Positions 1 to 64,000 of a DNA stretch of 64,000 nt are shown piece after piece. The translations under genes and the position numbers were made by a program. The stretch comes from Patescibacteria group bacterium (GTDB lineage: Bacteria; Patescibacteriota; Microgenomatia; UBA10105; UBA927), in NCBI GenBank assembly GCA_035510735.1, contig DATKGN010000004.1, positions 177,039 to 241,038 of the forward strand, written 5' to 3'. The notes beneath the pieces were generated by a model. It worked only from the letters and a program-made list of their open reading frames with translations, was not told the origin of the DNA and did no database searches. The number at the start of each line of letters is the position of its first letter. Within the stretch, counting starts at the first letter, position 1.

Positions 1-115
1 CATAGGAGAATTCGACTTTATCTTATCATAAATATATTTTCGTGGCAGGAGGGCGGAGGGTGCTATGATAATACCGGTTTTCGCGCATTAGGATTCCCTC
101 TGCTATAATCTAACC

Positions 116-652
116 ATGAACGAAGATAAAATCATTTTGGGGACAGCGTCAGGGGAAGGTAAAAATGCAGGTATTTTACATGGTGCAATCCGGAAATTAT
201 TTGAAGTAGGTTTAGGGATAATGGAAGACCCAGGTCAATCAGAAAGCGGGCCGCAAGCCGCCGTCGCAGTTGCTGAATATTTGGAGACTGTCGCTCGAGA
301 GGAACTCGATGAAGTTACGTATGTCTGTAAGACAAAGGACGGAGAAATAAAAAGATCACAACAATTTGAACAATCGGACTATACTCAGTGGCGCAAATTA
401 GCCGAAATGCTCCGTAATCCTGATCCTTATAGGGGTGACATTTTTGCGGCTGCAAAAGCCTGGGAAGTATTGCATGAAAGAGGTGCGCGGTTTGAATTAG
501 TTTCCGGAAGAGGTAATCAAGTGGCAAAAACATTAGGTTTAACTTTCGGTATGGCGGCTGACTATTTTCTTGGACAAACTGGCGTCGTGTTAGGTATTCC
601 CCACGATTTTGAGCCTAGCCATCTGCCGAATAGATATTGCTTTATCCCTTAA
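116..652 (+). CDS. hypothetical protein (178 aa)
   Basis: Long ORF with no motif I recognise. Its 3' end overlaps the next ORF by 44 nt in another frame. Confidence 0.35.
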   Translation: MNEDKIILGTASGEGKNAGILHGAIRKLFEVGLGIMEDPGQSESGPQAAVAVAEYLETVAREELDEVTYVCKTKDGEIKRSQQFEQSDYTQWRKLAEMLRNPDPYRGDIFAAAKAWEVLHERGARFELVSGRGNQVAKTLGLTFGMAADYFLGQTGVVLGIPHDFEPSHLPNRYCFIP

Positions 653-705
653 TACTGAGTATTTCTTTGAACAATTATCTATTTCAGTGCGAAACTCAAA
701 AAGTG

Positions 706-1199
706 GTATGATTTTGAGTATGGGTTGGGATCATTTACGCGATGTAATTGTAACTATAGTCAATAAAGCGGTACGACTTAAGGGAAAATACATTCAAGAA
801 CCATTGGGTTCTGTTGACTATGTTGCTATTTTCCCGAAGAGTAATGAAGAGAGAACGCAATATCTTGACTTAATGGGAGCGTTAAGCGCTAAGGTGGTCT
901 ACACCGATCACGATGGACCGCTTTACCACTTACCCAAAGCGATACAAACGGATTACGGATCAATCGATTTTATTAAAATCTGCAATGTGGATTCTATATA
1001 CAACCCGAAACGAGATCAAATCGGATACGTCGATTATCAGACGTCAGGGTATAACTTGTTGAAAGATAAGTACGGCAAAAATCCGGCTTTTTCATTTCTT
1101 TACGGAAAAGGTTGGGAAATACTCTGTTTGGCAAATCCAGATGAGGACGTGTCGGTATATATTCCAAACATCCCGTTATCAAAAGATTTGGGGTTTTGA
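706..1199 (+). CDS. hypothetical protein (start uncertain; ORF opens at 609)
   Basis: ORF 609..1199. The first internal ATG after the upstream ORF's stop is at about 706. No recognisable domain. It may be the 3' part of a gene frameshifted against ORF 116..652. Confidence 0.3.
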
Positions 1200-1292
1200 T
1201 AATACCCACCCCGATTTTTTTATAGAACATTTTTCTGTCCCGAAGCCCAAAACGTGGTATGATGAGGCTGGTTTAACTGGATAAGCCGATAT

Positions 1293-1859
1293 ATGGATAA
1301 ACTTTCTGACATGAATACAAAATCCGATTCACTCGTGTTTGTCGTGCAAAAGCATGCGGCGACGAGACTGCATTACGATTTCCGGCTTCAGATCGGTGAG
1401 ATGATGCCATCGTGGGCGGTGCCCAAGGGGCCGACTTTAGATTCGACCGTCAAGCGGCTCGCGATGGAAACAGGTGAGCATGATATGGAATATCGGCATT
1501 TCGAGGGCGTGATTCCTGAAGGATCATACGGCGCGGGCGCAGTTATGATCTGGGATGAGGGGACTTACGTTCCTGAAATTGAAACTGCTCTAGGTGTGCG
1601 GCAGCAGGTGAAAGACCCGGCTGAGGGACAACAGGTCATGAAAGAGGGATTGGCAAAAGGGGAGATAAAGTTTTTCATGAGGGGCAAGAAACTCAAAGGC
1701 TCATTTGCCCTCGTCAAAACCCACGGATTCGGACCGAAAAATTCCTGGCTCCTCATCAAACACAAAGATAAATACGTGGTTGTAGGCTACGACGCCAAAG
1801 ATAGTGATATGTCCGTCGTGTCAAAGCGGATGATAGAGGAAATTGCCGGTGGAAAATAA
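1293..1859 (+). CDS. DNA ligase D 3'-phosphoesterase (LigD-PE) domain protein, standalone
   Basis: Motif VVQKHAATRLHYDFRLQ...SWAVPKGPTLD matches the LigD N-terminal phosphoesterase signature (HYDFRLE...SWAVPKGPS). Its size (188 aa) equals an isolated PE domain. Confidence 0.7.
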   Translation: MDKLSDMNTKSDSLVFVVQKHAATRLHYDFRLQIGEMMPSWAVPKGPTLDSTVKRLAMETGEHDMEYRHFEGVIPEGSYGAGAVMIWDEGTYVPEIETALGVRQQVKDPAEGQQVMKEGLAKGEIKFFMRGKKLKGSFALVKTHGFGPKNSWLLIKHKDKYVVVGYDAKDSDMSVVSKRMIEEIAGGK

Positions 1860-1861
1860 CA

Positions 1862-2503
1862 TCACCTCATGAGATCGGCAAATACCACGAGGCGCTTCGT
1901 ATAGGTTTGCTTAGTCTGGTCCCACGCGCCTTCGCAGGTGATGAGGTTGAGGTGCGTCCCATCCTGGCTCGCGAAAATCTTTGATGTATCAACAGATTGG
2001 TCATACGTTTTACTATCCTTCACGATAAATGCGCCGATGTTTCCGAATGCATCTTCAACGCCTATCGCAGCGCCGGGTTTGAGGGATTTGAGCTGCGCAA
2101 ATACGCCGTCTTCCCCGTTTTTCCCATCAACGTGGCCCGCGATAACCGCAGTGCCTGTTTGTCCCGGGCGGGCTCCGAGTTTGTACCATCCGACATCCGT
2201 TATACTATCGGGAACCTGCATGGATCCGTCCTCTGTTACACCCATCGGAAGAATTGTTGCGTTCGTGTGGAGAAGGGGAATCATTAACCGAACTGGGACT
2301 CCGTGAAACGGGGAAATAGACGGGACGGAATCAGGAATCGGAGCCAGAGACGGAGTCGGTGTAGGTGCCTGCGCGTGAACCTCTTTACTTATCCCCAAAT
2401 ATTCCGGTTTTGTATATGCGATTCCTAACAGAAAGAATAAAATCGCAGTAATGCCGAATGAACAGATCAGTGCACTTAGGAGTTTCGTAGGTTTTTTTAC
2501 CGT
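1862..2503 (-). CDS. sortase family transpeptidase (start codon unresolved)
   Basis: TAVIAGH and LITC (catalytic Cys) motifs are present. The reading frame is open upstream to 2503 and encodes a TM anchor (LLSALICSFGITAILFFLLGIAYT), but the first canonical start (TTG) is at 2398, downstream of the TM. Confidence 0.7.
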   Translation of the reverse strand, partial: TVKKPTKLLSALICSFGITAILFFLLGIAYTKPEYLGISKEVHAQAPTPTPSLAPIPDSVPSISPFHGVPVRLMIPLLHTNATILPMGVTEDGSMQVPDSITDVGWYKLGARPGQTGTAVIAGHVDGKNGEDGVFAQLKSLKPGAAIGVEDAFGNIGAFIVKDSKTYDQSVDTSKIFASQDGTHLNLITCEGAWDQTKQTYTKRLVVFADLMR

Positions 2504-3702
2504 TTAAATGTTACGAGCCGTTTGATTTGGTGGGTTAGGAAAAACAAGGCGGACACAACAAGACCAAGCGAGAGTATCGGGAGCCATGGGAACGTTGATT
2601 TGGGTGCAAATCCCGTGTCGGGCATGCCGGGGGAATTTCCCGCAACAACGGCGGCGCTATATTGGCCGATCGCACAATTATCCGTTGCGGCCACATGGAT
2701 CCAGATGGGTTGGTTGGCCGGGAGATCATTAAGGTTGGTCGAAAACCCAGTCACTTTTGTGTTGTAGTCCCATTTTCCATCCGCGAGTCCGTATTCAACG
2801 ACGAATGTATCGATCCCTTCATACGGGCCCCAGTTCACTGAAACACTTGTCGGGCTTAACCGCTTGGTGTCAATTATTATTGGTACGGTTTTGATATCCG
2901 TTGCTGTACACACGGAGTCACCCTCAACGGATCCTGATGATTGGTTGGAATCGGACTCGGGCGAAGACGCGGAAGCTGGTATATTGCACGTTGATCCTGT
3001 AATGGAATTTCCGTCCAAGGTCACTTCGGCCGTATGTGCAAACGCTCGACCATCGAGGCTGGCGCCGGTTGCCAAGGTAACACTGGTATCAGCAATAATG
3101 GTACCGACAAGCGAACTTCCGGCATCCAAGGATGCAGTACTTGGAACATACCACCATACGTTACAGGCATTGCCGCCGCCGGAAAACACGACATTTGCGG
3201 TTGACCCTGTGGTTGTAAGTGAACTTGCGGCTTTAAAAATCCAGACGTCCGTTGGGCCGCCGTTTAATGTGAGTGTCCCGGTCAACAAAAATGCGTCCGA
3301 ACAATACACACCGGGAACAAGATTTTTACCAGCCAGATCCGTTATGACAGCGCCGTAGTCGGTGTCACAACCTTGCGCAGCAAGCGCACTATACGCAGTT
3401 CCTCTGTCCGTTTGGGCGGAATCAGCTTGGGTGTCCGCGTCATGTATGGTGCCGCCGAGAGTGACAGAACCAAAGCCGGTGTAGTTAGGGGGCGTAGTGC
3501 CGGGGCTGATACCGACGTCACCGCTTATGGTTGTTGTTCCCGTATTCGTAACCGCTGAACCGGCAATGACAGAATAACTTACAGCGCTACCGAGGGAGGG
3601 TGAAGAAGCGGCATACACCGGCGCTGCCAACCACCCCATGTGTGTCATTGCCCAGATGACTACGGGGAGTAGAGCAAACCACATCTTACCGGGCGTTTTC
3701 AT
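2497..3702 (-). CDS. secreted DUF3494 (ice-binding-like) beta-helix surface protein with Fn3-like domain and LPXTG-like C-terminal sorting signal
   Basis: N-terminal signal peptide. The repeated beta-helix pattern (AGSAVTNTGTTTISGDVGISPGTT ... NVWWYV ... GRAFAHTAEVTLDGNSIT) is typical of DUF3494. The C-terminus has MPDTG, then a hydrophobic stretch, then a basic tail (HQIKRLVTFKR). Confidence 0.65.
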   Translation of the reverse strand: MKTPGKMWFALLPVVIWAMTHMGWLAAPVYAASSPSLGSAVSYSVIAGSAVTNTGTTTISGDVGISPGTTPPNYTGFGSVTLGGTIHDADTQADSAQTDRGTAYSALAAQGCDTDYGAVITDLAGKNLVPGVYCSDAFLLTGTLTLNGGPTDVWIFKAASSLTTTGSTANVVFSGGGNACNVWWYVPSTASLDAGSSLVGTIIADTSVTLATGASLDGRAFAHTAEVTLDGNSITGSTCNIPASASSPESDSNQSSGSVEGDSVCTATDIKTVPIIIDTKRLSPTSVSVNWGPYEGIDTFVVEYGLADGKWDYNTKVTGFSTNLNDLPANQPIWIHVAATDNCAIGQYSAAVVAGNSPGMPDTGFAPKSTFPWLPILSLGLVVSALFFLTHQIKRLVTFKR

Positions 3703-4096
3703 GTCTTATCTAATTTAAGCATAGCATACCGGTACATATTTTTATATTTGTTGTTGATAGTATAATCCTATAGTATATTGACAACAAGGGGAATATGTGC
3801 TATACTTCGTTTACAGGTTTGAATTTATAAATCTGTCTATACTTCGAAGATTCAAAAAAGTCTTGCCCAGTATACATCCTTCTACTCTGTTATTTTGGTC
3901 CCATTAAACGGGAGCGCAAATCGGAATAAGATGGATAACATTCGATTTGTTGATTGAATAACAAGGGAGATTAAGATACCTCAATTATTTCTATTGTATC
4001 TTTTCCTTTATTCTAGACTGTTCTTATGTAGGCAGATTTATAGGTTCAAGCCTAAAAGGTGAGAATACCCTTCAAGAGTAATTCTCTCTAACCATT

Positions 4097-5302
4097 ATGT
4101 TCAGACAATCGTACGCAAGAAATCAATCACATCACCCATTCCGTTCCGTGGGGCGGAGAAACAGTTCTCATTTTGCGCCCAGAGCACGCGACGCTCGCGT
4201 TGAACCCACCCGCTATATCAGTAAAGCGACTGCGGTGGGAGATGCGGCACCTGAGGCGTATATCGCCACCCATCAGTTTGCTGACTTTGATATTGCGCCG
4301 GAACTAAAAGCGAATATCGTTGCCCGGGGGTATACAGCGCCTACGCCCATCCAGGATCAGGTTATTCCCTACGTTTTAAACGGACGTGATGTGGTGGGGG
4401 TCGCAAATACCGGAACGGGCAAAACCGCTGCGTTTCTAGTTCCCTTAATCGATAAAATCATGAGGAACAGGCTTTCTAAAGTCCTCGTTATCGCGCCGAC
4501 CCGTGAACTTGCCGTTCAAATCGATGATGAACTCAGACTTTTTTCTCGGAATCTTCATATCCAGTCGGCGCTTGTTATCGGCGGGGCGAGTATGGGTAAT
4601 CAGATTTGGAAATTGAAACAGCACCCGAATTTTCTTATCAGTACACCGGGACGGCTCAAAGATTTCGTGGGGCAGGGATTAATCGCACTCTCCGACTATA
4701 AAACGATCGTTCTTGACGAAGTTGACCGGATGGTGGACATAGGATTCATTACGGATATCCGGTATCTTATTTCTTTATTGCCAAAAGATCGCCAATCATT
4801 GTTTTTCTCTGCGACTGTATCAGGATCAGTAAGCGGTATCATTGCATCGTTTCTCAAAGATCCGGTCACGATATCAGTTAAGGTCAGGGAAACCTTGGCA
4901 AGTGTTGATCAGGATATCATCCGCGTGAGAAGCAAAGAAGAAAAGATGAGCATGCTCCAGACAATGCTTAAAAAGCAGGAATTTTCTAAGGTGCTTATTT
5001 TCGGCCGGACCAAGTGGAATGTCGAGAAACTTGCACGGAATCTTGCACAGAACGGATTTCTAGTCGGATCCATTCACGGAAATAAATCACAGGGCCAGCG
5101 CATGCGGGTCCTCGCCGATTTTAAACAAAACCGGCTCCAGATTCTTGTGGCTACCGACGTTGCATCCCGTGGGCTTGATATCAATGATGTTTCCCACGTC
5201 ATCAATTTTGACGAACCGCAGTCCTATGACGATTATGTGCACCGCATCGGGCGGACCGGCCGGGCGAATAAAACCGGCACCGCACTGACCTTCGTTGGGT
5301 AA
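4097..5302 (+). CDS. DEAD-box ATP-dependent RNA helicase (DEVD variant)
   Basis: Q-motif, TGTGKT (I), PTRELA (Ia), TPGRL (Ib), DEVD (II), SAT (III), HRIGRTGRA (VI). Arg-rich N-terminal tail. Confidence 0.85.
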   Translation: MFRQSYARNQSHHPFRSVGRRNSSHFAPRARDARVEPTRYISKATAVGDAAPEAYIATHQFADFDIAPELKANIVARGYTAPTPIQDQVIPYVLNGRDVVGVANTGTGKTAAFLVPLIDKIMRNRLSKVLVIAPTRELAVQIDDELRLFSRNLHIQSALVIGGASMGNQIWKLKQHPNFLISTPGRLKDFVGQGLIALSDYKTIVLDEVDRMVDIGFITDIRYLISLLPKDRQSLFFSATVSGSVSGIIASFLKDPVTISVKVRETLASVDQDIIRVRSKEEKMSMLQTMLKKQEFSKVLIFGRTKWNVEKLARNLAQNGFLVGSIHGNKSQGQRMRVLADFKQNRLQILVATDVASRGLDINDVSHVINFDEPQSYDDYVHRIGRTGRANKTGTALTFVG

Positions 5303-5316
5303 GTAACTGTATTTCA

Positions 5317-5997
5317 TTATATTTTTCCCCAGTGTGCTTTTCCCCGGCCTATGACGACGGGTTTTTCATTACCATTCCAGATTACTGCGGTATTTTCATC
5401 AATGCCAAGCCAGTTGGTCTTTACTTCTTCCGGCGCTTCATTCATTGAGCGCTCAATTTTATCTTTGAAGGTTTTGAGGCCCCAGTCAAAATGCGGCCAA
5501 ATGGTATAAGGGACAAGACCTAATGCCTTGGTCCAGCCGGGACCTTTTCCGTCCTGAAAGAATACAGAGCGGATGTTTGCCGGAATCCAACTCCCCAAAA
5601 GCATCGCACCTGCGGAACTGCCTGCGAGAGCGGCTCCCTCACGGAAGCGCGAATATATAGTTTCCCACGCGGGTGAATCTTGAATCGTCGATAACACATA
5701 CCCCGGATCGCCGCCTGAGAAGTAATACGCATTTGCTTTTCCGAGAACATCAATGACTGATTGTTTTTTCGCATCGCTTGGGGTTCGAAGCGGGATGCCG
5801 ATTGATGAAATACCGAGCTTTTCATAATAGCGGGTTCCGTCATCGACCCATTTCCACCATTTGCGTTCCTGTCCCGCAGCGGTCGGGATTATTGCGACCA
5901 TCGGGTTATGAATAGGTCGGAGAAAATACCGGTCAATATCGCGCATTGCGTCAGTAAATTCACCAGATCCTGCAAGAAGTAATGGTCCCTGTGACAT
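5317..5997 (-). CDS. peptidase S51 family (cyanophycinase / dipeptidase E-like)
   Basis: GSSAGAM nucleophile-elbow motif in a class I glutamine amidotransferase-like fold context. Confidence 0.6.
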   Translation of the reverse strand: MSQGPLLLAGSGEFTDAMRDIDRYFLRPIHNPMVAIIPTAAGQERKWWKWVDDGTRYYEKLGISSIGIPLRTPSDAKKQSVIDVLGKANAYYFSGGDPGYVLSTIQDSPAWETIYSRFREGAALAGSSAGAMLLGSWIPANIRSVFFQDGKGPGWTKALGLVPYTIWPHFDWGLKTFKDKIERSMNEAPEEVKTNWLGIDENTAVIWNGNEKPVVIGRGKAHWGKI

Positions 5998-6035
5998 AGA
6001 TAATATTTATTGTATCGTATTTATTATTCGTGGAA

Positions 6036-6542
6036 TTACGACATTTTTGTCAGCATCTTGTGGGCCCGTTTTTTTACTGTTCGTTTCCGGTAATTTTCTG
6101 AGAGGACGCTGATATTGCCGTCAACCTCTAAAATTGCCAAGTCGACATCGGCAACGTTCTGTACGCCGTGTTCCCGGACAGCCTCTGTCAGTTCTGCGTC
6201 AGCAATTTTTGCCTGGTTGAGATGTTCTTTGATTACCTTCCCTTTATAGATCAACATGAGGGGGTTTCCTTGGATGAGACCGCTTAATTTTTTGGAACGG
6301 AAAAGCAAGAATTTAAACAGATAATTAATTATAAATAATGATGTGGCGGCAATAATTCCTGCGGGGAGCGACGTGTTATTGCCCACCATGGCGTTTTGCA
6401 CCGCATTACTGATGAGAAGGATAAATACGAGATCGATAACGGATAATTGTGACAGCTCCTTTTTACCGAATAACCGAATGGCAAGGATAATAAATATGTA
6501 AACAACTGTTGCGCGCAGTGCGACTGTAAAAAGATCGTTCAT
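6036..6542 (-). CDS. DUF421 (YetF-like) membrane protein
   Basis: Two N-terminal TM helices and the LSQLSVIDLVFILLISNAVQNAM pattern typical of YetF/DUF421. Confidence 0.6.
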   Translation of the reverse strand: MNDLFTVALRATVVYIFIILAIRLFGKKELSQLSVIDLVFILLISNAVQNAMVGNNTSLPAGIIAATSLFIINYLFKFLLFRSKKLSGLIQGNPLMLIYKGKVIKEHLNQAKIADAELTEAVREHGVQNVADVDLAILEVDGNISVLSENYRKRTVKKRAHKMLTKMS

Positions 6543-6557
6543 AACAGTACAACTTAT

Positions 6558-7241
6558 CTATCGTTGGTATTTTGACGGATTGACGCTGATAACTGAACCA
6601 TTTGTGCTTGATAGGTTGAACAGTAACCGATCATGAAAAAGTCTTGTTGAGTTCGTCACAATGTTTAACGCGGTTGTAACATTTTGTTTTGCAGTATTCG
6701 GAACAAGCGTGAAAGAGGCAAGTTGAAATGTCCCGATAGCAGGAGCGCTATCTGATTGTGGTGTTAACGTCAAGCGAATATCGCCGGTTGTGTTTGAGGT
6801 GTTCATTGGCGTCATCGCAATAGTTCCGAATTGTTTTGACACGTCCGGAACTGTTTCCCGTGAAAGCTTAACGAGATTCGGGTCGAAAGTAATATCAATA
6901 CTGCCAGATGTAATCGAAGCGTCAGATGTAAGCCACACCTGTACAATGGCCGTTGTTGAAAGCGGTCCCTGAGCGGGTAAGAGATTGATACTTGCGTGAC
7001 CGATTGCGGCGTTTGTTTGTACGGTTTGCGTATTTTTGACTTGGAGAGTAACAGCCAAACTAATGATGAGCAACGCTAAAAATGTGACCCGCCACTTCAT
7101 TTCACTTGTCGGCGCCGCGCCGAGAATTTTTTTATACCATGGGACTGGGGTCACAACAGAATACGGCTCCAATACAACGGCTGGTCTTTTGGTTCCGCTT
7201 GACGATGGTGCCTGAGTAGGTGATTGTTTGTCGTTATCCAT
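6558..7241 (-). CDS. type II membrane-anchored hypothetical protein
   Basis: The ORF extends to 7346, but that would overlap the divergent LOG gene. Start at internal Met (MDNDKQ...) is preferred. Single TM (WRVTFLALLIISLAVTLQV), then a Thr/Ser/Asn-rich extracytoplasmic region. Confidence 0.4.
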   Translation of the reverse strand: MDNDKQSPTQAPSSSGTKRPAVVLEPYSVVTPVPWYKKILGAAPTSEMKWRVTFLALLIISLAVTLQVKNTQTVQTNAAIGHASINLLPAQGPLSTTAIVQVWLTSDASITSGSIDITFDPNLVKLSRETVPDVSKQFGTIAMTPMNTSNTTGDIRLTLTPQSDSAPAIGTFQLASFTLVPNTAKQNVTTALNIVTNSTRLFHDRLLFNLSSTNGSVISVNPSKYQR

Positions 7242-7328
7242 ATGATGTTTTCTCATACGTAAACGATGAGATGCGTATATTTGTATTGTATCACACGAAT
7301 TATAGTTGTCTTTGTTATAATAACCACT

Positions 7329-7874
7329 ATGAACGATCGCAATCAAATTTCAGTATTTTGTTCAGGGCGCGACGTCGACACCCGATACGTTCACGCTGCC
7401 CGGGCTTTTGCATTATTGATGATACGAAACAAATATGATTTAGTGTGGGGTGGCTCGGATACAGGACTTATGCATGTTGTCGCTTCAACGGTAAAGGCCG
7501 GTGGTGGAAGACTTATCGGCGTAACCATCAAGCGGTTTCTTCTAATTGTACGCAAAGACGCAGATGAGATGATTGTCGCACCATCGCTTGGGGAGCGAAA
7601 ACGCCTGATGATTGAAAGGGGATGTGCGATCGTGGTGTTACCCGGAGGAATCGGTACGGCAGACGAGCTTATGGAAGTATTGGAACGGAAGAAACAAGGG
7701 GAACACCATAAACCCGTTGTTGTATTAAATACTAGTAATTTTTATCGTGGTATTCATCTACAGCTTGATAAAATGTCTCGCGAGGGATTTATTCCTATGC
7801 CGCTTGAACAACTTGTATATTTCGCAGAAACACCCACGCAAGCAATACAATATATGTTGAAGTCAACAGCGTAA
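7329..7874 (+). CDS. LOG family protein (cytokinin riboside 5'-monophosphate phosphoribohydrolase-like, TIGR00730)
   Basis: VWGGSDTGLMH and PGGIGTADEL motifs. ORF opens at 7266; start chosen at MNDRNQ. Confidence 0.75.
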   Translation: MNDRNQISVFCSGRDVDTRYVHAARAFALLMIRNKYDLVWGGSDTGLMHVVASTVKAGGGRLIGVTIKRFLLIVRKDADEMIVAPSLGERKRLMIERGCAIVVLPGGIGTADELMEVLERKKQGEHHKPVVVLNTSNFYRGIHLQLDKMSREGFIPMPLEQLVYFAETPTQAIQYMLKSTA

Positions 7875-7885
7875 ATGAGCGCTGT

Positions 7886-8611
7886 TTACGATTTTAACGC
7901 CGCATCAATCTCAGTTTTGAGCTGATCATACGGCACTGCACCGACAATCGGCGTACCGTTGATAAAGAATGTCGGTGTACCTGTTACACCGCCCTGTTGA
8001 CCGGCGGTAAAATCACTGTTTACCTGTGCATTGTCTTTATTGCTGCTCAGGCATGATTGAAATTCGTCAGTATTCATGCCGAGAGTTCCAGCGACTTGCG
8101 TCAGCTTATCCGTTGTATACATGGATGTATCGGTTTCCGGAGGCTGATTTTTATAAAAGTAGTCATGCATATCCCAAAATTTTCCTTGATCGTTTGCACA
8201 TTCGACTGCATTTGCAGCGACTGTTGATGCGGGTCCCAAAAATGCATATTGCCGGAATGCAAATTTAACCTTACCGGTATCAATGTAATCTTTCTGGAGT
8301 TGTGGATACGTATTCGTAACAAATTGTTCACAAAACGGACACCGAAGATCCGCAAATTCCACAATGGTAACTTTGGCGTTTTTATTTCCCAACACCGGAA
8401 AATGCCCGACGTCCATTTTGACTTTTTGCGGCGCTGCCGATGGAGCTGCATTTGGAGCACCTTGAGCTGGTGCGCCCGCTGCGACTTGTGTGCCGCCCTT
8501 TTCCAAATACTGCACTTTGGTGTAAAGCGATCCGAGGAAAAATGCTGCAACAATAATAACTGCGACCAGAATATACATAGTGACATCTTTTTTAGCTGGA
8601 GTATTTTTCAT
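7886..8611 (-). CDS. DsbA-like thiol:disulfide oxidoreductase
   Basis: CPFC active site in a thioredoxin fold. N-terminal TM/signal. DsbA-like architecture. Confidence 0.75.
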   Translation of the reverse strand: MKNTPAKKDVTMYILVAVIIVAAFFLGSLYTKVQYLEKGGTQVAAGAPAQGAPNAAPSAAPQKVKMDVGHFPVLGNKNAKVTIVEFADLRCPFCEQFVTNTYPQLQKDYIDTGKVKFAFRQYAFLGPASTVAANAVECANDQGKFWDMHDYFYKNQPPETDTSMYTTDKLTQVAGTLGMNTDEFQSCLSSNKDNAQVNSDFTAGQQGGVTGTPTFFINGTPIVGAVPYDQLKTEIDAALKS

Positions 8612-8653
8612 ATGTAGACATCATAAAGGGTACAAATATTTTTGTAAAGTACT

Positions 8654-9523
8654 TCACAAACTTGAAATCATGCATTTAAGTGTTTTTGCAAATTTTATTG
8701 CGCTAGTTGGTGCGTATTCAAAATATAAATATGGCTCTATTAACTCAAGTTCCATTAACAATAATGTTCCGTTGGTGATGATTCCATCAACACGTGCATA
8801 GAGAAGCGGACTACCCAGTTTTTCCAGTATCCGCGCAGCCTGTCGGATAAGCGTATTACTTGGTTCAATTTTTATGACACCGCCGCGAGATATATGCGTT
8901 GGGCGAAAATCACCCTTTACTGGGCGTTTTAGAATTGCATGACTATAGTTGCCCCCTATAAACACGAATGAATATTCACCTCCAATGACGGCTTCATTCA
9001 TGAACGGCTGAACGAGAATGTCGCCCATTTTTAACAGATTGTCAAACGGTTTTTGGGAAGAATTTGTTAAATCTGTTGTAATGCGTGAGGCTCCAAAGCC
9101 ATCTGCTCCTACAGCCGGTTTAATTACAAGGTGTTTCCATCGCTTACGGTCTGCAATATCGCGTAAAAAATATTTTTCCCCTTGTTCTATATATACGGTC
9201 GGAATGATAGGAACGCCTTTATATTCAAGCTCTTTGAGATATTTTTTATTTGAATTCCACTTCAAAATCGGAAGGGGATTCCAGACATGAACGTGCATGG
9301 TTGATAATTGGGTGAGCCACGAAAGATAATCCTCAATATGTATATAATAATCCCAGCATGACCGGAGGATAAGATAGTCAAAAGAAGACCAATCCACTTT
9401 CTTGTTATTCCAAATAACGGGTTCTGGATTGAATCCGAGTTTTTCAAGCGGTTGTAGCAACAATTGATCGCTCATCGATAGCGTTGGGAGACGCTGACAC
9501 GTTACGATCCCGAGCTTTTTCAT
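8654..9523 (-). CDS. ATP-grasp domain protein (RimK / glutathione-synthetase-like)
   Basis: ATP-grasp pattern: VIKPAVGADGFG, EYSFVFIGG, ARVDGII...LLLMELELIEP. Confidence 0.6.
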   Translation of the reverse strand: MKKLGIVTCQRLPTLSMSDQLLLQPLEKLGFNPEPVIWNNKKVDWSSFDYLILRSCWDYYIHIEDYLSWLTQLSTMHVHVWNPLPILKWNSNKKYLKELEYKGVPIIPTVYIEQGEKYFLRDIADRKRWKHLVIKPAVGADGFGASRITTDLTNSSQKPFDNLLKMGDILVQPFMNEAVIGGEYSFVFIGGNYSHAILKRPVKGDFRPTHISRGGVIKIEPSNTLIRQAARILEKLGSPLLYARVDGIITNGTLLLMELELIEPYLYFEYAPTSAIKFAKTLKCMISSL

Positions 9524-9551
9524 GTACGTAGTATATAATGTGGGTAATCGT

Positions 9552-10436
9552 ATGTCGAAATATACCCGAGGGATTTTGTATTTATGTATTTCGGTTGTGC
9601 TTTATAGCATCATGCCGGTTCTCATACGGACGCTCGGACACGGACATATACCCCCGGCGTCACAGGTTTTCTTGCGATATATTGTGGCTTGTTGTGCGGC
9701 TATTCTATACTTTGTCCTTACGAAGTCAAAAGTTGTCGTAAAGAAACATGATATACCGCTTCTATTTTGCGTCGCGCTGTTTGGTTACGCCCTCGTCAAT
9801 CTTTTTTATACATGGGCGAACCTGAGTACGCAGATAGGCACCGTTCTTTTTATTTTCAACTGTTCAACCGTGTTAGGTCCGCTCCTTGGTTTCCTATTTC
9901 TCAAAGAAAAAATTAATTCGATAAAAATTGTGGCGATGACTATCGGACTTTTATCATTATTTTTTCTCTTCCGCCCCGGACCATTTGTGACGTGGGAACA
10001 GGGGGCGCTATTCGCATTTATTTCAGCGATCGGCTCATCGTTCTATGTCATCGGCAGAAAAAAATTGGGAAACTACGATTCAAAATTGATTCTCCTTACC
10101 AACACGGTCGTTGGCGTGGTGACATTAGGATTTATCGCGATTCTTACGGAGTCCTATTTCTTTACAAGAAGCGGGATTGGCTCCTTAACGCCTTCCACAT
10201 GGATTGTTACCATTCTTTTTGGGCTTGATAATTTTACGGCGTACTTATTTATGACAAAAGGATATCAACTCGTATCTGCAGGAACTGGGAGTATGGTGAT
10301 GCTCTCGGAAAATATTCTGGGCGTTTTGTTTGCGTTTTTGTTTTTTGCTGAAGTACCTACCATCACAACACTCATCGGAGGAATACTCATCCTTACCGCG
10401 TCAATGCTCGTTATACTCAAAAGTGAAAAAGTCTGA
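9552..10436 (+). CDS. EamA/DMT family transporter
   Basis: About 10 predicted TM helices and duplicated EamA-like halves. ORF opens at 9522; internal Met preferred to avoid overlap with the divergent gene. Confidence 0.7.
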   Translation: MSKYTRGILYLCISVVLYSIMPVLIRTLGHGHIPPASQVFLRYIVACCAAILYFVLTKSKVVVKKHDIPLLFCVALFGYALVNLFYTWANLSTQIGTVLFIFNCSTVLGPLLGFLFLKEKINSIKIVAMTIGLLSLFFLFRPGPFVTWEQGALFAFISAIGSSFYVIGRKKLGNYDSKLILLTNTVVGVVTLGFIAILTESYFFTRSGIGSLTPSTWIVTILFGLDNFTAYLFMTKGYQLVSAGTGSMVMLSENILGVLFAFLFFAEVPTITTLIGGILILTASMLVILKSEKV

Positions 10437-10445
10437 ATTATCCGT

Positions 10446-12257
10446 TTATCCTACCAAATCGAACGATTGAAGTTTTTCTTTTGTATCTTCAGACGGCGCC
10501 TTCAATAGACTTGCTTGTAGAGAAACCAGTTGCGCGTAGAGACCTTTCGTGTCATGGAGGAGCTCTCTGTGAGAACCGTATTGGGCAACCCTGCCGCCAG
10601 ACAATACCAGCAGATGGTTTGCGGACGCAATGGTTGAGAGTCGGTGGGCGATAATGATAGCAGTTCTTCCTTTTAGTAGTTCTTCAAGTCCTTTTTGTAC
10701 TTCAATTTCCGACTTGGAATCAAGGGAGCTTGTGGCTTCATCGAGGATGATGATTGCTGCGTTTTTGATCATTGCCCGCGCAATCGCGATACGCTGTTTT
10801 TGTCCGCCTGATAACTTTACACCGCGTTCTCCGATGGTGCTTTGATATCCTTCGGGCAGGCCCGTGATAAATTCGTGGGCGTTTGCGGCCTTTGCAGCTT
10901 TTATGACCATTTCATCGGTAGCATCGGGCTTACCGTATCTAATGTTATCCATAATGGAGCCGGAAAAAAGAAGAGACTCCTGGAATACGACGGCAATCTG
11001 GTCATGCAGCGATTTTTGTGTCACCCGTTCTATGTTTTCATTCCCAACCGTAATGGTGCCCTCCTGCGGTTCGTAATAGCGAAGAAGCAAATTGACGATC
11101 GTTGATTTTCCCTGGCCGGATTCACCGACCAGTGCAAATTTTTCTCCCCTGAAAACGGTAAATGAAATATCTTTAAGTACATCTTTGCCGGATTCATAAC
11201 GGAAGAATACATTTTTGAATTGAATAAACGGATCACGGGGTTTACAGTCCTTAATTTTAAGCGTCTGAGCTTCGGGTTTGTCATGGATTTCCGTTTGCGT
11301 TTCAAGAACCTTGAAATAGTCAGAGGAACCTGCGCTTGCCTGCTGGATTTGCTCCAAAATAAACGACATCGCAAATAAAGGAAACCGTGCTTGTTGCACA
11401 AGCTGTAAGAGAAACGTCATTTCTCCCAATGTGTATCGTTTTTGGAATGTCCAATAGACGATATAACCGAATATACCGAAAAGAATAAGGTTAAGCGTCA
11501 GTCGCCGAGCGAAATCATAGAGGTGCCATTGTCGCGTTTGTTTTTTCGTCAGTGTCTCGATTTCGTGACGGGATTTTAAAAATGCTTTCAGTTCGGCAAA
11601 CTCTGCAGCAAATGATTTAACGACACGGATGCCGACGAGACTCTCAAATACTCGCCCCTGGGAGAGATCGCTAATGGTGTTTTTCTGATCCTCTATACTC
11701 ATCCATGACGTGCTTGATCCGTGTGAAATGATGATGTAGACGGGGAACAGAATTGCCAAGAGGATAGCGATAACCGGTGAGTACCGCGCAAGAAGAATAA
11801 TGGTTACTAAGGCCGTCAGGAAAAAGGGGAGGAAATTGTTAAACATGCTTTGGATAAAGTCGGTAATTGATGTAATCCCTCTGTATAATTTATTAACGAT
11901 TTTACCGGTGATCTCATTGTCAAAATACCCGATGTGCAGGGACAAGACGTGTTCATAAAACCGTTTTGACAAGTATGTTTGGATTCTTATTGAGAGCAAA
12001 TCACCGGCCCATTGGCCGAATATGGTCAAGAGTGTGATGGATAGGTCGGTTCCTATGAATATCGCAAGAAGTGTCAGGATGTAGGAAACATTCGTCGGTT
12101 TTCCGTTCAATTGTCCCACAATGGCGTCCACGATGAGTTTTGTGATAAACGGACCAACCAAAGCAAGGACGGACACGAAGATCACAAATATGCTCATGAA
12201 AATGTACCATGGTGCGTACTGTTTGGTAAATTTAATGATGCGGAATATCGGTTGCAT
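10446..12257 (-). CDS. ABC transporter, fused permease/ATPase (type I exporter, MsbA-like)
   Basis: Six-TM N-domain; Walker A GESGQGKST; signature LSGGQKQRIAIARA; Walker B IILDEATSSLD. Confidence 0.85.
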   Translation of the reverse strand: MQPIFRIIKFTKQYAPWYIFMSIFVIFVSVLALVGPFITKLIVDAIVGQLNGKPTNVSYILTLLAIFIGTDLSITLLTIFGQWAGDLLSIRIQTYLSKRFYEHVLSLHIGYFDNEITGKIVNKLYRGITSITDFIQSMFNNFLPFFLTALVTIILLARYSPVIAILLAILFPVYIIISHGSSTSWMSIEDQKNTISDLSQGRVFESLVGIRVVKSFAAEFAELKAFLKSRHEIETLTKKQTRQWHLYDFARRLTLNLILFGIFGYIVYWTFQKRYTLGEMTFLLQLVQQARFPLFAMSFILEQIQQASAGSSDYFKVLETQTEIHDKPEAQTLKIKDCKPRDPFIQFKNVFFRYESGKDVLKDISFTVFRGEKFALVGESGQGKSTIVNLLLRYYEPQEGTITVGNENIERVTQKSLHDQIAVVFQESLLFSGSIMDNIRYGKPDATDEMVIKAAKAANAHEFITGLPEGYQSTIGERGVKLSGGQKQRIAIARAMIKNAAIIILDEATSSLDSKSEIEVQKGLEELLKGRTAIIIAHRLSTIASANHLLVLSGGRVAQYGSHRELLHDTKGLYAQLVSLQASLLKAPSEDTKEKLQSFDLVG

Positions 12258-12306
12258 TATGATAATTATCTCATGAATGTAAGATAGATGACAACGGTTG
12301 CGAAGA

Positions 12307-12693
12307 CTAGCGGGATGGCTGTTTTTTTAATTTCTTGACTAATGTTTCAAGCTGGGCCAGCGTTTGATCACTTAAATAATGTTCAAGTCCCTCGATGTCA
12401 TGTTCTATGACCCTGTCCGGGAGATGGAGGAGATGGAGAAATTCCGATAAAATTTTATGGCGCTTCTGAATCCGAAGTCCGACACTCCGACCCTTGGGAG
12501 TGAGCGTAAACCCACGGTAGCGTTCGCGCAAAATATATCCTGATATTTCGAGCTTCTTCACCATCATCGTAACTGATGCAGGTTTGACGTCCAAACGCTC
12601 TGCTATATCTACAACACGCGCATACCCTTTTTCATTCAAGAGTTCATAAATGCGTTCAAGATAATCTTCGTTTGGCGTGGTGAGATGCGTCAT
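12307..12693 (-). CDS. mntR: DtxR/MntR family metal-dependent transcriptional repressor
   Basis: HTH plus metal-binding domain pattern of the DtxR family (DYLERIYEL...VVDIAERLDVKPASVTMMVKKLE). Adjacent to an Nramp transporter. Confidence 0.7.
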   Translation of the reverse strand: MTHLTTPNEDYLERIYELLNEKGYARVVDIAERLDVKPASVTMMVKKLEISGYILRERYRGFTLTPKGRSVGLRIQKRHKILSEFLHLLHLPDRVIEHDIEGLEHYLSDQTLAQLETLVKKLKKQPSR

Positions 12694-12985
12694 AAATGTT
12701 CGTATTATATACCCATTGGCATTATTATTTTTTCAGGCTAATAAATATTTGTGTAACTATGAGAATAAAAGATAGTAAAACGTATACACGCATTGTCCAC
12801 AGTAAAATTTTAACGAACGGTTTAAGCTCAGCTTTCCCATAAGGTTTCGAGCACTTCGCATTTGCCAGACTCAAGTTGTCCGAATTAAGGATTTCAATGA
12901 CCCAGTCGTTATTTTCGACGTTAGAATTAGTCATTTTCTTTGTTGTTATCATAGCGTACCTCCTTGTAAATACTGTGTATATTTT

Positions 12986-14383
12986 TTATGAATTCGGTAA
13001 AATTCCTAAGCCCGTTAGAATCGTCATAATACCCCATATACTTCCAGCTAGAACGAGAAAAACCGTAACGCCTATTGCAAATATATTTGCTATGCGGCCA
13101 TTAACATAATCGCCCATCAGTTTTCGGTCATTCACGAGCAAGATGAGAAAGATTAATGCAGGTGGCATGGCAAGCGTCGCAATAACATTTACAACGAGTA
13201 CTATCAATGTTAACGGTGCGTGAGGAATAATTACGATTGCCGCGGCGAAGGCTGCACAAGCAATCATCACAGCATAGAAGCCTTTGGCTTCTTTAACGGA
13301 ACGATTGAGGCTGTGTGCGGCACCAGTCACCTCGCCGAATGCATAGGCGGTTGAGCTTGAAATTGTGATGGTAGCGAGCAATCCCGCTTCAAGAATCGCA
13401 AGGGCAAACAGAGTAGCTCCAATATGTCCTGCATAGGGTTCCAAGGCTTGTGCGAATTGGGCAGCAGCGAATGCGCCGCTTGAAAAGTTAGACGCATCTA
13501 CATGATGGGTAAATAGAACTGATGTTGCTACAATAGCCGCAACACCAAAAGCAGCAGCTAAAAATGCGCCGAGCGCCGTATCGATACGTGCGTGAGGAAT
13601 ATCTTTCGGAGTTAAGCCTTTATCTTTGAGCGCACTTTGTTGAAAAAACAGCATCCATGGTGTGACGGTTGCACCAATGTCCGACATGATGAACAAGAGG
13701 AGGTTCTGGTTAATTTTTCCAGGCAGCGGACTCCATGTGATGAGAGCTTGTCCTACTTGACCCCAATGCGGGTGGACGAGGATAGCAACCGGAATAAAAA
13801 GACAGTTAAATATAGATAACACGAGCGCAATACGTTCCCAGGTCCAATAGCGCCGTGAAAGCATGACGGTGATACTCAACAAAAGACCAATACTGACTGC
13901 AATCGGTGTCGGAACGCCAAAATAGCCTAAACCGGATTGGATGGCAATGAATTCGACAACCAGGGTAAGAAGATTTCCAATTGCAAGGTCAATCATTGAA
14001 AACCAGCCCCAAAATGAACCGAATCGTTCAAAGATAAGTTCAGCGTGACCGCGATGCGTAACCGCCGCCAGTCGCACCGTCAATTCCTGTACCACGAAGG
14101 CCATCGTAAAGGTTAATACGATGAAGGGGATAAAGAAGCCGATACCATATGTTGCCCCAGTAGCTGCGTATGAGAGCATGCTCGGCCCATCATTTTCTCC
14201 GAGCATAACGAGGATTCCCGGACCAATGAGTAAAAATAGAAGCAGTAAACGGCTAAAAGGGGTTTTACTTGTCCGTGCATTGCGAACACGAAGCCGATCT
14301 TTCGCCCGTTGAATATCCTCCGTAGTCACTTGCATTGATAATAAAGTTGCTTCAGAGCTTTTTTGCATACTTAATGTTACCAT
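12986..14383 (-). CDS. mntH: Nramp family divalent metal (Mn2+/Fe2+) transporter
   Basis: Nramp consensus LIGPGILVMLGENDGPSMLSYAATGATYG, 11-12 TM helices, about 460 aa. Confidence 0.85.
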   Translation of the reverse strand: MVTLSMQKSSEATLLSMQVTTEDIQRAKDRLRVRNARTSKTPFSRLLLLFLLIGPGILVMLGENDGPSMLSYAATGATYGIGFFIPFIVLTFTMAFVVQELTVRLAAVTHRGHAELIFERFGSFWGWFSMIDLAIGNLLTLVVEFIAIQSGLGYFGVPTPIAVSIGLLLSITVMLSRRYWTWERIALVLSIFNCLFIPVAILVHPHWGQVGQALITWSPLPGKINQNLLLFIMSDIGATVTPWMLFFQQSALKDKGLTPKDIPHARIDTALGAFLAAAFGVAAIVATSVLFTHHVDASNFSSGAFAAAQFAQALEPYAGHIGATLFALAILEAGLLATITISSSTAYAFGEVTGAAHSLNRSVKEAKGFYAVMIACAAFAAAIVIIPHAPLTLIVLVVNVIATLAMPPALIFLILLVNDRKLMGDYVNGRIANIFAIGVTVFLVLAGSIWGIMTILTGLGILPNS

Positions 14384-14394
14384 ACCTAATAATG

Positions 14395-14408
14395 TTAGAC
14401 AAGTCTAA
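14395..14408. promoter_or_regulatory. palindrome TTAGACAAGTCTAA upstream of mntH (candidate DtxR/MntR operator)
   Basis: Perfect 6-bp inverted arms TTAGAC/GTCTAA with 2-bp spacer, 10-25 nt upstream of the mntH start. Half-sites resemble the TTAG...CTAA core of DtxR-family boxes. Confidence 0.35.
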
Positions 14409-14438
14409 TATAGATCTATTGACGCCAACTTTGCTATA

Positions 14439-15032
14439 ATGAAGGCCATGAAGAAGAATTTCTCCGGCCCTCCGATTTTTTTGAGGCTTTTTTTATTTCT
14501 TTCCTGTGTCTTTATCATGTCTGTACTTGTGAGTCTTCCGTATTTTCTGGTTCAACAGGACCTGCGGCAAAGCGCGAATGACCCGCAAATTCAGATGGCG
14601 GAAGATCTTGCACGGCACTTATCAAAGGGCCAAGCGGTATCAGCTATTTCTTTTCCGGAATCCGTTAATATGTCAGAAGATCTCGGAGTATTTGTGAGTA
14701 TTTATGATGGCAAAGGTCAGTCTGTTGCATCGACTGCATATCTTAACGGTCAACTGCCGAACGTGCCTTTGGGAGTGTTGCTTTACGCGAAAGAACACGG
14801 TCAGAACCGAATAACTTGGCAGCCACAAGTTGGTGCGAGGGCCGCAATAGTTGTAACACCGTACCAAAACGGTACTTCATACGGCTATGTGGTTGTAGGA
14901 AGATCGCTTCGGGAAGTTGAAAAACGTGAAGACCAGATATTTTCTATTGTCAGTCTCATTTGGATTGGATTATTTTGCCTCATATCCGTTTTGTTTTTCT
15001 TTTTGCCAAAATCCACGGTGAAATCCCGCTAA
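14439..15032 (+). CDS. hypothetical membrane protein (N- and C-terminal TM)
   Basis: ORF with hydrophobic N-terminus and C-terminal TM. No known motif. Confidence 0.4.
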   Translation: MKAMKKNFSGPPIFLRLFLFLSCVFIMSVLVSLPYFLVQQDLRQSANDPQIQMAEDLARHLSKGQAVSAISFPESVNMSEDLGVFVSIYDGKGQSVASTAYLNGQLPNVPLGVLLYAKEHGQNRITWQPQVGARAAIVVTPYQNGTSYGYVVVGRSLREVEKREDQIFSIVSLIWIGLFCLISVLFFFLPKSTVKSR

Positions 15033-15038
15033 TATCAT

Positions 15039-15665
15039 ATGGTGTTCGTTTGTTTTGATCTTAACGGAACGCTTGTCACCAATCCGACGTGGCTTGAATT
15101 AAACGCTGCGCTTGGAGTTACGAAAGAAGAAGATGCTACAATCATGCGCCTATACCGCGAGAAGAAACTTTCTTACAGAGAGGGACAAAAGAGGTTAGAA
15201 ATGATATACAGGGAACGGGGGAAAGCAACAAGAAAAAATATCGAAAAAATTCTTTCCAGCTATTCCCTTCGTCCGGACGCGCGGGAAACAGTTTCTTACC
15301 TTCAGTCAAAAAATTATATTGTGGCAATTATTTCCAATTCGATTGATATATTAGTCGATGAGGTCGGGCGTGACCTTCATATCCCATATGCAATTGCTAA
15401 TAATCATTTTATATTTGATGACAGGGGACAATTACGAGAAATCGCTGTTTCCGACAATGATATCCATTTTAAATGGAAAGAGCTCCAACAATTGTGTAAA
15501 AAACTGTTTATTAAGCCAGATGATTGTTTTTATATTGGAGATGGGGAAGATGACCGGGAAATATTTTTACACATAAAACACGGAATAACTTTTCGGGATT
15601 CGTCGGTTGCGCCTATTGCATGGAAGACGATAGATAATTTTATTAATTTGAAAACGATTCTTTAA
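15039..15665 (+). CDS. HAD superfamily hydrolase (phosphoserine-phosphatase-like subfamily)
   Basis: Motif I variant FDLNGTLV. Motif IV IGDGEDD. Confidence 0.6.
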   Translation: MVFVCFDLNGTLVTNPTWLELNAALGVTKEEDATIMRLYREKKLSYREGQKRLEMIYRERGKATRKNIEKILSSYSLRPDARETVSYLQSKNYIVAIISNSIDILVDEVGRDLHIPYAIANNHFIFDDRGQLREIAVSDNDIHFKWKELQQLCKKLFIKPDDCFYIGDGEDDREIFLHIKHGITFRDSSVAPIAWKTIDNFINLKTIL

Positions 15666-16729
15666 CAAATTAACATGGCATCGCCAAAACTATAGAAGCG
15701 ATAGTGATTATTAATTGCCTCCCGATATGCGTGCAATATTAGTTCCCGCCCGGTCCGCCTGTTAGCGCCTGATGGTGCAGCCTCTGGCGGGCAGGCAAAT
15801 GCAGAAACCAACACTATAAGCGTGGATTTCGGCAAATGGAAGTTCGTGAGCATGCTGTCGATAACTTGAAAATGAAAACCTGGCGTAATAAAAAGGTTTA
15901 TATCGCCTCGGAAATTTTTAAGTACTCCGTCGTGTAATGCGGCAACTCCTTCAAGTGTTCGTACCGTTGTTGTACCTACCGCAACAATCCGTTGTCCATT
16001 CTGTTTTCCTTTGTTGATTGTGTGCGCAACTTCATCCGTAATCTCAACCCATTCGCTGTGCATCGTGTGGGATTCTAAAGTGTCTGATTTAATCGGCATG
16101 AATGTTCCTAAGCCAACATGAAGGGTGATTTCCAGAATGGTTACCCCGTTTTCCTTGAGTGTTGTAAGAATTTGTTTCGTCAGATGAAATCCGGCGGTGG
16201 GTGCGGCGACCGATCCGACATATTTTGCATAGATCGTCTGATAATCGCTGTCTTTGGGAACTTTCTTTATATACGGAGGCGTAGGGATATCCCCATACAT
16301 ATTTGCCAGATTAATGACGTCTTCGGGTGTCTGAGGGAACGTTACGGTAAACGTACCATCAGAATTTTTTTCGGTAACCCGACAGAAAAAATTTTCTGCA
16401 ATCAAAATGGTTGATCCGGTCAGAATCTTTTTTCCCGGTTTTCCTAGTGCCAACCACTGATTGTTTTCAACCGGTCGGACGAGAAATAACTCTATGCGTT
16501 TGTCCAGTATAGTGCCATGTAGGCGGGCATGAAATACTTTTGTGTTATTGATAACGACAATATCCCCCGGATAAAAATAAGAAGGGAGATCTCCGACATG
16601 ATGATGTTCAATTGCCCCTGTCGAACGGTTAAAGAGCATCAGTTTTGCATTTTCGCGGGGTTGTGCTGGTGATTGCGCAATTAACTCCTGCGATAAATCG
16701 TAATCAAAATCAGACACTAATTGCGGCAT
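15662..16729 (-). CDS. queA: S-adenosylmethionine:tRNA ribosyltransferase-isomerase
   Basis: Start MPQLVSDFDYDLSQELIAQSPA...GDIVVINNTKV is the typical QueA N-terminus. The ORF extends to 16795, but that 5' extension is probably not translated. Confidence 0.85.
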   Translation of the reverse strand: MPQLVSDFDYDLSQELIAQSPAQPRENAKLMLFNRSTGAIEHHHVGDLPSYFYPGDIVVINNTKVFHARLHGTILDKRIELFLVRPVENNQWLALGKPGKKILTGSTILIAENFFCRVTEKNSDGTFTVTFPQTPEDVINLANMYGDIPTPPYIKKVPKDSDYQTIYAKYVGSVAAPTAGFHLTKQILTTLKENGVTILEITLHVGLGTFMPIKSDTLESHTMHSEWVEITDEVAHTINKGKQNGQRIVAVGTTTVRTLEGVAALHDGVLKNFRGDINLFITPGFHFQVIDSMLTNFHLPKSTLIVLVSAFACPPEAAPSGANRRTGRELILHAYREAINNHYRFYSFGDAMLIC

Positions 16730-16791
16730 ATCACGTATTCTAGTATATCGATATTGGCGAGACCATTTTTCTAACGTGCTAGCTTTGCATC

Positions 16792-17760
16792 TCAATTACT
16801 ATGTAACAATACACGATAGAGCGCATCCAGAGGACAGGTGGCCAAACATATTCTTGTATCGGCCCCTCCATAGTAAACGCCGAGATTATTGTTGACGATA
16901 AGTGCTCCGGAGGGAAAAACGATATTGGGAATTTTTCCCTGCACCTCATAGTCCGTTTCTGGGTAGAGAAGCGGCTCCTGAGTTCTCCCTATCACCTTGG
17001 TCGGCTCGTTATTATCAAGTAGCGCCGCCTCAATGGTGAAAAATTTGTGTGACGTCAAATAGCTTTTGATGTAACAGTAAATAAAAAGCCATCCGTATTT
17101 TGTTTGGATCGGCGGCGCTCCGACTTCGACATGGTCATGCGTTGTTCTTAAAAGAGGAATGGTGTGTGTGCTAACTGACCTACGCCATCGTTTCCAATAG
17201 ATGGCGTCCCACATGTCACTTAGTTTTTCAAAATATGCGACACACATACTGGACGGCGGTTTGTCGGGATTAATAGTCAACAGTGCACAATACTTACCGT
17301 TTATCCGCTCGGGGAAAAGCGCCATTGCTTTCGCATTAAAGGGAGTAATTCGGTATTTATGATCAATGGAGATAAAATTTTTGGTTGTTGCAAGAGCTAC
17401 GGTAATACCGGTGGGTGTTGGTGGCCAGTCAGCAAGGGCAGTGTAAAAAATGTAATAGGTATCGCCGATTTTCGTGACCCGAGGATCCTCGCATCCGAAT
17501 TTTTCCCAATCATGTTCCGGTACAATGAGTTGTTTTCTTTTCGTAAATGTAACACGATCGCGGCTTATCGCGTGACCGATGGTCGAAAGTTCAAGTGTTT
17601 TTCCGCCAATTTGCTGCGGGTAGGACTGTGCGCGATATACCATGTGGCACGTATTTCCGTCTATAATCGGACATCCGTTGAATGTCGCTTCCTGTTCCCA
17701 TTCATGAGTATTTACAGGAGAAAGAATCGGGTTTTCGGGGAACCGCTTGAGGGTTACCAT
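16792..17760 (-). CDS. glycoside hydrolase family 130 protein (beta-mannoside phosphorylase/hydrolase-like)
   Basis: FPENPIL..., GCEDPRVTKIGDTYYIFYTA and YYGGAD motifs of the GH130 beta-propeller. Confidence 0.7.
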   Translation of the reverse strand: MVTLKRFPENPILSPVNTHEWEQEATFNGCPIIDGNTCHMVYRAQSYPQQIGGKTLELSTIGHAISRDRVTFTKRKQLIVPEHDWEKFGCEDPRVTKIGDTYYIFYTALADWPPTPTGITVALATTKNFISIDHKYRITPFNAKAMALFPERINGKYCALLTINPDKPPSSMCVAYFEKLSDMWDAIYWKRWRRSVSTHTIPLLRTTHDHVEVGAPPIQTKYGWLFIYCYIKSYLTSHKFFTIEAALLDNNEPTKVIGRTQEPLLYPETDYEVQGKIPNIVFPSGALIVNNNLGVYYGGADTRICLATCPLDALYRVLLHSN

Positions 17761-17773
17761 AGAAGATTATCGA

Positions 17774-19624
17774 TTAATGCAAAACCGGTCGTCCGCCGGA
17801 CGGTGTAAGTGACGCCTCTTCAGAAGTCTTGAGGTGTTCCAGAAATTCATGGATAGGTGCAGTTGCGGCACACGTCACCATATCAGCGCCGCCGTAATAT
17901 ACATGTAATTTGTCATTCATGATCACGGATCCGCACGGATAGGCGACTCCTGCTTTGTATCCTTCATTTTCATACCATTCCGTCGGCTCCAAGATTGGTT
18001 TAACCGACCGGTGCAGGACTTTTGATGGATTCTTGAGATCAAGAAGCATCGCTCCCATTTTATATTTGCTTGGATCCTGATCGCCGACCGCCTGATAGAT
18101 CAGAAGCCATCCGTCATCTGTTTTGATGGGTGGTGCGCCCACGCCGACTTTTCTGCTGTCCCAATAATGCGGTCTTGGTGAAATTTTATCATGACCGGTC
18201 AGCCACCTTGTCTTGCCGTCGAAATCAAGATCATCGACGTAATCAAGAAGGATGTTGGGAAAAATCCGATGGAATACAACATATTTCCCGTCTATTTTTT
18301 CGGGTAGTAAACATGCGTTTTTATTCACCTGGTTCGGTTTTGAGATAAGAACGGGCTTTTTCCAGTTCCAGCGATGTGAGAGAAAGTCATTGACATCGAT
18401 TGATGTTAACGCCACGCGGGGTGGGCTCCAGCCGTCATACGCAACGTACGTCATATAGACCGTTTTGCCGATTTTTGTGAGTCTCGGGTCCTCGCATCCG
18501 CCGTAGCATCCGCCGCCTGAAGCGTAGGGTGAGTATGATGTGTTTTGTGCAAACGGCGTATTACACTCAAATGGTTCCGTTGGCGTATAAATAGGTTCGC
18601 TAAGCCGTTCATCAAAGTTTGTTCCGTCGGCACTTGATGCATAGCCCAATACTGAGACGTCCTGATCTCCGATTGCGCGATATACCATGTGGACACGGCC
18701 CTCCTCATAGAGGGCTCCGGGATTAAAGACTGCGCGAGATTCCCAAAAATGATCCGCAATGGGTTTGATAATCGGGTTATCTTTTATTTTTTTCAACAGA
18801 AACGCTGGAGTACCTCTTTTATATTCACCGAGTTTATTGAAACCAGGATGAGTCAGCGCGAATAGGCCGTCTTTATCGGAAAGCCAGTATGAAATATAGA
18901 GTCCGTGGAACGTGATAACACCGACCGGGTATGCTTCCTTATTCTGCCAATCAGCAGGCGCTTCCCAAATGGGTTCAGGATAGGAGATGAGGAGCTTCTC
19001 CGGGTTTTGTTTATCAAATAGCGCGGCATTGAGGGCAACATGGTGCCCGTCTTTTATGACGTAATAGAGAAGTAAAATTCCGTCATGTGTGACCTCGACA
19101 TGAGCTACTTTGACCGGCCAGACGCCAAAAAAGTCTTTTTGCGGCGTAAGTACAGGCTCTTCTTTTACATTCCACGTCGTGAGATCGGAGGCATATGCGA
19201 CACGGATTGAGCTTTCTCCCACATACATGACTGACGAGTTGTTATATTGATAGTCGCTTACGACAACACCGGTTTCACTGATCCCTTCGGCTCTTCCGAT
19301 CCGCTGCCAACGGATGAGATCTTTTGAGGTGGCGATATACGAGCTGCAATTTTTTTCTTTCCTATATTTATACAGCAACACATACATATTCCCGACGTGA
19401 GCCATGCGGAAATCCTGTGCTTTATGCGGGTTAACATTTCTGCGTTTTTCATCAACAATTTTTGCTTTATCCGTGTGTGAAGCAAAAGAAAATCCGTCAA
19501 GACTGTGATCAGCCTGGTAAAATTTACCGTTTCCGGTGAGCGTATGATAGAGGAAGACACCGTTTTTATCCGCAATAACGCCTAAGGGAGTGGTTTCCTT
19601 TATGATGCGATGAGGGTTTTCCAT
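17774..19624 (-). CDS. double-domain GH130 family protein
   Basis: The C-terminal half carries the GH130 signature (FNPGALYEEGRVHMVYRA, GCEDPRLTKIGKTVYMTYVAYDG, YYGGADM). The N-terminal 290 aa is a second, degenerate GH130-like propeller. Confidence 0.65.
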   Translation of the reverse strand: MENPHRIIKETTPLGVIADKNGVFLYHTLTGNGKFYQADHSLDGFSFASHTDKAKIVDEKRRNVNPHKAQDFRMAHVGNMYVLLYKYRKEKNCSSYIATSKDLIRWQRIGRAEGISETGVVVSDYQYNNSSVMYVGESSIRVAYASDLTTWNVKEEPVLTPQKDFFGVWPVKVAHVEVTHDGILLLYYVIKDGHHVALNAALFDKQNPEKLLISYPEPIWEAPADWQNKEAYPVGVITFHGLYISYWLSDKDGLFALTHPGFNKLGEYKRGTPAFLLKKIKDNPIIKPIADHFWESRAVFNPGALYEEGRVHMVYRAIGDQDVSVLGYASSADGTNFDERLSEPIYTPTEPFECNTPFAQNTSYSPYASGGGCYGGCEDPRLTKIGKTVYMTYVAYDGWSPPRVALTSIDVNDFLSHRWNWKKPVLISKPNQVNKNACLLPEKIDGKYVVFHRIFPNILLDYVDDLDFDGKTRWLTGHDKISPRPHYWDSRKVGVGAPPIKTDDGWLLIYQAVGDQDPSKYKMGAMLLDLKNPSKVLHRSVKPILEPTEWYENEGYKAGVAYPCGSVIMNDKLHVYYGGADMVTCAATAPIHEFLEHLKTSEEASLTPSGGRPVLH

Positions 19625-19768
19625 ATAGACAAAATCCTGACCATAATCAGTGCTTGCACATTAAGATTACACTGTTTTTTTGACGTTGTATATAGCATAT
19701 TTTTATTACAGGATAATGAAAATTTCCGTGAGATAGATTAAGCCTCAGATGCTTGGAATAGGCCGTTA

Positions 19769-21313
19769 TTACGGATAGAATCGCGAGAACACTTCAATAA
19801 AAAGATCTGCAATTTTTCCGATTGCAACGCGATTTTCCGTCCCGACTGCGACACGGATAAATGGTTTTGTCGGAACACTTCGCAGAGCGGTGAGATAAAC
19901 GCGTGTGGTGTCGAGTCCAAAACTCGTTCCTGCGACGATTTGTATCTGTTTTTTCTTTGCAATTGTTATAACTGATTTAATGAACCGTTGGTAAGTTGGT
20001 ATAGTTTGATATTGTTTTTTCAATTCAATAGCGAGAAAACTTCCGTGAAATATCATATCTTTTGCCCAATCATATGATGGGTGATTTGTGAGCCCTGGGT
20101 ATGAGATTGAAGCAAATGGACCTTCAGGATGTAGATTAATCCACGATTGTAGACACGATGCGACGATTGAAGCATTGCGAGAATGTTTTAACAGTTTTCG
20201 ATGCAGGAGTTTTCGATTTGGACTTGGAAGCGACATCACAACTGAGTCAAGAATATTGGTACCGAGACGTTCACGATAATCAGAAAGCTTCGTACCGACT
20301 CCATAGCACCAAATAAGACCCGCCGTGACCCGATCCATACCGAATTGGTGGTATTTATTGAGGCTTTCAAAAACAATCAGGCGGACGGGGGAGCGTTTTC
20401 CGAAAACGTGCTTAAGCGGTTGGAGCATACACGTAAGGCAGGTGTTATCAATAATAAGGTATGTTTCCTCTTTCGCGTACTTGACTATAGCCGGAATGAT
20501 TACAGAAAGATCGGGGACTGAGACTCCTTCAGAGTTCGCTAGGCTATCAAAGAGAATAACGGAAGGCTTTATATTTTTAATGACGTTCAGAATTTTTGGC
20601 GTTTCAGATTCATTAACGGAAATTATTTGATCTGCAAAAGCCGTCGTGATAAGTGCTTTATTCTCAAACCAGGTGGAATTTCCAATAAGGACCTTTCTTT
20701 TAACCTTCTTTTCCAACAGCAGAAAGTTGAGAATGGTAGTGAACGCTGCCATGCCGCTTGAGGTTGCATACGCATATACAGGAAATTTAATCCAATTATC
20801 AACGTATTCCCTCACAAACGTCCGTTCGTAGCGAAACGCGTCTTCGTGGCGGTCCCGCTTGTAATCATTGATCGTTGCATAAATTGTGTTGGTTTGTCTA
20901 CCCGCTTGGGAGCGAAGCGAATGATCAAAGGACGGTGATTGCCAATCCGTGCTTGTTATTAAAGCCCCAAATAGGGCTTGGTGGGTTCGTAAGAATTCAC
21001 GGATCGATAGAATGCGCCCCGTTGATTCTACGACAAGTTCGTACGTCGGGGTACTGTTTAAGATTATTTTATATGATGCGTTAATTTGTTGGAGTTCTGT
21101 AGCACAAAGTTGAATATATTCCCGTGCGGCTGTTGCTTTGTCATTGTATGTCGAAAGAGAGATATACTTTCTTGTTTTTTTGATATCTCGCAGGAATTTA
21201 TTAAGACGGCTCATTGAGTCTATTACGAGGTAGCGTACTTCATCAAGGTCGTTTTTGCAGTCGTGGATTGCGACGGATAGCAGTTCATTATTCGTGGACG
21301 GTTCTTTTGTCAT
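19769..21313 (-). CDS. PLP-dependent enzyme, Cys/Met-metabolism (cystathionine gamma-synthase) family, with about 150-aa N-terminal extension
   Basis: ESLNKYHQFGMDRVTAGLI matches the S-x-T/N-K-Y...G-H/M-x-D...G PLP-lysine signature of the family. Confidence 0.55.
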   Translation of the reverse strand: MTKEPSTNNELLSVAIHDCKNDLDEVRYLVIDSMSRLNKFLRDIKKTRKYISLSTYNDKATAAREYIQLCATELQQINASYKIILNSTPTYELVVESTGRILSIREFLRTHQALFGALITSTDWQSPSFDHSLRSQAGRQTNTIYATINDYKRDRHEDAFRYERTFVREYVDNWIKFPVYAYATSSGMAAFTTILNFLLLEKKVKRKVLIGNSTWFENKALITTAFADQIISVNESETPKILNVIKNIKPSVILFDSLANSEGVSVPDLSVIIPAIVKYAKEETYLIIDNTCLTCMLQPLKHVFGKRSPVRLIVFESLNKYHQFGMDRVTAGLIWCYGVGTKLSDYRERLGTNILDSVVMSLPSPNRKLLHRKLLKHSRNASIVASCLQSWINLHPEGPFASISYPGLTNHPSYDWAKDMIFHGSFLAIELKKQYQTIPTYQRFIKSVITIAKKKQIQIVAGTSFGLDTTRVYLTALRSVPTKPFIRVAVGTENRVAIGKIADLFIEVFSRFYP

Positions 21314-21527
21314 GAGGATTTATTGCAGCGTGTATGGCAGTAACAATCTGCCTCATGATTATATCACCGTTATTCGTGGGTACGTCGGTACGCGTAGAGT
21401 TTTCCGAAAATTGTATTAATAATACTGTCTATTTTCAATTGTCTGTGTTTGAGTGCAAGAGCGGTGAGCATACTAATAATGTATATCGGTAGATTGTGCG
21501 AGAATTCCCGTGATATGATACAAGAGT

Positions 21528-23213
21528 ATGATTCTGCCCGATGATCAGCTTAAGACACTCCTCCTGCAAAGCAATATTCTTCCTCAGGAAAAGCTTGAAG
21601 AGATTGCCGAAAAATCAAAAGCCTCTCAAACAACGCTTGCGAACGGGCTCATTGACGCCGGAGTTCTGACGGACGAACAGATTGGTCAGGTCGTCGCCAG
21701 TAGCTTCAAAGTACCGTTTGTTGCGCTCTCAAAGACATCCATCTTCGAGGACGTTTTTCATATCATTCCTGAAAAAATCGCGCGGAAGCAAAAAACTGTG
21801 GTATTTGCCCGTGACGGTGAGGGTGTCAAAATTGCCATGGCGGAACCAAAAAACACGGATTTACTTGATATGGTAGTCAAAAAGACCAACCAGAAAGTTT
21901 CTGTGTATTACGCGACGGATAAAGATATTGATAATACCCTTCAAATTTATAAAAAAGTCCTCCAAAAAACGATTGACGAGTTATTAAAAGAGGATATTAA
22001 AAAAGCGACGACACTTGTCTCGGATGATTTGCCGATTGCAAAAATTGTTGACGTGCTTCTCGACGCTGCATATCAGGATAAAGCCTCAGATGTCCATATT
22101 GAGCCGGAGGAAAATAATTCGCTTATCCGGTTCCGTATAGACGGAGTACTTCACGACGTACTCCGGGTGCCGAAAGTTCTTCATGATCGTATTATGACAA
22201 GGATTAAAGTGCTCTCGAGCCTAAGAACCGACGAACATATGAGTGCACAAGACGGGAAAATGCGTATGGCGATGGATGAAGAGCAATTAGACATCCGCGT
22301 TTCTATCCTTCCGGTTTCAGAGGGAGAGAAGGCAGTGCTGAGGCTGTTATCCTCCCATTCGCGTGAATACTCATTATCCGATTTAGGTATGATTGAAGGC
22401 GATCTTTTGAAAGTGACTAATTCATATAATAAATCATACGGGATGATTTTATCTACCGGGCCGACCGGATCAGGAAAAACGACATCAATTTATGCCATAT
22501 TAAAAATTCTTAATACCCGGGAAAAGAATATTACAACGATTGAAGACCCTGTCGAATACCGTGTAAAAGGCGCAAGCCAGGTGCAGGTAAATGTGAAGAC
22601 GAACTTAACATTTGCCAACGGTCTTCGATCAATTTTACGTCAGGACCCGAATATAATCTTCGTCGGAGAGATCCGTGACAGCGAAACGGCAAGCATTGCC
22701 GTTAATGCCGCTTTAACCGGTCATTTGGTCCTCTCAACGCTTCATACAAATGATGCAGCAACAGCAATACCGCGGCTTACCGATATGGGCGTTGAGCCGT
22801 TTCTAGTCGCCTCTACAGTAAATCTCATAATTGCCCAACGGCTTCTGCGGAAAATCTGCGATTCATGCAAAACATCGGTAACCATGACGCAGAAAGAGAT
22901 TGAAAAGCATATTCCGCGGTCGGCGATACAAAAACATTTTGGCGCAGAACCCGTGTTAACGATCTATCAGGGAAAGGGCTGTAAAATGTGTCATCATACG
23001 GGATATCTCGGGCGATTGGGTGTGTTTGAAGTCCTTGAAGTATCAAAAGAAATACGGAAACTCATCTCTGAAAAGGCTGACGCAGATGAAATTAATAAAA
23101 AAGCGCAGGATGAAGGGATGAACACGATGCTTGATGACGGACTTGATAAAGTACTTAAAGGATTAACGACGATTGAAGAGGTGTTACGTGTGACGAAAGT
23201 GGAAACATTATGA
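21528..23213 (+). CDS. pilB: type IV pilus / T2SS assembly ATPase (GspE/PilB family)
   Basis: N-terminal GspII domain; Walker A GPTGSGKTTS; Asp and His boxes; C-terminal CxxC...CxxC zinc motif (CDSC...CKMC). Confidence 0.85.
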   Translation: MILPDDQLKTLLLQSNILPQEKLEEIAEKSKASQTTLANGLIDAGVLTDEQIGQVVASSFKVPFVALSKTSIFEDVFHIIPEKIARKQKTVVFARDGEGVKIAMAEPKNTDLLDMVVKKTNQKVSVYYATDKDIDNTLQIYKKVLQKTIDELLKEDIKKATTLVSDDLPIAKIVDVLLDAAYQDKASDVHIEPEENNSLIRFRIDGVLHDVLRVPKVLHDRIMTRIKVLSSLRTDEHMSAQDGKMRMAMDEEQLDIRVSILPVSEGEKAVLRLLSSHSREYSLSDLGMIEGDLLKVTNSYNKSYGMILSTGPTGSGKTTSIYAILKILNTREKNITTIEDPVEYRVKGASQVQVNVKTNLTFANGLRSILRQDPNIIFVGEIRDSETASIAVNAALTGHLVLSTLHTNDAATAIPRLTDMGVEPFLVASTVNLIIAQRLLRKICDSCKTSVTMTQKEIEKHIPRSAIQKHFGAEPVLTIYQGKGCKMCHHTGYLGRLGVFEVLEVSKEIRKLISEKADADEINKKAQDEGMNTMLDDGLDKVLKGLTTIEEVLRVTKVETL

Positions 23214-24262
23214 AAACAGATAACGTGACTCTTTCAAGCAGTGAAAAGTTAGGTCTTATTGGGAGTCTGGCAACCATGTTGACCGCAGGAATTCCTATTC
23301 TCGAAGTAGTTAATTCTCTCCGGGAGGACGCAAAAGGTAATCAGAAAAAAATTCTTGATACAATGATAGAAGATTTGATGCAGGGAAAGCATATTAACCT
23401 CACTCTGTCGAGATTTCCTGGAGTATTTGATAAGGTTACTGTCAACGTTATTAAAGCGTCGGAAGAGGCGGGGACGTTGGACGTTGCCCTTATTGATCTT
23501 AAGCAAACGATACAAAAAGAAATAGAGTTTAACGATAAAGTACGTTCTGCTCTCATCTACCCCGTATTCATTATTATGATATTTTTCGCCGTACTTCTTA
23601 TGATTCTTATTGTCGTTGTTCCGAAAATCAGCACCGTGTTTTCACGTTTACACGTTGTACTGCCGCTTCCGACAAGAATTATGATTTTTTTGTCTAATCT
23701 TATCCTCGATCATACACTCCTTGTTGTCGTATCCTCGATTATCGTTGTCGTCGGTGTGTATTTTTTATATAAACAACAAAAAGGTATTATTATGGAACTT
23801 CTTTTCCGGTTGCCGGTTGTTTCCAAGCTCGTCCAGGAGATTGATATAACAAGGTTTTCGCGGAGTCTCTATTTGTTACTATCATCGGGACTTCCTATTA
23901 CGGCGGCTCTTGAATTAACGAAGGATGTTGTGGTGCGGAGGAAAACTGCGCAGATTATCTCATCGTCGCGTGAGATGGTGTTTGCCGGTAAGCCCCTTTC
24001 AGAAGGTTTTCGTGCTGCAAAAGGATATATTCCTTCTATTATGATCAAACTCATGGAGGCAGGTGAAAAAACAGGATCGCTGGACCGTTCTATGCAGGAT
24101 GTTTCTGAATATTTCGACTATGAGGTAACCAATACCCTTAAGTTGTTAACCGCGCTACTTGAACCAATTCTTCTCGTTCTTGTCGGTGTGGTCGTTGGAG
24201 GTATGATGCTTTCGATAATCGGGCCTATTTATGGAATGATCGGTCAGGTCGGCGCGCATTGA
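23210..24262 (+). CDS. pilC: type II secretion system F family platform protein (PilC/GspF)
   Basis: Two GspF repeats and a 3-TM topology. ATGA overlap with pilB. Confidence 0.85.
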   Translation: MKTDNVTLSSSEKLGLIGSLATMLTAGIPILEVVNSLREDAKGNQKKILDTMIEDLMQGKHINLTLSRFPGVFDKVTVNVIKASEEAGTLDVALIDLKQTIQKEIEFNDKVRSALIYPVFIIMIFFAVLLMILIVVVPKISTVFSRLHVVLPLPTRIMIFLSNLILDHTLLVVVSSIIVVVGVYFLYKQQKGIIMELLFRLPVVSKLVQEIDITRFSRSLYLLLSSGLPITAALELTKDVVVRRKTAQIISSSREMVFAGKPLSEGFRAAKGYIPSIMIKLMEAGEKTGSLDRSMQDVSEYFDYEVTNTLKLLTALLEPILLVLVGVVVGGMMLSIIGPIYGMIGQVGAH

Positions 24263-24266
24263 TATT

Positions 24267-24746
24267 ATGAAACAACGCGGGTTCGTGTTTATGGAACTTA
24301 TTATCGTTTTTGCGGTGGTCGCCATACTTGCGAGTATTTCCGTCATCAATATATTCGGGTCAAAACGAAAGGCATCACTCACGGGGACTATAGATCCGCT
24401 TCTTGCTGATATCAAGAGCCAACAGACCAAAGCGATGGAAGGGTCCATCGCGAACGGAAGCGCTCAGGCTGCATTCGGAGTTCATTTTGCATCAAATCAA
24501 TACGTACTGTTTAACGGCGCTACGTATAACGGATCTGACAGTGCAAACGCCGTAGTTCCTCTTGATTCTCGTGTTACGTTCAGTACGATATCCTTGCCAA
24601 GTAATACTATTGTTTTCGCTTCGAAAAGTGGGGAGGTTGTAGGGTATGCGACGAATTCAAGTACCCTAACGGTAAAACAAATTGACAGCGGAGAAATTCA
24701 AACAATTAAGCTTAATCATTATGGTGTTATCACATCGGCTCAATAA
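24267..24746 (+). CDS. prepilin-type N-terminal cleavage/methylation domain protein (minor pilin)
   Basis: Class III signal KQRG|FVFMELIIV with Glu at +5. Confidence 0.7.
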   Translation: MKQRGFVFMELIIVFAVVAILASISVINIFGSKRKASLTGTIDPLLADIKSQQTKAMEGSIANGSAQAAFGVHFASNQYVLFNGATYNGSDSANAVVPLDSRVTFSTISLPSNTIVFASKSGEVVGYATNSSTLTVKQIDSGEIQTIKLNHYGVITSAQ

Positions 24747-27165
24747 CACGCGGTTTGGATCACGCGGTCAACTTCTCGTGGAGTTGCTCCTTGCTATGGC
24801 AATTTCGGCAATTATGCTTCCGGCGCTTCTTGTTGGACTCGTGGCATCGCGTCAGGGGAAAGCCCAACAAAGTGAACGTCTTGATGCCACGACACTCTCG
24901 AAAGAAGCATACGATATTATCCGTATTATCCGTGAGCAGGGCTGGTCGAATGTGTCAGCGGACGGTACCTATTACCCGGTTCTCAACGGGAATTCGTGGT
25001 CGCTTGCAACGGGGTCTGCGCAGGTTGGTGAGTTTACACGGTACCTAACGATAACGGATGTATACCGCAACGCGTCAACAGGCGCAATCGCAACGTCTGG
25101 TGGAGTACTTGACCCCTCGACGAAGAAAATCATTATCACCGTCATATGGAATTCTCCGATCGCTTCAAGCGTGAGCGCTACCTATTATCTCGCACGGACC
25201 GATAATGCAGTATTTACCCAAACCAGTTATGCGGATTTTAATGCTGGGACAAAGACGAACGTTCAGGTTGATAACCCAACTGATGGTCAGGTGCAGCTTT
25301 CCAATAACACGAAAGGACAATGGTGTAAGCCTTCATTTTCAAGCGCTACAATAACCCTTCCGGATGGGCCGCCCGTTGCGGTTGCTGCCTACGCCGATCC
25401 CAATACGACCAGTAATCCTAATAAAGTATTTGTTGCTGATTCTTCAACAGCTGCGACATCGACAAAATTGGCCTATTTGACGGTGACCGCAAATACCGAT
25501 CCGCCGGTGCCCACGCTTCAGGGGACGTTTACCATGGATTCATCTAAGTACAGTAATTCAAACCTTGTTCCTACAGGAACGGGTTTAGATAATTCATTTA
25601 TTACCAACCAAGTAAAGTATTATAAATCATCATCCGGCAAAACGTATGCGCTCCTTGCAACCACAAAGCCGGATAAAGAGATTATCGCAATTTTAGTCGA
25701 TGACGGCGATCCATCCAATGACAACACCAACAACGGTGAGTTTCAGGATCATGTCAATCACATCTATAAATACTGGACATTTTTTAATACGCGCATCTAT
25801 CAAGGCACGGGAACGCAGGATCAGGCGCCGTATGCCGGTGGGGCATCTTCCTTGGCAGTCTATCAAAATACAGGATATGTCACTTCGGGTGGATTCCTCT
25901 ATGTGTTTGATTTAAGTAATATTGACAGTAAGTCAGCTAGCAACGGGTTGGATATGGTTGGATGCCGAATAGAATTGGACGGAGATGACTGTAATGCCTC
26001 GACAAGTAAAGTCCGAAAATACGCGGCCGGGAATACCGGGACAAATTGGGGTTCTGAATCGGCAGGACAAACTGGTTGTATGGACGGCGGTAATACCGAA
26101 ATATATGCGGATAACGATATTTATCCTGTGCAGGTCGGTGGCAATACGTACGTTTATGTCGCCGTAGGAGCAGGAGTAGATCCTGAATTTAACATTGCGA
26201 ATGTTACCAGTGTTCCGACAGGAAGTTCAAATCCGACAATCAGCAATAGTAAATGCGGGACAATCGCAAATGGAAATGCAGCATGGAAACGGGTGAGTAG
26301 TTATGATTTCAACTCTGCTTCAAATACTCAGGAGACCGCAAATTCCGTGTTCGGAAGCGCGGATGGGACGCGTGCATTTATTTCGTCAAACGGCACGGTA
26401 GACGGTAATCACGACGGAAAGCCGGATAGCGATCAATTCTACGTTATCGATACGTCCGACAAAAATAATCCTAAATTTTTATCGGGAACACCCTCAACGG
26501 GGGCTCAGAGCGGGTATTACTTAGGAACGGGTGCAGATGTGCAGTTGTACCCGCGCCGGTCAGTCACAGTGTTTGGGGACTCCCGTGCGCTACTGGCTGG
26601 AATAGACGGCGTATCCGACAGCAATAATGCTGAAGAATACCAGGTACTCAATATCAGCAATCAATCGTCTCCGTCCTATTGCGGTGGCCTACAGTTTGAT
26701 CAGGGAATAAACGACATGACCTCAATTTCCGAAGCAGACGGCGACAAGTTTGTCTATATGATAGCCAATACCACGGTCAATGAATTGAAAATCATACAGG
26801 GGGGACCGGATGGAAATTATCTGGATAGCGGGACGTATGAATCAGCAATCATCAATATGAATGCGCCGGTGACGTTCAATCGTTTTGATGTTGATGAAAA
26901 TTTACCGGCAAATACGAGTATTCAGTACCAAGTTGCAATTGCTAATCCCGTCAGCGGGAGCTGCACGAATGCAAACTATGTATTTATTGGACCTGATGGA
27001 TCGAACAATACAAAATTCGCGACCGGTAGCGCCTTACCGCTTAATAACAGCGGAACGGGATATAGAAATCCCGGACAATGTCTCAAATACCGCGCATTTT
27101 TATCAACGACCAACTATAACGTGACTCCGACATTACTGGATATTACCTTTAATTTTTCTCCATGA
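24721..27165 (+). CDS. giant pilin-like protein (prepilin N-terminus plus about 750-aa Thr/Ser/Asn/Gly-rich C-terminal region)
   Basis: GSRG|QLLVELLLAMAI with Glu+5, then a large region of predicted beta-rich repeats. Start at ATG 24721 overlaps the preceding pilin gene. Confidence 0.6.
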   Translation: MVLSHRLNNTRFGSRGQLLVELLLAMAISAIMLPALLVGLVASRQGKAQQSERLDATTLSKEAYDIIRIIREQGWSNVSADGTYYPVLNGNSWSLATGSAQVGEFTRYLTITDVYRNASTGAIATSGGVLDPSTKKIIITVIWNSPIASSVSATYYLARTDNAVFTQTSYADFNAGTKTNVQVDNPTDGQVQLSNNTKGQWCKPSFSSATITLPDGPPVAVAAYADPNTTSNPNKVFVADSSTAATSTKLAYLTVTANTDPPVPTLQGTFTMDSSKYSNSNLVPTGTGLDNSFITNQVKYYKSSSGKTYALLATTKPDKEIIAILVDDGDPSNDNTNNGEFQDHVNHIYKYWTFFNTRIYQGTGTQDQAPYAGGASSLAVYQNTGYVTSGGFLYVFDLSNIDSKSASNGLDMVGCRIELDGDDCNASTSKVRKYAAGNTGTNWGSESAGQTGCMDGGNTEIYADNDIYPVQVGGNTYVYVAVGAGVDPEFNIANVTSVPTGSSNPTISNSKCGTIANGNAAWKRVSSYDFNSASNTQETANSVFGSADGTRAFISSNGTVDGNHDGKPDSDQFYVIDTSDKNNPKFLSGTPSTGAQSGYYLGTGADVQLYPRRSVTVFGDSRALLAGIDGVSDSNNAEEYQVLNISNQSSPSYCGGLQFDQGINDMTSISEADGDKFVYMIANTTVNELKIIQGGPDGNYLDSGTYESAIINMNAPVTFNRFDVDENLPANTSIQYQVAIANPVSGSCTNANYVFIGPDGSNNTKFATGSALPLNNSGTGYRNPGQCLKYRAFLSTTNYNVTPTLLDITFNFSP

Positions 27166-27647
27166 AACATAATCGCGGGTTTACGATTGTTGAACTCCTA
27201 ATTTATTCCGCCATTCTTGTCGCTTTTTTGTATATTATGACGAACATTTTTACGGAAACGCTTGATATGCAGCTTGAGTCGGAAACGGCAAGCGCGGTAA
27301 GCCAGGACAGCCGATATATTCTTTCAAGATTAAGTTACGATATTGCCCGTGCATCATCAATCACGCAGCCGGCATCACTTGGTCAACAGACAAGCTCGCT
27401 CGTCCTGCGGATTGGCCCCGCAACATATACATACGCATTATCAAACGGCAACCTATTACTCACGGACCCAATTGAGACGGGAGCGCTCAATAGTTACGGG
27501 TCAACGGTATCAAATCTCACGTTCCGCAGGTACGGGAACGTGAACGGAAAACCAAGCGTCCGTTTAACGTTCACACTCGCCAGCGTTGCACAACGAACGA
27601 GTGGCGCACAGTCAGAGGATTTTGAAGCAACGTATGGAACACGGTAA
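27162..27647 (+). CDS. prepilin-type N-terminal domain protein (minor pilin)
   Basis: MKHNRG|FTIVELLIYSAILVAF with Glu+5. ATGA overlap with the upstream gene. Confidence 0.7.
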   Translation: MKHNRGFTIVELLIYSAILVAFLYIMTNIFTETLDMQLESETASAVSQDSRYILSRLSYDIARASSITQPASLGQQTSSLVLRIGPATYTYALSNGNLLLTDPIETGALNSYGSTVSNLTFRRYGNVNGKPSVRLTFTLASVAQRTSGAQSEDFEATYGTR

Positions 27648-28032
27648 TCAAAAGAATACAGTTAGTCGATCTAATGGGCAGGCGCTTGTTGTATTATTGT
27701 TTTACATGATCATTGCTATTACCATTGCAACGACCGCGGTTGCTGTTGTTGTATCTAATTCGCTTTCAGTCACGAGAAGTGAAGACGGAATAGTCGCGAT
27801 GGATATCGCGGAAACGGGCGGTGAAAATGCCATCATCCGGCTTCTTCGTGATACGAATTATACCGGAGAAACATTAGCGATAGGGGACGGAAGCGCAGTC
27901 GCGACAGTAAGCGGTACGACAACAAAAACAATTACATCTATGGGTACTGTGAATGGTTCATCCAGAACGGTGCAAATTGTTGCAACCTTGACGAATGGTG
28001 TATTAACCGTGACGTCCTGGCAGGAATTATAA
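27634..28032 (+). CDS. pilin-like protein lacking Glu+5 (GspK/PilX-like minor pilin)
   Basis: SRSNG|QALVVLLFYMIIAITIATTAVAVVV hydrophobic N-terminus. Position +5 is Val. ORF opens at 27586. Confidence 0.5.
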   Translation: MEHGNQKNTVSRSNGQALVVLLFYMIIAITIATTAVAVVVSNSLSVTRSEDGIVAMDIAETGGENAIIRLLRDTNYTGETLAIGDGSAVATVSGTTTKTITSMGTVNGSSRTVQIVATLTNGVLTVTSWQEL

Positions 28033-28034
28033 TT

Positions 28035-28709
28035 ATGTTTAATCAAAAATATATTATTCTTTTTATAGATAGAAATCGTTTCTATCTCTGTAGCGGCGTG
28101 GTGTCAAATATCGCACTCCTTGATGTTCCTGAATCAATACTTCATGATCTGGAAATAATTCAGAAAGACGGATTTTATACACTTATTAAACAATGGGTAA
28201 AGGAATATGCGCTCATCGGCTCTCAACTTATTATCATTCTTTCAACGAGAACATATTTTGAAAAATTATTATTAACTGCTGAGCACGATCAAATAGAAAG
28301 CGATATTCTGAGATTTTTTGACACTGTTCCGTATGAGTCAATATGGACAAAAGTATATCCTGTAGATAAGGGAAAACGTGCGGTCGTACTCAATAAATCT
28401 CTTTATGAAGCGCTTTATCAGGGATTTGCCCTCCAGGGGGTAACAGAAAAGGCGATATTGCCGGAATTTGTCCTTGGGCCATTAGCAGGGAAGCAGACCT
28501 TGACTTCAGAAGCCGCAGAATATGTATTTAAAAACATTGATCTCCTCGCAAAACAAAGCCTGTTGGATATCCAGGAGAGTATCACTGCCTCTCAGCCGCC
28601 GAGAGATGAGACGGCTGTTCCTAAAAAGAAATCTAATCTTCAGGCCTTGTTGGGCGTTTTTGGTGTATTGATTCTCATATTAGCTATCTTACTTCTCACA
28701 CGACATTAA
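28035..28709 (+). CDS. hypothetical protein with C-terminal TM anchor, pilus-locus associated
   Basis: In the operon between the minor pilins and the major pilin. C-terminal TM LGVFGVLILILAILLL. No known motif. Confidence 0.4.
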   Translation: MFNQKYIILFIDRNRFYLCSGVVSNIALLDVPESILHDLEIIQKDGFYTLIKQWVKEYALIGSQLIIILSTRTYFEKLLLTAEHDQIESDILRFFDTVPYESIWTKVYPVDKGKRAVVLNKSLYEALYQGFALQGVTEKAILPEFVLGPLAGKQTLTSEAAEYVFKNIDLLAKQSLLDIQESITASQPPRDETAVPKKKSNLQALLGVFGVLILILAILLLTRH

Positions 28710-28763
28710 AAAATAGACTTACTACTTGACAAGGGGTGGTATCTCCTAGTACGGTTAAAGTAT

Positions 28764-29237
28764 ATGAAACACTATCTGCCTGTTGGGCGTCGGGGCTTTA
28801 CGCTCATCGAGTTACTTGTTGTCATCGGTATCTTGGCGGTACTTTTGGCAATTACATTGATCGCCATAAATCCTGCACGTCAATTTGCGCAGGCGAATAA
28901 TACCAAGCGTGCTAGTGATGTCAATGCGCTTTTGAACGCAATTGATCAGTACGCTGCGGACAATAAAGGTGCGCTTCCAGCTGGAATTGACACCACGGTG
29001 AAGAATATTAGCGACACCGGTGCCAATATTTGTGATGCTTTAATCACAAAATACCTGGCTGCGCTTCCGGTCGATCCATTAACAAGTAATGGAACGCCGA
29101 TATCACAGGTGAGCGGCGCATGTCCGACACCGTATGATACAAATTATACGGTCATCAAGAGCGCGAATGATAACCGCATAACCGTATCAGCTCCGGCGAC
29201 AGAGCTTGGAGTAGCGGCAATCTCGGTGACGAGATAA
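28764..29237 (+). CDS. pilA: type IV major pilin (PilA-like)
   Basis: Canonical RRG|FTLIELLVVIGILAVLLAI N-terminus with Glu+5. Followed by a strong intrinsic terminator. Confidence 0.75.
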   Translation: MKHYLPVGRRGFTLIELLVVIGILAVLLAITLIAINPARQFAQANNTKRASDVNALLNAIDQYAADNKGALPAGIDTTVKNISDTGANICDALITKYLAALPVDPLTSNGTPISQVSGACPTPYDTNYTVIKSANDNRITVSAPATELGVAAISVTR

Positions 29238-29262
29238 CAGAGAAGATTAGAGTATAAAACAA

Positions 29263-29287
29263 AAGCCCCGCGAAAGCGGGGTTTTTG
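29263..29287 (+). terminator. rho-independent terminator after pilA
   Basis: GCCCCGC-GAAA-GCGGGGC stem-loop followed by TTTTT. Confidence 0.7.
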
Positions 29288-29446
29288 GTGGCTTCACGAG
29301 ATTGCACGATACTATTTGGATCAGATATCGTGCGATTGAAGCAGCCGTGAGGGGTCTTATGTATTACGATAGTATGCTCGTTGTCCAATTGTTCGTATTG
29401 TTTAGGGGACTTCGACAGGAACTCTTTGGTTTACTCCTCAAATAGA

Positions 29447-30220
29447 TCATCGGAGCACGAGGAACGCATAGAGGACGGCAACGAGGATTCTGTAGACACC
29501 AAACGGGATAAAGGTGTGTTTCTTGACGAAGCCAATGAACCATTTAACGACGATGAGCGCGGAAATAAACGCGCCTATAAGGCCTATGCCCAATAATTCA
29601 TATTGATTACCGGTGAAATGTCTTCCGCTTTTTATAAAATCCAATCCTGTCGCCGCAGCCATAGTAGGGATGGCAAGTAAAAATGAAAATTCAACGGCAG
29701 GATCGCGTTTTACCCCTAAGAGCAATGCGCCGACGATGGTTGCGGCTGATCGTGAAACGCCTGGAATAATGGATAAGGATTGTGCGCAGCCCACAAGGAA
29801 TGCCTGCATATAACTCATATCGTTGATGTTTTGTTTATGATCTGCGGATTCTTTGTGGGTTACCTCAAGAAGAATAAGGAGCACGCCGCCGATACCTAAA
29901 CTCCAGACAACAATCCAGGGATTGCCTAATAAAACAGTTTTGATAAATTTATACAATACGAGTCCGACGATAGCGGTAGGAATAAACGCCAGTGCAACGC
30001 GAATAAATGTTTCTTTATTCAAGAGCAGCTTTTTCCAATAAAGAACCAAAACAGCCAAAATTGCGCCGAACTGGATAATAATTTCGAAACTTTTTAAAAA
30101 ATCAGTTTCCGGAAGTTTGAGAAGTGAACTTGCTAACACCATGTGCCCGGTGCTAGAGATTGGTAGAAATTCACTGATTCCTTCGATGAGCGAAAGGATT
30201 ATTGCATGAATAATGGTCAT
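29447..30220 (-). CDS. uppP: undecaprenyl-diphosphatase
   Basis: MTIIHAIILSLIEGISEFLPISSTGHM is the typical UppP/BacA N-terminus; 7-8 TM helices. The ORF extends to 30295, but that 5' extension is probably not translated. Confidence 0.85.
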   Translation of the reverse strand: MTIIHAIILSLIEGISEFLPISSTGHMVLASSLLKLPETDFLKSFEIIIQFGAILAVLVLYWKKLLLNKETFIRVALAFIPTAIVGLVLYKFIKTVLLGNPWIVVWSLGIGGVLLILLEVTHKESADHKQNINDMSYMQAFLVGCAQSLSIIPGVSRSAATIVGALLLGVKRDPAVEFSFLLAIPTMAAATGLDFIKSGRHFTGNQYELLGIGLIGAFISALIVVKWFIGFVKKHTFIPFGVYRILVAVLYAFLVLR

Positions 30221-30326
30221 AAAGCACATAATACACGAAAAGAAGAAATTTCGCAGCAGGTAAAATACGTTGCTGCATTGCTCCATAGTAGTCAATATGA
30301 TATAATTTCATTGAGCCATTCGACAG

Positions 30327-30363
30327 GCTCAGGGTCATCCTGAGCGATGTTGAACGGATGACC
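30327..30363 (+). promoter_or_regulatory. two mutually exclusive hairpins in 5' leader of RRM gene
   Basis: Hairpin 1 is GCTCAGG/CCTGAGC (30327-30345). Hairpin 2 is GGTCATCC/GGATGACC (30333-30363) and shares bases with hairpin 1. Located downstream of a TTGCTC-17-TATAAT promoter-like element (30278-30306). Confidence 0.4.
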
Positions 30364-30466
30364 TAGGAAAAAAGTGTTGGCCCACGTCTTTGAAGTTATG
30401 AGCACACTCATAACATTCTCTTTAGGCGTCGATGTCCCCTTTAAGTCCTAAGGAGAAAGGAGCAAT

Positions 30467-30733
30467 ATGGCAACTAATCTGTTCGTCGGAAATCTTCCGT
30501 ACACAATGGACAGCAAACGTCTTGAAGAAGTGTTTGCTCAAGCCGGAACAGTCGTTTCAGCGAAAGTGATCTCTGATAAATACTCAGGCCGATCACGAGG
30601 TTTTGGTTTTGTCGAAATGTCGAGTGAAGAAGAAACCAAGAAAGCGATCGAAATGTTCAACGGCAAAGATGTTGATGGACGCCCGTTGGTCGTCAATGAA
30701 GCACGACCCCGCGAAGAGCGACCGCAACAGTAA
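30467..30733 (+). CDS. RNA-binding protein with single RRM domain
   Basis: RNP-2 LFVGNL and RNP-1 RGFGFVEM octamer. 88 aa, glycine-free C-tail. Confidence 0.85.
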   Translation: MATNLFVGNLPYTMDSKRLEEVFAQAGTVVSAKVISDKYSGRSRGFGFVEMSSEEETKKAIEMFNGKDVDGRPLVVNEARPREERPQQ

Positions 30734-30757
30734 TCTTTGATTACTTTGAAAAGTTAA

Positions 30758-30787
30758 CCCAGCCCTTCGCGAAGGGCTGGGTTTTTG
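30758..30787 (+). terminator. rho-independent terminator after RRM gene
   Basis: CCCAGCCCTTCG/CGAAGGGCTGGG perfect 12-bp stem followed by TTTTT. Confidence 0.75.
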
Positions 30788-30834
30788 GTGATCTATTTGC
30801 CATCCCTACATCACTTTGATACCATACGCTTCGT

Positions 30835-31305
30835 ATGTTTCAAAGTCCTACATACGGAGCGCTTACACTCCCTCAAATACGGGAACGAATCCTCGATTTC
30901 CTTAAGAAGGACCCGAAAAAGGAATATCACATTGTCATTGGCACTGATTCTCAACCGCATAATGGGTCAGGTGTTGACTTTGTCACCGCCGTCGTCGTTC
31001 ATCGGGTGGGGATGGGCGGCATCTATTTTTGGAAGCGTGTCGTAAATAAAAAACACTACGTGCTTCGGCAGCGAATGTATGAGGAGGCGACCATGTCACT
31101 TGATATGGCAGAAACGGTCCTTACACTCTTTCAGAAAGACGGGATAACGAAGTACGACCTCGAGATTCATGTCGATATCGGTACGGTAGGTGATACGCGT
31201 GATATGATTGCTGAGATCGTCGGAATGGTGAGGGGAAGCGGATATGCTGTTAAAACGAAACCGGAAAGCTATGCAGCAAGTAAAGTCGCAGACAGGTATA
31301 CTTGA
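30835..31305 (+). CDS. DUF458 / YkuK-like RNase H-fold protein
   Basis: IVIGTDSQ...VTAVVVH...GGIYF pattern reminiscent of YkuK-family proteins. Low certainty. Confidence 0.45.
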   Translation: MFQSPTYGALTLPQIRERILDFLKKDPKKEYHIVIGTDSQPHNGSGVDFVTAVVVHRVGMGGIYFWKRVVNKKHYVLRQRMYEEATMSLDMAETVLTLFQKDGITKYDLEIHVDIGTVGDTRDMIAEIVGMVRGSGYAVKTKPESYAASKVADRYT

Positions 31306-31320
31306 AATGGAGGTGAGAAG

Positions 31321-31800
31321 ATGAATAATAAACTATTTTTTGGACTGCTTATCGTAGTCGCCGGCATATTAGTCGGATGGTTTTTATTAAGGAATACTAT
31401 GCCAGCCGGGAATAATCAATTAAATCAATCCGTAACTCCTGCACAATCGGGGAGTCAATATGCACTTGGTTATTCTGGGCCAACTGTTTCCGTAGAACCG
31501 ATGGCAAAAGGTGGCGGTGTGACAAGGGAGGTTGTTACCTATACTGATAGCGGATTCGCGCCAACGCCATTAACAGTGAGCGCAGGGACAACCGTAACAT
31601 TCGTGAATGAATCAAGTCATGGTATGTGGGTAGCGTCTGATATTTATCCGACCGATCAACTATTACCAGGGTTGAATGCCCATGGATTAGTTGCCAAAAG
31701 CGGAACGTATGAATATACGTTTACCAACGTCGGAACGTGGCGATATCATAATGACGCTAATCCACATGACGTCGGATCAATTGTTGTGGCTGCGAAGTAG
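31321..31800 (+). CDS. membrane-anchored cupredoxin-fold-like protein (no Cys ligand)
   Basis: N-terminal TM, then a beta-sandwich-like region (TVSAGTTVTFVNESSHGMWV...GTYEYTFTNVGTWRYHNDANPH) resembling plastocyanin-like domains. His-rich but no Cys. Confidence 0.45.
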   Translation: MNNKLFFGLLIVVAGILVGWFLLRNTMPAGNNQLNQSVTPAQSGSQYALGYSGPTVSVEPMAKGGGVTREVVTYTDSGFAPTPLTVSAGTTVTFVNESSHGMWVASDIYPTDQLLPGLNAHGLVAKSGTYEYTFTNVGTWRYHNDANPHDVGSIVVAAK

Positions 31801-31809
31801 TGAGGGTAA

Positions 31810-34410
31810 TTATGGAGCCGGAGTCGGGCTTCCTGTTGGTGTTGGTGTCGGGATTGGCGCACATCTGCCGCCCGGCGGCTCAGTGCCTGCAATAAAGTAT
31901 TCAGGGCGGTTAAAATAACACGGTACTGCGATAACGTCGTCAGGTTTTGCGGCAACTTCATCCGGTTTATTTTTGAGAAGCTCGGTCATAATATCATGCC
32001 AAATCGGTGCGGCTCCTGTTATCCCCGATGTTAAATACGGATTCATCGGCGCATTATTATTGTTTCCCACCCAAACCGCAACGACGACAGAAGGAGTATA
32101 TCCAATGGTCCAATTGTCGCGTTTGTCGTTTGTCGTTCCGGTTTTAACCGAAACGGTTTTCCCGCTCACTACCAAGCTTGAGTTCGGACCGAATTCAGTA
32201 ATTCTCGCGGTATTGTCGCTTAAAATATTACTCAGGATCCATGCAACTTCCGGTTTGACCGCCTGAACGGGAGGAGTAGGTGTATCTTTTTCGTATACAT
32301 GTCCCGTATAGTCAGTGACTTCGAGAATCGGGTTGAGATCAACCCTGTCGCCAAGATTCGCAAGCGTTCCAAAGACCTTTGTCATATCAAGCATTGTGAC
32401 GTCACCTCCACCTAATGTAAGCGATAGGCCATATTGGCTTGAATCTTCCCACGTGGTGATTCCCATAAGTTTTCCCTTATTGACCATTGTTTGTACACCG
32501 ATACTGTTTAACACTTTTACCGCAGGAATATTAAATGAATTCCCGAGGGCATAGCGAAGCGGTGTCGGTCCATGAAATTTGCCGTCATAGTTAACAGGAG
32601 CGTACGGGGTGCTCCCCACGTTTTGATACACAACAGGTGAATCATCAAGGATTGACGCTGCAGTAAACCCATTTTCAAGGGCAGCTGCATAGTTAACAAC
32701 TTTTATTGATGAACCGGGTTGCCGAAGACTTGTTGTGACGTTCACATTGCCGTCAATATTGGTATCGAAAAAGTCTTTACTTCCGACCATCGCAAGAATT
32801 TCTCCGGTTCTAGGGCTTGTGACCATCGCAGCACCATTGCCGACCTGAAGATTGGCAAGAGCATTTACTTGATTCGTTACGATATCCTGTACTTTATTTT
32901 GGATTGATAAATCCAATGACGTCGTGACACGAAGACCTCCCTGTTCGACAAGACGTGGTCCATACCGCTGTTCCAAAATATTTCGCACATACATAACAAA
33001 ATGCGGTGCCTGGATGGAGACTCTGGGTTCAATAAATTTAACGGGTGTTGCAAGAGCAAGTTGTTCCTGTTCGCTGGTGATATCATGATCTTCTGTCATT
33101 CGGCGTAGCACCTCTTTTTGGCGTTCAAAGGCTTTTTCGGGGTGTTCGCCGAACGGTGAATATTCAGATGGAGCGGCCGGGAGCCCCGCAAGGAGCGCCG
33201 CTTCGGCAAGATTTAGATCTCTTGCGGATTTTCCGAAATAGGCCTGACTTGCCGCCTCCACACCCCACGCAGTGCCGCCGTAGGGAACTTGGTTAAGATA
33301 CATTTCAAGAATCTGGTTTTTCGTATAGAGTCGTTCTGCCCAAAATGCTAAAAAAATTTCTTTCAGTTTTCGTGTGACGCTCACCTCAGGTGACAACAAA
33401 GCAGATTTGATAAGCTGCTGCGTGATCGTTGAGCCTCCCTGAATTTGATTATTAAAGAGTGTTTCCCGGGCCGCCCGAACGATTCCAGGGATCGAGACAC
33501 CTTGGTGATGATAAAAGTCTTTGTCTTCTATTGCGATAGTTGCTTCCTGTAAATCTTGCGGAATTTGTGTAAGCGGGAGTGGCGTGCGGTTTTGGTCAGC
33601 GTAAATTTCAAATAATAACGCCCCGTTCCGGTCAAAGATTTTAGTAGTCACTTGGAGGTCCCGTCGGGTTAACAGTTGGGGGTTGGGGAGCATTTTGAGC
33701 CATTGATAGGTGGTGTACGGGGTGAAGAAAAAAACAACCGTTACTGCGATTCCCGCGACAAACGATTTCACTTGTTCTATAAAAGGGCGCTGTAATTTTT
33801 TTCCGTGTTCGAAAATTACAATCGGTTTATTTGCAGGCTCTGAAATATTAAATTTCGGAAACGAAATTTTAGGAATTTGCAGTTTAGGTGGATTCCAGGA
33901 GGATTTAGCAATTTGTGCAAGTTCCCGTTCTTTTTCCAATTTTTTCTGTTTGAGTTTTCCCCGGAGTTCGCGATGCTCCTTTGCAGTTATTTGCATTGAT
34001 GTAAAACGCGTGCGGGTTGTTTGCCAAATTGATGACAGGAGAACAAACGGAAATTTGATGATTGAAGAGAAAATTTCTTCAGTACTGGAAAAAAATCTTC
34101 TGGACCTTTGTGACCATGAATTCCGATAGGATTCTATGCTCACTGAAATCAATATTGTTTTTTTGGGTCTCCCAGGCGGGCGCCTGTATTGAAATGATGT
34201 TGCTATTCGATCCACGAGCCGTCCGCATTGATCCGCCCCTGATTTTATCAAAGAAACGAGCGCGTTATAGGTCCGTACCGGTAGTAAAAAAACGGACCGA
34301 AAAAAGAAGCGTACAACATCACCGATTGCGATGAATATGCGCAAAATAAAAATGATCACCAATACAATAAACCCTCTTTGAGGGTAATTTTGACCGTTTG
34401 GATACTTCAT
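31810..34410 (-). CDS. class A penicillin-binding protein (transglycosylase + transpeptidase) with long N-terminal cytoplasmic extension
   Basis: GT51 motifs EDKDFYHHQG and GGSTITQQL. Transpeptidase SSIK (SxxK) and KTG. About 200 aa of charged N-terminal region precede the TM. Confidence 0.85.
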   Translation of the reverse strand: MKYPNGQNYPQRGFIVLVIIFILRIFIAIGDVVRFFFRSVFLLPVRTYNALVSLIKSGADQCGRLVDRIATSFQYRRPPGRPKKTILISVSIESYRNSWSQRSRRFFSSTEEIFSSIIKFPFVLLSSIWQTTRTRFTSMQITAKEHRELRGKLKQKKLEKERELAQIAKSSWNPPKLQIPKISFPKFNISEPANKPIVIFEHGKKLQRPFIEQVKSFVAGIAVTVVFFFTPYTTYQWLKMLPNPQLLTRRDLQVTTKIFDRNGALLFEIYADQNRTPLPLTQIPQDLQEATIAIEDKDFYHHQGVSIPGIVRAARETLFNNQIQGGSTITQQLIKSALLSPEVSVTRKLKEIFLAFWAERLYTKNQILEMYLNQVPYGGTAWGVEAASQAYFGKSARDLNLAEAALLAGLPAAPSEYSPFGEHPEKAFERQKEVLRRMTEDHDITSEQEQLALATPVKFIEPRVSIQAPHFVMYVRNILEQRYGPRLVEQGGLRVTTSLDLSIQNKVQDIVTNQVNALANLQVGNGAAMVTSPRTGEILAMVGSKDFFDTNIDGNVNVTTSLRQPGSSIKVVNYAAALENGFTAASILDDSPVVYQNVGSTPYAPVNYDGKFHGPTPLRYALGNSFNIPAVKVLNSIGVQTMVNKGKLMGITTWEDSSQYGLSLTLGGGDVTMLDMTKVFGTLANLGDRVDLNPILEVTDYTGHVYEKDTPTPPVQAVKPEVAWILSNILSDNTARITEFGPNSSLVVSGKTVSVKTGTTNDKRDNWTIGYTPSVVVAVWVGNNNNAPMNPYLTSGITGAAPIWHDIMTELLKNKPDEVAAKPDDVIAVPCYFNRPEYFIAGTEPPGGRCAPIPTPTPTGSPTPAP

Positions 34411-34483
34411 ACGGGCTGCAGTAAGCGTTTATACCACAATCTATAGGCCCTAACAAGAGGCTAATGGTATAGAGACAATCGGG

Positions 34484-36676
34484 TTATTTAATGAGGATCG
34501 GTTTATTATCCTGATGTTGACAGTCAAGACACCACTGGGATAGGCCATCATTAAGCACGGGATGAACCTGTGTCTCGACAGGATCAGTCGTGCCTGGCTC
34601 TGCGATATCCCCGGTTGATTTATCAATAATCACGGGTTGTTGCAGTTGTTCCTTTTGGGTCGGCACGGTCCCTTTGATGAAATATTCAAACCGTATCGGA
34701 CAACCAGGATCTCCCTGATCGTTTGGCGGCATTAACCCTGATACAGAACAAATTCGAGCGCCGACAACGCCATCCGGCATTGTCGGCCAAAGATCCAGCT
34801 TCCCCTGAAGCACTTTGACCATTAATTTGTGCCAAATAGGTGCTGCCCCGGTTATTCCTGAAACAAGCGCAGGATTCATGGGACTATTGTCATTATTACC
34901 GACCCAGGTTGCGACCAAAAACTGCGGAGTAAAGCCAATGGTCCAGTTGTCACGCAGATCGTCCGTTGTGCCGGTTTTCACCGATACGGCATGGTTGGGT
35001 ATGACAAGTTCAGAATCGGACCCAAATTCGGCCGTCCGCGCATTATTATCCAACAGTATGTGTGAGATAAGAAATGCCGTCTCGGGAGAGATAACCCGTG
35101 ATCCTTGGAGCAAAAGATGTGAGGGGATATCTTTGCCAAGATTTGGATCTTTATCTTCCTCCAGAACATTTCCATTTTTATCTGTCACTTTGAGAATCGA
35201 AACGAGGTCTTTACGGATTCCGCCGTTTGCAAATACCCCGAACGCTTCAGCCATATCGGTCATATGGACCTCAGCGCCTCCCAACGTCAGTGATAACCCG
35301 TATTTACTCGGATCCTTGAGCGTCGTAAGACCAAATGCGCTGGCTGATGCGATCATGGTAGTCACCGTATTGAGCTTGAGCATTTTTACCGCCGGTATGT
35401 TAAATGAATTACCGAGCGCCATACGAAGCTGAACCGGCCCGTGGAATTTGCCGTCATAATTATGCGGGCAGTAGAGCGGTTGGTTAACGACTCCGAAGCA
35501 GGTAGGCTCGTCTAAAAACATGGTGGCCGGAGTCACGATATGGTTTTCTATGCCGATGGCATAATTAATGGGTTTAATGGATGATCCCGGTTGCCGAAGC
35601 GCGGTTGTGACATTGTAGCTCCCTGAGGGCGAGGCGAAATAGTCAGTGCTGCCGACCATTGCAAGAATTTCGCCGGTAGCCGGTTTTGTGATGAGTGCGG
35701 CACCGTTTGAAACCCGATATCCTTTCAGATTCGCAACTTCAGCGGCAAGCGTTGCCTGTGCATACTCCTGAAGATCCAGATCAAGCGTCGTCGTCACTTT
35801 GAGTCCTCCGCGTTCGACCATAGCATCGCCGTATTTTTGAACCAAAAGATCTTTGACGTACATTACAAAATGTCCGGCTTTCAGTTCCGATTGCTTCTTA
35901 AAATGAAGCGGTTCATTGAGAGCCTGATTTTCCTGTGTCTGTGTAATATAGCGATCTTCAACCATACGCGTTAATACCTCTTTTTGTCGTACGGTTGCAT
36001 ATTCCGGATGGGCGCCGAATGGAGAATATAAGGATGGCGCCTGAGGAAGTCCTGCAAGAAGTGAGCATTCCGCAAGATCGAGATCCTTCACTTTTTTACC
36101 AAAATATCGTTCAGCTGCTGACTCGACGCCCCACGCCGTGCCGCCATAGGGGACTTGATTGAGGTAGAGTTCGAGAATTTTATTTTTTGAGTAAAGAGTT
36201 TCCACCCAAACAGCCAAAATCGCTTCCCTGATTTTTCTGGTGATCGTTTGTTGTGATGAGAGGAGCGCTAATTTGACCAGTTGTTGTGTGATCGTCGAAC
36301 CTCCCTGCACTTCATGTCGTGTGACCATCGCCGCGATGGCCCGAAGCACTCCTCCGACTGGATTAATGCCGGCGTGATGGTAAAAATCTTTATCCTCAAT
36401 GGATATCGTTGCCTCCTGCAGATATTTGGGAATTTCCGAAAGTGGGACTGCGGTTCTGTTTTGGTCGGCGAATATATCATAAATTAATTTTCCGTTTCGA
36501 TCGTAGATTTTGGTAGCTAGCGGAATATCATATTTTCCAAGTGATGTTGGGGACGGAAGGTCCTTCAGTATGAGCACATACACCATAAATATCATGATGA
36601 GCGGCAAAAGCCAAAATGCCCATTTGATAATTTTTAACGTTGAAGAAAATTGTTTTGAATGAAGATTTTTTTTCAT
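34484..36676 (-). CDS. class A penicillin-binding protein (second paralog)
   Basis: EDKDFYHHAG and GGSTITQQL (GT51). SSIK and KTGT (transpeptidase). Single N-terminal TM. Confidence 0.85.
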   Translation of the reverse strand: MKKNLHSKQFSSTLKIIKWAFWLLPLIMIFMVYVLILKDLPSPTSLGKYDIPLATKIYDRNGKLIYDIFADQNRTAVPLSEIPKYLQEATISIEDKDFYHHAGINPVGGVLRAIAAMVTRHEVQGGSTITQQLVKLALLSSQQTITRKIREAILAVWVETLYSKNKILELYLNQVPYGGTAWGVESAAERYFGKKVKDLDLAECSLLAGLPQAPSLYSPFGAHPEYATVRQKEVLTRMVEDRYITQTQENQALNEPLHFKKQSELKAGHFVMYVKDLLVQKYGDAMVERGGLKVTTTLDLDLQEYAQATLAAEVANLKGYRVSNGAALITKPATGEILAMVGSTDYFASPSGSYNVTTALRQPGSSIKPINYAIGIENHIVTPATMFLDEPTCFGVVNQPLYCPHNYDGKFHGPVQLRMALGNSFNIPAVKMLKLNTVTTMIASASAFGLTTLKDPSKYGLSLTLGGAEVHMTDMAEAFGVFANGGIRKDLVSILKVTDKNGNVLEEDKDPNLGKDIPSHLLLQGSRVISPETAFLISHILLDNNARTAEFGSDSELVIPNHAVSVKTGTTDDLRDNWTIGFTPQFLVATWVGNNDNSPMNPALVSGITGAAPIWHKLMVKVLQGKLDLWPTMPDGVVGARICSVSGLMPPNDQGDPGCPIRFEYFIKGTVPTQKEQLQQPVIIDKSTGDIAEPGTTDPVETQVHPVLNDGLSQWCLDCQHQDNKPILIK

Positions 36677-36907
36677 TTGATCGATTACCTTCTTTGATAT
36701 GGGTCTATTATATCAGGAACATAAAATGATGCGATGGTTTTGATTGAGGCACAATACTGTATAATAGATTACAAGAATATTTTTCCTCCTATTCTTACTT
36801 CTCGCCTTATCCCGCTCAAGAGGGACGGCGCCGAGAGCGAATTTAGGAGGACTTAAGATTTGCTAAGCCAAAACTAAGTTTTGGCAAGCAACTCTAAAGG
36901 AGGCAAT

Positions 36908-37513
36908 ATGTTCACATTACCGGAGTTACCGTATGCATTTGATGCGCTGGAACCGTATATTGATGCGCGTACCATGCAAATTCATCATGATAAACATCAT
37001 GCAGCCTATGTAAAAAATCTCAACGATGCACTAGTGGGATCGGATGCGCTTTTGGCGATGCCGATTGAATCGTTAGTTGCCAACCTCACCAAAGTCCCTG
37101 AGGCGGTAAGGACGAAAGTGAGAAACAATGCAGGTGGTCACGCAAATCATAGTATGTTTTGGGAGACGATGGCTCCGAAAGCCGGCGGACAACCCACGGG
37201 TGCGCTTCTTAAAGCTATAGAAGTCTCATTTGGCGGATTTTCCCAATTTCAGGAAAAATTTTCGAGCGTAGCACTTGGACATTTCGGCAGCGGTTGGGCA
37301 TGGTTAGTAAAAGAAAATGGGGGATTGAAGATAGAAGATAGTGCAAATCAAGATTCCCCATTAATGAATGGAAAGACGCCTATCCTGGGCCTTGATGTAT
37401 GGGAACATGCCTATTACCTTAAGTATCAGAATATGAGGGTAGATTACATAAAAGCATGGTGGAATGTGGTTAACTGGAGCGCAGTTGAAAAGCGATTCGT
37501 ACAACCGGCATAA
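36908..37513 (+). CDS. sodA: Fe/Mn superoxide dismutase
   Basis: [18 protein letters not shown]...IHHDKHH and DVWEHAYY signatures. ORF opens at 36881; Met at 36908 preferred. Confidence 0.9.
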
Positions 37514-37516
37514 TCC

Positions 37517-38257
37517 ATGAGGTTTCCTGATCCGGCACTAATAAAAAAACAACTCGCGAAGGAGCGGATTATTTTCGCCGCAACCCAACTTCAGGGAAGC
37601 CGTGAATCTCAAGAGGATTATTTTATTAATTACAACGATGAGTGTTTTGCCGTTGCAGATGGTGTTGGCAGTATACCCAATGGCGAAGTCGCTTCTAAAC
37701 TGGCCGCTGAAACGGCCATTTGGGGCTATAAACACATCCGCATGCGACCGTTTTATTGGGCGGATAAACAACTTCTAATAAAACGGATTTTCAGGTCTTC
37801 TAACCTCGCTGTTTGGCAGAAACGACGGGAAAGTGGTTTTGAAGCAGGGCTTGCGACAACTCTCTCTATTCTTATTGTGAGCGCGCAGAAGATTTGGGCG
37901 GGGAGTGTCGGTGATACGAGTATTCTTCTTTACCGTGACGGTCTTATTGATGAGCTGACGCTCCGCGATGTTAATGAGTTGGGGACAATGACGCGTGCTG
38001 TGGGGTTTCAACGTTTGGGACTCGTGCCGCATATAGCGGTTGAGAAATTGTTGCCACGGGACGTTTTTCTTCTTGCGACTGATGGAGTTATAAATTGTAT
38101 TGATGAAGAGGAGCTCCGCGCGACGTTTGATGTCGTTGGTGAAACAACACAGAGTATTACCAATGCGGTTGTGCATCTCCTTACCATGGCACAATCACGT
38201 GGGAGTACTGATAATATGACAGCGTGTTTAGTGAAACGTCTGGGAAACAGCGAATAA
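37517..38257 (+). CDS. PP2C-family Ser/Thr protein phosphatase
   Basis: SQEDYF, FAVADGVGS, LLATDGV and GSTDNMT motifs (metal-binding Asp residues). Confidence 0.8.
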   Translation: MRFPDPALIKKQLAKERIIFAATQLQGSRESQEDYFINYNDECFAVADGVGSIPNGEVASKLAAETAIWGYKHIRMRPFYWADKQLLIKRIFRSSNLAVWQKRRESGFEAGLATTLSILIVSAQKIWAGSVGDTSILLYRDGLIDELTLRDVNELGTMTRAVGFQRLGLVPHIAVEKLLPRDVFLLATDGVINCIDEEELRATFDVVGETTQSITNAVVHLLTMAQSRGSTDNMTACLVKRLGNSE

Positions 38258-38300
38258 ATAACTCTTTACAAGTTTATCGTTATAGCTCTATACTATCATT

Positions 38301-39785
38301 ATGCCTGCCGAATTTTTTGAACCAATTAGTAATAACGCTACGCCTCCAGTATATCGATACTTCAACGGAAAAGAATGGAAAGAAAGCACCAGTGGAAAAC
38401 GAACGTCTATATTGTCTCCGATAGACGGGTCAGTGGTTGGTGAACTCCAGGTGGTGACGCATGAGGAAATTGATGAGGTTATGGAAAAGGCCTTTGCGGC
38501 CCAAGCGAAATGGGAAGCGACACCCCTTAACGAACGAGTAAAAATCGTTCACTTAGCTGCTGACTGGGTCATGCATTACGAAGAATATTTAACGGCACTT
38601 TTAGCACGTGAAGTCGGAAAAACATTGAAAGAAGCAAAAAGCGAAATTAAACGAACCGCAGAACTTACTGATTATTTTGCAGATGAAGTGCAGTCAATCC
38701 GCGGTGAAACGCTTGATAGTGATAATTTCCCCGGATATGATAAAGGCAGGATTGCCGTCATAGAGAGGGCCGCGCACGGTGTCGTTTTATGTATTGCGCC
38801 ATTTAATTATCCCGTAAATCTAGCTGGTAGTAAAATTGCACCGGCACTTCTTATGGGTAATTCCGTTGTTTTTAAGCCGCCGACCCAGGGAGGAATCAGC
38901 GGACTTCATCTTACAAGAATATTTGAAAAAGCAGGTGTTCCTGAAGGTGTTATAACCTGCCTGACGGGTGGAGGCGGAGAGATTGGAGATTATTTGGTAA
39001 GCCACAAGAGAGTTGCGATGGTGGCATTCACCGGTAATTCTGATACAGGGATGGCTATAGCGAGTAAAGCGCCGATGAAGCAGTTGTTATTTGAATGCGG
39101 CGGTAATAACGCAACCATAGTTTTCCCCGATGCTGATATGAATTTAACTGCCAAGGAAATTATTAGTGGCGGATATTCCTACGCGGGTCAGCGATGTACA
39201 GCTATTAAATATGTAATGGGGACGCAGGGAGTGCTTGATCAATTATTGCCGATAGTTTTAGAACAAATGAAAGAGTCAGTTCATATGGGGGATCCGCGAG
39301 ATGCAACGACGAAAATGGTGGGCCCAGTTGTGACTGTTCAAGTAGCGGAAAACATTGAAAAAATTATTAATGAGGCAGTTACCGAAGGCGCGATTGTCGC
39401 AACGGGTGGACATCGGAAGGATGCATATATTGAGCCGACAATCCTGACGAACGTCAAACCGACAATGAAAATTGTATCTACCGAAGTATTCGGTCCGGTT
39501 ATCTCGTTTATAACGGTTAACGATATGGATGAAGCAGCGCGCATTGTGAATGGACAACGATTTGGACTTCAGGCGTGTGTATTTACAAAAGACGAGGGAA
39601 CGGGCCTCAAATATTCAAATCTCCTAAATGTCGGCACGGTTCAGATTAACGGTTCACCACAGAGGGGACCTGATCACTTCCCGTTCCTGGGAGTCAAACA
39701 GTCAGGGATCGGCGTGCAAGGTGTACGTTATTCCCTCGAGGCTATGTCCCGCCTCAAGCCGGTTGTTATTAATAAACCCCAGTAA
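38301..39785 (+). CDS. aldehyde dehydrogenase family, likely non-phosphorylating NADP-dependent glyceraldehyde-3-phosphate dehydrogenase (GapN-like)
   Basis: ALDH fold with catalytic Cys (FECGGNNATIV... AGQRCTA) and Glu. N-terminal region resembles GapN. Confidence 0.7.
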   Translation: MPAEFFEPISNNATPPVYRYFNGKEWKESTSGKRTSILSPIDGSVVGELQVVTHEEIDEVMEKAFAAQAKWEATPLNERVKIVHLAADWVMHYEEYLTALLAREVGKTLKEAKSEIKRTAELTDYFADEVQSIRGETLDSDNFPGYDKGRIAVIERAAHGVVLCIAPFNYPVNLAGSKIAPALLMGNSVVFKPPTQGGISGLHLTRIFEKAGVPEGVITCLTGGGGEIGDYLVSHKRVAMVAFTGNSDTGMAIASKAPMKQLLFECGGNNATIVFPDADMNLTAKEIISGGYSYAGQRCTAIKYVMGTQGVLDQLLPIVLEQMKESVHMGDPRDATTKMVGPVVTVQVAENIEKIINEAVTEGAIVATGGHRKDAYIEPTILTNVKPTMKIVSTEVFGPVISFITVNDMDEAARIVNGQRFGLQACVFTKDEGTGLKYSNLLNVGTVQINGSPQRGPDHFPFLGVKQSGIGVQGVRYSLEAMSRLKPVVINKPQ

Positions 39786-40898
39786 TTATTTCCCCCTGAC
39801 ACGAAGAGAGTCTGCAGTGAATGTTATTCCTAAGGGATTTATGCGGACACGTTTCGATCCTGATGAGACAACTCCCCCATGCCAGACTTTTAACCCGTGG
39901 CGTTTCGCACATTTTTTCACTGTTGGAATATCGTCTGCTGGAAGAAACAGTGCAAACCCCGCACCCATGTTAAACGTTTCATACATTTCTTTATCGCTCA
40001 GTCTGCTTACGGATTGTATATAGGAAAATTCAGGTTGGGGAGCGGGTACACTATCAATAGTGTATGTAAAGTCACGGTCAGCACGCATGAGTTTTCGCCA
40101 CCCGTGTCCGGTGATATTTACCATGTAATGGATGTCTACGTCATGGCCGAAAAGATCTGACACAAATTTTGCATATATATGCGTGGGCCGAAGAAGCGCT
40201 TCACCAAACAATGATCCGTCAGATAAACGAGTAGCATATCCTTTCTGTACGAGCCCAGCGACCGATCTTGCAAGTGTCAATCCGTTTGCGTGAATGCCGC
40301 TACTTTCCACGAGAACAATTGCATCTCCGGAGGTTAATTTGTCGCCCAACGTAAGATGGTTCTTTGGTTGTATGATGCCAACGGCAGAACCCGCCAGATC
40401 AATTGTGTCCGGTCGAAGGATATCCTTGAGCGTCGGCGTCTCACCGCCGCCCCAGATCGCGCCGCTATCACGGCACGCCGCGGCCCAGCCTGTTATCAAG
40501 TCGACAGCACGTTTTTTATCTGAAAACCAATCTGAACCGCCGACGGCAAAATATGCCGTTACTACTTGAGGCGAGGCACCCACGACGATTAAATCGTTTA
40601 CAATCATTGCAACGGTGTCCTTCGCGATTGCTCCATAATAGGATTTGCCCGTGACAGATCTCATCTCATCGGCGACGAGATTTTTTGTTCCTAAGCCCTC
40701 CATCACAAATGCACGGTAGCAGTTTTTTTCTTCCCATACATACGCGGACTCCCCCCGGCTTTTTGAAACTTCATGAACCGATGTATGCCGACCACCGAGT
40801 GACGTACGTTTTCCTTCTCTTTGGGAAAGACGTTTTACTTCGTCTAATATTCGGTAACTGACACCTGCGTCCGCATACGATATGTGTTTCTTCCTCAT
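39786..40898 (-). CDS. purM: phosphoribosylformylglycinamidine cyclo-ligase (AIR synthetase), divergent
   Basis: SYADAGV, GLGTKNLVA, VAMIVNDLIVVGASP, GGGET, SSGIHANG and MYETFNMGAGF align to PurM blocks. Confidence 0.7.
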   Translation of the reverse strand: MRKKHISYADAGVSYRILDEVKRLSQREGKRTSLGGRHTSVHEVSKSRGESAYVWEEKNCYRAFVMEGLGTKNLVADEMRSVTGKSYYGAIAKDTVAMIVNDLIVVGASPQVVTAYFAVGGSDWFSDKKRAVDLITGWAAACRDSGAIWGGGETPTLKDILRPDTIDLAGSAVGIIQPKNHLTLGDKLTSGDAIVLVESSGIHANGLTLARSVAGLVQKGYATRLSDGSLFGEALLRPTHIYAKFVSDLFGHDVDIHYMVNITGHGWRKLMRADRDFTYTIDSVPAPQPEFSYIQSVSRLSDKEMYETFNMGAGFALFLPADDIPTVKKCAKRHGLKVWHGGVVSSGSKRVRINPLGITFTADSLRVRGK

Positions 40899-41827
40899 AT
40901 CTCGAGGGATTTGCGGATAGCGTTTTCAACAGGGTATGTATATTTTTTAAAATGCCTGCCGGTAATTTTTTGATAGACTGCTATATAGCGTTTTGAAAGC
41001 GCGTTCATGAGTGTAGCGGGCATCGTCGGTGGTTTTCCATCTCCACGGTAGCCGCGCTTGGCATACCAGAGCCGTAGAAATTCTTTATCGAAATTTTCCG
41101 GTTCCAATCCTTTTTTAAACCGCTGTTCATACGTTTTGGCTATCCAAAACCGTGAAGAATCTGGCGTGTGGATTTCATCAATAAGCATCAGTTTTCCTTT
41201 ATACAACCCGAATTCGTATTTTGTATCCACAAGAATAAGACCATGCTTTTTGCAGATTCTGCTTCCGCGATCGAATAATGCGAGCGCTGCTTTTTCCATT
41301 TGTTCATACAGTTTTTTTGGAACTATTTTTCTTTTGATTATCTCTTCGCGCGTGAGGCGCTCATCATGTCCGCCTTTGCCCCCTCCGTGAGTGGTCGGCG
41401 TGATAACGGGTTTTGGGAGTTTTTGATTTTTTTTCAGTCCGTCAGGAAAATGTATACCGTAAATGAACCGTTCACCCTGCTCGTATGAATACCAAATGGA
41501 AGTTTTCGTGACGCCGGAGATATATCCACGCACAATCATTTCAATAGGAATAGGTTTTGTATCGTGGGCGATAAGAACATTTGGATGGGGGACTGATATT
41601 TTATGATTCGGGACGATATCGCTTGTCGTGTCAAACCAAAACGCGGAAAGTTGATTTAATACGGCGCCTTTGTATGGTATGTGTCCCAAAATAACATCAA
41701 ACGCGGATTGCCGGTCCGTCGTCACGATGATGCGTTTGCCGTCTTTAATATAAAAATCCCTGACTTTTCCATGTAGTTTTTTTCCGTATTTAGGAAGATT
41801 AATAGTTTTAAGCATGTTAGTTGCCAT
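40895..41827 (-). CDS. purC: phosphoribosylaminoimidazole-succinocarboxamide synthase (long form)
   Basis: KVRDFY...TDRQSAFD and ILVDTKYEFG motifs of SAICAR synthetase. Confidence 0.85.
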   Translation of the reverse strand: MATNMLKTINLPKYGKKLHGKVRDFYIKDGKRIIVTTDRQSAFDVILGHIPYKGAVLNQLSAFWFDTTSDIVPNHKISVPHPNVLIAHDTKPIPIEMIVRGYISGVTKTSIWYSYEQGERFIYGIHFPDGLKKNQKLPKPVITPTTHGGGKGGHDERLTREEIIKRKIVPKKLYEQMEKAALALFDRGSRICKKHGLILVDTKYEFGLYKGKLMLIDEIHTPDSSRFWIAKTYEQRFKKGLEPENFDKEFLRLWYAKRGYRGDGKPPTMPATLMNALSKRYIAVYQKITGRHFKKYTYPVENAIRKSLEI

Positions 41828-42329
41828 ATTTTTTCCAACCCGCGCGGGTTAACGCTATATTTTTCTCGCGGACTCTTTTCTCTAAATCGAGTTTATATAA
41901 CTGTAATCGTTTAGCGAGATGTTCATCTTTGATTGCGAGGATTTGGACAGCGAGTAGCGCAGCGTTTTTCGCGGCATTGATTCCAACGGTTGCAACGGGT
42001 ACTCCAGGCGGCATTTGGACGGTTGAATAGAGCGAGTCTGCTCCACCCAGCGATTTACCGAGTATCGGAATTCCGATAACCGGACGCGCTGTATGGGCGG
42101 CAATGACGCCGGCCAGATGCGCAGCCCCGCCTGCTGCGGCGATAAAGACGAGTACTCCTCCCATGTCGGATTTTTTTACGAACGAGACCGTATCTTCAGG
42201 GCTCCGGTGAGCAGAAAGGACCCGAACGTCAAACGGAATGTTGAATTGCTCTAATATGATAAGTGCATCCCTAACGACTGGGAGATCGGAATCGCTTCCC
42301 ATGAGTACGGCGACAGTGGGTTTAGGCAT
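41817..42329 (-). CDS. purE: 5-(carboxyamino)imidazole ribonucleotide mutase / AIR carboxylase
   Basis: VAVLMGSDSD, SAHRSP and AAGGAAHL motifs. Confidence 0.85.
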   Translation of the reverse strand: MPKPTVAVLMGSDSDLPVVRDALIILEQFNIPFDVRVLSAHRSPEDTVSFVKKSDMGGVLVFIAAAGGAAHLAGVIAAHTARPVIGIPILGKSLGGADSLYSTVQMPPGVPVATVGINAAKNAALLAVQILAIKDEHLAKRLQLYKLDLEKRVREKNIALTRAGWKKYGN

Positions 42330-43731
42330 ATTTTTTTATTGTTTTTGTAATTTCATCGACAAGGGATAGCGCACGCTCCGGTGCGTCACCGATGTGACTG
42401 GCTACATCAAGACACCCACAAATTTCATCATTCTTCAGGTATTGTTTGATAATCTTATTTTGATTGAGGAGATCTGTCATTGGATTTGGCTTTCCTTCCT
42501 GAACTGCTTCCCATGACTTCATGGAAATAGTGCGCAACAGTTCATGCATCTCCTGGCGGTTAGCGCCGCGTTTAACGAGTATAATGAGGATTGATTCGGT
42601 GGCAGCAAACGGGGCAAATTGATTGACATTATATTCAATACGCCGGGTGTTAATGACGAGACCGGAAACAATTTTTTCTGCGGTTATGAGTATTTCATCC
42701 GATGCTAAAAACGCTTCCGACATGACAATCCGTTTGTTTGCAGAATCGTCAAGTGTCCGTTCTAAATAATTTACCGTCGCGTTTCCGAGGGCGACCTCGG
42801 GTAACGATGTAACATACCGTGCGAGAGAACAAATTTTCTCAGAGTTAATCGGATTTCTCTTGAACGGCATCGCGGAAGACCCCACCTGTTTTTTCCCGAA
42901 CGGTTCGCTCCATTCTCCGACCCCGGCAGATTGCAATATACGGACATCGCCAGCGAATTTTGCGAGGGAAGAGGCGATGCTTGCAAGCGCTGAAATTACC
43001 AAAAAATCGTATTTACGAGGGGCAACTTGTGAAGTAATCAGTGATGCCGGTATGCCCAGCGTTTTCATAACGCTCACATCAAGCTCTTTAGGTGACATAC
43101 GACTGCCCGTTAGAGCTGCTTTATAGCTTGCAGAGGAGCCGACTGCTCCTTTCATACCTTTACCTTTATAGATGGAGCGCACAAAGTTGAGAAATGCAAG
43201 GTCGGTTAACAAATCCTGTGCATAAAAAGCCAGTCGGTATCCGACTGTTGTCGGTTCCGCCGGTTGCAGGTGAGTGTACCCCATGCAGGGAGTGGTTGCG
43301 TATGTGCGTATATGAGTAGCAAACAATTTTAAGAGTGTAATGAGACGGGTTTGAATTTCTTCCATCGCTTCATGGATACGAATGGCGTCCGCATTATCGA
43401 CAATATCCATACTGGTAGCACCGAGATGTATTTTTCCGCCACCAACTGGCGATTTCCCAGCAAATTCACGAATTGCGGCGACAACATCATGATTTGTTTC
43501 CTTTTCAATGGAAAGTATTTCAGCGATATCGATATCATCCTCATGACGCTTCAAGTCCTCTAGTTCGTGTTTGGAAACCAGGCCGGCTTCATGCTGCGCC
43601 TCTGCCAGTGCGACCCAAATTTTGCGCCAAATACGATATTTATTTTTTTCACTGAAAATTTCCCTCATGCGGTCGCTACCGTAACGCCAGGAAAAAGGGG
43701 ATACGTAATTGGAAAAATCTGTGCTATTCAT
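42322..43731 (-). CDS. purB: adenylosuccinate lyase
   Basis: Fumarate-lyase signature GSSAMPFKRNP. About 470 aa long form. Confidence 0.85.
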   Translation of the reverse strand: MNSTDFSNYVSPFSWRYGSDRMREIFSEKNKYRIWRKIWVALAEAQHEAGLVSKHELEDLKRHEDDIDIAEILSIEKETNHDVVAAIREFAGKSPVGGGKIHLGATSMDIVDNADAIRIHEAMEEIQTRLITLLKLFATHIRTYATTPCMGYTHLQPAEPTTVGYRLAFYAQDLLTDLAFLNFVRSIYKGKGMKGAVGSSASYKAALTGSRMSPKELDVSVMKTLGIPASLITSQVAPRKYDFLVISALASIASSLAKFAGDVRILQSAGVGEWSEPFGKKQVGSSAMPFKRNPINSEKICSLARYVTSLPEVALGNATVNYLERTLDDSANKRIVMSEAFLASDEILITAEKIVSGLVINTRRIEYNVNQFAPFAATESILIILVKRGANRQEMHELLRTISMKSWEAVQEGKPNPMTDLLNQNKIIKQYLKNDEICGCLDVASHIGDAPERALSLVDEITKTIKKYA

Positions 43732-43735
43732 ATAG

Positions 43736-44833
43736 TTATGTAACGATTTTTTTCAACTGTTTAGAATGAATTGCTTCTTTAATTTCCAGTGCAACGCGCC
43801 TGCCGGCTGACATGCTGGCTCCCCAAAGATACCCTGAATACGGACCTGATGCAATACCCGGAGATCCTGGCATACGGGGCGATACATCGATAACAACAAT
43901 ATCTTTTTTGGGCGGGCCGGAGGTGATGATCGATTGGAGTGCAAACGGACCGATGACGCCGGGTGGATAGAGAATCCTTGTGGCTTTTACAAACGCTTCG
44001 CCTAAAGCGAATGCTTTTTCAAGCATTGATTCCAGCACCGTCACTGCAATATGACCTGATTCTTCAAACGTGAGTGGTGAAGACGCAAGTACAGTATCCT
44101 GATACATAGCTGGCACCCGCAAAAATCCATCAAGATTCGTCTGTCTTCTCGTGTCCGTTCCCATAAGTTCAAGGCGGTTATTAATCTGAGAATAAAAGAA
44201 ATTAAAATTGACTGGGGTTCCAAGGATAAATTCTTCAATAACCTGGGAGTCAAGTGCTGCTTTTGAGATTTTTTTGATCCGTATCAATTCTTTACTTTTT
44301 TTCGTATAGTCCTTAAAACTCGAAACGAGAAAGAACGCTCGTTCATATGTGCGCTCCCGTTCCGCAACTTTCACAATACATAGTCTGTCAATTTCATCCG
44401 GTGAATTGAAATGCCTCGGGTACCGGATCTTGGCTGCATGTAGCACATCATATTGGTTCGGTTTAGTTTTTCGTTCCTCTATTTTTAAGAGAAATTTATT
44501 TCCGAATATCGGTATATGTATATCGTTTTCGATCGCATGATAATCAAAATTGAGATACGCTTCCAGAGATCGGTGGGGGATGAGAATCGCGTTACGTTGT
44601 TGTAATTGTTTTTGAATATTCTTTGTTAACATATCATGAAAATCGTTTACCACGATGCACGTATCGATACATCCGAGACTATTGTGACTACGGTAATAAT
44701 CCGTGTATGTTTTCTCCCGGCCCTTTTGGGCGATCACAAGGGTTGCAAATCCCTCATCTTTTGCACCGCGGCAGACGTCAAGCGCACTGTGGCTTCCGAG
44801 TACCGCGATGGTAACCTTGTTCGTTTTTTCCAT
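43736..44833 (-). CDS. archaeal-type 5-formaminoimidazole-4-carboxamide ribonucleotide synthetase-like (PurP paralog, ATP-grasp)
   Basis: N-terminus VTIAVLGSHSALDV, IPHRSLEAY, PIFGN, and C-terminal GPFALQS ... RVALEIKEA blocks parallel PurP. Confidence 0.65.
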   Translation of the reverse strand: MEKTNKVTIAVLGSHSALDVCRGAKDEGFATLVIAQKGREKTYTDYYRSHNSLGCIDTCIVVNDFHDMLTKNIQKQLQQRNAILIPHRSLEAYLNFDYHAIENDIHIPIFGNKFLLKIEERKTKPNQYDVLHAAKIRYPRHFNSPDEIDRLCIVKVAERERTYERAFFLVSSFKDYTKKSKELIRIKKISKAALDSQVIEEFILGTPVNFNFFYSQINNRLELMGTDTRRQTNLDGFLRVPAMYQDTVLASSPLTFEESGHIAVTVLESMLEKAFALGEAFVKATRILYPPGVIGPFALQSIITSGPPKKDIVVIDVSPRMPGSPGIASGPYSGYLWGASMSAGRRVALEIKEAIHSKQLKKIVT

Positions 44834-44838
44834 TGTTT

Positions 44839-45846
44839 TTAATCGATTATCATGTCTAGTTTGTTTTTTGTGATCGCGAATTTAATTTCCCTGGCAATTC
44901 TTCTCCCGGTACTCATGGGCTCATTATATGTTAACCAGGAGTATGGGGAGCCCTCAATAAACAGGTTGGTGCCGGCAACAATTCTGCATGATATTTCCAT
45001 GGCGTAAAACCGCTGATCAGGAGTGATAACCGTTTCCAAACAAAATGGGCCGATGAGACCCCGGCGGTCAATAAGTTTTTTTGATGTGGCGACTATACGT
45101 TCACCCATCGCGTATGCTTCTGGTAAAAGAGACTCGCGAAGAACGAGCGAACTGTTGCCGACAACCACGTAACTGGGATCGATGTGCATGGAATGTTGAT
45201 ATTGTGAAGGAATTCTTCCCAGCCCGTCGACATTGGTCTCATACCTCCGGTCGATACTCATAAGCTCAACCACATTGGTTAATGGTGAATAAAAATAGTG
45301 CAGATAACATGTTACACCCACGATGTATTGTTGAATAACATAACGGGAGGATTTTATTGAGCGGATTTTTTCCGTAAATTCCTTTTTATTTGCAGCGAGG
45401 AAATATCCCGATCCTCCTGCTGCGCCGAACGTTTTGACAATAACAGGGAACTTTATAGTTTTTTCCGTAAATTCCTGTGGCATCAATATGCAGGCGTCTA
45501 CAATCCACTGTCGTTGCAGCCTGCGGTCTTCTTCCCAATCGAGAACCTTTTTATTTCCGAAATAGGGAATTGTTATTCTTTTATTTCCCTCTTTCCCAAG
45601 ATACGCGACGAAGGATCCGTGGGGGATGAGGATGCAAGTTTCTTTTTTCAATTGTTTTTCAACTTTTGGAAAATCGGAGTAGCGCGTTATCCCGATAACC
45701 TTGTCGATAAACGGAAACCTTCGGTAAAAACTTGCTTTATCGTGAAGTGCGATAAGCATCGTGCGGAATCCCTCATCTTTGGCGCCTTTCATAATCTGAA
45801 GAGCACTGTGGCTTCCGAGCGTGGCGATGGTGGTATTTATTTTCAT
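44839..45846 (-). CDS. purP: archaeal-type FAICAR synthetase (formate- and ATP-dependent AICAR formyltransferase)
   Basis: Blocks [66 protein letters not shown] and RIAREIK match characterised archaeal PurP. The ORF extends to 46095, which would overlap purQ; start at MKINTT preferred. Confidence 0.75.
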
Positions 45847-45847
45847 A

Positions 45848-46651
45848 TTAGTCTTTGAAATATGATACAGCATTTTTAAATAGTTGAAGACCGGGTCCCG
45901 CTGTTGGTACCGGTAAACCTCTCCGAGTATACACCTCTTTGAGATAGGTCCAGTTGGGAAGTTGCGTAAAGAATAGTGCGCGTTCAGGGTGGGGCATAAG
46001 GCCGAGTATTTTTCCGGTCCGATCGGTGATTCCCGCAATATCATCCATGGTGCCGGTCGGGTTAGCGGGGAGATCCTGATATATGCATGTATCACCCCTC
46101 ACATATCGAAGCGCGATCATTCCGTTTTTCCTCATTTGCTCCAACGTCGTCTGTTTGGTGTACAAGCGTCCCTCTCCGTGCCCGATAGGCAAAGAAAACG
46201 TAGTTATCCCCCGAAGCCAGGGTGATGAGCTAAAATTTTTAAGATCTGTCCAGCGATCTATTAACCGTGAGGACGAATTTTGAAGAAGGGCGATGTCCTT
46301 CGTTCCGATTTTTTCACTGAGTCCTGACAAGAGACCCGTATTGACCAAAATCTGGAATCCGTTACAAATTGCAATGACGAGTTTGTCACCTGCGGTAAAC
46401 TGCAAGAGCGCTTCCCATAAATGATTTTTTAACTTATTTGCGTACGCATTACCGGCGCCCGTATCGTCGCCGTATGAGAAGCCTCCTGGAATTACGAGTA
46501 TCTGATAGCGCATTAGTGTACTGGGCCGTTCAATGCAATCGTTGATATGGACAATGTCCGCATAGCTGCCCGCCATGCGGAACCCGAACTGCGTTTCCTC
46601 TTCACAGTTCAATCCGTATCCTGAAAATATAAGCGCTTTTGGTTTTTTCAT
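45848..46651 (-). CDS. purQ: phosphoribosylformylglycinamidine synthase glutaminase subunit
   Basis: Class I GATase with catalytic ICNGFQ and His/Glu. ALIFSGYG N-terminus. Confidence 0.85.
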   Translation of the reverse strand: MKKPKALIFSGYGLNCEEETQFGFRMAGSYADIVHINDCIERPSTLMRYQILVIPGGFSYGDDTGAGNAYANKLKNHLWEALLQFTAGDKLVIAICNGFQILVNTGLLSGLSEKIGTKDIALLQNSSSRLIDRWTDLKNFSSSPWLRGITTFSLPIGHGEGRLYTKQTTLEQMRKNGMIALRYVRGDTCIYQDLPANPTGTMDDIAGITDRTGKILGLMPHPERALFFTQLPNWTYLKEVYTRRGLPVPTAGPGLQLFKNAVSYFKD

Positions 46652-46685
46652 AATTAATATATTATCGTGTTAACATATGAATATA

Positions 46686-49589
46686 CTAATAATCCCGAAA
46701 CGTGCGCTGATATGCCTCTTGCATCGTTCTGAGTGAGCATCGAATAGTCACCTTATTAGCGTTACGTATAACAAAGTATTGTCCGTCAGTCACGCTACCA
46801 ATGAGGCTTAGCACATTCCCGTGCATAATCGACTCAAACTCCTTTTTGTTTTGTGGCGCGACAGTTACAACAATCCTTCCCTGGTTTTCATTCCATAGTA
46901 TGTTTTGCGGAACTTTTGCCGTTCCGGGAACTGCGGATAGGTCGATATCCAATCCCAACATTCCGCCCAATGCGGTTTTGGCAAGTGCGATACCTAATCC
47001 TCCTCGGTACACGCTTATTGCCGAAGCGATTGCATTGTTGCTTGTCATGTTATAAAAAGCACGGTAGAGCGCTGCATTTTTTTTGCCATTCACGGGCGCA
47101 TATGCATCCTCGTGTGTTTCTCCTAAAATATAGATAAGGTCTCCCGGTAATTTAACATCGAGCGAAATACATTTGGTGACATCGGGAATTACGCCGATCG
47201 CCGAGATAAGAAGGGTTGGTGGGATGGAGATCATAACGGGTTTTCCTTCGTCATCAAAGCCTTTAAAATCATTAAACATACTGTCTTTGCCTGATATAAA
47301 CGGCGTGCCGTACACTACGGCATAATCGTAGCAGGCCTGGGCCGCACGTTTGAGCTGCCCCAACCGGACAGGGTCATTTGCGCTACACCAGCAGAAATTA
47401 TCGAGTAGCGCAATATGGTCGACGTCTCCCCCTACCACAACTGCATTTCGTATTGCTGTATCAATTGAACAGGCTGCCATGTAATAGGCGTCATAATCGC
47501 TGTAGCGTGGATATAAACCCTGTGACAGCACAACTCCTTTTTGCGAAGAGAGAACCGGGCGGGAAACGGTTGCGTCGGCATTGATGCGCCCGCGGCCCTG
47601 CAACGGTTTTAATACGGAAAATCCCTGAACCTGATGATCATACTGCTGTGATATAAATGAAAAGCCTGCAATGTTCGGATCTGACAGTTTTGAAAGAAGC
47701 GCTTCTGTTTGGGAATCAAAAAGTTTTGCGTCAACGCCCTTAAGTGTTTTGGGCGGAGCAACTGTTGTAAGCCTGCGTGGTGGGAGACCGTCATGGAGAA
47801 ATTCCATGTCGAGATCCATAACAACCTCTTTATAATAGGTAACCACACACTTGCCTGATTTGGTAAACTCACCGATAACTGTGGCTTCGACGCCCCTTCG
47901 TTTCATGAGACGCGAAAACGCCGGCCACTTATTTTTTGGAACGGCGAGCGTCATGCGTTCCTGCGACTCGGAAATCCACAATTGCCATGGTGCAAGACCA
48001 GGATATTTTACCGGAATTTTATCGAGAGTGACAATGCAGCCGCCCGATTCTTTTGCCATTTCAGCAACGGAACAGGATAAGCCGCCCGCGCCGTTGTCGG
48101 TGATACTATGAAACAATCCAATGTCGCGGGCTTCTTTGACGATCGCGTCGCTTAACTTTTTTTGTGTGATGGGGTCTCCGATCTGAACTGCAGTAGCGGG
48201 GCTGCCGGTGCTCAGGGCCTCAGATGAAAATGTTGCCCCGTGGATGCCGTCAAGCCCAACACGGCCGCCGACCATCACAATGAGGTCGTCGGGTTGAGCA
48301 TGTTTTTCATACATTTTCTTACCTTTTATTTTTCGTGGAAGCAGACCTACGGTTCCTGCAAAAACAAGCGGTTTGCCGCGGTATCTGTCGTCAAAAAATA
48401 TAAATCCCTGCGGGGTCGGAATTCCGGAACAGTTGCCTCCTGCGTTGACCCCTGCTACGACGCCGTCAAAGATGCGCCGCGCTGATAACATCGGTTGTGT
48501 CCGTTCCGTATCGCGATAGAGGATGGAGGTATTTTTTGGCGGCGCCAGGCAAAATCCGTATGTATTAATAATCGGTTTTGCCCCGAGTCCGAATCCGATT
48601 GCGTCGCGATTCACGCCGACGATGCCGGTAATTGCACCGCCAAATGGGTCGAGAGCTGAGGGACTGTTGTGCGTTTCCACTTTATGGGAAATCATAAAGG
48701 TGTCGTCAAACGTGATTGCTCCGCTGTTGTCGGTAAATACAGAAACGCAGATATCCTTTTTCCTTTTTTGTTTTCGAATAATGTCAGTTGCTCTCTTAAT
48801 ATATGTGCGAAACAACCCCTTGGGCACATCATCAATATGGTCGGCAAATATCGTGTGTTTACAGTGTTCGCTCCATGTCTGTGCTATGGACTCAAGCTCT
48901 ATATCCGTTGGGTGCCGTCCGATTTTTCTAAAATATTTTTGTATGGCCTTCATGTAAGTGAGATCAAGAGCGAGAGGGCCACGATGAGTCCCGTCATCAT
49001 TTATAATTCCCTTCTTACCGATGTTCACGAGCTCTTCGTCGGAAACGTCTAGTGACACATCATTTACCCGTTGGGTTTTTGTAAGATGTACTTTCGGGAT
49101 TTGGTACCCGGTACGGTGTCCTTTATGAAATTCTCTGGAGCTTCGCACATATGCGCTTTGAATAAGCGGATTATAGAGACTTGCGGCTACCATTTTTATG
49201 CGTTGATCGGATATGGCACCATCTACAAAAAGTATTTGTGATGTATATACACTTGGTGCATCGAAAAAATCTTTATGCAATGTATCTGCAATCATTTCTT
49301 TCGTGGTATTTCCTATATTATCCGTTACTCCCGGTAAATATCCAATTTCAATCGCCCACGTAAATTTTTTTAGCGCCAGTGGTTTATCTACTGATGCTTT
49401 TTGAGTTAACGGGTGAGTAAGAAGTGGGATAATTCGGGTGACATCTTTTGATGATAAATCGGAGTCGACCGTATAGACATCAACGACATATGTTTTTGTC
49501 ACATTAAATCCGTCCTCGCGCAATCGCTTACATAATGCAATTGCACGAGGATCCGGAACTGTTGATGCTACCTCAATTCTTATTGCCAT
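46686..49589 (-). CDS. purL: PurS-PurL fusion: phosphoribosylformylglycinamidine synthase II with N-terminal PurS-like domain
   Basis: About 80-aa PurS-like N-domain, then the PurL AIRS/AIRS_C duplicated domains. 967 aa. Confidence 0.8.
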   Translation of the reverse strand: MAIRIEVASTVPDPRAIALCKRLREDGFNVTKTYVVDVYTVDSDLSSKDVTRIIPLLTHPLTQKASVDKPLALKKFTWAIEIGYLPGVTDNIGNTTKEMIADTLHKDFFDAPSVYTSQILFVDGAISDQRIKMVAASLYNPLIQSAYVRSSREFHKGHRTGYQIPKVHLTKTQRVNDVSLDVSDEELVNIGKKGIINDDGTHRGPLALDLTYMKAIQKYFRKIGRHPTDIELESIAQTWSEHCKHTIFADHIDDVPKGLFRTYIKRATDIIRKQKRKKDICVSVFTDNSGAITFDDTFMISHKVETHNSPSALDPFGGAITGIVGVNRDAIGFGLGAKPIINTYGFCLAPPKNTSILYRDTERTQPMLSARRIFDGVVAGVNAGGNCSGIPTPQGFIFFDDRYRGKPLVFAGTVGLLPRKIKGKKMYEKHAQPDDLIVMVGGRVGLDGIHGATFSSEALSTGSPATAVQIGDPITQKKLSDAIVKEARDIGLFHSITDNGAGGLSCSVAEMAKESGGCIVTLDKIPVKYPGLAPWQLWISESQERMTLAVPKNKWPAFSRLMKRRGVEATVIGEFTKSGKCVVTYYKEVVMDLDMEFLHDGLPPRRLTTVAPPKTLKGVDAKLFDSQTEALLSKLSDPNIAGFSFISQQYDHQVQGFSVLKPLQGRGRINADATVSRPVLSSQKGVVLSQGLYPRYSDYDAYYMAACSIDTAIRNAVVVGGDVDHIALLDNFCWCSANDPVRLGQLKRAAQACYDYAVVYGTPFISGKDSMFNDFKGFDDEGKPVMISIPPTLLISAIGVIPDVTKCISLDVKLPGDLIYILGETHEDAYAPVNGKKNAALYRAFYNMTSNNAIASAISVYRGGLGIALAKTALGGMLGLDIDLSAVPGTAKVPQNILWNENQGRIVVTVAPQNKKEFESIMHGNVLSLIGSVTDGQYFVIRNANKVTIRCSLRTMQEAYQRTFRDY

Positions 49590-49591
49590 AG

Positions 49592-51766
49592 TTATAATCC
49601 GATATCGGTACGGTATTGCATACCGTTAAAACTAATTTGTTTTCCGATAAGCGCATATACCTGTGCACGGGCTTTTTCTATTGAACTCTCCCACGCAGTG
49701 ATTCCGAGAACTCTTCCGCCGGTTGTAATTGTCGTCGATTCACTCCGCGAGGTGCCGGCATGAAACACAGTCACTGTATTGTTATGCGGTTTCGCTAGCC
49801 CCACTATTTGTATGTTTTTTAAATAGTGCCCCGGATAGCCCGGTGCCGCTAAAACAACACATACGCAGGTTTGGTTGCTGAAAGATACGAGCCGCGGGGA
49901 AAGAGAGCCGTTGAGACAGGCTTCAACGATAGATAATAGATCGCTCTTAAGAAGCGGTAATTGGACCTCTGTTTCGGGGTCTCCAAATCTGCAGTTAAAT
50001 TCCAAAATATAGGGTTTTCCCTCCGCGATCATCAATCCTGCATAGAGAACACCTTGATATGGTCGACCCTCCTTTTTCATGCATTGAACTGCATATTGTA
50101 ATAACTGATATATCTTCTTTAGTTGCTGTGGAGTCGCGTTATCGGATGGCGCCATTGATCCCATGCTTCCGGTATTGGGACCAACATTACCATCTCCGAG
50201 TCGCTTGTAGTCTGAGGTTGCAATAATCGGAGCGACCCGTGTGCCGTCACTAAAGACCATAACTGACACTTCTTTTCCGACAAGTTTTTCCTGAATCACT
50301 ATTCGATCTCCCGCTCGTCCCAACGTTTTATTAATCATAAGCGATCGTATTGCATCACTTGCAGTCTTCATGCTGTCACAGACGAAAACTCCTTTACCCT
50401 GACAGAGCCCGTCCGCTTTAATGACGACATTACCGTTATATTGTCCGCTGTATGCAATTGCAGATTTCGGATCATTGAAAGTCTTTGAGGCTGGACGGGG
50501 GAGGTTGTGGCGTTTTAAAAATTCAGAGGCCCAAACTTTACTGGTTTCTAATTGTGCTGCTTCGCGGGTTGGTCCGAAGATTTGTAGGCCCTCTTGGGTA
50601 AATTTGTTGACGATTCCCAAAGACAGGGGAGCTTCGGGTCCGACGACCGTAACATCAATGCCTGCCGTCTTTGCAAATTGCAGGAGCCCATCAACATTAT
50701 CGGCGGCAATCGGTAAATTTTGGCCTAACGTCGAAGTGCCACCATTGCCCGGGGCAAAGTATAGTTGCCCAATATTTTTTGATTTCGCGAGCTTCCATCC
50801 GATAGCGTGTTCACGGCCGCCTGACCCTACAATCAATATTGTCTTTTTGTCTACGATTTTCATTATTTTTCTTTCAAATTCCTTTTTCAAAGGTAAACCC
50901 ACCCGCGCGCCGGACTTACGTACGCAAAATCCTGCGAGCGTATTGCCTGCATCTGCGCACATTCTTAAATTTTTTTGACGGAGGACCCCCCATAAATAAC
51001 CGGCAATGAACGCATCACCTGCGCCGGTTGTATCTACCGCAGAAACCGAAACCGTAGGAATATGTGTGATGCAATAGATTATGGAAACAAAACATCCGTT
51101 GGATCCGTCCGTGATAACGACAGTGGAAACGCCAAGATCATGCAGTAGTTTTGTTCCTGTTAGATTTTCTTTTCCCGTTAGCGTTTGCAATTCTTCTTTG
51201 GTTAGAAAAACGATTGCGCATCGGCGAAGAATCGGTGTGAGGCGGGTCATCCCCAGTCTGCAGTAGATAATCCCTGGGGCAAAAGAGATAATTATAGTTT
51301 TATGTAATTTAGAAATGAAAGATTCCTGCACACTCAGCTGTTTGGTATTAACGAATGAACTTACGTGCATAATTTTAGTGTGGATTGTTGATGGCGCCGG
51401 CATATCGCGTGAAGTGAGATCGCTATTTATTCCCGGAAAAATATTCAGAAGCCGATGCCCCTTTTTATCTACAAGTCCCAAAACAACACCGCTGTTACCA
51501 GATTTTTTCCGTATTAACGTTGTGTCTACATGGTCTGCCTTAAAAGCCGAGATATGTAATTTCCCCTCCGCGTCATCGCCGATTGTACCGATGAACGCGG
51601 CTTTTTGACCGAGCCGACCCAGTGCGGCTATTGTATTTGCGGCTGACCCGCCGGGTGCGCGTGTTTCGTATTCCACGAGCGCCTCGCCTTCACTTGTAAA
51701 TTGGGGGACTGTGCCCAAGCGATCAACATTCAGCGCACCGAAACCGATAATGTCGTAGGTTTTCAT
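49592..51766 (-). CDS. purD: fusion of PfkB-family (ribokinase-like) sugar/nucleoside kinase with phosphoribosylamine-glycine ligase (PurD)
   Basis: Residues 1-300 carry the GG motif (PGGSAANTIAALG) and the ribokinase anion-hole motif VDTTGAGDAFIAGY. Residues 302-724 are PurD (ILIVGSGGREHA...). No stop codon between the two halves. Confidence 0.8.
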   Translation of the reverse strand: MKTYDIIGFGALNVDRLGTVPQFTSEGEALVEYETRAPGGSAANTIAALGRLGQKAAFIGTIGDDAEGKLHISAFKADHVDTTLIRKKSGNSGVVLGLVDKKGHRLLNIFPGINSDLTSRDMPAPSTIHTKIMHVSSFVNTKQLSVQESFISKLHKTIIISFAPGIIYCRLGMTRLTPILRRCAIVFLTKEELQTLTGKENLTGTKLLHDLGVSTVVITDGSNGCFVSIIYCITHIPTVSVSAVDTTGAGDAFIAGYLWGVLRQKNLRMCADAGNTLAGFCVRKSGARVGLPLKKEFERKIMKIVDKKTILIVGSGGREHAIGWKLAKSKNIGQLYFAPGNGGTSTLGQNLPIAADNVDGLLQFAKTAGIDVTVVGPEAPLSLGIVNKFTQEGLQIFGPTREAAQLETSKVWASEFLKRHNLPRPASKTFNDPKSAIAYSGQYNGNVVIKADGLCQGKGVFVCDSMKTASDAIRSLMINKTLGRAGDRIVIQEKLVGKEVSVMVFSDGTRVAPIIATSDYKRLGDGNVGPNTGSMGSMAPSDNATPQQLKKIYQLLQYAVQCMKKEGRPYQGVLYAGLMIAEGKPYILEFNCRFGDPETEVQLPLLKSDLLSIVEACLNGSLSPRLVSFSNQTCVCVVLAAPGYPGHYLKNIQIVGLAKPHNNTVTVFHAGTSRSESTTITTGGRVLGITAWESSIEKARAQVYALIGKQISFNGMQYRTDIGL

Positions 51767-52677
51767 AGCATTTCCCTCCGGGGCGATCGGGTCTCAATCG
51801 AATGAATTCCCGTTCCCTCATTTCCAGGCCAGATTGCATGATCCCCGACGATTTCTTCCGTTAAATCCAGTCCGTTCTCCAATGCTATACTATTTGTTCC
51901 AATAATTTTCCCTTCTACAACAGAGAGCCTGCCTTCTGCAAACGCTCCTATCGTACGAATGACGAGTTCCGGTTCAAATGCTGCTTCCGCCTGACGGAGT
52001 TCTGTGAATAAGGGGTGAGTCGGTTTATCTTTCAGTGACGTTTGTTCTTGGATAAGCTTTTCCAATTCATCGTGATCAGTTGGCAGCGTGTCCCACAGAC
52101 GGCTTAGATTTATACCATTAATAATTCCCTTGGCAGGAAGACGGAAATAGGCAATTGGGGTACCCGCGTCAAGCGTCGGGATTGCAAGATGCATCATGCC
52201 ACCGATTTCTTTTCTTTTTTCCCGGACCCAAGTCCCTATAACGTTCCAGTACACACCCTCTCTTCCGCCCATTGATAATGGTAAATCGGGGTGGAGATTC
52301 AAGGATGGCAGGGTATTACACCATTCTGATCCTTTTATTACCATGTCTCCAGCCATGATATTGAGATCGGATTTTTCCCGTATTTGTTTCAAGATTGCCG
52401 TATCGTATTCATTTTTATCAGCATCCGTTGGGTTTTTCTTTATTCTCCCGTGCTGTTTAGCAGAATACATAATAAGAGGCACGTCAGAATAGTTATTCAT
52501 TAATCGCGTAAGCAACAGATCGGTCATTCTTCTCGCATCGTCTCCCACCTCTCGGGTAGAAATAACAGCTGAAACGTGCACACCGGGAAGTTCACCTAGG
52601 GTAGCGGCGTCTATGATACCTGTTACTAATTTGTATGCTTCAAAATCGATGAGTGTTGAACTTATGCTTATGTTCAT
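51763..52677 (-). CDS. formyltransferase-domain protein (PurN-like GAR transformylase candidate) with C-terminal extension
   Basis: NIMAGDMVIKGSEW...SLNLHPDLP (N-x-H) and HLAIPTLDAGTPIA (catalytic Asp region) align to the PurN/Fmt formyltransferase core. About 100 extra C-terminal residues. Confidence 0.5.
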   Translation of the reverse strand: MNISISSTLIDFEAYKLVTGIIDAATLGELPGVHVSAVISTREVGDDARRMTDLLLTRLMNNYSDVPLIMYSAKQHGRIKKNPTDADKNEYDTAILKQIREKSDLNIMAGDMVIKGSEWCNTLPSLNLHPDLPLSMGGREGVYWNVIGTWVREKRKEIGGMMHLAIPTLDAGTPIAYFRLPAKGIINGINLSRLWDTLPTDHDELEKLIQEQTSLKDKPTHPLFTELRQAEAAFEPELVIRTIGAFAEGRLSVVEGKIIGTNSIALENGLDLTEEIVGDHAIWPGNEGTGIHSIETRSPRREML

Positions 52678-52683
52678 ATGGTT

Positions 52684-53733
52684 TTATCCGAGTACTGCAG
52701 CATCAGCGCGAATTATTTTTCTCATCTTCGTATGACGTGCTACTAAAGAATTAAACAGAGACTTGTTTTGTGGATTCACGCGAACAAAGTGAGCGTCAGA
52801 ATGTTTGCTTTGTTTTTGAATAAACGATGAGACTGCATCATTGCCTCCCTTGATCCATGCGTTCAGGAGGGGAATGAGAAATTCCATATTCGGTGTTGAA
52901 ACTGCCACTTTTGCTGCCTCTAACGCATAGTGGTTGCCGTTGATTGCTATTGATAATCCACCGGCGCGGTTGATTGCCTGAAAAAGTTCGACATCAGTTA
53001 TGCTGTCTCCAATGTAGATCACATCTTTGAGTGTTACTTTCAACTGTCGAGCAAAACGTTCTGCGGCTTCAACTTTGCGTTTTCCGCCGATGACATGAAT
53101 CGCTGAGAGTATTTCCAAGCCTGCATCAGGAAGATCTTTCCAAAAAAATCGGTCTAGTCGTTTTCGTAGGAAAATACACGACTCATTATTCATAAATAGA
53201 TCTATTGTGGAAGAATTTGTTCCCTCTGAGTTCAACATCCGCAAACAGGAGGGCGTCATTGATTTAATATCTTTTTCAGTTTCGGTAATTACGTTCATTA
53301 TTTTTTTTGTCGAAAATTGACGGTGGAGTTTATCAAGCTGCAAGTCAGTTGATGCGATATCCATGTGGGGAATATTCAGGTGCGCTCCAACCGTTTCCCA
53401 TAAATATGTATACGCAGTAGATATAATCCGGATGTTCCACTCATCATGGCGAAGTTTCCTAACGCATTGCACTACTCCGGGCGTCAACCTTGCATGTTGC
53501 GCGATCTTTTTCATTTTAGCGTCGGTTACACCATGCGAAATAAAGAGAGGGATGATAAGCGCAAGTGTGTCACCTGCCTGGTACTCATCAGGACCATGAA
53601 CGGAAAGATAATCATCATATGCACTCAAAAGTAAAAACAAATTTTTGTCAATGGTCGAGGTGACATCAAGGGCAAAATCATTTGTAACGATAGGACCCTC
53701 GCCGTCAGTAAACAAAACCTTGCGGGTGTTCAT
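52684..53733 (-). CDS. HAD-superfamily-like hypothetical protein with atypical motif I, embedded in pur operon
   Basis: LFTDGEGPIV (D-x-E in place of D-x-D), IISTAY (motif II), K in GGKRK, YIGDSITD (motif IV). Confidence 0.4.
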   Translation of the reverse strand: MNTRKVLFTDGEGPIVTNDFALDVTSTIDKNLFLLLSAYDDYLSVHGPDEYQAGDTLALIIPLFISHGVTDAKMKKIAQHARLTPGVVQCVRKLRHDEWNIRIISTAYTYLWETVGAHLNIPHMDIASTDLQLDKLHRQFSTKKIMNVITETEKDIKSMTPSCLRMLNSEGTNSSTIDLFMNNESCIFLRKRLDRFFWKDLPDAGLEILSAIHVIGGKRKVEAAERFARQLKVTLKDVIYIGDSITDVELFQAINRAGGLSIAINGNHYALEAAKVAVSTPNMEFLIPLLNAWIKGGNDAVSSFIQKQSKHSDAHFVRVNPQNKSLFNSLVARHTKMRKIIRADAAVLG

Positions 53734-55273
53734 AGATGTTTTTGGGCAGTATGTCTTTTATTATTTTGATCCTTTTCGATTTTTGAACGACCGTGTTTCC
53801 ATTTATATCCACCGGCGGCTGATGTCCCGCCATGCAACCCATGCAGAATCCGCGTGTCTTCGGATCTCCCGTAATGGCTTCCCGCAAACCTTCAGCACTT
53901 AAGTATGCCAGTGATTTCGCGCCGAGCTCGATCCTGATTCTCTCAACATCTCCGTTTAAACGGGCAGCGATCAGTTCTTTTGAAGACCGTGTATTTACTC
54001 CCAAGTGGCACGCTTTATCGATTGGAGGACTGACGATGCGCAGATGAACATCAATGACGCCATAATAGTGTTTGAGTAAATAAATAAGACCCCGCGTTAT
54101 ATTTCCACGGACTATCGAGTCATCGACCAGAACGACGCGGCGCCCGTGTAATGCTTGGGCGTCAAAACAAAAATGCTCCAGCACCTTTTGATAGATACTA
54201 TCAATATCGGCAGTCATGAATGTTCGTTGCTCTGTGAGACTGACCGATTTATCCGTAATCGCCTGAAAGTAGGGAAGATCAAGCGCCCGCGCGTAGGTCA
54301 TGCCGCCTTCGATACCTGTTCCCGGGACTCCTATAACCATATTCACTTCACGTAATGAAATAGGCGCTTCACGGGCGAGGATTTTGCCACTGCGTCTCCT
54401 CACATCGTCAATAGTAGGCGACCGTTTCACTGCCCGAATGCTGCTTCGCGGCATGTGCGCTTTGCCCGCACCGTGTTGCAAATAGATATTTTCAAAAATA
54501 CAGAGAGCCCGTTGCCGTTCATGCTGTTTTGCTAAAATGATAAGACCTTTGTCGGAAATTTTAGCAATCGTGCCGGGCATTAATTCAAAATAATCGGTAA
54601 CTCCCATGGCATCCAACGCACTTGTTTCTGAAGCCGCTACCCAAACAAACTGACGTGTTATACTATCCCACAGGTGTCCGTATACAAACGGACGTAACCC
54701 CCAGGAGTCCCTCGCCACATACAGTGCGTTATCCGTGCTTACCACCAAGCTCCATGCGCCGCGTTTGGTCGATAGGACGCGGACGATTCGCTCATCCCAA
54801 TTTTGGCCGTCTGCATCACGGAGTTCTTGAGTGAATAGTAATGTGTCGCTTTGTCCGGATTGTTTCACGTTGGCGCTCTGAGAAAACTGGCCGTTATGAA
54901 CAACCATAAATGTTTCACCTGCCTGTCCAAGTTTTGTGACAATAGGTTGGACGTTATTTGTTGTAAATTCGCCGCTTGTCCCATAGCGTACCTGATAAAC
55001 CCAACTTTTTGCGCGAATTGTCTTAAGATCTTTCGCGATTGACGGGCGAAATACTTCCCGGACCATTCCTTTGTCTTTATGCTCAAAGAGCTGGCCCTTT
55101 TCACTCTTGGCGCAAAAGCCGGCGCCGTCATATCCACGAGTTTGCAATATTGACAGTCCTGCTAACCCAGTTTTGAAGAATTCAAAATCTTTTGGTGCAA
55201 ACGCGGCGACGATGCCGCAGTGGTCCTGAAGGGGTAAACGTTCAGCAACAAAAAAAGGATACGACGATTTCAT
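53705..55273 (-). CDS. purF: amidophosphoribosyltransferase
   Basis: N-terminal CGIVA nucleophile after a short propeptide, Ntn-GATase domain, PRT motif VVLVDDSIVRGNIT. ORF opens at 55324; Met at 55273 has an AGGGA RBS. Confidence 0.85.
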   Translation of the reverse strand: MKSSYPFFVAERLPLQDHCGIVAAFAPKDFEFFKTGLAGLSILQTRGYDGAGFCAKSEKGQLFEHKDKGMVREVFRPSIAKDLKTIRAKSWVYQVRYGTSGEFTTNNVQPIVTKLGQAGETFMVVHNGQFSQSANVKQSGQSDTLLFTQELRDADGQNWDERIVRVLSTKRGAWSLVVSTDNALYVARDSWGLRPFVYGHLWDSITRQFVWVAASETSALDAMGVTDYFELMPGTIAKISDKGLIILAKQHERQRALCIFENIYLQHGAGKAHMPRSSIRAVKRSPTIDDVRRRSGKILAREAPISLREVNMVIGVPGTGIEGGMTYARALDLPYFQAITDKSVSLTEQRTFMTADIDSIYQKVLEHFCFDAQALHGRRVVLVDDSIVRGNITRGLIYLLKHYYGVIDVHLRIVSPPIDKACHLGVNTRSSKELIAARLNGDVERIRIELGAKSLAYLSAEGLREAITGDPKTRGFCMGCMAGHQPPVDINGNTVVQKSKRIKIIKDILPKNIYEHPQGFVY

Positions 55274-55362
55274 CGCAATCGTATCCCTTATGTACAGAGT
55301 AAAAAAGAACGGGTGGGTTGTCAAGAGCTCAATATTGTTTAAGCTTGTGCTTTTTTGGCCAA

Positions 55363-55391
55363 TTGACAGACTTCTTTCTGACAGTTTATAG
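55363..55391 (+). promoter_or_regulatory. sigma70-like promoter for purA
   Basis: TTGACA-17 nt-TTATAG, about 35 nt upstream of the purA start. Overlaps a TTGGCCAA palindrome. Confidence 0.35.
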
Positions 55392-55426
55392 TAAATACTA
55401 TTGTTCTGCCCTTTAGGAACTTTATT

Positions 55427-56971
55427 ATGCCGATTCCTAGAGCGGGAAGCCTCAAATTCACCTTACAACAAGAACGCTTTTTGCACCCAGAAAAAGAAAT
55501 AACCAAAGACTATCAAGCGGTCTACAAAAAAAACCGTATCGTTGTCGGTTGGCCCAACGGGAAGAAAAAAGTATTTCATGAAATTTCCCGACTCCATACA
55601 GTATGCGTTGTCGGTGTTGCATTAGGCGATGAGGGAAAGGGAAGAATTATTGATAATCTTATAGGGTCGTATTTAAAAACCAAGGGCGTCTCTGGCGTAA
55701 CGGTGATCCGGTTTCAGGGCGGCAATAATTCAGGTCATACCGTTGAAGTAAACGGCGTTCATCTGGCTCTTCATCAAATACCCTGCGGTGTTATGTATAA
55801 TAATGTGACGTGCATCATGGATCGCGGGATGACCATAAATCCCGAAGATCTCGTTGATGAGATCCATATCGTAGAGAAAATAACCGGTAACACAAAAGGA
55901 AAATTGTTTTTATCCGCAGATGCAGTGCTTAATACTGATTTAGATCGGGCGGAAGAATTACTCAATCGTAAGCGTCAGGGGAAATCGGGCGGCGGGACCG
56001 GTCGTGGCATCGGACCGTCATATGCTCATCATTATGATCGGTTAGGATTTCATATTTTTGACTTACTTGGGTCAGATTGGCGGGAAAAATTAGGTGCCCA
56101 GTATGATCGTTATCAAAAAGAATTCAAACTCTACGGATTGACACTTGAAACAGTGGAGGTTCCGGATTTTAAGAAAACAAAAAAAATGCGTCGCGAATAT
56201 AAACGGATGGTAGGGTCAAGGGAAGAGTTTTTACACCGCATCGGTAGGGCACGTAAAGAATTGATCGCGAGAAAATTAATTACCAATACGTTTCCTCTGC
56301 ACGAGCGGGTCTATCAAAAAAAATCAGAAGCGGTTCTGTTTGAGGGCGCCCAATCATTAGGTTTGCATGCCTGGCTTGGGACGGTGCCGGATATCACGGC
56401 ATCCGATACATCAACGTTCGGCATACAAAGCGGGACTGCCTTTTGGAAAATGCAGAATATTGAAGACCGTATAGGAATTTTTAAAGTTCCCTATACATCA
56501 AGTGTTGGTGCGCGTCATATGCCGACACAAGCTGATGAAGCGTGGGCAACGAAAGTCCGGGATGAGGCGCATGAATATGGGACAACAACAGGAAGACCGC
56601 GCGATATTTTATACCCGGATCTCCCGCTTCTTTCTTATAATATCCGCATGTCGGGCGTCGAAATGATCATAGGAACCCACTTGGATACTTCGTGGGAGGA
56701 TGTTCCCATTAAGGTCTGTACACACTATACAGATAAAAAGGGAAATACCCTCCCGTATCAACCCGGATTGCATCATCTCGTTGGCGTGGTTCCTCATTAC
56801 ATTACCTTGCCAGGATGGGATGGGGTAAAGGTTAGGAGTGCGAAATCATTCAAACAGCTTCCTGAAAACGCAAAAAAGTTTTTGGCGTTTTTACAATTGC
56901 GGCTGGGGACTCCGATTATTGCGGTAACAACCGGACCGGCGCGGGAAAATTATATTACCACTCCATCTTAA
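55427..56971 (+). CDS. purA: adenylosuccinate synthetase with N-terminal extension
   Basis: GDEGKGRIID P-loop, GGNNSGHTVE, GTTTGRPR. About 55 extra N-terminal residues and several insertions (514 aa vs about 430). Confidence 0.85.
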   Translation: MPIPRAGSLKFTLQQERFLHPEKEITKDYQAVYKKNRIVVGWPNGKKKVFHEISRLHTVCVVGVALGDEGKGRIIDNLIGSYLKTKGVSGVTVIRFQGGNNSGHTVEVNGVHLALHQIPCGVMYNNVTCIMDRGMTINPEDLVDEIHIVEKITGNTKGKLFLSADAVLNTDLDRAEELLNRKRQGKSGGGTGRGIGPSYAHHYDRLGFHIFDLLGSDWREKLGAQYDRYQKEFKLYGLTLETVEVPDFKKTKKMRREYKRMVGSREEFLHRIGRARKELIARKLITNTFPLHERVYQKKSEAVLFEGAQSLGLHAWLGTVPDITASDTSTFGIQSGTAFWKMQNIEDRIGIFKVPYTSSVGARHMPTQADEAWATKVRDEAHEYGTTTGRPRDILYPDLPLLSYNIRMSGVEMIIGTHLDTSWEDVPIKVCTHYTDKKGNTLPYQPGLHHLVGVVPHYITLPGWDGVKVRSAKSFKQLPENAKKFLAFLQLRLGTPIIAVTTGPARENYITTPS

Positions 56972-57016
56972 ACTTACTGGAAAACGTTTCGGATAACAGA
57001 GTATAATCAGTCTTCT

Positions 57017-57625
57017 ATGAATTGGGAACAACGAAGCGAGCTCGGCGGGATCAAACGACCCGAGCCCCTAGTGGCTAATCCTAAGTATATTGCTATTGAT
57101 TTGGAGGGCACGATCATTGAGCCGTTATTTGCTCATGGACCTATGACAATTGTTGGGCGGCCGGGTTCCACAAGATTGTTAACTGAGTTAGTCAACCGGG
57201 GATTTACGAATATTGTTATGTCAGGGTCGTCAATGCCAACTGAAACATTTTTCAGTTCACTTCCTCGTTGGAAACCACTCATTAATAGGATTATTTGGGA
57301 TCCTGAATGTAAGGAAATACAAAATACGTTTATCAAAAGTGAATGGATGAAATCGTTATTTGATTCGGATGAGTCTATATATTATTCACTGGAAGATATT
57401 TTTCATGGTACTAATGGAGGTAAGTATCCACCCCTATTCGGAATCGGCGGAGGCATAATAGATGATATTCTTGCACATGTGTCACAAGAGAAAGGTAGGT
57501 TAACTGAATTGAAAGAATATGGATTTCCGATATTTGATCCCCGTCAAAAACAGGATGACAGTACACAGGAGACTTGGGTTGACAGACTGCTACAGCAGAT
57601 AGATATTAATAATTCAGTTTTTTGA
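57017..57625 (+). CDS. hypothetical protein with HAD/NIF-like DLEGT motif
   Basis: YIAIDLEGTII resembles HAD/FCP1 motif I with Glu at the second acidic position. Otherwise unknown. Confidence 0.35.
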   Translation: MNWEQRSELGGIKRPEPLVANPKYIAIDLEGTIIEPLFAHGPMTIVGRPGSTRLLTELVNRGFTNIVMSGSSMPTETFFSSLPRWKPLINRIIWDPECKEIQNTFIKSEWMKSLFDSDESIYYSLEDIFHGTNGGKYPPLFGIGGGIIDDILAHVSQEKGRLTELKEYGFPIFDPRQKQDDSTQETWVDRLLQQIDINNSVF

Positions 57626-58460
57626 AAAAACTTTTGAAGATTCGATAAAGTTTTTCTTCTGTTTTTTTGCTCTCCAATACGGCAACAACTTCTTCGTGAT
57701 TGGTCGCATTCGTACCGTCTTTGGCAATTGCGTTCGTTATCATGGAAACGCCAAGAGTTTCCAAGCCACGATTGGTTGCTGTGATAATTTCCGGGATTGT
57801 AGACATGCCAACAGCATTGGCTCCCATTGCGCGAAGCATTAGGCATTCTGCCTGCGTTTCATATGTTTTACCGGTAAGCGCAACATATACCCCCTCGTGA
57901 ATTGAGGGGTCAATGGTGCAAAATAGTTTCCGTAATCTTGGAGAATATTCCGTATTTTGCGGTTGGAAAAAATCATTGTTGCCGAAATCATGATGAGGTC
58001 CCAAAAGGGGATTGGGTTGAAATATCCCAATATGGGAAGTTATAACCATGAGATCTCCGACGCGGAATTTTGGGTTGAGGCCCCCGGCGGCATTCGTCGC
58101 AACATACAGTCTGCATCCTAAGCTCGCCACTACATTGACCGGGAACGTGACGATATCCATTGGCCTCTCTTCATGGGCAACTTCGTAGTAATGTTTTCTT
58201 CCCTGAAGTCCTAAAACAGGAACTCCCTCAAGATATCCTAGAATCATATTGCTCTCATGTCCGGGAACGGTTGAGATGGGAAAGTGGGGGATTTCTGAGT
58301 AGCTCAGTATTGCAACAGGTTTTATAAGAGATGCAAGCTTGTTCAGACCTGAACCTAAAGTTAATGTAACGGTGGGAGAAAATTTTTTCTTTTTACAGTG
58401 TTTATTGATGAAAGTAACTGCTTCATTAACTCGGGTAACATACGCGTCCTTTGTTTTCAT
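57606..58460 (-). CDS. purine nucleoside phosphorylase (PNP/MTAP family I)
   Basis: TLGSGL phosphate-binding loop, GMSTIPE and NATNHEEV motifs of trimeric PNPs. Confidence 0.8.
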   Translation of the reverse strand: MKTKDAYVTRVNEAVTFINKHCKKKKFSPTVTLTLGSGLNKLASLIKPVAILSYSEIPHFPISTVPGHESNMILGYLEGVPVLGLQGRKHYYEVAHEERPMDIVTFPVNVVASLGCRLYVATNAAGGLNPKFRVGDLMVITSHIGIFQPNPLLGPHHDFGNNDFFQPQNTEYSPRLRKLFCTIDPSIHEGVYVALTGKTYETQAECLMLRAMGANAVGMSTIPEIITATNRGLETLGVSMITNAIAKDGTNATNHEEVVAVLESKKTEEKLYRIFKSFFKKLNY

Positions 58461-58461
58461 G

Positions 58462-59925
58462 TTATTTCAAATCCCGTTTATTTTCGGTTGCACCCGCTCC
58501 TGTGACGACGATAAACTGTCCTTTTCTCTGCATTTCGGCTATTGTGTGGGCGCCGACATAGCTCATGCTGGATCGTAGACCCCCGTCAAAATCAAATAAC
58601 AGTTTTGTGACAGATCCTTTATACGGTGTCGCAATTGCCCGGCCTTCAGGAGTATAGTGAGCTCCGTTTGTCGTGCTGCCGCCGATACTTTTCCGTTTTT
58701 GAAATGCACTGGCTGACGCCATGCCGCGAACGAGTTTTTTGAGCGTTCCATTTTCAAGCATCTGCTCGCCGGGGCTTTCGCGAGTTCCGGCAAAGAGGCT
58801 TCCGATCATAACGCTATTTGCTCCGGCAACGATTGCCTTCGGCAGATCTCCGGGTTCACGAATGCCTCCGTCCGCGACGATCGGGATGGGGTTTCGTTTT
58901 TTTGCCATCATTTCTGCCACTTCCATAATTGCAGTTATCTGAGGGACGCCGACACCTGCGACGTTTCTTGTCTCACATACATACCCGGGTCCGACGCCGA
59001 CTTTTATTCCATCCGCACCATTCTCATAAATATATTTTGCGCCTTCCTCGGTTGCGATATTCCCCGCAATGATGGGTATTTTTATTTTTTCCTTATTTTT
59101 TAGGCGATGGAGCATTTCCGATGTATAGATTAATCCACCATGCGCGATATCCAACACAAGGACATCAACTCCCGCTTCGATAAGCATATGGACGCGGTCA
59201 ATATCGGGAGATTGGACGCCGATGGCAGCTCCGACTAAAAGGCGACCCATTTTATCAAATGATGCCTGCGGATATTGCGTTTGATAGGAAAAATCTTTTA
59301 ATGTATACACTCCGACCAGATGACCCTTCCGGTCAACGACGGGAATTTTCTGAATTCTGTTTGTCTTCATGACATCAATGGCTTTTGCAGTTGGCGTATC
59401 TCGGGTCACGGCAATAACTTTATTTTTGGGTGTCATAACTTTGGCAATCGGGGTCGTGAGTGGTGCTGTCAGAAAATCCCTGGGGGTAGCGATTCCGATA
59501 AATGTGCCGTCAAAATATTCACCGGGATACACAATGACATATCCGCGGTTCCGTTTCGTTTGTAAACTTATAACCTCTGCTATTGTTGTACGCTCACTGA
59601 CGAGCGGCGGATCATCCTCAATCATCCTGACTAAATCTTTTACTTTTTTTACCTCATTGGCCTGTTCTTCAGGCGTCATAAACCGGTGAATAATTCCTAT
59701 GCCTCCGTAGAGTGCCATTGTGATAGCCATACGGTGTTCCGTCACGGTATCCATGTTCGCAGAGAGAATCGGAAGTTTAATTGGCGGGAGACCTTTTGCG
59801 ATAAGTGTCGACGGGTCAAGATGTTCACTGTGACGCGAACGTATGTCGGAAAGTCTGGGTCGTATTAAGACGTCTGAATATGCTAGTCCCTGACCGGTTA
59901 TTTTATCTGGCATAGTTACTCCCAA
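58462..59925 (-). CDS. guaB: inosine-5'-monophosphate dehydrogenase
   Basis: TIM barrel with tandem CBS insert, catalytic loop GVGPGYVCETR, IIAGNIAT, GGIREPGD. Confidence 0.85.
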   Translation of the reverse strand: MGVTMPDKITGQGLAYSDVLIRPRLSDIRSRHSEHLDPSTLIAKGLPPIKLPILSANMDTVTEHRMAITMALYGGIGIIHRFMTPEEQANEVKKVKDLVRMIEDDPPLVSERTTIAEVISLQTKRNRGYVIVYPGEYFDGTFIGIATPRDFLTAPLTTPIAKVMTPKNKVIAVTRDTPTAKAIDVMKTNRIQKIPVVDRKGHLVGVYTLKDFSYQTQYPQASFDKMGRLLVGAAIGVQSPDIDRVHMLIEAGVDVLVLDIAHGGLIYTSEMLHRLKNKEKIKIPIIAGNIATEEGAKYIYENGADGIKVGVGPGYVCETRNVAGVGVPQITAIMEVAEMMAKKRNPIPIVADGGIREPGDLPKAIVAGANSVMIGSLFAGTRESPGEQMLENGTLKKLVRGMASASAFQKRKSIGGSTTNGAHYTPEGRAIATPYKGSVTKLLFDFDGGLRSSMSYVGAHTIAEMQRKGQFIVVTGAGATENKRDLK

Positions 59926-61448
59926 CGCATAGTGGCAGGAGGTTTGGTAGTGATATCATATACTACCCGTGAGATATTGGGAACCTCGTTAACGATTCTT
60001 GATGACATTTTTGCTAAGACTTCATATGGAATCCGCGTCCACTGTGCGGTCATCACATCAATGGAATCAAGTGATCGGATTGCGATAACTTCGGCGAATA
60101 CCCGTCCGTCGCCCTTAACAGCTGTTGAGTATGCGCCGGTCATGACAGCCCAGCATTCAAACACCTTGTCGTACAATCCCGCGTTTTTCATTTCCTCCAC
60201 AACGATGGCGTCTGCCACTTTGATTTGGTCTAAGCGTTTTTCCGTGACCTCACCGCGGATATTGATGGCATATCCCGGGCCCGGCCAGGGCTGTTGTGAT
60301 ACGACGTCATTTGGCAGTCCGGCCAATCTGCCGAGTTCACGTACTTCATCCTTATAAAATTCACGCACCGGTTCCAAAAGTCGGAATTGTAAATCAGCGG
60401 GGAGTCCGCCGACGTTATGATGCGATTTTATTTTTGATGCATGCTTGCTGCCTTTGGATTCTATAACGTCCGAATAGATTGTTCCTTGGGCGAGGAATGT
60501 CGCGTCCGTATGTCGCGAGGCGACTTCGCCGAAGATATCGATGTACAATTTCCCGATGGTTTTTCTCTTTTCTTCTGGATCGGTAATTCCTTGAAGCGCG
60601 GTAAGGAATCTTTTTTTGGCTTCAACAATTTCAAGATTTGCAAAAATAAGTTTTGTAAAAATATATTTGACTCTTGTATCGGTTCCGGGGCGCATCAATC
60701 CTGAATCAACATAGACCGGGATTAAATTTTTTCCGATGGCTTTGCCGATGAGAAATGCAGTGACGGTTGAATCCACGCCTCCTGAGACTGCGCAGATAAC
60801 TTTACTATTACCGACTGTTTCCTTAATTGCGGCAATACTTTTTTTCGGATCAAGCATCAGTGGTGTAAGCGTTTCCTTGCAGACCAAAACGGCAAAGTTT
60901 TTCAATAAATCCAACCCGTATTGAGTATGGTGTGCTTCGGGATGAAATTGTATGCCGAATATTTTTTCTTTCCCGTTTATAACCGCAGCGTATTCAACCT
61001 GTTTAGTGTGTCCGACTGCTGTGAATCCTTTCGGAAGCACAGTTACCGTGTCACCGTGGGACATAATCGCGGAAAATTTCTTTTTGGGTAGGGCAAATAT
61101 ACCGGGTTGTGAATCAAATATAATATCTTCAGGACCGAATTCTTTTTTGGAGTGTTTGACCGTCCCCCCCAACAGGTACGCAATGAGCTGCCACCCGTAG
61201 CAAATGCCCAGTACCGGAATTCCAAGTGAAAATACCCGCTTATCCATGGATAACGATGCGTCATGGCTGATATCGTTCGGGCCGCCCGAGAGAATAATTC
61301 CTTTCGGTTGTTTTTCTTTGATGAAAGGAAGTGCGTCTTCGGGGTTAACGTAGGAGACGGTAACGCCCAGTTGCCGCAAACGTCGTCCGATTAAATGAGC
61401 GGTCTGCGATCCGAAATCGACAACGACTATCATATATGCATTTGTCAT
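59916..61448 (-). CDS. guaA: GMP synthase (glutamine-hydrolysing)
   Basis: GATase N-domain (IVVVDFGSQ, catalytic C in GICYGWQ). ATP-PPase SGGVDS. C-terminal dimerisation domain ending PATMRWE. An alternative start at Met6 (61433) has better RBS spacing. Confidence 0.9.
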   Translation of the reverse strand: MTNAYMIVVVDFGSQTAHLIGRRLRQLGVTVSYVNPEDALPFIKEKQPKGIILSGGPNDISHDASLSMDKRVFSLGIPVLGICYGWQLIAYLLGGTVKHSKKEFGPEDIIFDSQPGIFALPKKKFSAIMSHGDTVTVLPKGFTAVGHTKQVEYAAVINGKEKIFGIQFHPEAHHTQYGLDLLKNFAVLVCKETLTPLMLDPKKSIAAIKETVGNSKVICAVSGGVDSTVTAFLIGKAIGKNLIPVYVDSGLMRPGTDTRVKYIFTKLIFANLEIVEAKKRFLTALQGITDPEEKRKTIGKLYIDIFGEVASRHTDATFLAQGTIYSDVIESKGSKHASKIKSHHNVGGLPADLQFRLLEPVREFYKDEVRELGRLAGLPNDVVSQQPWPGPGYAINIRGEVTEKRLDQIKVADAIVVEEMKNAGLYDKVFECWAVMTGAYSTAVKGDGRVFAEVIAIRSLDSIDVMTAQWTRIPYEVLAKMSSRIVNEVPNISRVVYDITTKPPATMRWE

Positions 61449-61467
61449 CCCCGACTTGATCGGGGAT
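61447..61467 (-). promoter_or_regulatory. 8-bp perfect stem-loop overlapping guaA RBS/start region
   Basis: ATCCCCGA-CTTGA-TCGGGGAT. The GGGGA purine tract of the 3' arm is the only Shine-Dalgarno-like sequence before the guaA start codons. Confidence 0.35.
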
Positions 61468-61512
61468 CCATTCTAAAACCGATTCCCGCACCAGCGGAAA
61501 TGACATTAATTG

Positions 61513-62136
61513 CTACTCTGCAAGTGCTACACTATCACCTTTTCCTATTTTTTCAACCCTTACACATGAAAACGTCTTGACACCGAGCGTTGCGACGTAC
61601 TCGAGTCCTCCCTGAAAAATTTTATCAAACATTACAGCATATCCCGCGACATTGACCCCGCGTTTCTGAAGACCGCTGACGATATGGTACCCGGTTTCGC
61701 CGGTTGCGCAGACATCATCAAGGAGGAGCACATGGTCTCCCTTTTGGACAAATGATAAATTGATGCCGGAAAACACTGTGAGAAAATCACCGCTTGTCGT
61801 GAACGACCGGATTTCTTCGCGATAAACATCTTTCCAAGTTGTGGGAATATTCTGATCTTTCCGCGAACTGTGGAGCCGGACATTGTCTCCAAGTTCCAGC
61901 GCAACGGCCGTTGCCAGATAATTTCCGGAGTGGGGGATACCGTGGACGATATCAACCTTATCGTTTTTAAATTCGTTGGCAATGATTTTGGCGGCAGCCC
62001 GAAGGACTCCTGCCTTCATCCGTAAATTAAACGAGGAAACGGAAATGTAGCCGCGGTCGGGGTCTAGAACTTTTGCATCACGCAAAAATTCACTTTTGAG
62101 GTAGGCAAGCTCGCTTTGAAGGGCCGTTGCCGTCAT
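61513..62136 (-). CDS. type I phosphoribosyltransferase (purine salvage PRTase-like)
   Basis: PRPP-binding motif VLLLDDVCATGET. Confidence 0.7.
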   Translation of the reverse strand: MTATALQSELAYLKSEFLRDAKVLDPDRGYISVSSFNLRMKAGVLRAAAKIIANEFKNDKVDIVHGIPHSGNYLATAVALELGDNVRLHSSRKDQNIPTTWKDVYREEIRSFTTSGDFLTVFSGINLSFVQKGDHVLLLDDVCATGETGYHIVSGLQKRGVNVAGYAVMFDKIFQGGLEYVATLGVKTFSCVRVEKIGKGDSVALAE

Positions 62137-62169
62137 ACGCTATTATATCACTTAGAGATAAATCAATGA

Positions 62170-62598
62170 TTATCCCGTTGTACTCAAACCATTTATGATT
62201 TGAAAAGCTGGCCGATCGCTTGTTTGAAAGATAGTTGTTGGGATGGAGTCGCCCACGTAAATATTTCGATCGACTGGTTTCCAACCTTCTCCAGGCTCAA
62301 TGCCCACCGGGCCTGTAAATATTATGCCTGCGTAATTTACAAATTGAACCCGTTCATCGTAAACATAAATAATATCCTCACCAAGTAGTATGTAACGGTT
62401 TTCTGTCAGAGGAGTATTAGGTTTTTCATGAATTTCTGCAACGTGGGAAAAATCGTCAATGACAACATCCTGTGGCCCTCGGCCAAGTGTCGTATGATGA
62501 ATACGACCATCGTTTTCAATTCTTCCGTGAAGAGTATTTTTAACTTCACCGTTCGGTCCTGGAACTATTAAACAAACCTCAACACTAGCTATTGCCAT
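62170..62598 (-). CDS. small hypothetical protein, possible dCTP-deaminase/dUTPase-like beta-barrel
   Basis: GAAAGGAA RBS before the Met at 62598 (MAIASVEV). The block GIIFTGPVGIEPGEGW weakly resembles the r-IDPGW-G motif of the Dcd/dUTPase superfamily. ORF opens at 62715. Confidence 0.35.
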   Translation of the reverse strand: MAIASVEVCLIVPGPNGEVKNTLHGRIENDGRIHHTTLGRGPQDVVIDDFSHVAEIHEKPNTPLTENRYILLGEDIIYVYDERVQFVNYAGIIFTGPVGIEPGEGWKPVDRNIYVGDSIPTTIFQTSDRPAFQIINGLSTTG

Positions 62599-62648
62599 AT
62601 AATTCCTTTCTTCGCCAATAACATATTTATTATTTGACCCCACACCAT

Positions 62649-62819
62649 CCTTACCTCCCGATCGTGCTCTACGTGCACGCGTCGGAGGGGTGGAGGTAGC
62701 GGGGTTGATCGGCAACTAAACTCATGAATAGGAATTCATTCGTTAATTTGCCATCAAAAATAGGGCGCTGAGCAAGCCCTAATAATTTTGTTATACATTA
62801 CAAGGGATCAATCGTCAAG
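62649..62819 (-). repeat. structured intergenic module, copy 1 (promoter-like TTGACG-17-TATAAC, hairpin + U-run, long-range stem, CCTTACCT box)
   Basis: About 75-80% identical to 63427..63591 with conserved blocks CAATCGTCAAG, TTATACA, AGGGCGCT..AAGCCCT, TTGATGGCAAATTAACG, GAGTTTAGTTGCCGATCAA and AGGTAAGG (minus-strand sense). Confidence 0.6.
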
Positions 62820-62826
62820 TCGAAAA

Positions 62827-63369
62827 TTATAATTGTATTCCAGCTTCAAATACTACAACTACTCTTTTAGAAACGACATTTTGATTCTCATCTCGATGAT
62901 AAATGTCTTGTGCAATATTAAAGTATGCAGGAATTAAACTGAATGCCCCTTTGCGTTTGACAATTTCTGGTTTGATCTCTTGCGTTCGGAGTATTGGCTT
63001 AGTCGAATCCGATAATTTTGAAACTACTGTATTTTTCCGACCTTCAATATCTTCATTCGTATTAAATTTTTGTTGTATCCAATCCGTTGGCTCAGTAACA
63101 ATTAAACCTCCATGGCGGTCAGGTTTTATTGTAATATTAGAATCCGTTAACGTGATTATGGCGTCACCAACTAATTGATTTGCATTAGGAATTGAAGCTA
63201 TCATAGCGCCCTCACATCCATCATATAACTCATTATCTAGGTAATGAAATGTACCATTTCCGTCAAGCAAGCCCTCTAAGTCTTGTACGGATGGAGTTTC
63301 TCCATGAAGCTTCGTAATATGCAGTGTGGCACGTATACCAATTATGTTACCCAGCTCAATGTTATCCAT
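62827..63369 (-). CDS. small hypothetical protein, dCTP-deaminase/dUTPase-superfamily-like
   Basis: AAAGGAG RBS before the ATG at 63369 (MDNIELG). ITIKPDRHGGLIVTEPTDW parallels the Dcd/dUTPase motif r-IDPGW-G-ivLE. Distant paralog of 62170..62598. Confidence 0.4.
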   Translation of the reverse strand: MDNIELGNIIGIRATLHITKLHGETPSVQDLEGLLDGNGTFHYLDNELYDGCEGAMIASIPNANQLVGDAIITLTDSNITIKPDRHGGLIVTEPTDWIQQKFNTNEDIEGRKNTVVSKLSDSTKPILRTQEIKPEIVKRKGAFSLIPAYFNIAQDIYHRDENQNVVSKRVVVVFEAGIQL

Positions 63370-63426
63370 AATGAACTCCTTTAATGCGCCGGGAAAATAT
63401 CTATATCCGCCGTATCTTAGCACTCG

Positions 63427-63591
63427 CCTTACCTACTATTCGTAGCGCGGCTCGTGCAGCGATTATTGGCGGATTGATCGGCAACTAAACTCTCCTTCGA
63501 CTTCGCTCAGGATCGTTAATTTGCCATCAAAAAAGGGCGCTAAATAAGCCCTATTAAATTTCTTATACACGACAAGAGAGCAATCGTCAAG
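63427..63591 (-). repeat. structured intergenic module, copy 2
   Basis: Same block order as copy 1. Promoter-like TTGACG-17-TATAAG, hairpin AGGGCGCT-AAATAA-GCCCT plus U-run, long-range stem TTGATGGCAA/TTGCCGATCAA. Confidence 0.6.
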
Positions 63592-63684
63592 AGTGAAACA
63601 GTTGTCATTTCCGCGAAGGCGGGAATCTTGTTGTTGAAGAGTGGATCATCGGGTCAAGCCCGATGATGACATAGAACCAAGAAT

Positions 63685-64000
63685 TTACTTCACGTAAAAT
63701 TTTTTGACGAAGGATATTTGTTCTTTCGTGAAATGAAGGTTTTCAAGAAATTTATTAATTTCTGTATTTGATTTTCCCTCTTTGTGCATACTATTAAATA
63801 TATTTAATATCATTTCCGAGGGCTCATAGGGAAATGATATCCATGCTGAAGTAGTCTTAGCAAAGTAATCGGGTTTATAAACAGAGTGCGGTTTGTAATA
63901 GAGAGTTAAGGTATAGATTTTTTTCGGGGTAAACATTTTAAGATACTCGATCGCGCGAACCATTGTGTTGCCCCGATCAGCAACATCGTCCACCAATAGT
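63685..64000 (-). CDS. phosphoribosyltransferase-domain protein (5' end beyond window)
   Basis: PRPP-binding motif VDDVADRGNT near the N-terminal end of the visible part. The ORF runs off the window edge. Confidence 0.5.
   Translation of the reverse strand, partial: LLVDDVADRGNTMVRAIEYLKMFTPKKIYTLTLYYKPHSVYKPDYFAKTTSAWISFPYEPSEMILNIFNSMHKEGKSNTEINKFLENLHFTKEQISFVKKFYVK

Follow-up and report, generated by a model that had tools for sequence, protein, structure and literature searches.

A duplicated intergenic module in a Patescibacteria genome joins a native promoter and hairpin leader to a structured, patchily distributed and probably insertional element

Each copy of the duplicated module described here is a composite of a native leader, P+hp1 (a putative promoter and a hairpin), and a second structured element, S2S3. 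The two copies lie on the minus strand of the window, by which we mean the whole 64-kb stretch of DNA analysed (64,000 nucleotides of a Patescibacteria group bacterium). P+hp1 is native to the interval between the PRT and XPRT-like phosphoribosyltransferase genes. S2S3 is undescribed, patchily distributed and probably insertional, and its home in related Gottesmanbacteria is usually the trailer of the 5S rRNA gene. The reading we prefer, with a probability of roughly 0.45, is that S2S3 is a site-specific insertional element that arrived twice, in tandem leaders. The earlier note had treated the module as one unit, which we have abandoned because its two parts have separate histories. The features, in the direction of transcription, are the following.

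63600..63680, minus strand: additional segment with two hairpins, outside the module, separating the PRT stop codon from copy B
63585..63590, minus strand: copy B, -35-like TTGACG, in the native leader P+hp1 and kept at 17-18 nt from TATAAS
63562..63567, minus strand: copy B, -10-like TATAAG, always 7-8 nt before the hairpin
63534..63553, minus strand: copy B, terminator-like hairpin 1 (UAGGGC...GCGCCCU) with a stem of 6 bp, a loop of 9 nt and a folding energy of about -7 to -8 kcal/mol
63529-63533, minus strand: copy B, U-run after hairpin 1
63524-63528, minus strand: copy B, GAUGG after the U-run
63474..63529, minus strand: copy B, S2, invariant irregular hairpin (67.8 bits) composed of UGAUGGCAA/UUGCC(G)AUCA, an AUU/UAG loop, AAC/GUU, tandem GA/GA and the B-type apex UCCUGA..GAAGGA
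63404..63473, minus strand: copy B, S3, B-type long hairpin UCCGCC...GGCGGA, with AGGUAAGG and a GUG at 63423 on its 3' strand
62827..63369, minus strand: ORF180, a strict ORFan downstream of copy B
62813..62818, minus strand: copy A, -35-like TTGACG
62790..62795, minus strand: copy A, -10-like TATAAC
62762..62781, minus strand: copy A, hairpin 1 (-8.1 kcal/mol)
62756-62760, minus strand: copy A, U-run after hairpin 1
62751-62755, minus strand: copy A, GAUGG after the U-run
62705..62756, minus strand: copy A, S2 (80.6 bits), with the A-type apical hairpin AUGAAU/AUUCAU and, inside, the invariant mini-frame AUG GCA AAU UAA
62637..62704, minus strand: copy A, S3, A-type long hairpin, whose 5' strand CUACCUCC pairs with GGAGGU and whose 3' strand holds this buried SD-like GGAGGU and an AUG at 62646-62648
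End at 62589, minus strand: 19-codon frame from the buried AUG of copy A, overlapping the ORF141 start
62170..62595, minus strand: ORF141, downstream of copy A, of a small family (~135 aa)

Both copies were found where they had been described, with all the listed blocks present. Structure prediction gave the same architecture in each: hairpin 1 and its U-run, then S2, then a third long hairpin, S3. The last had not been described as such before. In comparisons with shuffled sequence, both leaders folded far better than their shuffles (z -4.85 and -3.76). A MAFFT alignment of the copy A region (62590-62840) with the copy B region (63365-63620) had 78% column identity, the blocks CTTGACGATTG, TAGGGCTT, AGCGCCCT, TTTTTGATGGCAAATTAACGA, GAGTTTAGTTGCCGATCAA and AGGTAAGG being identical. 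Chance does not explain the common blocks, given their observed and expected counts: the 19-mer GAGTTTAGTTGCCGATCAA occurred exactly twice (0.03 expected), TAGGGC-N6-12-GCGCCCT twice (0.01 expected) and TTGACG-N16-18-TATAA twice (0.2 expected). An unfiltered search of the 64-kb window with a covariance model of S2 recovered the two copies with the scores listed above and no third one, the next sense-strand match scoring 10.8 bits (E about 2). The identity of 75-80% given previously thus stands as an overall figure, but it is a mixture: P+hp1 and the S2 core are near-identical, whereas the S2 apical hairpin and S3 differ in subtype (A in copy A, B in copy B), so that S2S3 of copy A (winA) and copy B (winB) are only 54% identical overall. 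The two-hairpin segment at 63600-63680 was absent from all relatives examined, and a partial-pattern search found no second copy of it; one partial pattern matched an unrelated hairpin at 61483-61500.

The native leader has the layout TTGACG-17/18-TATAAS, 7-8 nt, hairpin UAGGGC/GCCCUA, U-run and RUGG. Six genomes keep it, at 8 sites and with fixed spacing, in agreement with the promoter-like element and hairpin proposed from the window. At these sites the -35 box reads TTGACG, TTGACT, TTGCAT or TTGATG and, 17-18 nt further on, the -10 box reads TATAAS, TAGTAT or TATAAA. The predicted promoter has the 17±1 spacing of the sigma-70 type, and indels elsewhere leave this spacing unchanged. Judged from sequence, P+hp1 is a native leader of the small-ORF/purine-salvage operon, with a putative sigma-70-like promoter. 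A simple promoter/terminator scanner flagged neither the promoter nor the terminator of the copies, a miss that we ascribe to the -10 box without a final T and to the 9-nt hairpin loop. The transcript would start at the purine directly before UAGGGC. Hairpin 1 most likely would have a dual job, stopping read-through from the upstream gene and forming the 5'-terminal stem-loop of the new transcript. Such a promoter, followed at once by a terminator-like hairpin, makes a compact terminator/promoter overlap. A long-range pairing predicted in copy B, between hairpin 1 and the ribosome-binding region, was not kept in L007, L021 or copy A.

P+hp1 with its U-run and RTGG was found without S2S3 at L020, L021, L035 and both tandem sites of L038. 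In L038 it stands in tandem ahead of two small ORFs and the rest of the module is missing. In the 64-kb window, “U-run+RTGG” had no other occurrence. The flank downstream of the L021 leader (..TTTATTTCGGCGCA..GGAGG..ATG) is common to copy B and L007.

Further copies of S2S3 exist in other genomes, which bears out the earlier view that the module is not a simple duplication of flanking genes. In exact-pattern scans, true copies were confined to Gottesmanbacteria-type sequences, three GTDB species representatives each giving a single exact match. Using nhmmer and the covariance model, we have found no diverged copies in all 41 fetched loci or the window; viral contigs held no S2S3 copy. As far as visible, the copy number is 1-3 per genome. 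At L008/L014, L009, L012 and L013, S2S3 lies about 20 nt after the 5S rRNA gene, immediately behind the trailer stem and its U-run. In L015 it follows a duplicated 20-nt 5S trailer, and in L007 it occupies the site orthologous to that after the PRT gene. All 8 distinct copies stand behind a hairpin or processing stem with a U5-8 run; every S2S3 location immediately follows “hairpin, U-run, (G)AUGG(C),” and the element points the same way as the transcript upstream of it. The S2S3 repeat breaks assemblies of the window strain: as is typical of repeats, contigs stop some 260 nt past the PRT gene. This strain is carried by samples such as SRR8676592, SRR6960558, SRR8693976 and ERZ27248486.

The distribution of S2S3 over these sites is patchy. 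The 5S site of L031 is empty although its 5S is 99% identical to that of the filled L009, and the same holds for L033 (empty) and L013 (filled), again with 99% identical 5S. Conversely, L012 and L009 have 5S genes that are only 85% identical, with S2S3 copies 92% identical. The loci L021 and L008 come from one MAG, in which the 5S site is filled and the PRT site is empty. The subtypes cross loci as well: S2S3 of copy A is 83-87% identical to the 5S-linked A types of L009, L012 and L015, that of copy B is 84% identical to the L007 copy at the orthologous site, and L007 itself is a mosaic with an A-type S2 apex and a B-type S3. These data bear on the simplest account of the window, that one functionless intergenic segment was recently duplicated in tandem. 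It would suit two adjacent copies with 78% identity. However, each S2S3 subtype is nearer to copies of other genomes than to its 54% identical neighbor, the family occurs in other genomes and loci with compensatory changes, and L038 carries tandem P+hp1 free of S2S3. We regard plain duplication as refuted, with hardly any probability left to it.

The boundaries of S2S3 are usually set by a (T)GATGGC direct repeat, the second (U)GAUGGC usually being the right-hand limit. L012 and L008 have an exact TGATGGC on either side, and the repeat is degenerate in L009, L015, L007 and copy B; copy A is missing the downstream (U)GAUGGC on its right side. Empty sites have one copy of the repeat (GATGGC in L033, GTGGC in L021) or only a shorter remnant of it (GTGG in L031, ATGG in L020). 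Based on the filled and empty sites, we infer that the patchiness arose by insertion rather than by repeated deletion, and every step of movement given here is likewise inferred. The same pattern would result if an ancestral element had been lost repeatedly by precise deletion between its two internal (U)GAUGGC repeats. The sequence to the right of the repeat (UAUAC..) is common to L015, L021 and L033, a hint that the repeats may belong to a larger homologous unit and hence would be no target duplication. No terminal inverted repeats of the MITE kind were found: the ends AAATTAACGA... and ...GGTGTGGGA between the direct repeats are not inverted, and the inverted repeat of 16-17 nt in S2 lies inside the element. 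No S2S3 copy was linked to a transposase, integrase or reverse transcriptase.

According to the insertion model, the A-type and B-type elements would have arrived independently in the two tandem P+hp1 target sites of the window. The element-borne UUGCCGAUCAA pairs with UUGAUGGCAA on the target side to form the base of S2. Once inside a leader, S2S3 lengthens the stretch from the 5' hairpin to the ribosome-binding site by about 120 nt of stable structure. The proposal of a small mobile intergenic element fits the S2S3 part best, given its presence and absence, subtypes and direct repeats, but not P+hp1, which is native.

S2S3 measures 118-146 nt and consists of two consecutive hairpins, the near-invariant irregular S2 and the long variable S3. 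The S2 stem UGAUGGCAA/UUGCC(G)AUCA encloses AAC/GUU, tandem GA/GA and a variable apical hairpin. Across the 8 copies the S2 core has a single substitution, in L009. Compensatory base changes were found in the inner hairpin, where covariation had been suspected: the S2 apex has two compensatory pairs, a score reached by 11/500 shuffles of these 8 related copies, and the B-type apex alternates between UCCU/AGGA and UCCC/GGGA. The A-type S3 has three further compensatory pairs. The sense strand folds better (lower MFE) than the antisense strand in 8/8 copies. Together, compensatory changes and strand-specific folding support a conserved structured RNA, moderately so since the sequences are few and related; with 8 distinct copies, the covariation statistics are weak. 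What is maintained in S2S3 is the folding of the sense strand, be it RNA or single-stranded DNA.

The strong conservation of the S2 core suggests a host function or a protein partner. Hence, S2S3 might instead be a vertically inherited, functional noncoding RNA, or a processed element of the 5S read-through trailer, with a protein bound through the S2 loops. It would have been deleted repeatedly between (U)GAUGGC repeats, and the window copies would be extra paralogues with their own promoter. The core near-invariance in 8 copies, with the non-canonical AUU/UAG loops and the tandem GA kept, is compatible with this, as are the compensatory changes in the S2 apex and S3 and the sense-strand folding bias. 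So are the constant position and orientation after the 5S gene, the promoter-like element or trailer that precedes the copies in the window, L007 and L015, and the sequence past the right-hand repeat that several loci have in common. But the element is missing from genomes with 99% identical 5S and is therefore not essential. In addition, S3 has no terminator after it, the upstream hairpin and U-run should halt most transcription ahead of S2S3, and there are three S3 types and a mosaic copy. The invariance of the S2 core is itself partly an artefact of exact-pattern searching. We consider this reading unlikely, though it is the strongest competitor of the insertional one.

Rfam 15 gave 0 matches over the whole window at gathering thresholds, and at E<=10 over 62100-64000 nothing matched the minus strand across the module, so that it belongs to no family there. 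The latter search gave an FtrB-like match on the plus strand (63569-63688, 40 bits against a gathering score of 66) and a chance SAM_alpha match (E 1.8). On L007-L009, L012, L013 and L015, Rfam found only rRNA and a group I intron. A literature search gave no relevant description of a motif after 5S genes in CPR bacteria. We have also discarded a 5S rRNA paralogue, SRP RNA, 6S RNA and a mimic of the 16S 3' end, for which there was short chance likeness only and no Rfam match; the likeness of GAUGGUGUGGGGUC to Escherichia coli 5S was among them, and the organism's own 5S does not share it.

The resemblance to a riboswitch or attenuator leader, which the earlier note had put forward, lies in the promoter, the 5' hairpin with its U-run, the conserved helix with internal loops and the SD buried downstream. 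As a cis-regulatory leader, S2 would sense a ligand, a protein or a ribosome on AUG GCA AAU UAA, and the S3 platform would hide the SD and start, possibly by letting GCCGAUCA pair alternatively with the UGAUGGC downstream. In the window, L007 and L015, a promoter or trailer precedes the element and an ORF follows it, and GCCGAUCA has two equivalent partners in L008, L009 and L012. The A-type S3 buries a strong GGAGGU-N4-AUG, from which a short frame ends on or just past the start of the next gene in copy A and L015. The gene in L015 lacks an SD of its own, and a start codon follows the U-run at all sites, filled or empty. Through the structure that it adds to a leader and, in the A type, this buried GGAGGU-AUG with its short frame, S2S3 can influence translation locally.

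As a general function, this is not supported. The overlap of the S2 5' arm with the U-run proved real for the last 1-2 U only, and the alternative pairing read into it falls away: the arm does not overlap or compete with the hairpin 1 stem, so the two are not a terminator/antiterminator pair. An attenuator works by mutually exclusive pairings, and here hairpin 1 and the U-run are unchanged where S2S3 is absent. Nor does S2S3 have the constant 5' UTR position and coherent gene set of a riboswitch: it also occurs outside 5' UTRs, no Rfam family matches it, and the genes downstream are unrelated in function, one being a strict ORFan and the others a member of the ~135-aa family, a cupin gene and one resembling ANT(2''). 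At L008/L014 the next gene is convergent, and at L009/L012 the cupin has its own extended -10 promoter-like element (TGnTATGAT) downstream of S2S3. Moreover, the short peptides vary in length and sequence, copy A has no downstream UGAUGGC, and the orthologous leaders L020, L021, L035 and L038 work without S2S3. We thus find a cis-regulatory role doubtful as the explanation of the family. A functional short peptide (phage moron, type I toxin or leader peptide) was rejected as well, given that the S3 frames (MVWGQIINMLLAKKGIIWQ, MVWGGGWIPQRGMIE, MVWDDG, MVWGDAILRI and MVWGGV) agree only at stem-fixed codons.

The sole match of ORF180 among 5.8 billion proteins was itself, and the ORF141 family (~135 aa) precedes the XPRT-like gene in relatives. 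ORF180 and ORF141 are not paralogues, having no similarity to one another. Neither matched Pfam or NCBIfam, and a hidden transposase in them was dismissed on that result. The interval between 5S and cupin holds nothing in L031, a GNAT gene in L033, a ClpB-like gene in L028 and, in L041, a 5.5-kb islet with ANT(2''), ParE/Phd and others. In L015, a 20-nt trailer duplication flanks a 2-gene insert.

Such variable content raises the idea that S2 is a folded recombination site akin to the attC sites of integrons (R''/R' consensus RYYYAAC/GTTRRRY), with the adjoining small ORFs and islets as captured cassettes. The likeness consists of imperfect palindromes maintained by structure, alternation with small ORFan-type genes in the window and 7-nt direct repeats at the element boundaries resembling the core repeats. 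The gene content varies in both the 5S-cupin and PRT-XPRT intervals, the L015 insert lies between duplicated trailers, and AATTAAC...GTTTAGT in S2 agrees with the consensus at 6/7 positions each. However, these boxes pair with one another at only 5/7 positions and sit inside a longer stem, the arms are strongly conserved in sequence, and the extra outer stem and S3 have no attC counterpart. No integrase was seen in any fetched flank. S2S3 repeats precede the ORFs, whereas attC follows its cassette, and none follows ORF141; hot-spot genes also vary in the absence of any S2S3 (L033, L028 and L038). A cassette system of this type is accordingly very improbable.

Among known mobile systems, class C (IIC) group II introns are described in PMC1702495 as lying directly downstream of intrinsic-terminator motifs (an inverted repeat and a T-run), in terminator orientation. 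The 8 distinct S2S3 copies are alike in following a hairpin and T-run in the same orientation. IIC introns recognise their flank in part through pairing with the 5' exon, and the pairing of UUGCCGAUCAA with the target-side UUGAUGGCAA recalls this. The S2S3 copies differ in their small size (~120-146 nt), in having no domain V/VI, GUGYG start, reverse-transcriptase ORF or Rfam group II match, and in the direct repeat of 6-7 nt at their boundaries, something that introns do not produce.

The pneumococcal BOX, enterobacterial REP/BIME and ERIC, and Neisseria Correia repeats are short, noncoding and intergenic, often near terminators. They form stable hairpins and mosaics of sub-modules and can alter the expression or stability of neighboring transcripts. 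S2S3 has the same shortness, intergenic position near terminators, stable hairpins and modular mosaic. Those families reach tens to hundreds of copies per genome, and Correia and ERIC have terminal inverted repeats. In contrast, S2S3 has 1-3 copies (two in 64 kb, rather than many dispersed ones), no terminal inverted repeats, one site type and one orientation.

At the left end of IS200, a terminator hairpin precedes a stem-loop in which a ribosome-binding site is hidden. IS200/IS605 and REP-RAYT systems move in a strand-specific way, their sub-terminal hairpins being recognised as single-stranded DNA, and they insert 3' of a short specific sequence such as TTGAT for ISDra2. The S2S3 sites, TTGAT|GGC, resemble the latter. 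But no Y1 (HUH) transposase or RAYT lies near S2S3, with ORF141 and ORF180 matching nothing in Pfam or NCBIfam, and the hairpins S2 and S3 do not resemble one another as the left- and right-end hairpins of that family do.

Returning to the insertional reading, a more far-reaching version of it, which we hold only tentatively and rate well below the composite itself, is that S2S3 may be the visible part of an undescribed, terminator-seeking mobile system of CPR bacteria. Here a structured RNA or single-stranded DNA module of ~120 nt would pair its UUGCCGAUCAA with “hairpin, U-run, GAUGGC” sites and be moved by some enzyme, unlinked or not yet described. The element would mark or create hot spots that collect accessory genes and ORFans, examples being the ORFans of the purine-salvage operon and, between 5S and cupin, the islets that carry ANT(2'') and ParE/Phd.

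Genomes of the candidate phyla radiation are very small, and repeats and mobile DNA are considered scarce in them. In this setting, S2S3 is a conserved structured element that comes and goes behind the 5S rRNA terminator and a promoter-proximal hairpin, and it marks two intervals in which close relatives differ in the genes they carry. Should it be mobile, it would be a new site-specific element of an uncultivable lineage; as a host RNA, it would be a new RNA motif linked to the rRNA operon.

In plus-strand coordinates, with every feature read on the minus strand, the interval between the two phosphoribosyltransferase genes, PRT and XPRT-like, is arranged as follows.

Layout of the PRT to XPRT-like interval in the window
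Ends at 63685, minus strand: PRT gene
About 63590-63404, minus strand: copy B, between PRT and ORF180
63369-62827, minus strand: ORF180, between copy B and copy A
62818-62637, minus strand: copy A, between ORF180 and ORF141
62595-62170, minus strand: ORF141, followed in order by the XPRT-like gene, guaA, guaB and PNP

Copies A and B aligned with 78% identity, and the identical blocks listed in the earlier note were found in both, far beyond chance. Both leaders folded much better than shuffled controls (z-scores of -4.85 and -3.76), with a predicted layout of three hairpins (hp1, S2 and S3) common to the two, and an S2 covariance model, applied with all filters disabled, gave exactly two matches in the 64 kb, corresponding to copies A and B. 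The aligned blocks, the shared fold and these two matches thus confirmed the duplicated structured module that the earlier note had described. The PRT protein was identical to P0024, whose source is labelled Patescibacteria group bacterium, and the nearest named relatives of the organism are Candidatus Gottesmanbacteria. Short-read assemblies are broken by the repeat; independent ones of the window strain (L023-L026), and also L016, end ~260 nt past the PRT gene, inside copy B, and the L007 contig stops just past its element.

Further copies, for which the earlier note had proposed to search, were recovered by exact-pattern scans of GTDB species genomes and, in a second scan, of JGI metagenomes. 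Besides the window, the two scans gave seven distinct true loci; two more matches lay inside coding sequence and were judged to be chance. Loci from Gottesmanbacteria-type relatives (L-numbers) are called filled or empty according to the presence of S2 plus S3 (S2S3). S2S3 was missing from five sites at which the promoter-like element, hp1, U-run and RUGG were all present. Three of these are the orthologous sites after PRT in L020, L021 and L035, and the other two are the tandem sites of L038, where the two units precede two small ORFs. Conversely, in L008/L014, L009, L012 and L013, S2 and S3 were located ~20 nt past the 3' end of 5S rRNA, with neither promoter nor hp1, where they come right behind the 3' arm of the 5S-enclosing stem (AAACCGCUCUAGAGUC...GACNGUGGAGCGG) and its U-run. 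The small ORFs between PRT and XPRT therefore have the promoter and hp1 unit as their native leader, inside which S2S3 is lodged as an element of its own. The leader was kept at eight sites in six genomes.

Sites of the promoter and hp1 leader
62756-62818, minus strand: window
63529-63590, minus strand: window
2890-2958: L007
2695-2765: L020
10586-10650: L021
About 5318-5385: L035
Two sites: L038

At these sites a TTGACG-like -35 was separated by 17-18 nt from a TATAAS -10, always followed at 7-8 nt by UAGGGC. The hp1 hairpin (UAGGGC/GCCCUA) had an invariant stem of ~-8 kcal/mol and a variable 9-nt loop, and the U-run next to it comprised five to seven U. At each small ORF of the interval, this terminator-like hairpin falls within ~30 nt of the presumed 5' end of the transcript, with the start codon (RUG-G) after the U-run; at all sites, whether filled or empty, a start codon came after the U-run. 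In transcripts from this promoter hp1 would be the 5'-terminal stem-loop, and together with the U-run it would also terminate transcription entering from PRT or ORF180.

S2 is a long irregular hairpin (UGAUGGCAA/UUGCC(G)AUCA) with a 3x3 loop AUU/UAG, AAC/GUU, a tandem G-A/A-G and a variable apical hairpin, and S3 is a hairpin of 65-90 nt. The apical hairpins of A-type S2 (n=6) had two pairs changed on both sides (C-G/U-A/U-G and G-C/A-U), those of B-type (n=2) differed by U-A vs C-G with the internal tandem GA kept, and A-type S3 (n=4 sequences) had three compensatory pairs. The sense strand folded 4-15 kcal/mol better than the antisense in 8/8 copies, owing to G-U pairs. The compensatory changes and this bias indicate that the hairpins are selected on the strand that runs in the same direction as 5S and PRT, whether at the level of RNA or of that strand of the DNA. 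The S2 core was identical across copies, with the sole exception of one G-to-A change in L009; since retrieval of all copies relied on exact 19- or 25-nt patterns, conservation is independently attested only by the half of S2 outside those patterns. The sequence AUG GCA AAU UAA, in the S2 5' strand, was invariant. No terminal inverted repeats were found in the element, and no transposase, integrase or reverse transcriptase in any examined flank. An attC-like recombination site seems very improbable.

The distribution of S2S3 was patchy. In this lineage a cupin gene is conserved next to 23S-5S, on the downstream side; in L031 it follows 5S after 54 nt, with the element absent. The 5S genes of empty L031 and filled L009 were 99% identical, as were those of empty L033 and filled L013; L012 and L009 had only 85% identity in 5S vs 92% in S2S3. 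One MAG had an empty PRT site (contig L021) and a filled 5S site (contig L008). The S2S3 of copy A was 83-87% identical to 5S-linked A-type copies of other genomes and only 54% to that of adjoining copy B; the latter shared 84% identity with the L007 copy, which lies at the orthologous site and was a mosaic (S2 apex of A-type, S3 of B-type). L008 had a third S3 type. As these identities across genomes show, the window copies are not products of duplicating one composite unit, and the history of each S2S3 is separate and does not match that of the flanking sequence. The earlier view that this was not simple duplication of flanking genes thus held, each S2S3 being closer to copies in other genomes than to its neighbour.

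The left end of the element was always a U-run plus (G/A)AUGGC. At the right end, a second exact TGATGGC was present in L012 and L008, degenerate versions in L009 (TGGTGGC), L015 (TGATGC), L007 (GATATGGC) and copy B (GATACGGC), and none in copy A. Empty sites had a single copy (L033, GATGGC; L021, GTGGC) or only a shorter remnant (L031, GTGG; L020/L035, ATGGG). The U-run plus RTGG did not occur elsewhere in the window. Such a pattern would fit equally well a site-specific insertion with short duplication and a precise deletion between two internal repeats. The main rival explanation, a vertically inherited rRNA-trailer ncRNA that was lost repeatedly, draws on the latter, as deletion between internal repeats would leave the same boundaries; we consider it unlikely. 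The bases right of the repeat (UAUAC/UAUAA) were common to L015, L021 and L033, which hints at the repeats lying within a larger homologous unit.

Both S2S3-bearing intervals are hot spots of variable gene content, as seen from the differing genes among relatives. In L015, a 2-kb two-gene segment lay between two copies of a 20-nt 5S 3' end/trailer (GGACAGTGGAGCGGTTTTTT; direct repeats at 2757-2781 and 737-760), the second of which runs into S2S3. The 5S-cupin interval of the same genome (L041, 769-6000) was as a whole a 5.5-kb islet with ANT(2'') (PF10706; aminoglycoside nucleotidyltransferase type), ParE/Phd and unknown genes, with no integrase in it, and that of other genomes contained a GNAT or a ClpB-like gene. 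Downstream of 5S, L028 (1183-1480) has a ~300-nt non-coding stretch in which several GC hairpins occur along with a second 5S-like fragment, which is interrupted (CCTGATTCGCAAGATTCCGG ... GCAGTAGGTCATTGCCAG). The 23S genes of relatives are interrupted by LAGLIDADG-type ORFs and group I introns (L008 1257-1784, L013 911-1429, L015 3344-3579 and L033 2572-2827), as is usual in candidate-phyla-radiation bacteria.

Among the PRT-linked genes, ORF180 was a strict ORFan, its only match among 5.8 billion clustered proteins being itself, with no Pfam or NCBIfam domain; after the same leader, L007 had a different N-terminus (MLENITQLTGDTG...) and L038 had ORF161. ORF141 belongs to a tiny ~135-aa family (7 matches in 1.84 billion representatives; motif TLGRGxQ) that in relatives immediately precedes the XPRT-like gene (e.g. 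L021 10696-11100). Between the PRT stop codon and copy B, a ~75-nt extra segment (63600-63680, minus strand) framed by GTCAT...ATGAC contains two strong hairpins, GTCATCATCGGG-CTTGA-CCCGATGATCC and ATTCCCGC-CTTC-GCGGAAAT. It was absent at the same position of L007, L020, L021, L035 and L038, gave on the plus strand a sub-threshold Rfam match to FtrB (Francisella sRNA B; 40 bits vs a gathering score of 66, E 1.5e-4), and may represent a further small palindromic insertion or else the terminator of PRT. The short XPRT-guaA spacer has a hairpin at 61483-61500, TTCCCGC-ACCA-GCGGAAA, whose stem resembles the second hairpin of this segment. Other diverged direct repeats given by the repeat finder (74-85% identity; 32507-32593/35376-35462, 44553-44812/45599-45831 and 17459-17497/18462-18500) are probably paralogous coding segments.

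The earlier note had also suggested a riboswitch- or attenuator-like regulatory leader. Rfam gave no match for the module, and it is not a terminator/antiterminator switch, as S2 overlaps the U-run by only one or two U. Nor do the downstream genes form a coherent regulon: they are ORF180, the ORF141 family, the cupin, ANT(2'') and, in L008/L014, a convergent gene, and the cupin has its own TGnTATGAT promoter, placed after the element. A true regulatory leader is thus improbable, and the other suggestion, a small mobile intergenic element, is tentatively the best description of S2S3. It is closest in choice of target to group IIC introns (PMC1702495), and in form to modular intergenic repeats, but has the defining features of neither.

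Our preferred reading, with a probability of about 45%, is that an undescribed, patchy, terminator-associated structured element was inserted twice, as A-type and B-type, into two tandem native promoter/hairpin leaders. Within a leader, S2S3 would add ~120 nt of stable structure ahead of the ribosome-binding site. In the predicted fold of A-type S3, CUACCUCC pairs with GGAGGU and the next AUG is hidden within the stem. From this AUG in copy A, a frame of 19 codons runs to 4 nt beyond the start of ORF141; its L015 equivalent closes with AUAUGA at the start of the ANT(2'') gene, which is without its own SD. Given the buried GGAGGU-AUG and the frames ending at the next gene's start, effects of S2S3 on translation would be plausible but secondary.
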